NCBI GenBank assembly: GCA_016933055.1 | Contig: JAFGBS010000004.1 | Location: 330,001-362,000 of the forward strand | DNA length: 32,000 bases | Source of the DNA: Promethearchaeota archaeon | GTDB lineage: Archaea > Asgardarchaeota > Lokiarchaeia > Sigyniarchaeales > Promethearchaeaceae | Direction of reading: 5' to 3' | Shown here: piece by piece, positions 1-32,000 of the stretch | Layout of the letters: every line of letters starts with the position of its first letter | Position numbering within the stretch: the first letter of the stretch is position 1 | Notes under the pieces: model-generated | The model's database searches: none | The model's input: the letters and a program-made list of their open reading frames with translations, nothing else | Told to the model about the DNA's origin: nothing | Made by a program: the position numbers and the translations under genes

Positions 1-34
1 TACCAAACTTAACAATACTAGATGATCAAAAACT

Positions 35-208
35 ATGTCTTACGCTCAAGAAGTATGCAATGGATGTGGAAAACAGCTCGCTCCATATGAAAACGCGGTA
101 TCTTTTCCTTGTCCCAATTGCGGAGATATCATGATTTATCGATGCGAACGCTGTCGAGCATTTGCTCGTCCTTATAAGTGTCCCAAATGCACTTTTGAGG
201 CTCCATAA
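35..208 (+). CDS. Small zinc-ribbon protein, DUF1610/HVO_2753 family (57 aa; missing from the ORF track)
   Basis: My translation from ATG35 to TAA206-208 is MSYAQEVCNGCGKQLAPYENAVSFPCPNCGDIMIYRCERCRAFARPYKCPKCTFEAP. It has four CxxC pairs and the F-x-CPNCG...RCxxCR...YxCPxC pattern of this family, which typically precedes ef1b in archaea. Confidence 0.9.
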   Translation: MSYAQEVCNGCGKQLAPYENAVSFPCPNCGDIMIYRCERCRAFARPYKCPKCTFEAP

Positions 209-233
209 ACACTCCCAACCGAGGAACATAAAC

Positions 234-749
234 ATGACAACTAACTTAACTTTTGCACGTAGCCCTGTTAGAGAAATGATGAAGCGAAACGGTGCTCAAC
301 TAGTTGCACAAGATGCAGTAACATTGTTGATCGACCATATTGAACAAGCTGCTAAACAACTAACAAAACAAGCACTTGTATACGCCCAGCATGCAAAGCG
401 AAAAAAAATTACACGGGATGATATTCTCTTAGCTACAAAATATACAATAATTAAACACAAAATGAAAAAAGAACACTATGTGATAGCGGTAGTAAAAGTT
501 CTTCCTGATGATGTGTATGAGAATGCTCACTTGGAGAAATTAGTTGGAGAGCTCAAAAATGTGCTAACACCGTTAAATACTGTTGTCGAAAAGTTTACCA
601 TAGTCCCCATTGCATTTGGGTTGCAAGCTCTTCGTGTTCAAATACGAATTCCAGAAGAAACTGAGGGTGGAACTCAACCTGCGGAAGATGCTATGGAATC
701 CTTAGGATGGGTTCAGCGAGTAGAAGTGGAAATGGTCACACGTTTATAA
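234..749 (+). CDS. Archaeal histone (about 234-446) in frame with translation elongation factor aEF-1beta (462-749); apparent 171-aa fusion
   Basis: GAGG SD at 221-224, ATG at 234. Histone fold FARSPVREMMKRNGAQLVAQDA...HAKRKKITRDDILLA is followed by linker TIIKHK and EF-1beta (VKVLPDD...PIAFGLQAL...QRVEVEMVTRL). There is no in-frame stop between them. The track start at 162 overlaps the zinc-ribbon gene and is probably wrong. Confidence 0.85.
   Translation: MTTNLTFARSPVREMMKRNGAQLVAQDAVTLLIDHIEQAAKQLTKQALVYAQHAKRKKITRDDILLATKYTIIKHKMKKEHYVIAVVKVLPDDVYENAHLEKLVGELKNVLTPLNTVVEKFTIVPIAFGLQALRVQIRIPEETEGGTQPAEDAMESLGWVQRVEVEMVTRL
462..749 (+). CDS. ef1b: aEF-1beta domain, or a separate gene if ATG462 is used
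   Basis: Has the PIAFGL motif, N-terminal VKVLP and C-terminal VQRVEV strand; 95 aa, the size of a standalone aEF-1beta. Confidence 0.85.
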   Translation: MKKEHYVIAVVKVLPDDVYENAHLEKLVGELKNVLTPLNTVVEKFTIVPIAFGLQALRVQIRIPEETEGGTQPAEDAMESLGWVQRVEVEMVTRL

Positions 750-762
750 TTTCCTGTATTTT

Positions 763-2658
763 TTACCTATGAAACTCTTTCTCGAGATATGACCAACTGA
801 AAAATAACATGGTAGGTCGACCATGAGCGCAATGATGGGGATTTTCGCACAGTGATAAGGTTATGAGTAATTTTTTTGCAAATTCCGGATCTGAAATCAT
901 ATCTCCTCCTCTAATGCTCTCATGACACGCAATATATTTAAGGATCTTCTCAACCGATTGACTAAAAGATGTTTGTTTTCCCATTTCAATAATTTCTAAG
1001 CAAATGTCTGTAAGAATAGCTGTATCTTGTACTTCTTTCAAGATGGTAGGAATTGTATGTAAAGTAAAGGTGGTACCTCCTAGATGGTTCACTTCAAATC
1101 CAAACTTTGCAACCTCAGAAATCGTATCGAGCAAGTATTCTTTCATATTTATCGGAACTTCAATAGTAAAGGGAATTATTAAACGCTGTCTATGCATTCC
1201 TCCTTTTAAATACGCCTTCATCTCTTTTTCATAATTGATCCTTTCATCTGCTGCGTGCATATCTAAGATATAAAATCCTTCCTCCCCTTCAAAGACAAAA
1301 TATACATTCTTTAATTGTCCTGATTCGCTTATTAACCGCATCTTCGGAAAAGATTTTGTTTGTATCCATTCATTGCGTAGAAAATAATGGGATTGTTTGG
1401 AAATAAGATTTGGAGCAAAGGTTTGCAACGGAAGAGCTTTAGTTTTATGAGGAGTAGCTATCTGAGCTTCAGAGGACACCCTCTCTTGGGATTGTGACGT
1501 AAATTTAGAACTTGATTGAACTAATGGGCTTTGAGCAGATGTAGATAGATTATTCTTTAGATGATTTTCCGATGGAGATTTTTCTTCAATCCATGTTTCA
1601 ATTGTTTTACTGGAGGAAGAAATAGATTGGTCTAGTTGACTGGTAATTGTAGACTGTCCAAATTTTTGATTGACCACTGAGCGCGTTACCTCGCTTAATG
1701 CACTTAATATCGTTTCTTCTTCTTCGAATCTGACAATTTTCTTGGTGGGATGAATATTGAAATCTACCTTGGAGGGATCTATGGTCAAAAATAGGACATA
1801 AAATGGATGTTTATGGATCATTATATAGCTTTTATAAGCAAATTTCATCGCTTCATGGACGGTGGGAGAAATAACGTACCGGCCATTGATAAACACCGTA
1901 GTATTATGAGATGTGGATTGTGCTAAGGTGGGATCCCCAATATACCCTTCGATGGTGAATAAATTGTGCGATTCTCTAAAAAATACGCTATTTTTTGCGA
2001 AATCTTTACCATAGACATCAAAAATGGCATTAACCGGATCTGATGAGCTAGGAGAAGATAAAATTGGAGTAGAATCCTGCATTAATTTGAAATTAATCTC
2101 CGGATACCCAAGAATATATCGAGATACAATATCTGTGATGTGCCCCATTTCAACACGATCGGATTTCAGGAATTTATATCGTACAGGAGTATTAAAGAAT
2201 AAATCTCTGACCTTGATATTGGTTCCTAAGGCTGCTGCAGTTTGTGTACATGATTTCACGACTCCGCCCACCAATTCAATTTTAATCCCATGTGAGCTCG
2301 AGCGGGTTTTGGTAATCAATTCCGTTTTTGATATTGAACAAATTGAGTAGAGAGCTTCTCCTCTAAATCCAAGTGATTTTAATGTAACTAACTCATCTGC
2401 TGATCGTATTTTATTAGAAGTATGAGGTAAAAAGGCTATTTCAACATCTTCGGGATGAATACCAACTCCATCGTCAATGACCTGGATAAGAGATTTTCCA
2501 AAATTCTGAATATTTATAGTTATTTTCTTTGCTCCCGCATCAATGCTATTTTCAATCAATTCTTTTACTACCGATGCAGGGCGTTCAATAACTTCCCCGG
2601 CAGCAATTTTCTGGTAATCTTGAATCTCCTTAATTCTCCGAAGAGGTGAAGACACCAT
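763..2658 (-). CDS. mutL: DNA mismatch repair protein MutL with C-terminal endonuclease domain
   Basis: Has IAAGEVIERPASVVKELIENSIDAGA, DDGVGI and SLGFRGEAL (GHKL ATPase), plus endonuclease motifs DMHAADERINYE, ACH and CAHGRP. Confidence 0.97.
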   Translation of the reverse strand: MVSSPLRRIKEIQDYQKIAAGEVIERPASVVKELIENSIDAGAKKITINIQNFGKSLIQVIDDGVGIHPEDVEIAFLPHTSNKIRSADELVTLKSLGFRGEALYSICSISKTELITKTRSSSHGIKIELVGGVVKSCTQTAAALGTNIKVRDLFFNTPVRYKFLKSDRVEMGHITDIVSRYILGYPEINFKLMQDSTPILSSPSSSDPVNAIFDVYGKDFAKNSVFFRESHNLFTIEGYIGDPTLAQSTSHNTTVFINGRYVISPTVHEAMKFAYKSYIMIHKHPFYVLFLTIDPSKVDFNIHPTKKIVRFEEEETILSALSEVTRSVVNQKFGQSTITSQLDQSISSSSKTIETWIEEKSPSENHLKNNLSTSAQSPLVQSSSKFTSQSQERVSSEAQIATPHKTKALPLQTFAPNLISKQSHYFLRNEWIQTKSFPKMRLISESGQLKNVYFVFEGEEGFYILDMHAADERINYEKEMKAYLKGGMHRQRLIIPFTIEVPINMKEYLLDTISEVAKFGFEVNHLGGTTFTLHTIPTILKEVQDTAILTDICLEIIEMGKQTSFSQSVEKILKYIACHESIRGGDMISDPEFAKKLLITLSLCENPHHCAHGRPTMLFFSWSYLEKEFHR

Positions 2659-2770
2659 AAGGGGATCTTAAGATTCAATAGTCATTAATATTTTTATTAA
2701 CCGTGTAAGAGTATGCAAACGAAAACTAAAAAGACAAAAATCAATTTTTTTTCCTAGGATTGGTGATACC

Positions 2771-3493
2771 ATGATAACCGCACTTCTGTTTGATATGGGA
2801 AATACCTTAATTGATTTTCATCGAGGTCCTTCGGATGCAGAAAAATACGAAATAGGATTACGTAATATGGAACCTCTTCTAAAAAAATATAATCGCAAAA
2901 TTACCTTTGATGTGTTAAACCAGGAGTTTTTACCCATATTAGAAGAAGTATTCGTTCGTAGACTGTCATTAGACCATGAAATTTCTATCAATGAATACTT
3001 AGATCCTTTTCTAACCAAGCATAATATTAAAATGCGGGATAATCAAAAAATCTCATTGCTGGAGCAATTTTATTCAGGTTTTACTAAATATGTATGGGTA
3101 GATCCCCATATTCCGGAAACTTTTCAACAAATACGTAGGAATGGTATTAAAATAGCAGTAATTTCGAACGCATGGTTACCCAAGGAAGTTTATATACGTA
3201 TTTTTAAGAAATTAGGTCTACATCAATGGATCAATGGCTATTATTTTAGTTATACGGTAGGTGCAAGCAAACCAAATCTGAAGATATTCCAATATGCTCT
3301 TAGCACCTTACGGATACACCCATCTACTACTTGGATGATCGGAGATAACATAGAAAAAGACTTAGAACCAGCAAAGACTTTGGGATTAACTACCGTATGG
3401 TTCAATTCAAAGGGATTTTCACTCCCAAAAGATAAAAAAAATACAGTTGATTATCAAATACGCAACATTCATGATATTCTCACTATCCTATGA
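2771..3493 (+). CDS. HAD-superfamily hydrolase, subfamily IA
   Basis: Motif I LLFDMGNTL, motif II ISN, motif III KP, motif IV IGDNIEKD. Confidence 0.9.
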   Translation: MITALLFDMGNTLIDFHRGPSDAEKYEIGLRNMEPLLKKYNRKITFDVLNQEFLPILEEVFVRRLSLDHEISINEYLDPFLTKHNIKMRDNQKISLLEQFYSGFTKYVWVDPHIPETFQQIRRNGIKIAVISNAWLPKEVYIRIFKKLGLHQWINGYYFSYTVGASKPNLKIFQYALSTLRIHPSTTWMIGDNIEKDLEPAKTLGLTTVWFNSKGFSLPKDKKNTVDYQIRNIHDILTIL

Positions 3494-3614
3494 TGGTGTT
3501 TATTTATTTTTTTTATTAACAAAGATCAGTCTTTCTACCATTTGTTTTGTAGGTATTCTTAATATCCAAAAAGGAAAATGCAAGAAACTACATACTCAAT
3601 TTTTCTTTTACCAT

Positions 3615-3647
3615 TAGGGATTGCTTAGATTCAAGCTAAAATCCCTA
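3615..3647. other. Intergenic inverted repeat / hairpin
   Basis: TAGGGATT-GCTT-agattc-AAGC-taa-AATCCCTA gives an 8-bp outer stem and a 4-bp inner stem with a 3-nt bulge. Confidence 0.45.
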
Positions 3648-3715
3648 GAAATTCGAGAAAATATGGTTTTTAAGGTGCAATGGTTTTAATGTAATTCTAT
3701 TCCTTAACAAAGCAG

Positions 3716-3724
3716 TTATATAAA
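3716..3724 (+). promoter_or_regulatory. Candidate archaeal TATA box for the PLP enzyme gene
   Basis: TTATATAAA lies about 38 nt upstream of ATG3762. Confidence 0.5.
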
Positions 3725-3761
3725 TCGGATACTTACTAATTAAATCACAAGACTGTTAAAC

Positions 3762-4994
3762 ATGACGGAAACAACTCAAGAGCCGCTTAATAATACAGAA
3801 ATGAAGCGGAAGAAAAAGAAAAGCTTTCCAATCTCCTCAAAAGTTAATCTAGCACGATATACTAAGTCAGAAGGTATTTATCCCTATTTCATACCCTTGT
3901 CCACGGCAGTCGGTCCTCGAGTAGTGATGAATAATCGACAAACGATTATGTTGGGGTCTAATAATTATCTTGGTCTGGCAAATCATCCAGAGATGATTAA
4001 AGCTGCAATAAAAGCTATTCAAACATACGGAACTGGTTGTACAGGTTCCCGCTTTCTCAATGGAACTCTAGATTTGCATGTAAAACTCGAGAAAGAACTT
4101 GCAGCATTTATGGGGAAGGAGGGTGCCATTTGTTTTTCAACAGGTATGCAAGCCAATCTCGGAGTCATATCTGGAATCACCAGTAAAAATGATCTAATAA
4201 TTAGTGATGAAAAAAATCACGGGTCCATTATTGATGCATGTCGTTTATCCTATGCAAACACCGTGGTTTACAATCATGACAATATGGAATCCTTGGAACG
4301 GTGTTTAAGAGCAACGCCTAAGTCAAAATCGAAGTGGATTATATCAGATGGGGTCTTTTCTATGGAAGGAAGTCTTGCACAAATTGATGTAATTGTGGAA
4401 TTAGCAGAAAAATATGATGCGCGAGTAATTATTGATGATGCTCATGGGGTGGGACACATGGGTCATCATGGTGAAGGTTCTGTGGGACACTTTAATCTTA
4501 TGGATAAAGTGGATTTAGTTGTCGGGACATTTTCAAAATCATTTGCATCTATAGGAGGATTTGTTGTAGGGGATAGAGAGCTTATCGAACATTTATCCCA
4601 TCATGCGAGATCCCTAATCTTCAGTGCTGCTATCCCGCCTTCTGCAGCAGCAATTGCGTTGAAAGCTCTTGAAATTTTTTATACCGCAGATGATCTACGA
4701 ACTCAATTAAGGAAAAACACGGCTAGGTTCCGAAAGGGCGTAGAAATTTCGGGATTCCACACTATTTCCGGAATAACTCCCGTGGTTCCCATTATCATTG
4801 GTGATGTAATGAAAATGCTTCGATTTAATCGAGATCTCCTCGATGCAGGAGTATATGTAAATCCAGTTGTCCCTCCAGCCGTCCCCAAAGCTACGGTAAG
4901 GACAAGTCTAATGGCGACTCATACCGAAGAGGATTTGGATGAAGCCGTACAGATATTAGAGTATGTTGCAAAAAAGAATCGAATATTAAAATAA
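3762..4994 (+). CDS. PLP-dependent alpha-oxoamine synthase, serine palmitoyltransferase-like
   Basis: Motifs GIYPYF, GSNNYLGL, YGTGCTGSRFLNGTLDLH, DGVFSMEG, DDAHG, PLP-Lys motif GTFSKS and C-terminal VNPVVPPAVP...RTSLMATH. These match bacterial (Bacteroidota-type) SPTs better than BioF or Kbl, which usually have GKA at the PLP lysine. Confidence 0.85.
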   Translation: MTETTQEPLNNTEMKRKKKKSFPISSKVNLARYTKSEGIYPYFIPLSTAVGPRVVMNNRQTIMLGSNNYLGLANHPEMIKAAIKAIQTYGTGCTGSRFLNGTLDLHVKLEKELAAFMGKEGAICFSTGMQANLGVISGITSKNDLIISDEKNHGSIIDACRLSYANTVVYNHDNMESLERCLRATPKSKSKWIISDGVFSMEGSLAQIDVIVELAEKYDARVIIDDAHGVGHMGHHGEGSVGHFNLMDKVDLVVGTFSKSFASIGGFVVGDRELIEHLSHHARSLIFSAAIPPSAAAIALKALEIFYTADDLRTQLRKNTARFRKGVEISGFHTISGITPVVPIIIGDVMKMLRFNRDLLDAGVYVNPVVPPAVPKATVRTSLMATHTEEDLDEAVQILEYVAKKNRILK

Positions 4995-5123
4995 AAAATC
5001 TTTGATTATTCTGGTAACTCCTCAGAAATAAATACAATTCAATATTCTATTTTTTATTAATTGGATAAGCATGGTTCTTAAAAGAAATTTCAGATACTAT
5101 AACCGCACTAAAGGAGAATTCAT

Positions 5124-7853
5124 ATGACTTCCGATTGGAAACAACTCGATCAAAATGAATTACCCGAGATGTTAAAACACTGGTTACAAATCAAACAACA
5201 GTATCCAAACTATATCTTGGCATATCGAGTTGGAGATTTTCTGGAATTTATGTATGATGATGCAAAGAAAGTTTCCAGTAAAATCGGATTGACTCTAACC
5301 AAAAGAGGCTCGGAACCTAATCGATATGCACTTGCTGGTATTCCCTATAAAGCGAAACATCAATTAAAACATTTAATCAAACAAGGTGAAACCGTTGTCA
5401 TTGTGGATCATCTGGAGGATGCAAGTGAAGCAAGAGATCATAAACGACTTGTTAAGCGCGGAGTAACCCAGATTCTTTCTCCTGGGACCGTGATTGATGA
5501 TGAACTTTTAGAAGCAAATACAAACAATTATCTAACCGCAATATGCAAGTTAAAAGATATATTTGGGATTGCGTTTATTGATATTTCCAGTGGAGATTTC
5601 TTTTGTACGGAATTTGCGGGAAATAACGGATTGGATGATTTATACTCATTTATCAGCAGATTTGAACCCGTAGAGGCCATTTTACCCAAAGCTATCATAA
5701 GAAATGCTGAATTTACCACCCAACTACAGGATCTATGTAATTTATCCATCAAGGAATTCGATCATTTTGCTTTTCAATATGACAATGCTTCGAAAGCATT
5801 GTTATCGCATTTCCAAACGCAGTCCTTGGAAGGATTCGGGATTTATGGGACTGATGCAGCCATCTGCTCTGCTGGAGCTCTTTTATCATTCTTGAATGAG
5901 ACACAGAAAACGGTATTACCTAATATTACTAAAATCTCTCCCTATATCCAAAAAGAAATCATGCATTTAGATTCCGCTACACAGCGCAATCTTGAGATTT
6001 TACGTTCATTACGTGATGGTACAACCCATGGAACACTGATTTCAGTCATAAACCGTACAAACACTCCCATGGGAAACCGTATGATGAGAAAATTTATTGT
6101 ACAGCCGTTGTTGTCCAAGGAGAAAATTGAAGCACGGTTGGATGTTGTTGAGGTGTTCAAAAAAGATACAATTTTGCGGAACGATGTTCGGGAACTGTTA
6201 TCCCAAATAGGGGATATTGAACGAACCATATCGCGAATCAATTATATCAGAACGGCGAATGCTCGGAACTTAATTAATTTAAAGGATGCTCTGATTGTGT
6301 TACCTTCTATCACCCATATTCTCGGTGGAATTGATTCCAAACCCCTCAAATCTTTAATGAACTTTAATGATTATACTACTCAAATTCAATTAATTGAATC
6401 GGCGATCATCGAGGAACCTCCTACCACTGTTACAGAAGGAAACATCATCCGTCCTGGTTTTGATTCTCGCGTGGATGAACTTCGAACCATTTTGAAAAGC
6501 GGAAAAGAATGGATTGTAACCTATGAAAATAAATTAAAAGAGACTTTAGGAGCTTCCGTGGGAATAAAAATTGGATTTAATCGGATATTGGGATATTATA
6601 TTCAAATAACGGATAATGCAGCAAAATCCATCCAAATCCCCCCTAGCTTCCAAAAACGGGCAACATTGAAAGGTTCGACTCGATATGAGACCCAAGAGCT
6701 CAAAGATATCGAAATCAAAATTCTCAATGCAGAAGAGACCATCCAAGATGTAGAATATGAGTTATTTTGCACTATAAGGGAAGAAATTGCATCCGGAACC
6801 AAACAAATCCAAGAAGATTCTTATAAAATTGCGATGCTTGACATTTTATGTGGGCTAGGGGAGGTAGCGGCAGAGAATAACTACAATCGTCCTCTGATTA
6901 CTACCAATGATAAGATCATAATCGAACAAGGTAGGCATCCCGTTATAGAGCATGTAAACTTTACCGAAGCATTTATTCCGAATAATTGCTACATTGATTG
7001 TGATCAAGAACAAATTTTATTAATTACAGGACCGAACTGGTCCGGAAAATCTACCTATTTACGTCAAGTAGCGTTAATTACCATCTTAGCACAAATTGGG
7101 AGCTTTGTACCTGCAATTTCAGCAGAGATTGGCATAGTGGATCGAGTGTTCACCAGAGTAGGAGCCTCAGATGATCTAGTCCATGGTCAAAGCACTTTTC
7201 TTATGGAGATGAATGAAACCGCTCAGATACTCCATTATGCAACCCAACAAAGTCTAGTAATCATCGATGAATTAGGTAGGGGAACATCCACCAGTGATGG
7301 ACGTGCGATTGCACGGGCGGTTCTAGAAAGATTGCATGGAATGAGAGTGAAAACATTATTTTCTACTCATTTTCATGATCTCACTGAATTGAATCTGGAT
7401 CGAGTAAGTAACTACCATTTTTTAATCCGAGAGGAGGGAAACAATTTGGTGTTCTTGCGCCAATTAACCCCGGGAGGAACTGATAAATCCTATGGGATTC
7501 ATGTAGCTTCGATGGCAGGGATCCCAAAGCCAGTAATTAAACGTTCCTTTGAACTAGTGGAAACCAATTATGCGTGTAAGCAATCAGAGATAGGTGAAAA
7601 TGACAATCATGAGCATCTAACTCCCCTTTCAGAAGATATTCGATCATCGGATGGATCAAACAAACCTAAGAAAAAATCCGTGCAAACTATTCTTTTTCCC
7701 CTTGATCATACTATCATTGCGGAGGGAGATTATGCTGACGTAATTGAGGAACTGGAAAAGATCGATATTGATACTACCACGCCTTTATCAGCACTTGAAA
7801 AATTGTCAACGCTAAAGAAAAAAGTAAAAAAAATTCAAGAGGAGAAATCATAA
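5124..7853 (+). CDS. mutS: DNA mismatch repair protein MutS (MutS1 type, with mismatch-binding domain)
   Basis: AAGGAG SD. Motifs GDFLEF (Phe-x-Glu mismatch motif), TPMG-R, GRHPV, Walker A TGPNWSGKST, STFLMEM, DELGRGTS and SYGIHVA. Confidence 0.97.
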   Translation: MTSDWKQLDQNELPEMLKHWLQIKQQYPNYILAYRVGDFLEFMYDDAKKVSSKIGLTLTKRGSEPNRYALAGIPYKAKHQLKHLIKQGETVVIVDHLEDASEARDHKRLVKRGVTQILSPGTVIDDELLEANTNNYLTAICKLKDIFGIAFIDISSGDFFCTEFAGNNGLDDLYSFISRFEPVEAILPKAIIRNAEFTTQLQDLCNLSIKEFDHFAFQYDNASKALLSHFQTQSLEGFGIYGTDAAICSAGALLSFLNETQKTVLPNITKISPYIQKEIMHLDSATQRNLEILRSLRDGTTHGTLISVINRTNTPMGNRMMRKFIVQPLLSKEKIEARLDVVEVFKKDTILRNDVRELLSQIGDIERTISRINYIRTANARNLINLKDALIVLPSITHILGGIDSKPLKSLMNFNDYTTQIQLIESAIIEEPPTTVTEGNIIRPGFDSRVDELRTILKSGKEWIVTYENKLKETLGASVGIKIGFNRILGYYIQITDNAAKSIQIPPSFQKRATLKGSTRYETQELKDIEIKILNAEETIQDVEYELFCTIREEIASGTKQIQEDSYKIAMLDILCGLGEVAAENNYNRPLITTNDKIIIEQGRHPVIEHVNFTEAFIPNNCYIDCDQEQILLITGPNWSGKSTYLRQVALITILAQIGSFVPAISAEIGIVDRVFTRVGASDDLVHGQSTFLMEMNETAQILHYATQQSLVIIDELGRGTSTSDGRAIARAVLERLHGMRVKTLFSTHFHDLTELNLDRVSNYHFLIREEGNNLVFLRQLTPGGTDKSYGIHVASMAGIPKPVIKRSFELVETNYACKQSEIGENDNHEHLTPLSEDIRSSDGSNKPKKKSVQTILFPLDHTIIAEGDYADVIEELEKIDIDTTTPLSALEKLSTLKKKVKKIQEEKS

Positions 7854-7854
7854 T

Positions 7855-8235
7855 ATGGAGTATATAATCATAGAAAATGAAAAAATCGGAGAAATAAAAG
7901 CTAACTTATTGATTGAGAAAAATCCGAAAACTTGTAAAGCAATCTGGGAGACTTTACCATTAGAATTACATTTATCCCGATGGGGTGAAGAATTATATGG
8001 AGAAATCCCCGTCGCAATCGAACCTGAAAATACGCAAGTAGAGTGTGAGGTTGGAGATATTGCGTACTGGCTATCTGGTTCTGGTTTTTGCATTTTTTTT
8101 GGGAAAACTCCGGTCAGTACAAGTGAAAAACCAAAAGCTGCCTCGGATGTTAATGTATTTGCACACATTGAAGGTGATGCACGCATTTTCAACCAATTTC
8201 GTTCTTTTACGGGAAAAGTTCGAAGAGGGTTTTAG
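7855..8235 (+). CDS. Cyclophilin-like fold protein (DUF369/TM1367-like)
   Basis: Has RWGEELY, GDIAYW and FCIFFGKTP motifs. It starts 1 nt after the mutS stop, so it is probably co-transcribed. Confidence 0.85.
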   Translation: MEYIIIENEKIGEIKANLLIEKNPKTCKAIWETLPLELHLSRWGEELYGEIPVAIEPENTQVECEVGDIAYWLSGSGFCIFFGKTPVSTSEKPKAASDVNVFAHIEGDARIFNQFRSFTGKVRRGF

Positions 8236-8349
8236 TCCTAATACAACCGTTCAATCCTATTAGAATCCGCAGTTGACATTTTTATTTAACCGTTCAAATC
8301 TAATTCTTTTTATACATTTTGCGCTAACTATCTCTAACTATTAACACCA

Positions 8350-9669
8350 GTGATCAATATGAGTAACCTTAATTTAGGATTAGAAAAACCCAAAAAAATA
8401 TCTAAGCGAAATATTGCCGCCCTTTTCTTGATCTCGTTCGGAGGAAACATCGCTTGGGCCATAGAAAACCAATATTACAATGTTTATCTTTATAACAGGA
8501 TTCTTCCCGATCCCTTTTATGTTAGCCTTATGGTAGCGATCACCGCCATCGTGTCAACCGTAACAACAATCGTAATGGGCTCAATTATGGATATTCGGGG
8601 AAAAAGAAGATCATTCATCATTTGGGCTTTTATATTATGGGCTTTTGCGAGTGCAGCATTCCCATTAGCAGAATTCGTAAAACCGATCAATGTATTCCTT
8701 GCAGTAGGTACCGCAATTTTTATAGATTGTGTAATGAGTTTCTTTGGTGCAACGGCTTATGATGCTGGTTACAACGCTTTCATTATTGATATAACCACAG
8801 TAGAGAATCGGGCTAAAGCAGTGAGCATAAATGAAATAATGACGCTTTTTGGAACACTTGTTGTATATGGTATAACGGGTTTCTTACTAGATGCAGGATT
8901 ATCGTATTTCTATTATTTCCTTATTATGGCAGCAGCAACAGGTATTATCGGTGTGGTGGGGGGTATTTCCATGAAAGACTCCCCCACTTTACAACCATTA
9001 AAAGTCGGATTATGGGATCATATTCGTTCTACCTTTAATCGACAGAATATTCGGGAAAATACGGATTGTTTTCTAGTTCTAAGCGGAATTGCAATCCAGG
9101 CAACAAGTTTTAGCATATTTTTTCCATTTATCGTGATCTATCTTGAACATGAGATCCAATTAACTGGATTATGGCCTTCATTGGTGATGTTCTTGGGATT
9201 ATTCACTTCTGTTGTATTAAGTATACCTGTCGGAATCTTCGTGGATAAGATTGGTAGAAAAAGAGTAGCTATCATTTCCATAGTGTTAGAATCCCTTTCC
9301 CTAGTTGCATTTGCCTATTCGCGTGAATTAATTTGGTTGATCATCACTGGAATTCTATGGGTATTCTTTATGATGACTTGGCATATTTCTTCCCAAGCAT
9401 GGGCAGGGGATTTATACCCGAAGACAAAAGCAGGCCAATTTAATGGATATTTCCTTATTGTAAACGTCTTAATTGCCATGGTAGTGGGATCTCCGATTGG
9501 GGGACTATTATCACGAAGATATGGAACCCCTGTGGTAGTAGATGGTATCCCCGGATTTGCTCCTAGCTACTTAATTTATTTAGTTGGTGCAGGAGTTGTA
9601 ATATTTGCAATAATACCGCTCTTATTTGCTAAAGAAAAACCAAAACCCGAAAATGTGGTTATTCAATAA
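8350..9669 (+). CDS. MFS transporter (12 TM); start at GTG8350 or ATG8359
   Basis: Twelve hydrophobic segments and motif-A loops GSIMDIRGKRR and GIFVDKIGRKR. Confidence 0.92.
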   Translation: MINMSNLNLGLEKPKKISKRNIAALFLISFGGNIAWAIENQYYNVYLYNRILPDPFYVSLMVAITAIVSTVTTIVMGSIMDIRGKRRSFIIWAFILWAFASAAFPLAEFVKPINVFLAVGTAIFIDCVMSFFGATAYDAGYNAFIIDITTVENRAKAVSINEIMTLFGTLVVYGITGFLLDAGLSYFYYFLIMAAATGIIGVVGGISMKDSPTLQPLKVGLWDHIRSTFNRQNIRENTDCFLVLSGIAIQATSFSIFFPFIVIYLEHEIQLTGLWPSLVMFLGLFTSVVLSIPVGIFVDKIGRKRVAIISIVLESLSLVAFAYSRELIWLIITGILWVFFMMTWHISSQAWAGDLYPKTKAGQFNGYFLIVNVLIAMVVGSPIGGLLSRRYGTPVVVDGIPGFAPSYLIYLVGAGVVIFAIIPLLFAKEKPKPENVVIQ

Positions 9670-10372
9670 GTGAATGCGTCGAAAATAGTTATTATTGGCT
9701 CCGGTATGTCTGTCTTGACAGCAGGAGCTTATATTTCTCTTTATTGACATGGAATGCATAGATTTGAGCAATTCTCTCAGATTGAGGAGTAACAGCAACA
9801 ATTAGCTAAGATGGGCATTCATGGGATCTTGGACCAATGTTGATCGAGGCGCTAGCACCTCATGAGAAACTGGGGTGAATTTGTGCGGAACTGGGTATAG
9901 ATTTAAATCAATCTCTAAATCTAATATGTGATGAACGCGGACAATCTTTTTTGAGTTATGTTTTAGATGTACTTGAGGAATACCAAGGTCCATATTGGAG
10001 AAGGGAACGATTGAAGAAGATTTATCATTTGAGAGCAATGGATTGGATAAATATTACAAGCTTCATGATTCGATAATGAAACTCATGTATTTGAGGGATC
10101 AAATTCCATTTCAGAAAGGCATACCCTTACTGATAACCAAATTCAAGCTAGTATTTGCTTTTCTGAAAGTAAGAAAATACAAAGATCGGTCCACCAAGCA
10201 ATTAATGGACTAATTTTTGGAAGATGAGGAATTAAAATCGGTTTTCCTTGGGATCTTAGCAGACATGATCGTAAAACCCAGCGAACTTTCGGCTCTGAGA
10301 GGTTCCATTTTCAATCCCGAGGGAGTTTGTGATAAAAGAATCCCCCGAAAATGCGACGTAACCCCCCGATAG
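9670..10372 (+). pseudogene. Decayed, 3'-truncated FAD-dependent oxidoreductase (phytoene desaturase / retinol saturase-like family)
   Basis: Frame-joined translation: KIVIIGSGMSVLTAGAY...FEQF..I/GVTATIS*DGHSWDLGPMLIE...QGPYWRRERLK/GLDKYY...FLEDEELKSVFLGILADM...DKRIP. There are in-frame stops (for example 9745, 9807) and at least two frameshifts. The end coordinate is approximate. Confidence 0.75.
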
Positions 10373-10555
10373 GTATTGATCAGTCATTTTGAACAACATC
10401 AGAAATCCTATAGTTGCAAGACCTTCACGATAAGCTTTAAGATAGATAGATGGATAATATCTCATTCATTTGTTAGATTCATATTGTAAAGAAGCTGGAT
10501 TCCATATTTTATTTGAGACTAATCTGGTGAGGGAGGGAGAAGGGTTACATTGGAT

Positions 10556-11530
10556 TTATCTAAAAAAATTTGACAATAAGAATTCGATTCTAAGTGATGA
10601 AAGCGAAAATGCCCACTCTAATCCATCAGTAATTGCTGGACCAACTACTGAAGTGTGACCTTCGTCAGGGTAACTATGATAGTGAAAGTTTAAGTTATCA
10701 TAGTCTCGGGATATAATGGTTTTATTTAATATAATAACTCCATCTACCATGTCTTTCCATTCATCTTCACCGACAGATAAATGTAGATTAATTGGTAAAA
10801 TTCCAAAAGATTGATTGAAAAAATTTTCTTCTATATCCAATAGGTAATAATCATAATACGAAACTGATGGACTTATTGTTATATAATTAGTAAAGAGGCT
10901 ACTCGAATTTGTGCTATATTCAAAGATGCTAAAAAGGAGAAAATTTCCTCCGTACGAATCTCCAATTATTGTCCTTTCTGAGGTGTTCGTCCTTAGATTC
11001 CCATCTACAAACGGAACCAACTCATTCTCTAAAAATGCATAGAATTCGTGTGCTCCCCCGGATCCAGGGGGAAATGAAGATGCAGGGTACATAAAATCTC
11101 GATTTCGATGATTATCATCTGGATATCCGATTCCTACTAAAATTAATTCAGGAATTGAGTTGTTTTGGATCAATCCTTGAACAATATTTTCTACTCCTCC
11201 ATCTTCCAAAAGGAAGAGAGACCCATAAAATAACCAATCAGCATCTAATATATATAGAACAGGATAGCGATCTGAAGTTTGATTATAATTATTTGGTAAA
11301 GAGAGATAAATTTTGTAGGTATCTCCTACTAATTCTGAATAAAATAACTCAGTGATATAAGAATTATTAGTATCATTATCATCATCATCATCCACTAGAC
11401 CTGGATTGTTTCCATTACCAGCCCCAGATGAAAAATATAGATGATTTACCCACATTAATGTTATAAACCCAACAGAGACTAGCACCACGCTTGAAAGAAT
11501 AGCTATGAGGGTTTTATCATGCGAATTCAA
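10556..11530 (-). CDS. Membrane-anchored alpha/beta hydrolase (IroE/BesA-like putative esterase)
   Basis: TTG start, N-terminal TM helix and G/N/D-rich linker. Motifs YPVLYILDAD, LVGIGYP, GGAHEFYAFLENELVPFVD, nucleophile elbow GDSYGG and C-terminal GHTS. Confidence 0.88.
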   Translation of the reverse strand: MNSHDKTLIAILSSVVLVSVGFITLMWVNHLYFSSGAGNGNNPGLVDDDDDNDTNNSYITELFYSELVGDTYKIYLSLPNNYNQTSDRYPVLYILDADWLFYGSLFLLEDGGVENIVQGLIQNNSIPELILVGIGYPDDNHRNRDFMYPASSFPPGSGGAHEFYAFLENELVPFVDGNLRTNTSERTIIGDSYGGNFLLFSIFEYSTNSSSLFTNYITISPSVSYYDYYLLDIEENFFNQSFGILPINLHLSVGEDEWKDMVDGVIILNKTIISRDYDNLNFHYHSYPDEGHTSVVGPAITDGLEWAFSLSSLRIEFLLSNFFR

Positions 11531-11900
11531 TTTCCCAATAAGATGATTTCTTTTGTTATTATTAATTTTGCGATCACATTCGCATGTTCAGAAATCAAAA
11601 CAAATTTGTGATAAATCACACCAATTTTGTTTGATCAGTCAATCAGTTATTCCATCTGGAAGCGTCAAGAGAAATGGATGACAGCCGAGTGATTTACACC
11701 CTTCATCGATAATTCTCTTATGAAGTAGGTTCTGAATCAATTGAAAGCTCTTGTGGAGAAGACCTCATTAAAAATTAAAGATCCTCTAAGCAGATACAGT
11801 AGACATCATACTTGAATAACAAGAATTCGACTTTTCCTTTTTTTGACTGTGATAACTCTATTGGTTAAAAAGAAATTAAATAATAGAAAGTAGGTATTAC

Positions 11901-13193
11901 TTATTCATTCTCAATTTCGATTTTTTGCGATTTTTGACCTGAAAATGTCTTAATTAACGCTACTGAAAGGTGTTCAAGTGTTCCTTTATACTTAAATTGC
12001 CGCCAAATCAATACTATTCCTATCCAAACTGCGAGATTGATCAAACCAACCAAGGTTGCATTACCTATTGTTGCATTCCAATTGGGCCAAAACGGAGCAA
12101 TAAGCCTTTGCAAACTCACAGCTAGCACACCCTCAAGCATATAAATAGTTAAGGTCATTCTACCCATTTCTTTAACAGGATTGGTAAACCTCATTCGCTT
12201 TTTACGCTTCTCTTCTGGTTGGAAATCGAAAATTTCCAACAAAAGTAAAAATAATGCAAAATACAGACCGAGTTGAAACAGTTTTCGTGCCATTCTGTTA
12301 TACCACGCATCCAAAATTTCAATATCAGTTCCAACAGTTATTCCCAAGATCACCATAAATATAAGTCCACTAATTGCAGTCACTAAGTAGAAGATTCTCA
12401 TTTGCTTTGCAAATTTTTTGGGTTCGAAATCATCTCGCGCTAATTCGACTCCAAAGAATGCGCCAAAAAAGCCCAGTGCTAAATGTGGAATTAAAGGAAA
12501 TAAACCTTCTGTTATAGGACTCAGGAAGAACATGATTAAGTAGTTACGTTCATCAATGGCTGTCTGTGCAATAGGACTCAGAAGAGGATTGATAATCGCA
12601 TAGATTAGGAAGAAGATAATTCCCAAGATCATAAAAATAATCCGCAGTTTTCGGATATTTTCCGAATTGTTTCTTTTATAATACAACGCCAGAACTATCG
12701 ATACTGAAATAATAGAATAACCAATCATCTGAATGGTTCCAACTTGAAAGAGAAGCCCTACTTCAAAGTTAGTCGGATATCGTCCATATAAAATTAAATA
12801 TGGTATGACTCCCGTATGATTCTCGGTCATATATATACCTAAACGCGGTCGCACAGAGACGACATCATCCATTGATCGAAGCAAAAAATACCGAAAAAAC
12901 AACCCAATTAAGATAAATGAAACTCCAGTCGCTAATCCCTTAAGAAAAAGTTGCTTTGGAGTGATTTTTCCCTCTTTTATTCGGCTGTACGACATATATC
13001 CATTCACAACACCGCTTATACAGTAAAAAATGCCTGCCATACCCATCAATATACTAAAAATAGTAAATCCAAGGCCAGTGTTACTAAGGGAAGTTAAATT
13101 CTGACAGTAATAATCCCAGATAATCCGATGAATGATAGGCACTGCAATGATTGCAATGCCTCTTGCGAAATCAAATGCATATATTCGTTTCAT
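11901..13193 (-). CDS. Polytopic membrane protein with HGSNAT/DUF1624-like (acyltransferase-3-like) domain
   Basis: N-terminal RIYAFDFARGIAI...H motif, FPLIP motif and about 10-11 TM segments. Confidence 0.7.
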   Translation of the reverse strand: MKRIYAFDFARGIAIIAVPIIHRIIWDYYCQNLTSLSNTGLGFTIFSILMGMAGIFYCISGVVNGYMSYSRIKEGKITPKQLFLKGLATGVSFILIGLFFRYFLLRSMDDVVSVRPRLGIYMTENHTGVIPYLILYGRYPTNFEVGLLFQVGTIQMIGYSIISVSIVLALYYKRNNSENIRKLRIIFMILGIIFFLIYAIINPLLSPIAQTAIDERNYLIMFFLSPITEGLFPLIPHLALGFFGAFFGVELARDDFEPKKFAKQMRIFYLVTAISGLIFMVILGITVGTDIEILDAWYNRMARKLFQLGLYFALFLLLLEIFDFQPEEKRKKRMRFTNPVKEMGRMTLTIYMLEGVLAVSLQRLIAPFWPNWNATIGNATLVGLINLAVWIGIVLIWRQFKYKGTLEHLSVALIKTFSGQKSQKIEIENE

Positions 13194-13251
13194 AATCTGA
13201 TGTTTCTTCTCTATTATTCAATTTTGTACCCGATACCCTATAATGTATAAA

Positions 13252-13303
13252 CTACGCTAAAAGCCTACCCATGGGTTAACTGGGATAGGTTTTTTTGGCG
13301 TAG
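13252..13303 (+). other. Long imperfect hairpin in a roughly 880-bp ORF-free region
   Basis: CTACGCTAAAAGCCTACCCA pairs with TGGGATAGGTTTTTTTGGCGTAG: about 20 bp including 2 G-U pairs and small bulges, with a 9-nt loop. Confidence 0.55.
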
Positions 13304-13923
13304 GAGTCCCTAGTATCTATGTAATCCAATATTATGTATTCCATGGACTTCGCTATGAGTATCCCATTTGGGTTACGTTTTACCATAGAAATAGGCTATA
13401 TAGGGAATCAAATACCAGATAGAGCCTTATTAAGCGTGTAGGATGTGGGATAGATGTTGATGAAAAAATTCTACTCTTCAAAAGGTACTAAGCTTCGGAT
13501 ATAGGGTGTTTTAAAAAGACAAAAAAAGAAATAAGACAATACCAACAAATAATGCTTTCCGAAAGAAATTGTTCACCACTTTTATCGTAAGTGATGTCAC
13601 TCTTGCAGTAATTTATCGGTGAATTAATAACCACCACAATCACAAGAAAACCGTGAAACTCACCAAACGCTCACCCCTGCTAAAACTGAGAAACCATTAC
13701 TCCATCGACTCATTTGTTGTATTCTCCTTATAGGTAGGTGTCTCCAAAATCCAGATTTAGTGTTTTAGGAGTACATAACTTCTACACAATGTGAATTGGA
13801 ATGAGCAATCTCTGGTTATTAAATGGGGGTTTTTCGGAATTGGATTTCTTATTGATATAATAGTGATTCTAACAGGTTCTTTTATGGATTCTCATGGACG
13901 CCCTATCGTGAATCTTTAAGTAT

Positions 13924-13943
13924 TTTCCCTAAATTTAAGGAAA
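13924..13943. promoter_or_regulatory. 20-bp near-perfect palindrome, candidate operator
   Basis: TTTCCCTAAATTTAAGGAAA has one mismatched pair and lies about 60 bp upstream of a TATA-like TTTATATATA at 14001-14010. Confidence 0.35.
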
Positions 13944-14074
13944 TATTAGTGTTTGGGACAAAAACGAATATACTAACCGCTTAACGCTACCTGAGTTAGA
14001 TTTATATATATAATACACTGTATTTCCTTTGAATAAATAAAATTATTAATTATTTATTGCGGAAGCGAAGTAAA

Positions 14075-15241
14075 ATGAAAAAATATACAAAATATGCAAT
14101 TCCGTTTGTGATGTTGTTCTTTCTTCTTCCTCTGAACTCTGCAGCGATGGGGACGTATACTTATGGGGCTCCTACGAAAGATTGGGGAATAGAAATTGGA
14201 GATACACATTATTACACACTTGGTTGGGCTGTTGAACTTGAAATGGGAGATAAAGCTTGGAATATGCTCGATATGATTTTAGATGAAATTGATCCAACAT
14301 TAGATGCTAGGACTATGTATACTCATCTTATGAGTGTGGAGAGTGTGTACAACCTACGAATTAGTATCACAAACATAACATCGTACTTCTATAACAGTAG
14401 TCCCTCCTACAACAGTAGTGGAGACCTCATTATGGGAGAAATGGCATGGAAAGCAGCATCCATGACTAATTATGGACCATTAAATGCAACTATGATTTAT
14501 AATCTCCAGCAAAATGCTATGTTATTCAATGCTTATTCAACCATGCTCGACTGGGGTATTAGTGCCTCCGAATTAGTAGAAGATCTCGAGCTATACGGTC
14601 CGGAAATGGATGAATATTATCAAAGCTGGCTTACTGGGGATTCGGGAGAGGATTTTAATCAACCCGATAGTCCTCCATTTTTCATTCCAAAAGATTGGAG
14701 TCTTGAAGATTTCTATAATGAACAAAGGAGTAAACTCAATGAGTATTTCTACGGGAACTTCAGTGAAAATACTGGAGTTACGGTTTCAAATTGGGAAGAC
14801 TTTATTGAGGTACTAGGAATTAAAAGCATGAGGGTTAATAAAAGAGATGCTACCGTAAAATTCCAACTCACTGCCATGGATATGAAATTACGTGATTTTT
14901 GGGTGAACAACACGGGTTTTTACGATAATGGGACAAAGATTGAAACTTATAATGAATTGTTAAACTTCCTTAATGTAACCGAATTCGATGCGGAAGCTCG
15001 ATTTGATGTCGAATGGAATAGGAAAGGAATTTTACAGAATTTCCACGTTCAATGGGAATTTTCTGGGAAATATGAAGACGAGAAATTCAAGTTCGCTCCC
15101 GTATTCGACCTCTCGTATGGGGAACATGATAAAATAAATGCCAAATTCACAATTCCGGGTTATCAGATCTTTGTAGTGGTATTTGCGGGTATTGGAACAG
15201 TTTCAGTAATAATAATTCGAATCAAAAAGAAAAACACTTAA
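14075..15241 (+). CDS. Secreted cell-surface protein with C-terminal IPGY + TM + basic tail (Loki-CTERM-like sorting signal)
   Basis: N-terminal signal-like MKKYTKYAIPFVMLFFLLPLNSAA; acidic ectodomain with several N-x-S/T sequons; C-terminal IPGYQIFVVVFAGIGTVSVIIIRIKKK. ATG14075 is preferred over the track's TTG14057. Confidence 0.8.
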   Translation: MKKYTKYAIPFVMLFFLLPLNSAAMGTYTYGAPTKDWGIEIGDTHYYTLGWAVELEMGDKAWNMLDMILDEIDPTLDARTMYTHLMSVESVYNLRISITNITSYFYNSSPSYNSSGDLIMGEMAWKAASMTNYGPLNATMIYNLQQNAMLFNAYSTMLDWGISASELVEDLELYGPEMDEYYQSWLTGDSGEDFNQPDSPPFFIPKDWSLEDFYNEQRSKLNEYFYGNFSENTGVTVSNWEDFIEVLGIKSMRVNKRDATVKFQLTAMDMKLRDFWVNNTGFYDNGTKIETYNELLNFLNVTEFDAEARFDVEWNRKGILQNFHVQWEFSGKYEDEKFKFAPVFDLSYGEHDKINAKFTIPGYQIFVVVFAGIGTVSVIIIRIKKKNT

Positions 15242-15392
15242 AAATAGTTTTTTTTCTCCTTTTTTTAATAAACTGTTGCAAAAATCTTTTTATCAGCATT
15301 TTTGTGTGGAATTTCTCTACTTTTACTAAAGCGGGATAAAACACCAAATACTATACGCAAATACTTATATGGTTTGACACTAATAACCATAT

Positions 15393-16565
15393 ATGCGATT
15401 ATCCGCATACATATTTGCTAGCATACGGGAAAACCGTGGTAAATATTTAGTGAGTATATTGGGAATTATGGTTGCCATAGGTACATTTTTTACATTATCG
15501 TTATATTCAGCACAATTTGCCTCTTCATTCGATTCTTTTTATGGTCTCTATGAAAACACATTATTTGTTGTAGATGAAAATACTGAACTCTCTAAAATGG
15601 TCCCTGTCAACTCGAAGATAAATGAAAGTTATGCGGAAGAAATCGAAAATTTACCAGGTGTTTTCATCACTGTTAAAGTGTTATTTGCTGATTTAAGTAA
15701 TTATACAGTTACTCAATTTGTGCCAGATCGAATTTATGCATTCGAAATGGGGGATATAAATTTCATATCCCAATATATCGGGTTAGATTATGGAACTTGG
15801 CCTGAGTCCCCTGATGAGATTGTTGTAGGGCAATATACATTTGATCAAGAACATGATGAAACTTCAATTGGAACACAAGTGGATATCAAGGGCACTAACT
15901 TTTATATCAGTGGAGTATTAGATTTTAACAGCCATCTTTACAATCATTTCATTTATATGGATTATTCAGCTGCTCAAACAGCCTTATCCATGGAAGGAAT
16001 ATGCTCTTTGATATATGTGGTCTATAATGAAAATACAAATCCAATGCAATTAAAAACGTCGATACAAGATAGTTATCCAGTTATTGCTTTAAATATGAAT
16101 GATTTAAATGCAAACCTTGGTGGTATTTACAATGCGATTGAAATGGGAGAATTCGTCATCGGACTGTTACCATTGCTTATCAGTTCCATTTTCTTTTTTG
16201 TCTTAATTACCTACATCGTTAGAACCCGAACTAGGGAATATGCCCTTTTGAAAACAATAGGATTTTCCGAGGTGCAACTTATCACGTTTTTATTTGTTGA
16301 AGTAATGGTTATTTCGGTTATCGGTTATCTCTTGGGATCATTAGTAGGATATTTCTTCTATACACTGAGTTTTCAGTTTGTAACAAGTCGACCTTTAAGT
16401 TTGGCATTCGATTCTTGGGATTTTTATTGGACAAGTATTTTGGTCACTGTAAAATATAACTTCTGGACCATGTTTGCACTACTATGTGGTTTGAATTTGA
16501 TATCCACAACGTTTCCCGCTTTAAGTATACGTCGTAAAAGTATTGTGGAAGTAATACGAACATAG
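15393..16565 (+). CDS. MacB/FtsX/LolCE-family ABC transporter permease 1
   Basis: TM1, large extracytoplasmic domain, then TM2-4; signature RTREYALLKTIGFS...FVE. Confidence 0.9.
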   Translation: MRLSAYIFASIRENRGKYLVSILGIMVAIGTFFTLSLYSAQFASSFDSFYGLYENTLFVVDENTELSKMVPVNSKINESYAEEIENLPGVFITVKVLFADLSNYTVTQFVPDRIYAFEMGDINFISQYIGLDYGTWPESPDEIVVGQYTFDQEHDETSIGTQVDIKGTNFYISGVLDFNSHLYNHFIYMDYSAAQTALSMEGICSLIYVVYNENTNPMQLKTSIQDSYPVIALNMNDLNANLGGIYNAIEMGEFVIGLLPLLISSIFFFVLITYIVRTRTREYALLKTIGFSEVQLITFLFVEVMVISVIGYLLGSLVGYFFYTLSFQFVTSRPLSLAFDSWDFYWTSILVTVKYNFWTMFALLCGLNLISTTFPALSIRRKSIVEVIRT

Positions 16566-16578
16566 AGAGGAATTTACT

Positions 16579-17754
16579 ATGAATATGCGCCATTATATCA
16601 GAGCAAATTTCAAGGATAAACGATTTCGTAATATTTTATGTATTTTGGGAATCATGGTTGGGTTGATTTTATTTATAGTCGTAAATTTTTTCTCCCTTTC
16701 CTATGAATCCCTGATTATCAAGGCATTTTCCCCCATACAAAATTATAACCAAATTGTTCAACGTGGTACCTCCTTTTCTCGAATGCTACCCTATTATAGT
16801 TATATCAATGAATCTGTGTATGATGAAATGGAGCTAAATCCTGATTTTGCTTCAGCGGATATCTACCCTACTGCATTGAAACGGATAACCGATTATAGTG
16901 AAGACAAATATCTGGATAAAAATATAGTATTTGGCATTCCCAATGGAAAGATGGGGAGTTTTTTCTCCAGTTTAAGCATTGCTGAGGGAACTTGGGTACA
17001 AAATGAAACTCAAGTTGTAATTGGGTATGATCTTAATCATCAATATGGATTCACTGTAGGAGACCTTCTGGTCCTAGAAGGGAAGAATTATACGATCTCG
17101 GGAGTCCTAGAAGAAGAAACGTCATTGTTTGATTGGTTTATATTTATGGATCTACATGAATTTCAAATCCAATATAGTATGGAAGATCAACTAACATCAA
17201 TTTTTATTACCTATGAAAGATCTTCTGAATCATATTTCGAGTCAGAAGTTGAATCAACTTATCTCGACTTAGAATTTCTGACAATCGATGAAATGAATAA
17301 AATTACGGGTAATCTGCTTAGTAGAACAGAAAAAACATCGATTGTATTCATGCTTTTAACATTTTTCTGCTCTACCTTGTTTACTACCTCGATAGTTTTC
17401 CTGAATGTACATGATAGGAAAAAGGAAATTGCTACGTTGCGTTCAATTGGTGCCCCTCAAAAGGACATTTTCAAGCTAATTTATGGGGAGGTTTTCATAA
17501 TAGCAATAATTGCCCTTTTGGCGGTACCTGTCGGAATACTTCTTTACACTTATTTGACCTTTAAAACCATGAATATTACGGGATATTTAGCAATGACCTT
17601 ACCACAAGCATTCCGTCTCACAATCATTAAAATAACCTGGGAAAATTCACTACTTCTCATTTCAATGCATTTTGGAAGCAGTTTTATCATGGCGGGAATT
17701 CCTTATTACCTTGTAATGAAAAATGATATCCAATCTGAAATTCGGGGGGGGTAA
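16579..17754 (+). CDS. MacB/FtsX/LolCE-family ABC transporter permease 2
   Basis: Same topology; signature RKKEIATLRSIGAPQKDIFKLIYGE. Confidence 0.9.
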   Translation: MNMRHYIRANFKDKRFRNILCILGIMVGLILFIVVNFFSLSYESLIIKAFSPIQNYNQIVQRGTSFSRMLPYYSYINESVYDEMELNPDFASADIYPTALKRITDYSEDKYLDKNIVFGIPNGKMGSFFSSLSIAEGTWVQNETQVVIGYDLNHQYGFTVGDLLVLEGKNYTISGVLEEETSLFDWFIFMDLHEFQIQYSMEDQLTSIFITYERSSESYFESEVESTYLDLEFLTIDEMNKITGNLLSRTEKTSIVFMLLTFFCSTLFTTSIVFLNVHDRKKEIATLRSIGAPQKDIFKLIYGEVFIIAIIALLAVPVGILLYTYLTFKTMNITGYLAMTLPQAFRLTIIKITWENSLLLISMHFGSSFIMAGIPYYLVMKNDIQSEIRGG

Positions 17755-17759
17755 TCAAG

Positions 17760-18452
17760 ATGACTAAAGAAGAAATTATAGTTACCATTAATGATTTATG
17801 GAAAAGTTACAAATTAGACAAAATTCATCATGATGTATTAAAAGGAGTAAACCTAGAGGTACAAAAAGGGAAATTTGTCCTAATTATGGGTCCTTCTGGT
17901 TCTGGTAAAACTACTTTACTAAACATAATTGGATTAATAGACGCGTACGATAAAGGTTCGTATCATCTTGGATCAATTGATACAACATCTCTAACTCCGA
18001 AGGAAATGCGTCGAATTCGTCTTGAAAAGATTGGATTCATATTCCAAACCTTCAATCTCGTTGCATCCCTAACTGCACAACAAAATGTGGAATTACCCCT
18101 ATCATTAAAGAAGGTTCCTCAAGATGAACAACATACTCGATCGGAAGAGTTGTTGAAATTGGTAGGTTTGTATCATCGACTGAAGAATAAACCCCGGCAG
18201 TTAAGTTCGGGAGAACAAAATCGAGTCGCAATCGCCCGTTCTCTAATAATTGAACCCACAATTATTGTAGCTGATGAGCCAACGGGTAATCTAGATAGGA
18301 AAAATACCGAAACAATTATGGAACTATTGACTAAAGTACAAAAACAGAAAAACGTAACTCTGATATGCACCTCTCATAACATAAAACTTTCCGAATATGC
18401 AGACATAACGTACAAATTAGAGGATGGAATAATTAAAGAAGGATCATACTAA
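17760..18452 (+). CDS. ABC ATPase, LolD/MacB/FtsE-like
   Basis: Walker [11 protein letters not shown]-loop [10 protein letters not shown], signature [13 protein letters not shown], Walker B/D-loop [12 protein letters not shown]-loop TSHN. Confidence 0.95.
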
Positions 18453-18454
18453 CA

Positions 18455-19369
18455 ATGACTCACATCCCTCAACATCCACTCAAAAATGTTGTTTCTTTAA
18501 CTCTTCTTTTGTTCATTGTTCTGCAAATGATTCCTATTTGCCCAGTGTATGCAGATGACTCCAATCAAATCGAACAGATGAAATATCTTTTTGAATTTAA
18601 ATTCAAGGATTCAGAAGAAAAAATTCAATTCAGTACCAATCTTCAATTAGATATAAATCATACAGGATTTGATTTTCCCGGGAATGGAACTCTTCGATAT
18701 TATGTACACGACCCCCTCTCAGATGTTCGGTTACTTCTAATGCTGGATCAAGTATTCCCTACCGAATATGTCAACTATCTGATGTACCATGAATCTGATG
18801 AATATTATTATTCCTATTACTCAAATCGAACAGAATCCACAGATCCTTCTGTAAGTGCGAATACTTCCTATACTATCTTTTGGATGCACGAAACCATGGA
18901 GGAGATTACGAATTATGTCAATTTCGGAAGAGTATATTTCTTCAACACTAGCGCACCAAAGTCTCTCGTGGTTGATGAGATCGTAACAATATCACACGGA
19001 CCTAAACGATGGTCGGATACATTTGCAGGGAAGCTGTTCAATCCATATGCAGTAACTTGCTTTAAATTATTATTGGAAGTATCTATTGGCGATGATGAGA
19101 CTTTTGTGCATTGTTATTATGATAGGGGGACCGGAATGTTGATGTACGCTCATATGTATATTAAACGAATAAGGGAAAGTGAAAGAACTATCGGAGAGCT
19201 AAAAATTCATCATATTTCTGGATCGTTCTCTATTTCCCAATCATTTAATTGGTGGTTTTTAGCAACTATTGGTGCAAGTTCCCTAATCGCAGTTGCGATA
19301 GGTTGGATGACCTATAATTTTTGTAAAAATGATAAAAAGAAACACCCATCACGATTGGACCAAATCTAA
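18455..19369 (+). CDS. Hypothetical secreted protein with N-terminal signal/TM and C-terminal TM anchor
   Basis: Hydrophobic N-terminus, Tyr-rich beta-like ectodomain with sequons, C-terminal WWFLATIGASSLIAVAIGW plus basic tail. It starts 2 nt after the ATPase stop. Confidence 0.75.
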   Translation: MTHIPQHPLKNVVSLTLLLFIVLQMIPICPVYADDSNQIEQMKYLFEFKFKDSEEKIQFSTNLQLDINHTGFDFPGNGTLRYYVHDPLSDVRLLLMLDQVFPTEYVNYLMYHESDEYYYSYYSNRTESTDPSVSANTSYTIFWMHETMEEITNYVNFGRVYFFNTSAPKSLVVDEIVTISHGPKRWSDTFAGKLFNPYAVTCFKLLLEVSIGDDETFVHCYYDRGTGMLMYAHMYIKRIRESERTIGELKIHHISGSFSISQSFNWWFLATIGASSLIAVAIGWMTYNFCKNDKKKHPSRLDQI

Positions 19370-19562
19370 TAAACAAAAGTACTCATAGATCTAGCGAATC
19401 TGGAGCAGGGGTTTTTGGAACCGCCATGGGAGGTCGGAAAGTCACGTTTAAGATAACCAAAAGGAACAAACATCAAATCTCTAAAGTGGAACGTGTGGAT
19501 ACTTCTCACGGATTTTGATTCTTTTTTCTTTCCGTGCAAAATTCGAAACTTAATTAATAATC

Positions 19563-19597
19563 GGATGGGATGCTATTCCCAACCAATTTTTTTATAT
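19563..19597 (+). promoter_or_regulatory. 8-6-8 inverted repeat next to a candidate TATA box upstream of the oxidoreductase operon
   Basis: GGATGGGA-tgctat-TCCCAACC (7 of 8 matches) is followed 6 bp later by TTTATAT at 19591-19597. Confidence 0.4.
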
Positions 19598-19660
19598 CCT
19601 TTTATCCATACTACTATCTATCCCATTTTATTTTTGATTAATATGAGATGAATACTTGAA

Positions 19661-20263
19661 ATGATCACCGAAATAAAGGTTTCTGGACGAGGTGGATTAG
19701 GTGCAGTCACAGGGGCAGAGATACTTGCAAATGCAGCATTTCTGAGCAAGAATTTCAAAGATGTAAGTAGTTTTCCCACTTTTGGTACCGAACGTAGGGG
19801 CGCACCCGTTCATGCATTTACTCGGCTAAGTACTGACCAAACGATTTGGACTAGGCAACAAATCTACAATCCTGACATATTAGTAGTTATTGATGAAACC
19901 ATTCTCACCGAAGATTTAATTAAGAGCATTAAACCGAATGGTACATTTGTGCTGAATACAGATAAATGTGCTCAAGAAATTGTAGATCTCTACAATATAT
20001 CGGATGATATTACCGTAGTTGTCTCTAATGTCACTCATGAATGCTATAAGTACAATTTAATCGTAGGGGGGGTTCCTATGGTGAACACCCCGTCGATTGC
20101 TTTGCTTGCCAAAGTAGTTGACAAGTTAGACCTCAAATATATAGAGCAAGCAATTGAGGAACAACTGGGCAAATCAAAAGCTGAACTTAATTTGAAAGTT
20201 GCAGAAATCGCTTTTGAGAATGCAGATATGCGAAAAGGAAAGAGCAAGGGAGGGAAGGACTAA
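19661..20263 (+). CDS. porG: 2-oxoacid:ferredoxin oxidoreductase gamma subunit (POR/VOR type)
   Basis: EIKVSGRGGLG, FPTFGTERRGAPV and NPDILVVID motifs. Confidence 0.9.
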   Translation: MITEIKVSGRGGLGAVTGAEILANAAFLSKNFKDVSSFPTFGTERRGAPVHAFTRLSTDQTIWTRQQIYNPDILVVIDETILTEDLIKSIKPNGTFVLNTDKCAQEIVDLYNISDDITVVVSNVTHECYKYNLIVGGVPMVNTPSIALLAKVVDKLDLKYIEQAIEEQLGKSKAELNLKVAEIAFENADMRKGKSKGGKD

Positions 20264-20584
20264 ATGGAAGATAAAAATTATCCACAAGCACATAAGAAAA
20301 TATTAGCTTCTATACAATATCCGCAAATTGGTGAAGCGGGTAAAACCGGCACCTGGAGAACCATGCGGCCTTTAATTCATGAGGATAAATGCATTGTAGT
20401 GAAAACAGGTACTCATAATTGTCATTTATGTTGGTTATATTGCCCAGAAGGGGTAGTATCCCGAACTATTCCTCCCACTATTGATTATGATTACTGTAAA
20501 GGATGCGGAATCTGTGCACAAGAGTGTCCGCATAATGCCATTGAACGATTAGAAGAAGGAGGGGCGAAAGCATGCCCAGCATAA
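20264..20584 (+). CDS. porD: 2-oxoacid:ferredoxin oxidoreductase delta subunit (2x[4Fe-4S])
   Basis: KTGTWRTMRP, CHLCWLYCPE and IDYDYCKGCGICAQECP motifs. Confidence 0.92.
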   Translation: MEDKNYPQAHKKILASIQYPQIGEAGKTGTWRTMRPLIHEDKCIVVKTGTHNCHLCWLYCPEGVVSRTIPPTIDYDYCKGCGICAQECPHNAIERLEEGGAKACPA

Positions 20585-21828
20585 AGTTGTTAAAGGGAAA
20601 TCATGCTGCTGCTTATGCATGCAAAAGTGCTCGAGTTGGGATGGTGGCTGCTTACCCAATTACTCCGCAATCCCCTGTAGTAGAGAAAATCTCGGAATTC
20701 GTGGAAGCGGGGGAACTGCCCGGCACAGAATTTGTGAAAGTAGAAAGCGAACAATCTGCAATTGCTGCAGTAATTGCAGCTAGTGCAACTGGTTCTCGTG
20801 TATTTACCGCATCTAGCGCAAATGGATTAGCCTATATGCATGAATTACTCCCATGGGCAGCTGGAACCCGCTTACCAGTAGTATTATGTATCGCATCACG
20901 AGCGCTAGCAGCTCCATGGTCGGTATGGACAGATCATGCGGATGTGTTTGCTACACGCGATTGCGGTTGGATCACTATGTTTGCGGAAAATAATCAAGAG
21001 ATTTATGATACCGTTCTAACTGCCTATCGTGTTGCGGAAGATCCGAATGTATATTTACCCGCTTTCTGTGCATATGATGGTTATATCCTTAGTCATACTT
21101 TAATGCCGGTACAAGTAGAAGATATCGAAAAAGTGGATCAATTTCTGCCCCCCTTAAAACATCACATTAATCTCACTGACTTCGAGCATGTGAAAGGTGT
21201 TGGACCGGTGACCCTACCGGACCCACCCGATAGGGGAGAGTATGGATACGCACCGGGATATTTTGAATTCCGTTTCTCCATGCAAAGATCTTTAGAACAT
21301 TCACTTTCGGTAATAAAGCAAGCTCATAAAGAATTTAGCGAGATTTTCGGACGTTCCTATGGGAATGGAGTGTATAAGACGTATAAAATGGAGGATGCAG
21401 AGGTCGCCATATTTGCGGTAATGTCAGTTGCTGCAGAATCTAGATTAGCGGTGGATTTCTTGCGAGAAAAAGGGATTAAAGTAGGCTTAGTTAGTCTAAA
21501 AGTATTCCGTCCATTTCCCAGCGAGGACTTGCGTGAGATCTTCAAGGATATATCAAATGTTGTCGTATTTGACCGAGAAATTGGGTATGGATGGGAAGGT
21601 GTCCTATCTTATGAACTGAAAGCTGCATTATATAAATCCTCTACCCAGCCTGATATCAAAGGTTACATCGTGGGATTAGGAGGGAGGGATATTACTTATC
21701 AGCAAATTGCAAAAGGTGTGCAAACTGCCCTAACCATGGAAAGTGTGAATGAAAATCCCATTCAAACAGATTTTATTGGATTGCAGCTGGATAAACTGCA
21801 ATTTCTAAAACGGGAGGGAGGATATTAA
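20572..21828 (+). CDS. porA: 2-oxoacid:ferredoxin oxidoreductase alpha subunit
   Basis: AYPITPQS, VESEQSA, TASSANGLAYMHE, FRPFP and GLGGRD motifs. It overlaps the delta gene by 13 nt. Confidence 0.93.
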   Translation: MPSIKLLKGNHAAAYACKSARVGMVAAYPITPQSPVVEKISEFVEAGELPGTEFVKVESEQSAIAAVIAASATGSRVFTASSANGLAYMHELLPWAAGTRLPVVLCIASRALAAPWSVWTDHADVFATRDCGWITMFAENNQEIYDTVLTAYRVAEDPNVYLPAFCAYDGYILSHTLMPVQVEDIEKVDQFLPPLKHHINLTDFEHVKGVGPVTLPDPPDRGEYGYAPGYFEFRFSMQRSLEHSLSVIKQAHKEFSEIFGRSYGNGVYKTYKMEDAEVAIFAVMSVAAESRLAVDFLREKGIKVGLVSLKVFRPFPSEDLREIFKDISNVVVFDREIGYGWEGVLSYELKAALYKSSTQPDIKGYIVGLGGRDITYQQIAKGVQTALTMESVNENPIQTDFIGLQLDKLQFLKREGGY

Positions 21829-21829
21829 A

Positions 21830-22744
21830 ATGGTTAAATCCGTAAAAATTATGGACATACCTGAGGAGGAAATGATTCTACCGGGAACACGTTTATGCCC
21901 CAGTTGTGCTCCCCAATTAGCATATCGTTTCATCTTGAAAGCACTGGGACCCAAAACGATCGTAGCCGTTCCTGCATCTTGTATGACAGTAGTACATGGC
22001 ATGCAAGGGGCGACTCCCGTTAAAGTACCTGTTCTAAACACCACATTTGAAACCGTTGCTGCTTCTGCATCCGGGATTGTCGCATCATTGAAAAATTTGG
22101 GAAAAGATAAGGAAGTAACCGTATTAGCTATTGCGGGAGATGGAGGCACCGTTGACATCGGGATACAAGGCTTAAGCGGAGCCGCCGAACGCCACACTGA
22201 CATGATCTTTTGCTGTTATGATAACGAAGCCTATATGAATACCGGAATTCAGCGGAGTGGTTCCACACCATTCGGTGCTATTACCACTACTACTCCTATT
22301 GATGGTAAATTGGAACACAAAAAGAATATGGCAATGATTATGGAAGCCCATGGATTGAGCTATATAGCAACTGCATGTGCATCGTATCCCCTGGATTTAT
22401 ATGCAAAATTCGTGAAAGCAAAGGAAATGAAAGGTGAAGGATTACGCTATATCCACGTGCTTGCACCATGTCCTCCAGGTTGGGGATTTGATAATAAACT
22501 TGCGATTGAGATTGGACGATTAGCCGTAAAAACTGGTTTTTGGCCAATGTTTGAGATTATTCGCGGAAAAATGGAATTATCTAAAGAAAGTAGGCGGTTA
22601 ATAGATCCAACTAAACGTAAACCTCTTGAAGAATATTTGCAGCCTCAACGACGATTCCGAAAATTATCCCCGGAACAGAAACAAGAATTGGAGAATTATG
22701 TAGCCGATACGTGGAATACAATAGCAAAACGCGTAGATGTCTAA
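21830..22744 (+). CDS. porB: 2-oxoacid:ferredoxin oxidoreductase beta subunit (TPP-binding)
   Basis: CPSC, AGDGGTVDIG, YDNEAYMNTGIQRSGSTP and APCPPGW motifs. The substrate (pyruvate or another 2-oxoacid) cannot be fixed from sequence. Confidence 0.93.
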   Translation: MVKSVKIMDIPEEEMILPGTRLCPSCAPQLAYRFILKALGPKTIVAVPASCMTVVHGMQGATPVKVPVLNTTFETVAASASGIVASLKNLGKDKEVTVLAIAGDGGTVDIGIQGLSGAAERHTDMIFCCYDNEAYMNTGIQRSGSTPFGAITTTTPIDGKLEHKKNMAMIMEAHGLSYIATACASYPLDLYAKFVKAKEMKGEGLRYIHVLAPCPPGWGFDNKLAIEIGRLAVKTGFWPMFEIIRGKMELSKESRRLIDPTKRKPLEEYLQPQRRFRKLSPEQKQELENYVADTWNTIAKRVDV

Positions 22745-22853
22745 ACTGATTTTTGTGTTGTTATACTATTCCATATTTTTTCTCTAAATTTTTATCTTTT
22801 CTTACGTTTTCTTGATCTAATAGCAATATTGCTTTCAATACCAAGTGAAAACT

Positions 22854-23414
22854 ATGCCAAGAATACGAATAATCGAACATGAAAATGCAGATAAAGAACT
22901 GAAAGAAGTGTATGATAAAGTGATCCAAAAACGTGGAAAATTGGCAGAAATATATAAAATCCATAGCTTAAATCCCCCATCCCTCCTGGATCATATGAAT
23001 CTCTATCTTACTATTATGTTTGCGAAATCTCCCTTATCACGAGCCCAAAGGGAAATGATTGCAGTAGTGGTTTCAGAAGCAAATAAATGTGTTTATTGTC
23101 AACAGCATCATGGAGAGGCGTTAAATTACTTCTGGAAAGATCAAGAACGAGTAAAATTATTACAGGAAGATTATACACAAGTGGATTTATCTCCAAAAGA
23201 TAAATTATTGTGTGATTTGGGCTATACTATGACGTTATTTCCCGCAAGTGTTGAAGTAGGGGTGATCATTAATCAATTAAAGGAATTAGAAACAACAGAT
23301 CGTGAGATCCTTGATGTAACTCTGGTAATCGCTTATTTTAATTTTGTAAATAGATTAGTTCTTGGATTAAATGTGGAAACAGAAGAAGAAATCGGGGGAT
23401 ATAAGTACGATTAA
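22854..23414 (+). CDS. AhpD/carboxymuconolactone-decarboxylase-like peroxidase-related protein
   Basis: LSRAQREMIAVVVSEANKCVYCQQHHG (CxxC...H) and AYFNFVNRL. Start at ATG22854 or GTG22845. Confidence 0.88.
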   Translation: MPRIRIIEHENADKELKEVYDKVIQKRGKLAEIYKIHSLNPPSLLDHMNLYLTIMFAKSPLSRAQREMIAVVVSEANKCVYCQQHHGEALNYFWKDQERVKLLQEDYTQVDLSPKDKLLCDLGYTMTLFPASVEVGVIINQLKELETTDREILDVTLVIAYFNFVNRLVLGLNVETEEEIGGYKYD

Positions 23415-23438
23415 TAAGTGCGAAAAAAAAAAAATAGT

Positions 23439-24950
23439 TTATGCTCGTTTTCGAGCAAATAGAGCAATCATTAAGATGCCTGCTACCGCGAACACTCCAC
23501 CGCCAATGGGTAGATAAAGTTCTAGGTCATCTAATGCACCTTTAATATCTGTTCCCCAGATAGGGAGCTCTGGAAGCATGTCGTATTCTGCACCTAACAC
23601 AAAAATTGTATCGGATCGCCAGGTTTCTAAGTAATTACAGATCAAATCCACTTTTAAGTCCGTAGATAGACCAAGGTCTTCCTGAAGTTCATCAAATTCT
23701 GGTCCATAGCGGTTATCCACTGCAGCATACCATTTCTTTAAACCCTCATCATCTGTAAGTGAGTTCCATACAGCTAATGCTGTGTCAGAATCGAGGATTT
23801 CACCAGGAGGCAAATCAATTTCAAACCCGGGTGCAAGAGGTTCATCCTGTAGGAATCCGATATCCATCCACTGACCTAACAACATGCGAAGATAGACATC
23901 GTTAGCCGGAAAACCAAAATTGGCTGCAACTCCTGCTTGGACTGTCGGTTCAACAGTATCTAACCAAGTTCTGATATCAGTATACTGATCTCCAACTAAA
24001 GTTAATTCAGTGGTTAAGGTAGATTGCTGGTTATTAAACCATTTATCCAAGTCGTCCGTATCTGTAACAGACGCCCATACGGCTTCTACTTGTGCAAGAT
24101 CAGTAAAATCGGTTCCCACTTCAAAATTAGTTGCAAGGGGATCTAATGTACCTAATCCAGCTGGAATCAAGGCCTTTTCTGCCCATTGGACTAAGATATA
24201 TTTCTCAGCAGTAGCTGCAGTTGCTGGAGGAACTGCCCATCCTACTTGACTACCGATTGCATAGGGGACAAAATTGAATAACTCTGTTGTAATCCAACCA
24301 GCAACCAAATCCAGATGAGTCCCAGAAGCAAGTCCATATCCTACCGTAGCTAAGGTTGGAACATCAGGAAATCCTGCACTTGAAGGATTTGCATACACAC
24401 CTAAGAACGCTAGCATACCGGGAGTGCCATCTCCTAATGGATCCGGTTCTAAGAATCCAGGTAATCCAAGACTTGAACCTTGGGTTAAATTAATAGCATC
24501 ATTTAATGTATAAGTTAACGGTACACCAGCCCATTCTATTACACCTTTTATTGGAGTTGTATAAAAAGCTTGAATGGTATCATTAAATACACCCCAAGTT
24601 GCGAACAATGGATTTCCATAATAAGTCGGTACCGCACCTGCCAAATTTCCTATCACTTGCCCTACGACTTGCATGCTAGTCGAACCATTCACAAACAGCG
24701 CAAGATTTCCTGGACCGCCGAAGGCACCAACCATTGCATCCTTAACACCAGATAAGAAGTCTGCATAGGCACCTTTCTTTATTTCAGGAATAGCCATTTC
24801 CTCAATCATATTAAATGCTTCACCCACATAGGGCTCAATGAGGAAAGTGTTAACGCCAACGCGACCCCCTACTCCTGCTGTTATAATAATTGCGCCGAGA
24901 AACAAGACAATGGATCCTGTTATCACGCCGCCAATTCCTTTTTTAGCCAT
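23439..24950 (-). CDS. Hypothetical acidic surface protein with N- and C-terminal TM anchors and internal repeats of about 104 aa
   Basis: TM at about aa 6-28 and 480-498. Repeated blocks QW...FE(V/I)...AVWxS(V/L)TD...LxKW at about aa 252-330 and 356-441. Confidence 0.8.
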   Translation of the reverse strand: MAKKGIGGVITGSIVLFLGAIIITAGVGGRVGVNTFLIEPYVGEAFNMIEEMAIPEIKKGAYADFLSGVKDAMVGAFGGPGNLALFVNGSTSMQVVGQVIGNLAGAVPTYYGNPLFATWGVFNDTIQAFYTTPIKGVIEWAGVPLTYTLNDAINLTQGSSLGLPGFLEPDPLGDGTPGMLAFLGVYANPSSAGFPDVPTLATVGYGLASGTHLDLVAGWITTELFNFVPYAIGSQVGWAVPPATAATAEKYILVQWAEKALIPAGLGTLDPLATNFEVGTDFTDLAQVEAVWASVTDTDDLDKWFNNQQSTLTTELTLVGDQYTDIRTWLDTVEPTVQAGVAANFGFPANDVYLRMLLGQWMDIGFLQDEPLAPGFEIDLPPGEILDSDTALAVWNSLTDDEGLKKWYAAVDNRYGPEFDELQEDLGLSTDLKVDLICNYLETWRSDTIFVLGAEYDMLPELPIWGTDIKGALDDLELYLPIGGGVFAVAGILMIALFARKRA

Positions 24951-25136
24951 AATTTTTACCTCGATATAATTATAATTAGATTATACCGATTCAATATTCT
25001 GTTGTCTAGCTTCTTAAGTGTTTTTATTTCTAACAAAGGATCGATCCAATAGTGAATACATACAGAGCACTATCCTACCAACAAATGATCGCATTTTTCG
25101 TTTTTGTAAACTGAAAAAAATGAAATCATGGGAAAA

Positions 25137-26033
25137 TTAAGGGAGATCCTCCCCTTCTGAGGGAGGTTTCTCATCGGTAGATTCTTCTATTTCGGTAAAT
25201 TCTGAGACCATATCCAATATTGAGAATTTTTTCATTTCCAGAACGGTTTTCTTTCGTTTTTTTAGCCATTGGTTCCACGTAATAGGTGTGGTTGTTTTTA
25301 ATATGGCATTCACTGAAATTACCATAGGCGTAATGATGAATCCTAACGCCAGTAAATTTAGGAAAAAGAATGCTATCACAGCCCCTATGGATATATAGTA
25401 GTACCCAATGGGTGCCCCCGCTTTAAAATCAAAAAGGTATACCCCTAAACGGATATATAGAATAGTCCCCGTGAGAATGACAATACCCACAGATGCAGTT
25501 ACGATCAAGAAAACCTTCTTGGTCAAACTTGCAAACACTAACGCAATTGTGAATATACCTGCCAGTATAATAAAGACTACAATATTTTGCTGAATCCAAG
25601 CAGAATATGCAGATTCACTGATAACTAGTAGTGAATATCCCGGAACTCGATTCCAAGCAATTATGCGCAACAGCATAATGTACCCCACGCCTAATCCCAC
25701 AAATAATCCGAAAAGTAAAAACAAAAATATTACGTATTGTGGGTCCCTATCTATTTTCTCCACTTCTTCAAACCTAGTGTTCAAATAGGTCTCAATAAAC
25801 TGAGTAATATTACTAGGCGTATTACTATCTACAGTATGGAAGGAATATTGCGGAAATTTCTTGAGTACTAAACTCAAAGACTCGTGTGCTTGTTTTTTAG
25901 CGTTCAAAGTAGCACGATTTCCCTCCCACACATAAATCTTTTTTGCATCTGATACAAGACAAATTGCAATATCATGAGGATAAATATTGTCGCTTTCTAA
26001 CCATTTATCCGTTTCAAATACGTATAATTTCAT
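25137..26033 (-). CDS. Gelsolin-like domain fused to four TM helices (298 aa)
   Basis: An AGGA-rich SD precedes ATG26033. The N-terminus HDIAICLVSDAKKIYVWEGNRATLNAKKQA matches the gelsolin pattern D-x(3-4)-hydrophobic strand...IYxWxG...(A/S)(S/T)xxxK..A. TMs at about aa 100-122, 151-170, 174-194 and 214-241; basic then acidic C-tail. Confidence 0.75.
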   Translation of the reverse strand: MKLYVFETDKWLESDNIYPHDIAICLVSDAKKIYVWEGNRATLNAKKQAHESLSLVLKKFPQYSFHTVDSNTPSNITQFIETYLNTRFEEVEKIDRDPQYVIFLFLLFGLFVGLGVGYIMLLRIIAWNRVPGYSLLVISESAYSAWIQQNIVVFIILAGIFTIALVFASLTKKVFLIVTASVGIVILTGTILYIRLGVYLFDFKAGAPIGYYYISIGAVIAFFFLNLLALGFIITPMVISVNAILKTTTPITWNQWLKKRKKTVLEMKKFSILDMVSEFTEIEESTDEKPPSEGEDLP

Positions 26034-26820
26034 TTTCCTTTCCTTGTGGTTTTTTTGCACTTAAGAAGAAATCTTCCACACATTCGAGTTCATGTAGTAT
26101 AGACGTTGGGGAATATTTATCAAATTGCCCATTAGATTTTTGAAGTTTCTCTATAATGTTTTCGATAGTGATCGGTTGAATTTGCTCGAAATAAGTTCCT
26201 AATAAATTAACGAATTCGAGTTTGTTACTGTGTTTTCTTAAAATGGAGATCCCTACTGTTCCTAAATCTTGAATTGTTCTAAAAAATTGGTATATTGCTG
26301 ATTCTGTATTTTTAATGTTCTGAAATACTGTAAAAGCTATTAAGGTGAGGTAGAACTTATTTCGAAATGGGAGGTGAGAACAGTCACAGGCTACCAAACC
26401 ACGTAAAGCAGTGTCATTTCGCAGGCTCCTTGCATGTAATAACATATTGAATGAAATATCACAAATTATCATCAAGTTATGCACAAGCGATACTGGTTTA
26501 ATCCCTGTAATTCGCATAATGTAATACGAGGTGAATTCGAGTATCTTGCGTATTTTTTCGTCTTTAACATATTCTCCCCTCCAATATAATGATAGTAAAT
26601 CGAGAAATTCCAAAAATAATCCTGTCCCTCCCCCCACATCTAAAATAGGCCCTTTAATTTCGACACTAGGTAAAGATGGGATGTGGATCAGTTTGGGTAA
26701 CATGATACCGTACTTTAAAAATTGAATAATTTGATAACGCGAATTGTAATAAATTGCGCTTTCATCATAGGCATCTCGAATTTTTTCCTCTTTTGATAAA
26801 TGCGGTTTGGGGGATTTCAT
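26014..26820 (-). CDS. Class I SAM-dependent methyltransferase
   Basis: YD...YY.RY..IQ..KY N-terminal block, motif I ILDVGGGTG, CDISFNML and CDCSHLPFR. The stop overlaps the next gene's start by 20 nt. Confidence 0.85.
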   Translation of the reverse strand: MKSPKPHLSKEEKIRDAYDESAIYYNSRYQIIQFLKYGIMLPKLIHIPSLPSVEIKGPILDVGGGTGLFLEFLDLLSLYWRGEYVKDEKIRKILEFTSYYIMRITGIKPVSLVHNLMIICDISFNMLLHARSLRNDTALRGLVACDCSHLPFRNKFYLTLIAFTVFQNIKNTESAIYQFFRTIQDLGTVGISILRKHSNKLEFVNLLGTYFEQIQPITIENIIEKLQKSNGQFDKYSPTSILHELECVEDFFLSAKKPQGKENEIIRI

Positions 26821-26930
26821 CGTGACTTTAACTCCACTACATTAACTGTTGTTAGGCAAAATTTTAATTATTAGGTACAAATTTGATAGCATACCCTTAT
26901 TGCTATTCATGGTTTTCTTGAGGTATAATA

Positions 26931-27167
26931 ATGTCAATAGATCCAAAAAATCCACTTAAAGTCCTTCATAATGCTATAAATTCCACCATCCTCATTCGAT
27001 TAAAGGATGGGATCGAATATACTGGTAGACTAAAGGTTTGCGACAATTACATGAACATGATTATTGAAGATGCAAAAGAAATGTTAGATGGAACCGTTAC
27101 TGCGAAATTCGGAGAGATTTTTATCCGTGGTAATAACATCTTATTCATAAAACCCCAAGCGGTATAA
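26931..27167 (+). CDS. Sm-like archaeal protein (Lsm/SmAP)
   Basis: GAGGT SD; Sm1 motif G-L---DNYMN and Sm2 motif IFIRGNNI. Confidence 0.96.
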   Translation: MSIDPKNPLKVLHNAINSTILIRLKDGIEYTGRLKVCDNYMNMIIEDAKEMLDGTVTAKFGEIFIRGNNILFIKPQAV

Positions 27168-27198
27168 TTTCACCCTATTAAACTGGGTGTGTATTCTA

Positions 27199-27660
27199 AT
27201 GAAGATTTTTGGGTACGGCACTTTCATCACCAGTGGTATATATCGCAAGTTTACAAAAGTTCGCTCCGCCTATCTTCTTGGATATGCTCGAATACTTAGA
27301 CCGGGAGACCTGTTCCCCTTTATTTTGCAGAAAACGCCAGAAAATCCAAATAACTCGACAGAAACGGGGAACTCGGGATTTTGGGGGTTAGTATTTGATG
27401 TCAGCCCAGAGAGATTGGAAGAGCTTGATTTTTACGAAGGGTCATTATATACTCGTATTCAAGTCAAATGTATGTATTTGGATGGAGAAACCGATGAAGT
27501 AATGGTCTACTATCCGACTGAAGAAATAATAGAACTCTACAATTTAAGAAACTACATTACGAATGATGATCCTTGGCGGGATAAAATCGTTCATAACCAT
27601 CCCGCAATTATTGAGCAGTTTCCCGAATTAGCACGATCTGAACCTCCGGGTACTTTCTAA
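27199..27660 (+). CDS. Gamma-glutamylcyclotransferase / AIG2-like protein
   Basis: IFGYGT motif and LDFYEG catalytic-Glu motif. ATG27199 is preferred over GTG27187. Confidence 0.85.
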   Translation: MKIFGYGTFITSGIYRKFTKVRSAYLLGYARILRPGDLFPFILQKTPENPNNSTETGNSGFWGLVFDVSPERLEELDFYEGSLYTRIQVKCMYLDGETDEVMVYYPTEEIIELYNLRNYITNDDPWRDKIVHNHPAIIEQFPELARSEPPGTF

Positions 27661-28865
27661 CCTTGTTTTTTGCGAAATAGATATTCGATAATAAAAAAAA
27701 CCGTAAATATACCAAGTGTAATTCCGGCGAAAACCAAAAAAGGAGTTGTTAAAGAAGATTTTCTGGCAATTCCCCCAGCAACAACAGGAGATACTATACT
27801 ACCCAGTCCGATCATACTTTCATATAATCCCGCTTTAGCTCCTTTTGCTTGAACCGCTTGGTGTAACATCAGATCAAGAGTAGATGAGTAAATGATAGCA
27901 GCAGAAATCCCGGCGAGAAGCATTAACGCGGATATGACAACGGGATGCCGGAAAAAAGCAATCCCCAAAATGCACAGCCCCATTCCCAGAAGAGAGTATA
28001 AAATTAGCTTTATTGAACTTTGGATCTGGATATAAAAATAATTAAGAATAAAAAATAGAGTTCTTCCCAGACCAAACAAAAATAAAATCAAGCCCGTAGT
28101 GGAATCCGACCACATTAAACCATTCGGATCCAATGCATAATCGACAAAATATGTATATAAAACCTTCGAGATGCCTGCATACACAAAAACAGTGACAATT
28201 AATTCCAAGTAAAGACTCCAGTGAGTGCGTTGAGATTGCCTTATGAGTGGAACTTGTTGATTTGATTTATTAGATTTCTTTTCAGATGTAGATTCCATTC
28301 GGGTTGGAAGATTCGCCAAAATCAGAAAAAATTCAACAACGTACACAACAATTACGGTGATAAAAGCACCAGGAAGAAAATAATCTGCAAAAATTCCTGC
28401 TAGGAGGGGTCCTATCATATACCCAATTGACCATGCTATGCAAAACGATAAAATATTTTTTTTATGAGCTTGATCAGATGTTAGAATGCCATCACTATAG
28501 GAGGTTTCTGATGTAAATGCTTCAATGGATGGCCAGTAAAATCCATAAAAAATTCCCAGCAGTACCTGCCCTATTATCAATAGGAGGGGAGTTCCTGCAA
28601 ATATTAAAAAATATAAGGCGATCACAAATTGACCTGAGGAAGCAATTAATAAGCTCGTTTTACGGGGAAATTTATCACCTAACCAACCTAGAACGGCGGG
28701 AGTGATAAGATATGTAAGACCGTAGGCAGCCCCGATAATTCCAATTAACAAAGGGTCATCCGTTAAGGTAACCCCATAGGCAATGGATGTAACCAATAGT
28801 AAGGAGTTCCCAAAATCTCCGAAAAACGATAGTATAAATAAAGTCCATTGAATCTTTTTTGATAT
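27657..28865 (-). CDS. MFS transporter; the reading frame is open 23 codons upstream of the track start (28796), back to ATA28865
   Basis: Motif A GWLGDKFPRK and 11-12 TM segments. The upstream in-frame stretch ISKKIQWTLFILSFFGDFGNSLLL supplies the otherwise incomplete TM1. The true start is uncertain. Confidence 0.8.
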   Translation of the reverse strand: MSKKIQWTLFILSFFGDFGNSLLLVTSIAYGVTLTDDPLLIGIIGAAYGLTYLITPAVLGWLGDKFPRKTSLLIASSGQFVIALYFLIFAGTPLLLIIGQVLLGIFYGFYWPSIEAFTSETSYSDGILTSDQAHKKNILSFCIAWSIGYMIGPLLAGIFADYFLPGAFITVIVVYVVEFFLILANLPTRMESTSEKKSNKSNQQVPLIRQSQRTHWSLYLELIVTVFVYAGISKVLYTYFVDYALDPNGLMWSDSTTGLILFLFGLGRTLFFILNYFYIQIQSSIKLILYSLLGMGLCILGIAFFRHPVVISALMLLAGISAAIIYSSTLDLMLHQAVQAKGAKAGLYESMIGLGSIVSPVVAGGIARKSSLTTPFLVFAGITLGIFTVFFIIEYLFRKKQG

Positions 28866-28878
28866 TCAGTCCAACCTC

Positions 28879-29775
28879 CTATAGATTTGTTCGGAATTTT
28901 GGATTCAGTACTAATATGTCTTGAATAATTTCATCGGGATTTGATTCTACTCCTTTCTTCTTGAAAAAAGCACAAAGGTTTGTAATATCCCGAGTAACAA
29001 GTTCTTTGGCATTGGGATGGTTCCAATCTTCCCACTGCGGCCAATCTATGATTAAAATCTGATCATCAGGATTTAGAAGGATGTTAAATTCACATAAATC
29101 CCCATGGATCACATGAGCTTCGGAAAAAAATAATTTATATTCACGAATGATTTCATTAAAATGTTGAGCGGGATTATTAAGTTCATCGAATTTACTGATT
29201 TCCTCCCCTTGAATGATACTCATTACCAGAGCATGACGATTTTGTGCTATAGGTTTAGGAGTTCTTAAATGAAGTTTATATACACGATTTAATCCTTCAT
29301 ATTCCCGTTTAGCAGAGAGTCGACTGATGTATAACCAAGATGTGTGCGTGCGATCTTCTACGTATGATCGAAATTTCCGAATATTGCGAAAACTAGTTTG
29401 TCCCAATCGGTGAAGCTTTAACGCTACTTGAATATTATCTTTGGTTAAGCAACGGTAGACATCTGATTCCTTACCTTTTCCAAGAGATGGTCCTATAGAT
29501 TCTATATGCCCTTTACTGAATAATGTATGGAGGGCAAGGACATCATATCCCTCACTATTCAAACAATAAGCAACGGAACCAACCTTATTCCTTTGCAGTA
29601 AACCAATTTTATGCACTCGATCTAAGCGATATTCTGTTTCCTCAAGATCAAATCGAGCAAAAAAAGAAATATGTTTGATGGGGACCATTTCGTGCTTTTT
29701 CATCCCTAATTCGACTGCAGCTAAAATCCGAATATCTTCTTTTTCCAATTCGTGTAAAATTTTAGCTGCTTTCAT
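28879..29775 (-). CDS. rio2: RIO2-type Ser/Thr kinase with N-terminal winged helix
   Basis: N-terminal wHTH (EDIRILAAVELGMKKHEMVP), LGKGKESDVY, KLHRLGQTSF, HGDLCEFN and IDWPQ. Confidence 0.95.
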   Translation of the reverse strand: MKAAKILHELEKEDIRILAAVELGMKKHEMVPIKHISFFARFDLEETEYRLDRVHKIGLLQRNKVGSVAYCLNSEGYDVLALHTLFSKGHIESIGPSLGKGKESDVYRCLTKDNIQVALKLHRLGQTSFRNIRKFRSYVEDRTHTSWLYISRLSAKREYEGLNRVYKLHLRTPKPIAQNRHALVMSIIQGEEISKFDELNNPAQHFNEIIREYKLFFSEAHVIHGDLCEFNILLNPDDQILIIDWPQWEDWNHPNAKELVTRDITNLCAFFKKKGVESNPDEIIQDILVLNPKFRTNL

Positions 29776-29799
29776 TCTGTCACCTAAAGTTCCGATAAC

Positions 29800-30246
29800 T
29801 TATTCGTTCAAAATCGTTACTTTTTGCATTCGGTCTCCATTTTGTAGTTTTGTAACGACTTCATTGAATCCTTCAATAACTTGACCAAAAACTGTATGAT
29901 GCCCATCTAGATGTGCCGTTTGTTCTCGGGTTAGCACAATAAAGAATTGTGATCCTCCTGTATCTTTCCCCGCATGAGCCATAGAAAGCGCTCCTGGCTT
30001 ATGAATGAGCGGATTTCCTTTAGTTTCACATTTAATAGTATATCCGGGGCCTCCCATACCCGTTCCCTCCGGACATCCTCCTTGAACTACAAATCCTGGA
30101 ATTACTCGATGGAACGTTAACCCATTATAAAATCCCTTACGTGTTAAATCTAAGAAATTTTTCACGGTTCCCGGAGCATGTTCCGGATAAAATTCAATCT
30201 TAATTATTCCCTTATTCGTTTCCATTTTTACTTGTGGATGAGACAT
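29800..30246 (-). CDS. Cyclophilin-type peptidyl-prolyl cis-trans isomerase
   Basis: [35 protein letters not shown] and [10 protein letters not shown]. Start at ATG30246 or ATG30270. Confidence 0.96.
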
Positions 30247-30381
30247 AAGAATACTAAGAACCTCCCTCATTTTAATGTAAGGAAGTAATCAAAAAAGTCG
30301 CGGTTGCATCACTTGCTATTAGTTATCCCCTTGGTCGGGGAAAAAATAATATATCACTTTCCCCAATTGTAAGATAGTACC

Positions 30382-30687
30382 ATGATTCTTGAGTATTCAC
30401 GACGAAGTGATAACCGTATTGGACCTCTCATTATGGTTGCTATGGGAGTATTCCAATTCTATGTGTTTTGGTTTCTTTATTATTCGGTTGAATTGCCCAT
30501 TCTGGCTTGTATAAGTGCCTTAGTTGGAACATTCCTGCAAGTCATTGGGATGATAAGACTCTATCAAAGAGCAAAAACTTCTCAAGGAGCCACACTCATC
30601 ATTAGCTTGATAATCAGCTTAGTACTTCTATGGAGTTGGTGGATTGTATATTACTTCTTCTTAATACAACAACATATTTTTAATTGA
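30382..30687 (+). CDS. Small hypothetical membrane protein (3 TM)
   Basis: Three hydrophobic segments; the ORF fills the gap between divergent and convergent neighbours. Confidence 0.6.
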   Translation: MILEYSRRSDNRIGPLIMVAMGVFQFYVFWFLYYSVELPILACISALVGTFLQVIGMIRLYQRAKTSQGATLIISLIISLVLLWSWWIVYYFFLIQQHIFN

Positions 30688-30700
30688 TTTTACCTCTACC

Positions 30701-30895
30701 TTATTTGCAATTATAACAGAAATTGTAATCGATATTTTCATCTTGGTAATCATCCCCGCACTCCCCTCCAATGCAATAAAATTGTTTGCATTTATCGCAT
30801 CTTACTGCGCATTCTTCGCATAAAGTGGCACCACACACTGTACAGACATGCCAATTCCGACTGAAAGTAGATTTACAAATCTCACATTTCGTCAT
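30701..30895 (-). CDS. Cys-rich zinc-finger protein (12 Cys in 64 aa), FYVE-like spacing
   Basis: C4xxC7...F...H-x-C18xxC21G...C26xxC29...C33xxC36...C41x4C46...C60xxC63. The ATG directly follows the tmk TAG-TAA stops, with GGAG upstream. Confidence 0.75.
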   Translation of the reverse strand: MTKCEICKSTFSRNWHVCTVCGATLCEECAVRCDKCKQFYCIGGECGDDYQDENIDYNFCYNCK

Positions 30896-30898
30896 TTA

Positions 30899-31540
30899 CT
30901 AATCTCCCGCGGAAATAATACTTACTACGCAATCATAAATGGTATTGGCAATTTCTTTTACCGATTTCGCACCGTCTACTATTATATGTTTCTGGGATTG
31001 GGCTCGTTCAAGATATATTTTTCTTACGGAATCTAGAAAATTCACCGTTTCGAATTTTTCTAACGCAAGGGTGGGGTTTTTACGGGCTAGGGAAACCCGG
31101 GGATCAATATCGATGATGAAGGTGAGATCGGGCTGGGGAGCAAATTGATTAATTGCTAACACCCAGTTTATATCCATATGTTTAAAGGGAGAGTTTTCGA
31201 TCTTTTCTTCTAATTTTCCTTGGGCTGTCTGATAGGCAATTGATGCTTCTAAATACCTATCACTAACGACTACATATCCTTCCTCCAACTTTGGGAGAAT
31301 TTCATAATAATAATGTTCCACACGGTCAGCTGCAAATAGTAATGCATCGGTTGCGATGGGAGCGGTTTCATTCTGTAAATACTCTCGTAATAAATTTCCA
31401 ACGGGTAATTTGGAGGGTTCATGCGTAAGATGCACTTTTATTCCACATTCAATTAATTTCGCACCTAATTTTGCCGTTTGTGTAGTGGAACCACAACCAT
31501 CTATTCCATCAATGACGATGAAAACTCCTTGGTCGTCCAT
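30899..31540 (-). CDS. tmk: Thymidylate kinase
   Basis: FIVIDGIDGCGSTTQ (variant P-loop), THEP, ALLFAADR, SDRY..SIAYQ and PDLTFIID. Confidence 0.92.
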   Translation of the reverse strand: MDDQGVFIVIDGIDGCGSTTQTAKLGAKLIECGIKVHLTHEPSKLPVGNLLREYLQNETAPIATDALLFAADRVEHYYYEILPKLEEGYVVVSDRYLEASIAYQTAQGKLEEKIENSPFKHMDINWVLAINQFAPQPDLTFIIDIDPRVSLARKNPTLALEKFETVNFLDSVRKIYLERAQSQKHIIVDGAKSVKEIANTIYDCVVSIISAGD

Positions 31541-31791
31541 AAGTGATCGTGCGATTTCTTCTTTAAAAACATTATAACCAATTCATTAATCTGTCCCTAA
31601 AAGGTGCGATAGTAATAGAAAAGAATGAAGGATAATTCACTTAGGTCGAAGGAATGTATATTATTTAAAGAAACGTAGGAGGATTTTACCTTCTACCAGA
31701 GTCGAACTCGTTAATTATTTAAGCTTATATCGTTCATAAGCTGATATCGACTCTTTTTATCATTCATTCAACAAACAATTAGGTACGGATA

Positions 31792-32000
31792 ATGTCGGAG
31801 CAACCAAAATCAGAAGGCAGTTTGAAAAAACAACTGATTTCGTTGGGTATTATTGTAGTCCTTGTAGTGGGAGGATGGTATCTCTCAGCAGTAGTTTCAG
31901 AAGCGATTTTTCAAAGAGGAAAATATGTCTCCGTGGACATATTGGGTGAAACCCCTTTCTTCCCCACGGATAATACTCCGATTTCGCCCCCTAATTTTAC
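31792..32000 (+). CDS. 5' part of a hypothetical membrane-anchored protein, cut by the window edge
   Basis: From ATG31792: MSEQPKSEGSLKKQLISLGIIVVLVVGGWYLSAVVSEAIFQRG..., with one TM segment; the frame stays open to the end of the window. Confidence 0.65.
   Translation, partial: MSEQPKSEGSLKKQLISLGIIVVLVVGGWYLSAVVSEAIFQRGKYVSVDILGETPFFPTDNTPISPPNF

What the first reader, a model, noticed from the sequence alone, without database searches (positions are those of the whole stretch)
234..749. In-frame histone::elongation factor 1-beta fusion
Seen: the histone frame has no stop and runs through ...LLATKY-TIIKHK-MKKEH... into a complete aEF-1beta. An SD precedes ATG234, but none is visible before ATG462. 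I know of no histone-EF1B fusion. If real, it would physically link chromatin to the EF-1alpha nucleotide-exchange factor, fitting coupled transcription-translation in archaea. Caveat, also seen: the linker (444-461) is A-rich and looks intergenic. Out-of-frame TAA triplets at 448-450 and 452-454 mean one indel in a nearby A-run would restore two genes, so an assembly error or a recent private mutation is a real possibility.
Basis: partly seen in the sequence, partly recalled or inferred. Interest (0 to 1): 0.72.

Follow-up and report, generated by a model that had tools for sequence, protein, structure and literature searches.

The report
Conserved histone–elongation factor 1-beta fusion
A small group of Lokiarchaeia-type (Asgard) archaea makes its only copy of the translation factor aEF-1beta as a single protein joined to a DNA-packaging histone. 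The join is real and kept by selection, but what it does is untested.

Summary
Window 234-749 (+) is one open 171-codon frame: a histone fold (PF00808, residues 10-67), an 11-residue basic linker, and a full EF1_GNE domain (PF00736, residues 85-171).

It is not an assembly error or a private mutation.
- Nine further full-length fused proteins (64-77% identity, 99-100% coverage) come from independent JGI, ENA, NCBI and Logan assemblies.
- Nine fused DNA sequences (eight full-length, one cut by its contig end at codon 88) keep the frame without indels over the codons each covers. Synonymous sites are saturated and both domains are under purifying selection.
- Four of the nine lack the internal Met: codon 77 is ATA once and TAT three times.
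- None has a Shine-Dalgarno motif before codon 77. Eight of nine have GAGG before the first ATG.

The fused gene is the only EF1_GNE gene in this 91%-complete genome. It keeps the usual position of aEF-1beta, after the aS21 zinc-finger gene and convergent with MutL. Close unfused relatives have aS21 directly followed by EF-1beta.

Both halves form one clade with the same inner topology, so the fusion arose once. Only one 50%-identity cluster among 1.84 billion representatives has this architecture.

A homodimer through the histone handshake is predicted, and most DNA-contact basic residues are kept. Dimerisation is the likeliest role and chromatin tethering remains open.

NCBI labels an orthologue simply "elongation factor 1-beta".

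The parts
35..208 (+). Upstream gene: 57-aa HVO_2753-like / aS21 four-cysteine zinc-finger protein. It is the conserved upstream neighbour of aEF-1beta.
   Evidence: PF07754, E 9.2e-20. The same gene lies directly upstream of the fused gene in all orthologous loci (C-terminal KCPKCTFEGP then stop) and directly upstream of unfused EF-1beta in relatives.
221..224 (+). Shine-Dalgarno-like GAGG, 9 nt before the start codon of the fused gene.
   Evidence: Present within 20 nt of the start in 8 of 9 fused orthologues.
234..749 (+). Fused ORF of 171 codons plus TAA: histone fold, linker, aEF-1beta.
   Evidence: It is the only PF00736 match in the genome.
234..443 (+). Histone-fold half (residues 1-70), of the Lokiarchaeial 'SPxR..MK ... 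HAKRKKIT..D..LA.KY' type.
   Evidence: PF00808 on residues 9-67. Gapless alignment to HPhA, HMfA and HMfB. 52-64% identical to free-standing histones of relatives. It is the predicted homodimer interface, residues 6-68.
444..476 (+). Linker (residues 71-81, T-I-I-K-H-K-M-K-K-E-H): fixed length, basic, with H75 invariant.
   Evidence: No indel in any fused sequence. Many synonymous and some non-synonymous changes. Coil in the AF2 model.
462..464 (+). Internal ATG (codon 77). It is not conserved and no SD precedes it. It may be incidental or a relic of the EF-1beta N-terminus.
   Evidence: ATG in 5 of 9 sequences, ATA in 1, TAT in 3. No GAGG-like motif in the preceding 20 nt in 0 of 9.
477..746 (+). 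aEF-1beta guanine-nucleotide-exchange domain (residues 82-171).
   Evidence: PF00736 covers profile positions 2-88 of 88. Aligns end to end with PDB 1gh8 and 2yy3 aEF-1beta. 26 near-invariant residues are shared with free-standing aEF-1beta. AF2 pLDDT is about 80 with a beta-alpha-beta-beta-alpha-beta order.
763..2658 (-). Convergent MutL-like gene (631 aa). It serves as a conserved synteny anchor.
   Evidence: ORF. HATPase_c, DNA_mis_repair and MutL_C genes sit in the same position in every orthologous locus and after unfused EF-1beta.

Best explanation
This is a genuine, selectively maintained gene fusion found in a narrow Lokiarchaeia-type (Promethearchaeota) lineage. A paralogue of the lineage's ordinary nucleosomal histone came to lie between the aS21 zinc-finger gene and aEF-1beta and became joined in frame to the 5' end of aEF-1beta. 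The gene is translated from ATG234, which has the conserved GAGG, as one 171-residue polypeptide. That polypeptide is the cell's only aEF-1beta, so it must act as the nucleotide-exchange factor for aEF-1alpha. The histone fold cannot fold alone, so it pairs in the usual handshake. The partner is a second copy or possibly a free histone paralogue. The result is a dimer carrying two (or one) exchange domains on short basic tethers. This is an N-terminal oligomerisation module on a C-terminal GNE domain, the layout that eukaryotic eEF1B subunits reach with other domains. Because the L2 RKK motif, the R-D clamp and most basic surface residues are kept, the dimer may also sit on DNA. That last step is inferred, not shown. 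Shown: the open frame, its conservation, single origin, purifying selection on both halves, sole copy, and synteny. Inferred: translation as one chain, exchange activity, and dimerisation (model only). Open: DNA binding.
For: - Two domains in one frame.
- Nine other full-length fused proteins at 64-77% identity from JGI, ENA, NCBI and Logan. One of them is identical in three separate assemblies.
- Gapless codon alignment across the junction with many synonymous changes. Codon 77 is ATA or TAT in 4 of 9 sequences.
- pS is 0.46-0.90 (saturated) against pN 0.07-0.20 in the histone half and 0.07-0.27 in the EF-1beta half. Omega is 0.04-0.30 where it can be computed.
- GAGG lies before the first ATG in 8 of 9 sequences and before codon 77 in none. 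Unfused relatives do carry GAGG, GGAGG or GTGA before their EF-1beta ATG.
- There is only one PF00736 match in the 91%-complete genome.
- The aS21 / fusion / convergent MutL synteny is the same as for unfused EF-1beta.
- The EF-1beta halves form one clade (86/82) and the histone halves form one clade (93/90), with matching inner topology.
- EF-1beta near-invariant residues are all kept.
- Homodimer model: ipSAE 0.53 against a best control of 0.01. That mark was reached by 20 of 30 proteins solved as pairs and 1 of 23 solved as single chains. Runs agree in at least 84% of contacts and partner pLDDT is at least 81. The interface is residues 6-68, the histone handshake only. This pass rests on likeness to solved histone dimers.
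- 7 of 9 basic positions conserved in free Loki histones are kept, and 3 more are gained.
Against: - There is no protein-level or RNA-level evidence that a single chain is made.
- The dimer is a model, and it resembles solved histone dimers, so the pass may come from memory.
- Two basic positions conserved in free histones are relaxed in the fused clade: position 14 (R/K becomes mostly E) and position 26 (R becomes Q in this window's protein). The basic N-terminal MAKKK tail is reduced to MTTNLT here. DNA affinity may therefore be weakened.
- A 100-residue domain directly after helix alpha3 may hinder stacking into hypernucleosomes (inference).
- The raw-read check of the junction could only be done with contigs, probably from the source sample.
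Confidence: 0.8

Rival explanations
1. Chromatin-tethered exchange factor. The histone half still binds and bends DNA, alone or as a heterodimer or tetramer with free histones. The cell's aEF-1beta is thereby concentrated on the nucleoid, linking EF-1alpha recharging to the site of coupled transcription-translation. It could also act as a cap on hypernucleosomes.
For: - L2 'HAKRKK(I/V)T' and the R56-D63 clamp are invariant, and H53 (the HMfB H49 position in the four-helix bundle) is invariant.
- 7 of 9 conserved basic positions are kept and new basic residues appear at positions 9, 45 and 55.
- The linker is basic (K/R74, H75, K76).
- The net charge of the histone half is +6 to +10, against mostly +5 to +12 for free paralogues (one free paralogue is -1).
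- The histone half is at least as constrained as the EF-1beta half. That is more than a bare dimerisation handle would seem to need.
Against: - The L1 arginine, invariant in free Loki histones (position 26), is Q here and variable in the clade.
- Position 14 is mostly acidic and the N-terminal basic tail is lost.
- No DNA-binding test was possible.
- Four free histone genes remain in the genome for packaging.
Confidence: 0.3
2. Two products from one ORF. In the orthologues that keep ATG at codon 77 (this window included), a free aEF-1beta is also made. The route would be an internal promoter with leaderless initiation, since the A/T-rich KYT-coding stretch 433-444 resembles a TATA box about 20-25 nt upstream of ATG462, or proteolysis in the linker. 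The fusion would then be a minor or regulatory form.
For: - ATG is kept at codon 77 in 5 of 9 sequences.
- The stretch before ATG462 is A/T-rich.
- Leaderless mRNAs are common in archaea (general knowledge).
- The linker is predicted to be coil and is lysine-rich.
Against: - Codon 77 is ATA or TAT in 4 of 9 orthologues, with no other conserved start codon nearby.
- No SD-like motif lies before codon 77 in any sequence.
- The A/T-rich stretch is explained by the conserved K-Y-T codons, which also end free histones, and it is less A/T-rich in L045, L037 and L058.
- The linker length is fixed and H75 is invariant, which suggests a constrained peptide rather than a spacer.
Confidence: 0.1
3. Artefact or recent private lesion. 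An assembly or sequencing indel, or a very recent stop-codon loss, merged two normal genes in this one assembly.
For: Out-of-frame TAA triplets lie at 448-450 and 452-454, and short A-runs are nearby. None of the 40 relatives among GTDB species representatives shows a fused match, and a genome-contig scan found none.
Against: - Nine further fused proteins from independent assemblies and assemblers have 63-80% nucleotide identity, no indels and no homopolymer at the junction in several.
- An independent Logan assembly gives the same sequence at depth 20.
- An indel in the 8-A run at 401-408 would destroy the conserved helix alpha3 reading, which all orthologues keep in this frame.
Confidence: 0.01

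Closest known systems
Archaeal elongation factor 1-beta (aEF-1beta; PF00736; solved as PDB 1gh8 and 2yy3/7csl)
   Same: It has a full-length GNE domain with the family's near-invariant residues. It holds the same genomic position, after the aS21 zinc-finger gene. It is the single copy in the genome.
   Different: Known archaeal aEF-1beta proteins are stand-alone and about 90-100 aa. This one carries a 70-residue histone fold and an 11-residue basic linker at its N-terminus and has lost its own ribosome-binding site.
Archaeal nucleosomal histones (HMfA/B, HPhA; the free 'FAWSP...HAKRKKIT...LAIKY' histones of Lokiarchaeia)
   Same: The histone fold is of the same length, aligns without gaps, and is 52-64% identical to free histones of relatives. 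The L2 RKK motif, the R-D clamp and the bundle histidine are kept. A handshake homodimer is predicted.
   Different: The stop codon after '...KY-x' is missing and the chain runs on into aEF-1beta. W9 is replaced by R/K in all fused forms, L15 is M and L36 is I. The L1 arginine and the basic N-tail are relaxed.
Eukaryotic eEF1B-alpha and eEF1B-delta (own knowledge)
   Same: The layout is the same: a C-terminal GNE domain preceded by an N-terminal module that mediates assembly into oligomers. It works alike in topology.
   Different: The eukaryotic N-terminal modules are a GST-C-like eEF1B-gamma-binding domain or a leucine zipper, not a histone fold. No homology of the N-terminal parts was found, and Pfam finds only histone-type families in residues 1-76.
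Prokaryotic histone-fold proteins with extra domains or tails (Schwab et al. 2024, PMC11390915; survey PMC13260811)
   Same: It is a histone fold fused to another functional module in a prokaryote.
   Different: Text searches of these surveys and of the 2026 Asgard chromatin preprint find no elongation-factor partner. Here the partner is a core translation factor and the fused gene is the only copy of that factor.

Membership tests
aEF-1beta / EF1_GNE (PF00736) | Full-length match to the GNE domain profile above the curated cut-off | tested here: met
   51.1 bits (fused protein) and 53.4 bits (residues 77-171) against a cut-off of 20.8, covering profile positions 2-88 of 88. The genome search with the HMM also scores over the cut-off.
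aEF-1beta / EF1_GNE (PF00736) | Family-conserved residues and the beta-alpha-beta-beta-alpha-beta fold | tested here: met
   26 positions are at least 90% conserved across fused and free forms, including the GGTQP.EDA and QRVE..V.R motifs. End-to-end alignment to 1gh8. The AF2 model has pLDDT about 80 with the expected element order.
aEF-1beta / EF1_GNE (PF00736) | Nucleotide-exchange activity on aEF-1alpha | not testable with these tools
   Inferred only, from conservation, purifying selection and the fact that it is the sole copy.
aEF-1beta / EF1_GNE (PF00736) | Stand-alone protein of about 90-100 aa, as in all described archaeal members | tested here: not met
   171-180 aa with an N-terminal histone fold.
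Archaeal nucleosomal histone (PF00808) | Histone fold (alpha1-L1-alpha2-L2-alpha3) recognised above the cut-off | tested here: met
   43.6 bits against a cut-off of 21.4 on residues 9-67. phmmer hits to HPhA, HMfA and HMfB at E 6e-8 to 2e-5, gapless.
Archaeal nucleosomal histone (PF00808) | Handshake dimer | tested here: met
   Model only. ipSAE 0.53 against a best control of 0.01; the mark was reached by 20 of 30 solved pairs and 1 of 23 single chains. Contact agreement is at least 84% and pLDDT at least 81. The interface is residues 6-68. The pass may reflect likeness to solved histone dimers.
Archaeal nucleosomal histone (PF00808) | DNA-contact residues (L1 Arg, L2 Lys-Thr/Lys, R-D clamp, N-terminal Arg) | tested here: inconclusive
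   The L2 RKK motif, the R56-D63 clamp and R13 are invariant. The L1 basic residue (position 26) is Q in this protein and position 14 is E. Overall, 7 of 9 conserved basic positions are kept.
Archaeal nucleosomal histone (PF00808) | DNA wrapping / hypernucleosome formation | not testable with these tools
   No DNA-protein modelling or assay was available. The C-terminal 100-residue domain may interfere (inference).
Eukaryote-type eEF1B-alpha/delta | N-terminal GST-C-like or leucine-zipper module homologous to the eukaryotic ones | tested here: not met
   Residues 1-76 hit only histone-fold families in Pfam. The resemblance is one of layout only.

The most novel reading that the evidence does not exclude
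The fusion places the cell's entire pool of the aEF-1alpha recharging factor on histone-bound DNA, either as a homodimer or as a heterodimer capping chromatin fibres built from the free histones. It would be a physical bridge between archaeal chromatin and the translation elongation cycle in a relative of the eukaryotic ancestor.
Probability: 0.25. Interest if true: 0.85.

Novelty: new variant of a known kind. Interest (0 to 1): 0.62.

Why it matters
Histones and aEF-1beta are both core, well-understood proteins. A selectively maintained fusion of the two, as the sole copy of the translation factor, was not found in three recent surveys of prokaryotic and Asgard histones or in full-text searches. 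Public records label an orthologue simply "elongation factor 1-beta".

If the histone half only dimerises, this is a natural case of an archaeal exchange factor acquiring an N-terminal oligomerisation module, as eukaryotic eEF1B subunits did. It occurs in the archaeal group closest to eukaryotes. If the histone half also binds DNA, it would directly tether a translation factor to chromatin.

Either way the protein is small (19.6 kDa). It is easy to express and to test for oligomeric state, DNA binding and exchange activity.

Tried and rejected
- **RNA evidence:** no RNA holder is listed for window 1-1000. The two metatranscriptome runs from the same study laid nothing. This says nothing about expression.
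- **Run X2** (hot-spring metagenome) holds near-identical pieces at 85-331 and 468-706, but none spans the junction.
- **Species representatives:** a search of 40 relatives found no fused match, and a scan of genome contigs found none. The same-genus genome G001 (76% complete) has no EF1_GNE match at all, so it is uninformative.
- **Unfused intermediate** (aS21, then histone with a stop, then EF-1beta): none was found in L002, L047, L049, L050-L052 or L053-L055. The 242-nt spacer in L050-L052 is full of stops in all three forward frames and shows no visible histone motif.
- **Apparent two-domain hits** P0128 and P0089 in the representative search are histones with unrelated tails, not fusions.
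- **P0011** is a fused-type gene that goes out of frame inside the EF-1beta half on a 601-nt contig. It is probably an error or a pseudogene.
- **P0003's 27 extra N-terminal residues** are a gene-caller start inside the aS21 gene in another frame. The TTG162 ORF in the window is the same artefact.
- **AF2 monomer:** the histone half has pLDDT below 50, as expected for an obligate dimer with a 10-row alignment. It was used only for the EF-1beta half and the linker.
- **Linker pS values above 1** are small-sample artefacts and were ignored.
- **Literature:** searches for a described histone/EF-1beta fusion gave nothing.

Full report
**Observation.** Window 234-749 on the + strand is one open frame of 171 codons ending in TAA.
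- Pfam places a histone fold (PF00808, 41-44 bits, cut-off 21.4) on residues 9-67. It places a complete EF-1 guanine-nucleotide-exchange domain (PF00736, 51-53 bits, cut-off 20.8, profile positions 2-88 of 88) on residues 85-171.
GAGG lies 9 nt before ATG234. No such motif lies before ATG462. Out-of-frame TAA triplets lie at 448-450 and 452-454.
- Upstream, at 35-208, is a 57-aa HVO_2753-like / aS21 zinc-finger gene (PF07754, E 9e-20).
- Downstream, at 763-2658 and convergent, is a MutL-like gene.

**Is it an artefact?** No.
- A search of 5.8 billion proteins returned nine other full-length fused proteins of 171-198 aa. They are 64-77% identical over 99-100% of the query, and all carry both Pfam domains. 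They come from JGI, ENA, NCBI and Logan assemblies.
- One of them (P0004) is encoded identically on contigs from three different assemblies. Another cluster has nine members. A scan of JGI metagenome contigs added two more loci.
- I fetched eight orthologous DNA loci. The coding sequences align codon for codon without a gap over 170 codons (88 in L059, which its contig end cuts) and are 63-80% identical at nucleotide level.
- Across the junction almost every codon shows synonymous variation. Several orthologues have no homopolymer there.
In four lineages the EF-1beta half therefore has no start codon of its own.
- GAGG precedes the first ATG in 8 of 9 sequences. No GAGG, GGAG, AGGA, GGTG or GTGA lies in the 20 nt before codon 77 in any of them. 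Unfused relatives do carry GAGG, GGAGG or GTGA before their EF-1beta start.
- Nei-Gojobori counts give saturated synonymous differences (pS 0.46-0.90). Non-synonymous differences are low: pN 0.07-0.20 in the histone half and 0.07-0.27 in the EF-1beta half. Omega is 0.04-0.30 where it can be computed.
- The linker changes more (pN 0.1-0.6) but never changes in length. H75 is invariant and positions 74 and 76 stay basic.
- A Logan contig of run X1 (depth 20) reproduces window 1-1000 exactly, but it is probably the source sample. Only contigs were available, not raw reads.

**Context and origin.**
- The fused gene is the only EF1_GNE match in this 91%-complete genome, by protein query and by Pfam HMM. 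Four free histone genes lie elsewhere.
- Every fused locus has the same neighbours: aS21 immediately upstream (20-30 nt spacer) and a convergent MutL downstream.
- The closest unfused aEF-1beta genes sit in the same place, with aS21 directly followed by EF-1beta. These are G002 in the same family, P0012, P0015 and P0016, and the possible sister group P0018/P0019. None has a histone in between, and no unfused aS21/histone/EF-1beta intermediate was seen.
- In trees, the EF-1beta halves of the fused proteins form one clade (UFboot 86 / SH-aLRT 82). The histone halves also form one clade (93/90), inside the Lokiarchaeial FAWSP...HAKRKKIT...LAIKY histones.
- The two halves show the same subgroups: P0002+P0003, then P0005/P0006 with P0007/P0008/P0010. 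P0001+P0004 pair in the histone tree and are unresolved in the EF-1beta tree. This fits one fusion event followed by co-descent.
- Free histones of this type end at "...KY-x-stop". Free EF-1beta proteins start "M-G-D-K-K-E-K-K-H-Y" and align to fused residues 73-82. The join therefore looks like the loss of a stop codon that stood next to the EF-1beta start. This is an inference.
- The architecture is rare. A profile search of 1.84 billion 50%-identity representatives found exactly one cluster with both domains. No other GTDB species representative matched.
- NCBI names members of one orthologue cluster "elongation factor 1-beta [Promethearchaeota archaeon]".

**What the parts look like.**
- The EF-1beta half keeps all 26 positions that are at least 90% conserved between fused and free proteins. 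It aligns end to end with solved aEF-1beta structures 1gh8 and 2yy3. It is modelled with pLDDT about 80.
- The histone half aligns without gaps to HPhA, HMfA and HMfB.
- Compared with 18 distinct free histones of relatives, it keeps 7 of the 9 positions that are basic in at least 80% of them: R13, K17, R56, K57, K58, R61 and K69. It relaxes two: position 14 is mostly E, and position 26 is Q in this protein. It gains basic residues at positions 9, 45 and 55. It carries fixed differences W9 to R/K, L15 to M and L36 to I.
- The lysine-rich N-terminal tail MAKKK of free histones is MTTNLT here.
- A two-copy model supports a homodimer. ipSAE is 0.53 against a best control of 0.01. That mark was reached by 20 of 30 proteins solved as pairs and 1 of 23 solved as single chains. 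Runs agree in at least 84% of contacts and partner pLDDT is at least 81.
- The confident interface is confined to residues 6-68, the histone handshake, and the EF-1beta domains are not part of it. This pass rests on likeness to solved histone dimers.

**Mechanism.** The best-supported reading is a single polypeptide that is the cell's aEF-1alpha exchange factor and is dimerised through its histone fold.
- It is an N-terminal assembly module on a C-terminal GNE domain, the layout of eukaryotic eEF1B-alpha and eEF1B-delta (own knowledge), reached here with a different module.
- Sulfolobus aEF-1beta has been reported to be a dimer (own recollection, not checked here). That would make a dimerising handle functionally plausible.
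- Whether the histone half still binds DNA is open. The intact L2 motif, the R-D clamp, the bundle histidine and the basic linker argue for it. The relaxed L1 and N-tail positions and the bulky C-terminal domain argue for weakened or altered binding.
- Production of a separate EF-1beta by internal initiation or cleavage cannot be excluded for the ATG-bearing subgroup. It cannot apply to the four lineages without that ATG.

**Novelty.** Full-text searches found no description of a histone/EF-1beta fusion. They covered two recent surveys of prokaryotic and archaeal histones (PMC11390915, PMC13260811) and a 2026 preprint on Asgard chromatin. The sequences are public but labelled only as EF-1beta. 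I class it as a new variant of known kinds: a new domain architecture built from two familiar domains, confined to a narrow lineage.

Noticed in passing
L037:4001-4543, L041:3001-3543, L045:854-1396, L058:479-1021: One subgroup of the fused proteins (180 aa) ends with a conserved extra tail, P-M-Q-P-K-D-I-(S/A)-Q-F, directly after the catalytic-end ...V(T/S)R motif. The 171-aa subgroup, including the window, ends ...VTRL. The function of the tail is unknown.
   Followed up: partly
P0017: A 374-aa protein in the representative library matches the histone part of the profile in four separate stretches. It may be a four-fold histone-repeat protein.
   Followed up: no
P0104: A 684-aa protein carries an EF1_GNE-like match at its extreme C-terminus (residues 596-682). 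This is another long N-terminal extension on a GNE domain, of unknown origin.
   Followed up: no
L050:2259-2500 (also L051, L052): In one unfused relative, the spacer between aS21 and EF-1beta is 242 nt instead of the usual 20-50 nt. It is full of stops in all three forward frames and shows no histone remnant by eye.
   Followed up: partly
window 401-408: An in-frame run of eight A's encodes part of the invariant K-R-K-K motif of histone loop L2. It is a homopolymer prone to sequencing slips, but all orthologues confirm the frame after it.
   Followed up: yes
window 763-2658 (-): A full-length MutL-type gene (HATPase_c, DNA_mis_repair, MutL_C) lies convergent to aEF-1beta. This arrangement is conserved across fused and unfused relatives.
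   Followed up: partly
P0011 (601-nt ENA contig): A fused-type gene reads normally through the histone half, the linker and the first EF-1beta strand, then continues in a different, repetitive reading. It is probably a frameshift error or a pseudogene on a very short contig.
   Followed up: no

Follow-up and report, generated by a model that had tools for sequence, protein, structure and literature searches.

Sphingolipids are regarded as lipids of eukaryotes and bacteria, and a bacterial ceramide pathway consisting of Spt, bCerS, and CerR was reportedly laid out by Stankeviciute and colleagues in 2022. Our search of the archaeal lipid literature returned no report of sphingolipids from archaea, and no paper was found that joined "serine palmitoyltransferase" with Asgard, Lokiarchaeota, or Heimdallarchaeota. 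Among bacteria, membership of a clade with bCerS/CerR-linked sequences has served as the criterion for calling a protein Spt-like, and no Spt-like protein was found by the same authors in archaeal MAGs from the Black Sea (Ding et al., 2024; ISME J, PMC11334938). The serine palmitoyltransferase (SPT) of Sphingobacterium multivorum (SmSPT; PDB 3A2B, 8GUH) is the enzyme of solved structure that best matches the protein studied here.

We analyzed a 32,000-nt stretch of DNA from a Promethearchaeota archaeon (hereafter, the window), in which an earlier note had pointed out an SPT-like gene. That observation was confirmed and the interpretation built upon it, taken as a whole, was partly supported. 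Judging from its sequence, the product of this gene (P0001) probably makes a sphingoid-type long-chain base.

Gene and Predicted Protein

The gene is intact (Table 1), and the strand opposite to it is full of stops. Since its product matched the Pfam profile Aminotran_1_2 (PF00155) at 6.4e-58 over residues 61-398 and SmSPT at 5e-110, a chance ORF was ruled out. An alternative in-frame ATG at 3801 (Met14) was chosen as the start in a public gene call (397 aa, P0002); however, we favor the start at 3762 because the MTETT... N-terminus is conserved in an 82%-identical relative. The Lys-rich N-terminal extension is found neither in SmSPT nor in the short-form Asgard copies. Its residues 1-17 are predicted to be disordered (pLDDT <50 in the AF2 model), and a role in membrane association is speculation. 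Upstream of the gene, the element TTATATAAA, with an AT-rich spacer, weakly suggests what is possibly the gene's own archaeal promoter. The AF2 model of the protein (pLDDT 89) gave a TM of 0.93 to 8guh/3a2b, and a structure search with this model gave TM values of 0.87-0.93 to solved AOS (alpha-oxoamine synthase) structures. Since every AOS falls within this range, the structure search does not separate functions.

Table 1. Features of the Spt-like locus, numbered by position in the window.
Feature	Position	Strand	Remarks
TATA-box-like element TTATATAAA	3716..3724	+	38-46 nt 5' of ATG; read directly off the sequence
Spt-like alpha-oxoamine synthase gene (P0001)	3762..4994	+	410 aa; ATG-to-TAA ORF, 410 codons
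N-terminal extension, Lys-rich, residues 1-26	3762..3839	+	alignment A1; 8guh alignment begins at residue 27
His153-Gly154-Ser155	4218..4226	+	PLP-stacking, carboxylate-anchoring His (= SmSPT His138), then Gly for usual Ala
PLP Schiff-base lysine motif Thr256-Phe-Ser258-Lys259	4527..4538	+	= SmSPT Thr241, Ser243, Lys244; invariant in A1
PPAVP loop to Arg380	4872..4901	+	Arg380 invariant in A1, Arg at that position in every reference

Active-Site Residues and Proposed Reaction

All of the motifs listed in the earlier note are present in the gene: GIYPYF (residues 38-43), GTGCTGSRFLNGTLDLH (residues 90-106), HGS within NHGS (residues 152-155), GTFSKS (residues 255-260, with Lys259 at nt 4536-4538), and PPAVP followed by VRTSLMATH (residues 371-387). 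Motifs were compared in an 80-row alignment that comprised 79 tree rows and E. coli BioF, and included 75 Spt-like rows. YPYF, GSR[FLY]LNGT, GTFSKS[FL], and [LY]MATH were common to the 75 Spt-like rows and were not present in E. coli Kbl (GTLGKAL, SVRFICGT), E. coli BioF (VTFGKGF), or the Loki Kbl-like paralogue (GSMSKGF), bearing out the proposal that this combination marks the SPT type and not BioF/Kbl. Residues Lys259, His153, Asp225, His228, and Arg380 align with SmSPT residues and are invariant in alignment A1. By the pattern general to the family, Asp225 would be the Asp that faces the pyridine nitrogen, His228 the second His, and Arg380 the carboxylate Arg, the last role being that described for the S. 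paucimobilis SPT.

Nearly all SmSPT residues that contact PLP and L-Ser (PMC10196870) are kept, i.e., His138 (His153 in P0001), Lys244 (Lys259), Thr241 (Thr256), Ser243 (Ser258), Ser185 (Ser200), Asn52 (Asn67), Gly80/Ser81 (Gly95/Ser96), Phe83/Leu84 (Phe98/Leu99), and Phe272 (Phe287). The sole contact changed is Met271, a main-chain contact to the substrate, which is Ile286 in the archaeal protein. P0001 also departs from SmSPT at Gly154 and by the loss of two residues from the mobile PAVP loop; this deletion, located after PPAVP, is common only to the long-form Asgard copies and the bacterial copies nested among them. Gly154 occurs in 2 of the 75 Spt-like rows, namely P0001 and its 82%-identical relative, while the remaining Asgard members read HAS. 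Considering that HGS was also read in Kbl-like Loki paralogues, the suggestion that it might shift substrate choice found no support, and Gly154 looks like a tolerated local substitution.

The integrity of the gene, its family placement, the conservation of its residues, and its distribution were directly observed, and by analogy with SmSPT we think it rather likely that P0001 is a soluble, homodimeric, PLP-dependent AOS of the Spt-like branch that would convert serine and a long-chain acyl-CoA to a 3-keto long-chain base, and that the gene has long been inherited vertically within a clade of Spt-like genes specific to Asgards. Substrates, product, and downstream steps are drawn from that analogy. 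By homology with SmSPT, Lys259 would hold PLP as an internal aldimine, from which it would be displaced by L-serine anchored via His153, and Asn67, Gly95/Ser96, and Ser258 would form a hydrogen-bond network around the serine hydroxyl and carboxylate. A long-chain acyl-CoA would bind next; acyl-CoA is the expected substrate, rather than acyl-ACP, because no ACP was found in this 91%-complete genome. Claisen condensation and decarboxylation would then yield a 3-keto long-chain base (3-ketosphinganine-like), and reduction to a sphinganine-like base would probably be carried out by one of three KdsR/PRK06179-like SDR paralogues. Since Spt sequences linked to bCerS/CerR flank the clade, serine plus long-chain acyl-CoA is also the parsimonious ancestral activity.

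Gene Neighborhood and Pathway Partners

Within the window, the gene is flanked by mutL/HAD on one side and by mutS on the other, a cyclophilin-like gene is also nearby, and there is no pathway neighbor. The mutL/HAD-Spt-mutS synteny was only genus-deep and, in Asgard family f1, no neighbor was conserved beyond the genus. We also inspected ~80 loci of the bacterial Spt-like clade. A ~378-aa, bCerS-like, weak-GNAT protein was encoded at 35 of them, almost always directly downstream, a CerR-like NAD-epimerase was present at 31, and an SDR was present at 19 loci, all from Bacillota. In the trees, the Asgard clade sits among bacterial sequences with such bCerS/CerR/SDR partners. An SDR lies 108-128 nt upstream of the Spt-like gene, and co-oriented with it, in three genomes of Asgard family f13; in one f18 genome, an SDR and the Spt-like gene are divergently adjacent. 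These f13 and f18 SDRs scored 233-282 bits on an HMM of Spt-linked Bacillota SDRs, on which the best SDR of the present genome scored 229.

The search for partner genes that had been proposed in the earlier note yielded three KdsR-like SDR paralogues as candidate reductases and came up empty for bCerS, Lag1/TLC, and ACP in a genome estimated to be 91% complete. The epimerase and SDR paralogues of the genome are generic. For bCerS, an HMM built from the 35 neighbor proteins returned a single weak GNAT hit at 33.7 bits and a 16-row profile (A2) returned none. This GNAT (C17:625287-626267) was rejected as a diverged bCerS, since across relatives most genomes with an orthologue of it are Spt-negative and no other Spt-positive genome has one. 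When 41 Loki relatives were searched with profile A2, the only matches were partial ones of at most 54 bits that covered profile positions ~44-183 and occurred in Spt-positive and Spt-negative genomes alike, and no bCerS orthologue was recovered. No TLC/Lag1 ceramide synthase was detected in the 91%-complete genome, and no SGPL1-type decarboxylase was found. DAGK_cat matches were marginal. The genome also carries 13 AMP-binding (acyl-CoA-synthetase-like) genes and 6 acyl-CoA dehydrogenase genes, and a supply of acyl-CoA in the host is plausible.

One of the three reductase candidates, the SDR at C17:774857, co-occurs with Spt in family f1, being present in all but one of 9 further Spt-positive genomes (8 of 9) and absent from all 31 Spt-negative ones. 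It was not detected in the Spt-positive members of families f13, f15, f18, and f3, it stands in a sugar-utilization setting (MFS_2, DUF2961, LacZ) in one genus, and its score on the KdsR model was 156 of 400 bits. Because of its patchy occurrence across families, its sugar context, and its low KdsR score, this SDR was rejected as the dedicated 3-keto-base reductase and kept as one of three candidates. MFS transporters near Spt and near the SDR were considered as a shared exporter and dismissed, having no BLAST similarity to each other, and a GH116/GBA2-like gene was dismissed as a glycosphingolipid link, its distribution being unrelated to Spt.

In most of the Asgard genomes examined, the Spt-like gene is found on its own, and neither bCerS, TLC/Lag1, nor a conserved neighbor was found in family f1. 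These observations would also suit an Spt-like AOS with a changed substrate. Its amino acid might be Gly, Ala, Thr, or a different one, and/or its acyl-CoA might be short, medium, or branched, giving an amino-ketone such as a 1-deoxy-type base, a CAI-1-like signaling molecule, or a secondary-metabolite precursor instead of a membrane sphingoid base. This would explain why a ceramide synthase is missing alongside Spt. The long form of the protein, with its clade-specific N-terminal extension and the 2-residue deletion in the substrate-closing loop, points in the same direction. Likewise, known SPTs take Ala and Gly at low efficiency (PMC10196870), and AOS specificity is neither switchable nor readable from first-shell residues alone (PMC13692747). 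However, the residues through which SmSPT contacts L-Ser are all kept, apart from the main-chain contact at Ile286, bCerS/CerR-linked Spt sequences lie on either side of the clade, and the SDRs next to Spt-like genes in two other Asgard families are in keeping with the reduction of a keto-base. A changed substrate therefore seems unlikely to us, although it is a serious competitor, and we prefer serine and a long-chain acyl-CoA as the substrate pair.

Family Assignment

In the PDB, the best match to P0001 was SmSPT (371 bits, 45-46% identity, 5e-110), and other matches were Kbl and BioF/Kbl (255-267 bits), cysteate acyltransferase (213-231 bits), and human SPTLC2 (196 bits). The best NCBIfam model was SerpalmtaseCFB (NF047600; 471.5 bits), with lower scores on gly_Cac_T_rel (402), Kbl (392), and BioF (388). 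The score on NF047600 lies below that model's SPT equivalog cut-off (640 bits), as do those of bCerS/CerR-linked bacterial sequences (L038, 572; L044, 505; L065, 494). Since these bCerS-linked sequences fail it too, the cut-off, which is that of a Bacteroidota equivalog, is narrower than the functional clade.

Homologues of P0001, including the protein of Ca. Lokiarchaeum ossiferum, are auto-annotated as "8-amino-7-oxononanoate synthase", which, together with scores of 388-392 bits for the models of BioF and Kbl and a Tdh-like gene (29% identical to its E. coli counterpart) that lies ~41 kb from P0001 on this contig, could be taken to indicate a housekeeping BioF (8-amino-7-oxononanoate synthase) or Kbl (glycine C-acetyltransferase, threonine breakdown). 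However, P0001 scored below the curated cut-offs of both Kbl (391.7 vs. 460 for NF005394; 319 vs. 493 for TIGR01822) and BioF (388.1 vs. 426.45), and it lacks the Kbl and BioF motif forms. Furthermore, a branch with 99-100% support parts it from E. coli Kbl and BioF and from the Kbl-like paralogue of its own genome, and this paralogue (C2:174065-175162; TIGR01825, 453 bits), a better Kbl candidate, is far more widespread among relatives than the Spt-like gene. BioB was not found in the 91%-complete genome (tblastn with E. coli BioB, 1e-5), and the earlier remark that no biotin genes are nearby is true for the window. A Kbl or BioF function is very improbable and is for the most part refuted by the tree.

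Phylogeny, Distribution, and Possible Gene Transfer

Trees were made from 117, 66, and 79 rows, with E. coli Kbl, E. coli BioF, and three Loki Kbl-like paralogues as outgroups, and the rows contained no alphaproteobacterial or eukaryotic SPT. The Spt-like clade had support of 99 (117 rows) and 100/99 (66 and 79 rows, ML) and stood, with P0001, apart from E. coli Kbl/BioF and from the Kbl-like paralogue of the same genome, in agreement with the SPT-like grouping that had been proposed; the grouping with Kbl/BioF named in the earlier note as a refutation was thus not observed. The Asgard Spt-like sequences formed one clade (98/91), in which the catalytic residues are invariant. We found the gene in 41 of 400 Asgard genomes, representing five families and including the cultured Ca. 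L. ossiferum; the orthologue of the latter is 61% identical, and the source organism of the window is in the same GTDB family.

Since the Asgard Spt-like sequences make up one clade across five families, a recent horizontal gain from sediment bacteria, previously thought to be the likeliest origin, is contradicted. The nearest bacterial sequences, labelled Syntrophaceae/Smithellaceae, are themselves placed within the Asgard clade (AU p=0.0005) and for that reason look like recipients and not donors. This suggests a transfer of the Spt-like gene from an archaeon to such bacteria and makes the nested genes a rare, well-supported candidate for Asgard-to-bacteria transfer, with recipients of the kind that live with Asgards. 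A bacterial origin of the whole Asgard Spt-like clade, if ancient, is possible. It is scarcely credible that bacterial DNA was mis-binned or mis-assembled into the archaeal MAG, in spite of a contamination estimate of 3.3%, flanking mutS and mutL of bacterial type, and nearest non-archaeal relatives that belong to bacteria from habitats of the same type, because the gene is 334 kb into a 427-kb contig with an archaeal histone fold and Rio2 kinase, the gene order and the FEN1/XPG-family, CDC48, and histone genes recur on independent contigs of 123-128 kb from two other samples, the G+C (0.40 vs. 0.33-0.39 in the flanks) is unremarkable, and orthologues occur in three single-contig Asgard genomes (one-contig assemblies), including that of L. 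ossiferum.

Conservation of one monophyletic Spt-like group across five Asgard families would imply that the archaea most closely related to eukaryotes may make amino lipids from acyl-CoA, with a bearing on how an archaeal host gained bacterial/eukaryote-type membrane chemistry. Since an orthologue is present in the cultured Ca. L. ossiferum, the question is directly testable. It is also conceivable, if improbable, that the Asgard clade makes sphingoid bases and is the ancestral lineage of eukaryotic SPT (LCB1/LCB2), with N-acylation in Asgards performed by an enzyme of neither the bCerS nor the Lag1 type. If true, the first step of sphingolipid synthesis would have been inherited from the archaeal host.

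Comparison with Known Systems

Eukaryotic SPT (SPTLC1/SPTLC2, LCB1/LCB2) resembles P0001 in reaction class and fold, with 29-30% identity to SPTLC2 by structure alignment, but it is bound to the membrane as a heterodimer and has small subunits. In pairwise scoring it comes no nearer to P0001 than Kbl does (196 vs. 255-267 bits). Kbl and BioF have the fold-type I PLP AOS scaffold and the chemistry in common with P0001 (32-35% identity for the E. coli enzymes, TM 0.87-0.91 for solved Kbl and BioF structures), whereas they form a separate clade (99-100% support) and have other motif forms at the substrate loop and the PLP lysine. Unlike them, P0001 is without tdh or bio gene context and has its own Kbl-like paralogue in the genome. 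The cysteate fatty acyltransferases (SulA/CapB; PDB 7U7H, 28EH) are also AOS of the SPT superfamily and make long-chain bases; however, their pocket has Ala82, a trans-subunit Lys280, and no Asn117 feature, while P0001 has the SPT-type Ser96, Ala289, and Asn132. On these three residues and a lower PDB score (213-231 bits), this activity was rejected for P0001.

With regard to bacterial proteins, P0001 groups, with good support, with the bCerS/CerR-linked sequences (Spt-like clade B in Ding et al., 2024; PMC11334938). In contrast to the bacterial Spt-bCerS-CerR systems, linkage to bCerS/CerR was not found in this or other Asgard genomes examined; the linkage is also absent in Bacteroidota and Cloacimonadota named in that study. 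The enzyme most like P0001 is SmSPT, which is likewise a soluble, single-chain AOS of ~400 aa. The two differ in host, that of P0001 being archaeal, and P0001 has the 26-residue Lys-rich extension and the 2-residue deletion, with Gly154 in place of Ala and Ile286 in place of Met271. They are 45-46% identical over ~380 residues with one 2-residue gap, superimpose with a TM of 0.93 and an rmsd of 1.7-1.8 Å, and share YPYF, GSRFLNGT, GTFSKS, SLMATH, and, Met271 apart, the contacts to L-Ser and PLP.

Genomic Setting and Genome Content

Sequence, structure, and phylogeny were in accord that P0001, the product of the gene studied here, is an Spt-like alpha-oxoamine synthase (AOS) and not a Kbl or BioF, a well supported assignment that bears out the family proposed in the earlier note, since the best model, the best solved relative, and the tree placement all agree. 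A PF00155 match (6e-58) identifies the protein as a full-length PLP enzyme of fold type I. Its gene lies on C6, a 427-kb contig of the source genome (G000) of which the window covers positions 330001-362000, and the opposite strand is closed. All motifs quoted in the earlier note were found in the 410-aa product. A public gene call starts at Met14; conservation of the N-terminus in an 82%-identical relative favors Met1 as the probable start. The upstream TATA-like element, together with T-runs read after the stop codon, is consistent with a putative independent archaeal transcription unit.

Features of the window (positions in the window), of G000 (contigs C2, C16, C17, C31) and of related Asgard loci (L-handles)
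Feature	Location	Strand	Remarks
Histone fold (residues 34-91)/EF-1beta-type guanine-nucleotide-exchange domain (residues 109-195) fusion ORF	162-749	+	
mutL	763-2658	-	bacterial-type, full-length
HAD hydrolase	2771-3493	+	
TATA-like element TTATATAAA	38-46 nt upstream of ATG		read from sequence
Spt-like gene	3762-4994	+	single ORF, ATG to TAA, 410 aa
mutS	5124-7853	+	bacterial-type, full-length
Cyclophilin-like gene, MFS transporter, esterase	flanks		
Two MacB_PCD/FtsX permease genes, then ABC ATPase	15393-18452	+	MacB-type exporter
Pyruvate:ferredoxin oxidoreductase cluster, Rio2, thymidylate kinase	farther off		
Second AOS, Kbl-like	C2:174065-175162 (= L002/L106)	-	TIGR01825, 453 bits
GH116/GBA2-family (DUF608) protein	C17:63063-64142	-	800 aa
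Candidate SDR paralogues	C17:774857, C16:74904, C31:6159		PRK06179/KdsR-like subfamily
SDR, 108-128 nt upstream of Spt-like gene	L142 5028-5858, L144 7355-8197, L145 5105-5926	co-oriented	three f13 genomes
SDR adjoining Spt-like gene	L138 4787-5797	divergent	one f18 genome
206-aa GNAT adjoining Spt-like gene	L137 7425-8045, L148 4684-5304		two other f18 genomes

The mutL-HAD-gene-mutS order was shared only with contigs of the 82% relative, and the orthologue of Ca. Lokiarchaeum ossiferum has an FKBP-like gene on one side and a Mem_trans gene on the other; therefore, the gene stands alone in f1, its Asgard family. Flanking window genes included no biotin genes, as the earlier note had stated, and no lipid genes. 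A histone-fold/EF-1beta-exchange two-domain gene was also called on a related contig (L017, 6420-6935), and a 394-aa ORF without a Pfam match precedes the exporter genes.

The second AOS of G000 is 37% identical to the query, scores highest on Kbl-type models, is common among relatives without the Spt-like gene, and is kept in most Loki relatives; it adjoins a GH2 glycosidase and an epimerase gene, not tdh. An E. coli BioB query (tblastn) gave no match in G000. Since no ACP (PF00550) was found in this genome, an acyl-CoA donor is expected. Acyl-CoA metabolism is evidently active, with 13 AMP-binding genes and 6 genes for acyl-CoA dehydrogenases.

Phylogeny and Origin

In a quick tree (117 rows) and in careful LG+C20 PMSF trees (66 and 79 rows), the scanned loci and Asgard sequences formed one clade (99*; 100/99), apart from E. 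coli Kbl, BioF, and the Loki Kbl-like paralogues, with the query outside both Kbl and BioF. The query fell within a "long-form" subclade (100/100) whose members share an extended N-terminus and the loss of 2 residues following PPAVP. A larger Asgard clade encloses this subclade and 394-396-aa "short-form" copies from f1 (some f1 genomes hold both), and also takes in a Kariarchaeaceae-labelled protein, families f15, f13, and f18, and one f3 genus; the smallest clade of the careful 79-row tree to include every Asgard row consisted of exactly 35 Asgard and 10 nested bacterial rows (98/91). Phylum-wide, the gene was present at E<=1e-125 in 41 of 400 Asgard genomes (f1, 10/14 with G000 counted; f13, 16/31; f15, 3/12; f18, 10/12; f3, 2/135).

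The earlier note had favored horizontal gain from sediment bacteria. A recent gain of this kind is not supported. The nested bacterial rows, which include Syntrophaceae- and Smithellaceae-labelled proteins, diverge inside the long-form clade later than L. ossiferum does (100/98); a tree constrained to an Asgard-only clade, a group defined after the tree was seen, was worse by 86 log-likelihood units (AU p=0.0005). This makes the nearest bacteria the probable recipients, and the branching suggests that the gene passed from archaeon to bacterium (Smithellaceae-like contigs L019, L020, L021, and L112, and loci L110 and L111). Contigs of the nested genes carry DprA, topoisomerase I, OmpA, and Amidase_3 genes. 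On the Smithellaceae-like contigs, a 545-609-aa protein without a Pfam family flanks the gene divergently, and an AMP-binding enzyme and a radical-SAM protein also flank it. An ancient bacterial origin of the whole Asgard clade is possible, since in the trees that clade branches from a comb-like polytomy of bacterial lineages.

It had also been proposed that HGS, in place of HAS, alters substrate choice. Of the 75 Spt-like rows, just two carry Gly154, namely those of the query and the 82% relative; the remaining Asgard copies read HAS, and HGS is also present in the Kbl-like Loki paralogues. A substrate change is thus not supported; we saw no reason in the alignment to read one.

Function and Downstream Steps

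The enzyme would probably convert serine and a long-chain acyl-CoA to a 3-keto long-chain base, which we infer with moderate confidence as its most likely function. Because no N-acyltransferase was identified, the organism is only a possible producer of sphingolipids or ceramides. Of the pathway genes named in the earlier note, ACP and the TLC/Lag1 domain were not found in G000, and profile searches of G000 and 40 relatives gave no true bCerS. The sole weak GNAT match in G000 was rejected as bCerS, its distribution being anti-correlated with Spt. The three KdsR-like SDRs of G000 belong to the same subfamily as Bacillota Spt-linked SDRs and are no more than candidates for the 3-keto-base reductase. 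The C17 copy co-occurs closely with Spt within f1 and not beyond it; in one genus it lies among sugar-utilisation genes. We count the f13/f18 SDR adjacency as more telling than this pattern; these SDRs and the f18 GNATs are possible reductase and N-acyltransferase partners, respectively, leads rather than assignments. The GBA2 family is that of the non-lysosomal glucosylceramidase of eukaryotes; the distribution of the G000 member among relatives is unrelated to that of the Spt-like gene.

The literature searched contained no paper tying SPT to Asgard archaea. Ding et al. (2024; PMC11334938) reported the Spt-like protein in no archaeal MAG of their data; a 2026 Nature paper describes an Asgard signal, at the level of the pathway, for sphingolipid metabolism in eukaryotes, SPT not being named, and a 2026 preprint names Asgard sisters for GBA2, SGPL1, and SGPP1, SPT not among them.

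Comparison with Known Systems

Scanning one genome per GTDB species gave 80 loci, one from a Promethearchaeota MAG (73% identity) and 79 from ~20 bacterial phyla (44-51%). When neighboring ORFs were clustered, a ~378-aa protein appeared at 35 loci, 34 of which encode it downstream of the synthase and in the same orientation, with a median spacing of 10 nt; its GNAT signature is weak (PF00583 matched by 13/16 members), and it fits the description of the bacterial ceramide synthase bCerS. A CerR-like NAD-dependent epimerase-family gene occurred at 31 loci and an adh_short SDR, with KdsR as second-best NCBIfam model, at 19, nearly all Bacillota. Such co-localisation defines "Spt-like" in Ding et al. 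(2024).

The top NCBIfam model for the query was Bacteroidota-type SPT (471.5 bits), followed by Firmicutes-type Kbl (402), Kbl (392), and BioF (388); the query scored below every curated cut-off, SPT's included. The closest solved protein was Sphingobacterium multivorum SPT (SmSPT; 371 bits, 45-46% identity, TM 0.93), ahead of a mix of Kbl, BioF/Kbl, and alphaproteobacterial SPT (~255-267 bits; S. wittichii, 261), cysteate acyltransferase (231), and human SPTLC2 (196). In the numbering of Ikushiro et al. (2023; PMC10196870), SmSPT residue n corresponds to query residue n+15, gap-free as far as the PAVP loop. His138, Lys244, Thr241, Ser243, Ser185, Asn52, Gly80/Ser81, Phe83/Leu84, Phe272, Tyr25, Tyr27, and Phe28 are all kept, and Met271, which touches the substrate via its main chain, is replaced by Ile286. 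The pocket of the query is of the SPT type, in contrast to the cysteate type of cysteate acyltransferases.

What the first reader, a model, noticed from the sequence alone, without database searches (positions are those of the whole stretch)
25137..26033. Gelsolin-like domain fused to a four-helix membrane domain: candidate membrane anchor for the Asgard actin cytoskeleton
Seen: an ~85-aa N-terminal domain with the gelsolin core pattern (HD-IAICL..DAKKIYVWEG..AT...K.QA), then four TM helices and a cytoplasm-type C-tail with a Trp/basic patch (WNQWLKKRKKT) and an acidic end. An even TM count puts both termini on one side, and the basic residues after TM4 and in the TM2-3 loop favour the cytoplasm. 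Known: gelsolin/cofilin-like actin regulators are Asgard eukaryotic-signature proteins, the characterised ones I know of are soluble, and cultured Lokiarchaeia have actin filaments in membrane protrusions whose membrane attachment is unexplained. Inference: an integral-membrane actin capping, nucleating or tethering factor. The Glu that ligates Ca2+ on the long helix appears to be Ala, suggesting Ca-independence, and the basic tail could bind anionic lipids or actin. Alternative: a Sec23/24-like gelsolin fold used for another protein interaction.
Basis: partly seen in the sequence, partly recalled or inferred. Interest (0 to 1): 0.85.

Follow-up and report, generated by a model that had tools for sequence, protein, structure and literature searches.

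The report
Membrane-anchored gelsolin-domain protein of Lokiarchaeia
This Asgard-archaeal gene joins a genuine gelsolin-type domain, the fold that regulates actin, to a four-helix membrane module, which makes it a testable but untested candidate for how these relatives of eukaryotes fasten their actin skeleton to the cell membrane.

Summary
Window 25137-26033 (minus strand) encodes a 298-aa protein. Residues 1-84 are a gelsolin-homology (GH) domain. A profile of 65 family N-domains hits only gelsolin-superfamily chains in the PDB, bar one marginal hit (villin 3e-18, gelsolin 1e-13, Thor ProGel 8e-8). The AF2 model's best structural matches are Thor ProGel and Loki 2DGel.

Residues 98-247 form a confidently modelled four-helix membrane bundle (pLDDT 96) with no recognisable relatives. 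Charge bias in 51 of 52 homologues puts the GH domain and the C-tail in the cytoplasm.

The full architecture is found in about 128 of 154 genomes of one Asgard order. These include Ca. Lokiarchaeum ossiferum (NEF87_002464, annotated "hypothetical protein"). I found it in no other order. The papers I could search do not describe it.

Actin binding is an inference from homology only. Gene neighbours are housekeeping genes, and the exposed face of the long helix is variable.

This scan had already noted the same family on other genomes, with the same reading. I rate it a new variant of a known kind, of considerable interest, with its function unproven.

The parts
25137..26033 (-). Whole gene, 298 codons plus TAA stop: GH domain + 4-TM module + cytoplasmic tail
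   Evidence: ORF and translation. 13 close and more than 60 distant full-length homologues.
25782..26033 (-). Gelsolin-homology domain, residues 1-84 (strands 2-7, 10-13, 22-27, 32-37; long helix 43-59; strand 64-67; helix 74-84). It carries the W36-x-G38 signature, invariant D21 and G38, and E13 in 47 of 52.
   Evidence: Profile against PDB. Foldseek top hits are Thor ProGel 7c2f_B (TM 0.67 by target) and Loki 2DGel. VIA-align gives Z 9.3 to ProGel (81 aligned, rmsd 2.9) and Z 9.5 to adseverin. Column counts.
25743..25781 (-). Linker, residues 85-97 (acidic, then K-I-D-R-D). In the TM-module model, strand 94-96 lies next to strand 248-250, which follows TM4.
   Evidence: Models. K93 and R96 are conserved.
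25656..25742 (-). TM helix 1 (residues 98-126), running from inside to outside; conserved W127 at its outer end
25521..25616 (-). TM helix 2 (residues 140-171), preceded by outer loop 127-139 with a short hairpin and followed by the cytoplasmic T-K-K turn
25434..25514 (-). TM helix 3 (residues 174-200). Its outer half carries the most conserved motif of the membrane module (G189, Y193, G197, F/Y199, L200, F201, F203).
25389..25433 (-). Outer loop 2 (residues 201-215) with a short beta-hairpin; conserved Y212 and I214
25293..25388 (-). TM helix 4 (residues 216-247), running from outside to inside; conserved P236
25140..25292 (-). Cytoplasmic tail (residues 248-298): Trp/basic amphipathic helix at about 253-274, the conserved short motif K-K-F-S-I-L-D, then a disordered acidic end
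   Evidence: Models. Tail comparison across the family.
26014..26820 (-). Upstream class-I SAM methyltransferase gene. Its stop overlaps the start of the GH-4TM gene by 20 nt, so co-transcription is probable. It is context only, not shown to be functionally linked.
   Evidence: The same pairing occurs in the same-genus genome (L006).

Best explanation
The gene encodes an integral membrane protein. Its cytoplasmic N-terminal head is a single, ProGel-like gelsolin-homology domain, held within about 13 residues of a four-helix membrane bundle. A basic amphipathic helix and an acidic tail with a conserved short motif follow on the same, cytoplasmic side. These points are shown: the domain identity, the topology, the conservation of the architecture across one Asgard order, and the loss of the type-II Ca2+ glutamate. 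The rest is inferred. The GH head would bind Lokiactin at the cleft between subdomains 1 and 3, as its nearest solved relatives ProGel and 2DGel D1 do. It would do so without Ca2+ control and probably with low intrinsic affinity. Permanent membrane anchoring, and possibly oligomerisation, would convert that weak binding into avid tethering of filament sides or barbed ends, or local capture of monomers, at the inner face of the membrane, for example in the actin-filled protrusions of Lokiarchaeia. The membrane module is more than a greasy anchor: its best-conserved residues lie at the outer ends of TM1 and TM3 and in outer loop 2, so it may also contact something outside the cell.
For: GH domain identity:
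- The family profile hits almost only actin-binding gelsolin-superfamily chains (the close-homologue profile behaves the same way).
- Thirty of 65 members hit PF00626.
- The best fold matches are Thor ProGel, Loki/Thor/Heimdall 2DGel and eukaryotic gelsolins.
- The profile also matches this genome's own soluble GH proteins.

Nearest solved relatives:
- ProGel and 2DGel were crystallised bound to actin. ProGel lacks Ca2+ sites and binds weakly, on filament sides (PMC7444086).

Topology and membrane module:
- There is no signal peptide, and K+R is higher on the inside in 51 of 52 homologues.
- The TM module is modelled at pLDDT 95.9 and pTM 0.87.

Distribution and conservation:
- The architecture is found in about 128 of 154 genomes of the order and in all 13 other genomes of the window's family, including Ca. 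L. ossiferum.
- This genome encodes Lokiactin.
- The GH domain is better conserved than the TM module (mean column identity 35% against 25%), as expected if its partner evolves slowly.

Published context:
- The preprint of the L. ossiferum Lokiactin co-IP study concedes under-representation of membrane proteins.
Against: - No binding evidence of any kind was obtained.
- The solvent-exposed face of the long helix (positions 44, 47, 48, 51, 54, 55, 58) is variable and charged across the family. The buried face (49, 53, 56, 60) is conserved. There is therefore no conserved hydrophobic plug of the G1 type.
- Gene neighbours are housekeeping genes (methyltransferase, TFB, Rio2 kinase, 2-oxoacid:ferredoxin oxidoreductase) and include no cytoskeletal genes.
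- P0001 itself does not reach any Pfam Gelsolin threshold.
- The gelsolin fold is also used for non-actin contacts in Sec23/24.
- The family is absent from other actin-bearing Asgard orders, some of which also form protrusions.
Confidence: 0.5

Rival explanations
1. The gelsolin-fold head is a protein-interaction or regulatory domain for a partner other than actin, as in the gelsolin-like domain of Sec23/24. The protein would be a membrane adaptor or receptor unrelated to the cytoskeleton.
For: The exposed face of the long helix is variable. No cytoskeletal neighbours are present. Pfam PF00626 also covers non-actin gelsolin-like domains (established knowledge). The Ca2+ site is lost.
Against: No Sec23/24 chain appears among 37 profile hits or the top 50 fold hits. 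Actin-binding gelsolins, villin, adseverin, CapG, severin, ProGel and 2DGel fill the lists. The nearest solved relatives were crystallised on actin.
Confidence: 0.3
2. The four-helix membrane module is the main functional unit, for example a small channel, a lipid- or surface-layer-binding receptor, or an adhesion or sensing module. The GH head couples it to, or gates it by, the actin cortex. In that case the protein is a transmembrane signal or force transducer rather than a passive anchor.
For: The most conserved TM-module residues cluster on the outer side: W127, the G189-F203 motif, Y212 and I214. The module is modelled with very high confidence as a compact bundle with hairpins in both outer loops. 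In this genus a large surface protein gene lies directly downstream.
Against: No similarity to any channel, receptor or transporter family was found. The only structural matches are generic four-helix bundles. The surface-protein neighbour is not conserved beyond the genus.
Confidence: 0.15
3. Spurious ORF, or a chance resemblance to gelsolin.
For: P0001 alone gives no Pfam Gelsolin hit and only E 0.013 to Loki 2DGel.
Against: There are 76 clusters of homologues at 50% identity, most of them full length. Strong matches occur in about 128 genomes. Profile E-values go down to 3e-18. The models are confident.
Confidence: 0.01

Closest known systems
Thorarchaeota ProGel (PDB 7c2f chain B; Akil et al. 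2020, PMC7444086)
   Same: It is a single gelsolin/cofilin-type domain of about 90 residues. It is the best single-domain sequence hit (35.6 bits, 7.8e-8) and the best Foldseek hit, with Z 9.3. It has the W-x-G signature and no Ca2+ sites.
   Different: ProGel is a free soluble protein. This protein is permanently fused to a four-helix membrane module and a cytoplasmic tail. Identity is only about 17-18%. Actin binding is shown for ProGel and not for this protein.
Asgard 1DGelX / GelX (one GH domain plus an unknown C-terminal domain X; PMC7444086, PMC13716822)
   Same: Both have one N-terminal GH domain followed by a non-gelsolin C-terminal part. 1DGelX acts on actin without Ca2+ control.
   Different: Domain X is described as a predicted coiled-coil or disordered soluble domain. 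Here the C-terminal part is four TM helices. This genome has its own GelX-like proteins (L003, L004), which share a different C-terminal domain. I could not check whether any published '1DGelX' entry of Lokiarchaeia is in fact a member of this family.
Asgard 2DGel and eukaryotic gelsolin/villin/adseverin/CapG domains
   Same: They share the fold and sequence signature: E in strand 2, D at the start of the central strand, the hydrophobic-hydrophobic-D motif, W-x-G, and a small residue on the long helix.
   Different: Those proteins have two to six domains, are soluble and are Ca2+-regulated through a type-II site. The helix Glu of that site is not conserved here. There is no inter-domain WH2-like linker.
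Gelsolin-like domain of Sec23/Sec24 (COPII)
   Same: It uses the same fold class in a membrane-associated context.
   Different: It does not appear in the sequence-profile or fold-search lists here, and it is not an integral membrane protein.
Eukaryotic membrane-actin linkers (ERM proteins, talin/vinculin with integrins). This is a functional analogy only.
   Same: The proposed role, joining actin filaments to the plasma membrane, is the same.
   Different: These are unrelated folds. They are peripheral adaptors that bind separate TM proteins or lipids. Here the actin-type domain and the TM module form one polypeptide.

Membership tests
Gelsolin-homology domain superfamily (Pfam PF00626 type) | Significant sequence-profile similarity to known gelsolin domains | tested here: met
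   The family profile A3 against the PDB gives villin 3e-18, gelsolin 1.4e-13, ProGel 7.8e-8 and Loki 2DGel 1.3e-6. Thirty of 65 members hit PF00626, best 2.9e-5. P0001 alone does not reach a Pfam threshold.
Gelsolin-homology domain superfamily (Pfam PF00626 type) | Fold: a central mixed beta-sheet packed against one long helix and one short helix | tested here: met
   AF2 model elements. Foldseek's top 30 are almost all gelsolin-family chains, and ProGel scores TM 0.67 by target. VIA-align Z is 8-9.5 over residues 1-88. Model confidence for this domain is only moderate (pLDDT about 57-80).
Gelsolin-homology domain superfamily (Pfam PF00626 type) | W-x-G signature after the central strand, and a conserved Asp at the strand start | tested here: met
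   W36 is present in 40 of 52 (otherwise aromatic). G38 and D21 are present in 52 of 52.
Ca2+-regulated gelsolins (2DGel, eukaryotic gelsolin) | Type-II Ca2+ site: Asp at the strand start plus Glu seven residues after the W-x-G glycine | tested here: not met
   The Asp (D21) is kept, but position 45 is Ala in P0001 and reads K16 L6 E6 R6 A4 in the family. The register comes from the hmmsearch alignments to gelsolin G3.
Ca2+-regulated gelsolins (2DGel, eukaryotic gelsolin) | Two or more tandem GH domains | tested here: not met
   There is a single GH domain; the rest of the protein is the TM module.
Asgard ProGel (single-domain gelsolin/cofilin prototype) | A stand-alone soluble protein consisting of the GH domain only | tested here: not met
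   Four TM helices follow the GH domain in P0001 and in more than 50 homologues.
Actin-binding proteins (functional class) | Direct binding to actin or Lokiactin | not testable with these tools
No biochemical data exist for this family in the papers searched.
Integral membrane protein, N-in/C-in, four TM helices | Four hydrophobic helices of TM length, the positive-inside rule, and no signal peptide | tested here: met
   Helices 98-126, 140-171, 174-200 and 216-247. K+R in linker, loop 2-3 and tail exceeds the outer loops in 51 of 52 sequences. Experimental topology was not tested.

The most novel reading that the evidence does not exclude
This family is the direct, single-polypeptide link between Lokiactin filaments and the cell membrane in Lokiarchaeia. 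If so, it is the first integral-membrane gelsolin-domain protein known in any organism. Its conserved outward-facing patch would let it couple the actin cortex to the surface layer, to a partner cell or to a substrate. That would make it a primitive, integrin-like transmembrane adhesion and force link that predates eukaryotes. The conserved tail motif (K-K-F-S-I-L-D here; P-T-I-L-R-D-K in the L. ossiferum subfamily) loosely recalls the Asgard WH2-like L-K-D-V motif and could be a second actin contact.
Probability: 0.3. Interest if true: 0.88.

Novelty: new variant of a known kind. Interest (0 to 1): 0.7.

Why it matters
Cultured Lokiarchaeia have actin-filled, rapidly remodelling protrusions and crawl in an actin-dependent way (PMC9834061, PMC13716822). 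The published lists of regulators contain only soluble gelsolins and profilins, plus BAR and Arf candidates. The preprint of the co-IP study concedes a bias against membrane proteins. How filaments are attached to the membrane is open.

A conserved integral-membrane protein with a gelsolin-type cytoplasmic head is a concrete, clonable candidate. A homologue in the cultured Ca. L. ossiferum (NEF87_002464) can be localised and pulled down.

For eukaryogenesis, it would show that direct actin-membrane coupling existed in Asgard archaea in a form that eukaryotes do not use. If actin binding fails, the family still shows the gelsolin fold recruited to a membrane protein for another purpose.

Tried and rejected
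1. Complex prediction of the GH domain (A3) with this genome's own Lokiactin (A6). 
2. The look-up of sequencing runs, for expression or occurrence of the gene.
3. Direct Pfam scan of P0001 and its first 100 residues. There was no Gelsolin hit, only noise. Homology needed family profiles.
4. Fold searches for the TM module (Foldseek PDB, VIA-align wide, AFDB clusters, ESM Atlas). Only generic four-helix bundles came up (de novo designs, chemoreceptor sensor domains, cytochrome oxidase subunit III helices). No family can be named, and this does not prove that the fold is new.
5. Gene neighbourhood in 12 loci. Neighbours are a methyltransferase, TFB, Rio2 kinase and 2-oxoacid:ferredoxin oxidoreductase subunits, with no cytoskeletal or trafficking genes. 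The genome's actin gene is about 55 kb away on the same contig.
6. Search for the architecture outside the order. Four genomes of other orders were inspected. Three matched the GH part only, as soluble gelsolins. The fourth, G058, is a truncated GH half joined to an EamA-type transporter behind an aminoacyl-tRNA-synthetase-like fragment. I read it as a rearrangement or assembly chimera, not a family member.
7. Literature. I found no paper describing a transmembrane gelsolin in Asgard archaea and none mentioning NEF87_002464. The supplement of PMC9834061 lists asCOG 'Gelsolin domain' groups shared by L. ossiferum and P. syntrophicum, but I could not tell whether one of them is this family. The Liu et al. 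2021 paper was not held.
8. Sec23/24-type reading. No Sec23/24 chains appeared in any list. This lowers that reading but does not exclude it.

Full report
**The gene**

On the minus strand an ORF runs from ATG 26033 to TAA 25139-25137 and encodes 298 aa (P0001). A longer reading from GTG 26060 is possible on paper. However, all 13 close homologues start MKLYVFE, so ATG 26033 is the start. It lies 20 nt inside the end of an upstream methyltransferase gene (26014-26820, minus strand), which suggests co-transcription. The window is G000:C6:330001-362000 of a 3.76-Mb, 36-contig genome.

**The N-terminal domain is a gelsolin-homology (GH) domain**

- P0001 alone gives only hints: no Pfam Gelsolin hit, and E 0.013 to Loki 2DGel and 0.23 to Thor ProGel in the PDB.
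- A profile of the first 98 residues of 13 close homologues (A2) lists 26 PDB hits. Twenty-four are gelsolin-superfamily chains, including villin at 9e-5 and ProGel at 2.3e-4.
- A profile of 65 diverse family N-domains (A3) gives villin 3e-18, horse and human gelsolin about 1e-13, ProGel 7.8e-8 and Loki 2DGel 1.3e-6. Adseverin, CapG and severin also appear. Thirty-six of 37 hits are gelsolin superfamily, and none is Sec23/24 or cofilin.
- Thirty of the 65 members hit Pfam PF00626 individually.
- The AF2 model of the whole protein (14 sequences, pLDDT 70) shows strands 2-7, 10-13, 22-27 and 32-37, a long helix 43-59, strand 64-67 and helix 74-84.
- Foldseek ranks Thor ProGel first (TM 0.67 by target), then Loki and Thor 2DGel, then eukaryotic gelsolins.
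- VIA-align gives Z 9.3 to ProGel (81 residues, rmsd 2.9) and Z 8-9.5 to gelsolin-family domains.
- Signature positions are conserved: D21 and G38 in 52 of 52, E13 in 47 of 52, W36 in 40 of 52, and W11 in 44 of 52.
- The family profile also matches this genome's own soluble GH proteins.

**Ca2+ site**

In gelsolin domains the type-II site uses the Asp at the start of the central strand and a Glu seven residues after the W-x-G glycine. That register comes from established knowledge of gelsolin and was checked on the alignments. D21 is invariant. Position 45 is Ala in P0001 and reads K16 L6 E6 R6 A4 across 52 family members. The canonical site is therefore not conserved, as in ProGel, which lacks Ca2+ sites (PMC7444086).

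**Membrane module**

- With a 52-sequence alignment, residues 88-275 fold at pLDDT 95.9 and pTM 0.87.
- The model is an up-down four-helix bundle (98-126, 140-171, 174-200, 216-247) with short hairpins in both outer loops.
- A strand at 94-96 lies next to one at 248-250, and an amphipathic Trp/basic helix spans 253-274.
- K+R counts favour the linker, loop 2-3 and the tail over the two other loops in 51 of 52 sequences. There is no signal peptide.
- The GH head and the tail are therefore cytoplasmic.
- The best-conserved residues of the module (W127; G189, Y193, G197, F/Y199, L200, F201, F203; Y212, I214) lie at the outer ends of TM1 and TM3 and in outer loop 2. This argues that the module does more than anchor.
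- No known family matches it.

**Tail**

Close homologues conserve T-T-T-P-I-S-W, a basic run and K-K-F-S-[IV]-L-D. The L. ossiferum subfamily conserves P-[ST]-I-L-R-D-K followed by V-E-L-K-E-I-E. The largest subfamily ends shortly after TM4 with Y-[KR]-x-[FY]-I-F. The I-L-R-D-K motif loosely recalls the Asgard WH2-like L-K-D-V motif, which is present in this genome's own 2DGel (PMC13716822 preprint). This is a lead, not a finding.

**Distribution**

- The exhaustive representative search finds 76 clusters at 50% identity. Most are 258-320 aa and match over both domains.
- P0001 was searched across 400 genomes of the phylum. It matches G000 and 127 other genomes, all in the window's own order (f1 13/13, f2 1/1, f3 110/135, f4 3/4), and none of the 246 genomes scored in other families.
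- A full-length profile gives strong matches (E below 1e-28) in the same order only.
- Four genomes outside the order were inspected. Three matched only the GH part, as soluble gelsolins. The fourth (G058) matched a truncated GH half joined to an EamA-type transporter.
- The homologue in the 6.0-Mb closed genome is Ca. Lokiarchaeum ossiferum NEF87_002464 / UYP46179.1, annotated "hypothetical protein".
- A second closed genome in the same family carries a 281-aa homologue next to a TFB gene.

**Context**

Neighbours differ between subfamilies and are housekeeping genes: methyltransferase, TFB, Rio2 kinase and 2-oxoacid:ferredoxin oxidoreductase subunits. Lokiactin is encoded about 55 kb away on the same contig. 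The genome also has a 2DGel with a C-terminal zinc ribbon and two GelX-like proteins.

**Function**

The nearest solved relatives were crystallised on actin, in the cleft between subdomains 1 and 3. ProGel binds weakly (Kd about 337 uM) and bundles filaments from the side. A ProGel-like head fixed at the membrane would gain avidity and could tether filament sides or ends to the bilayer. I think this is the most likely role (about 0.5), but no step of actin binding is shown.

Three points count against it:
- The exposed face of the long helix is variable and charged, while the buried face is conserved.
- There is no genomic link to cytoskeletal genes.
- The family is absent from other actin-bearing Asgard orders.

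**Literature**

Akil et al. 2020 and 2022 describe ProGel, 1DGelX and 2DGel, all soluble. The L. ossiferum motility study reports nine GH proteins, five of them in a Lokiactin co-IP. Its preprint notes under-representation of membrane proteins. No paper in the searchable library describes a transmembrane gelsolin in archaea or names NEF87_002464. asCOG tables list 'Gelsolin domain' groups that I could not resolve.

**Earlier notes of this scan**

The same architecture was noted and followed up on several other genomes, with the same closest relative (ProGel) and the same reading. Those are unchecked AI notes, not independent evidence. My own tests agree with them.

**Verdict**

The structural interpretation is supported, and the actin-anchor function is plausible but unproven. 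This is a new variant of a known kind, a gelsolin-domain protein in an undescribed integral-membrane architecture. Its interest is high because it makes the question of actin-membrane attachment in Asgard archaea directly testable in a cultured species.

Noticed in passing
window 23439-24950 (-): A 503-aa protein sits directly downstream (186-nt gap). It has an N-terminal TM or signal anchor, a large Gly/Thr/Pro-rich ectodomain and a C-terminal TM segment with a faint PGF-CTERM-like hit. It is probably a cell-surface protein. It is conserved next to the GH-4TM gene only in the same genus (46% identity in L006).
   Followed up: partly
window 26014-26820 (-): A class-I SAM methyltransferase (Methyltransf_11, E 6e-5) overlaps the GH-4TM start by 20 nt. 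A homologous methyltransferase lies one gene away, on the opposite strand, in several loci of the large sister family (L008, L010-L012, L015).
   Followed up: partly
L024:652-1950 (-) (G058:C98): In a genome of another Asgard family, the C-terminal half of a family-type GH domain plus linker is joined in frame to a 10-TM EamA/DMT-type transporter. It is preceded by an aminoacyl-tRNA-synthetase-like fragment and stop codons. It looks like a rearrangement or an assembly chimera.
   Followed up: partly
L001:1465-2571 (+) (G000:C17): This genome's 2DGel (368 aa) carries the Asgard WH2-like L-K-D-V motif between its two GH domains and ends in a CxxC...CxxC zinc ribbon.
   Followed up: no
L003:1432-2403 (+) and L004:1006-1767 (-) (G000:C16, C17): Two GelX-like proteins (323 and 253 aa) each have one N-terminal GH domain and share a C-terminal domain with a G-[ST]-L-P-[EN]-G-[LF]-[FY]-F motif. 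One has a long Pro/Lys/Glu-rich repeat linker.
   Followed up: no
L027:1282-2145 (+) (G129:C16): In another order of the same class, a 287-aa protein combines an N-terminal CxxC...CxxC zinc ribbon, a GH domain, a Lys/Glu/Ala-rich coiled region and a C-terminal helix-hairpin-helix-like end.
   Followed up: no
window 26931-27167 (+), 27187-27660 (+): An Sm/LSM protein (PF01423, 1.5e-22) is followed by a gamma-glutamyl cyclotransferase-like protein (GGACT, 5e-9). Both are divergent from the methyltransferase/GH-4TM pair.
   Followed up: no
family alignment A4 (tails): Three distinct C-terminal tail types mark subfamilies: K-K-F-S-I-L-D plus an acidic end; P-T-I-L-R-D-K plus V-E-L-K-E-I-E; and a short Y-K-x-F-I-F end. 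Several genomes carry two or more paralogues.
   Followed up: partly
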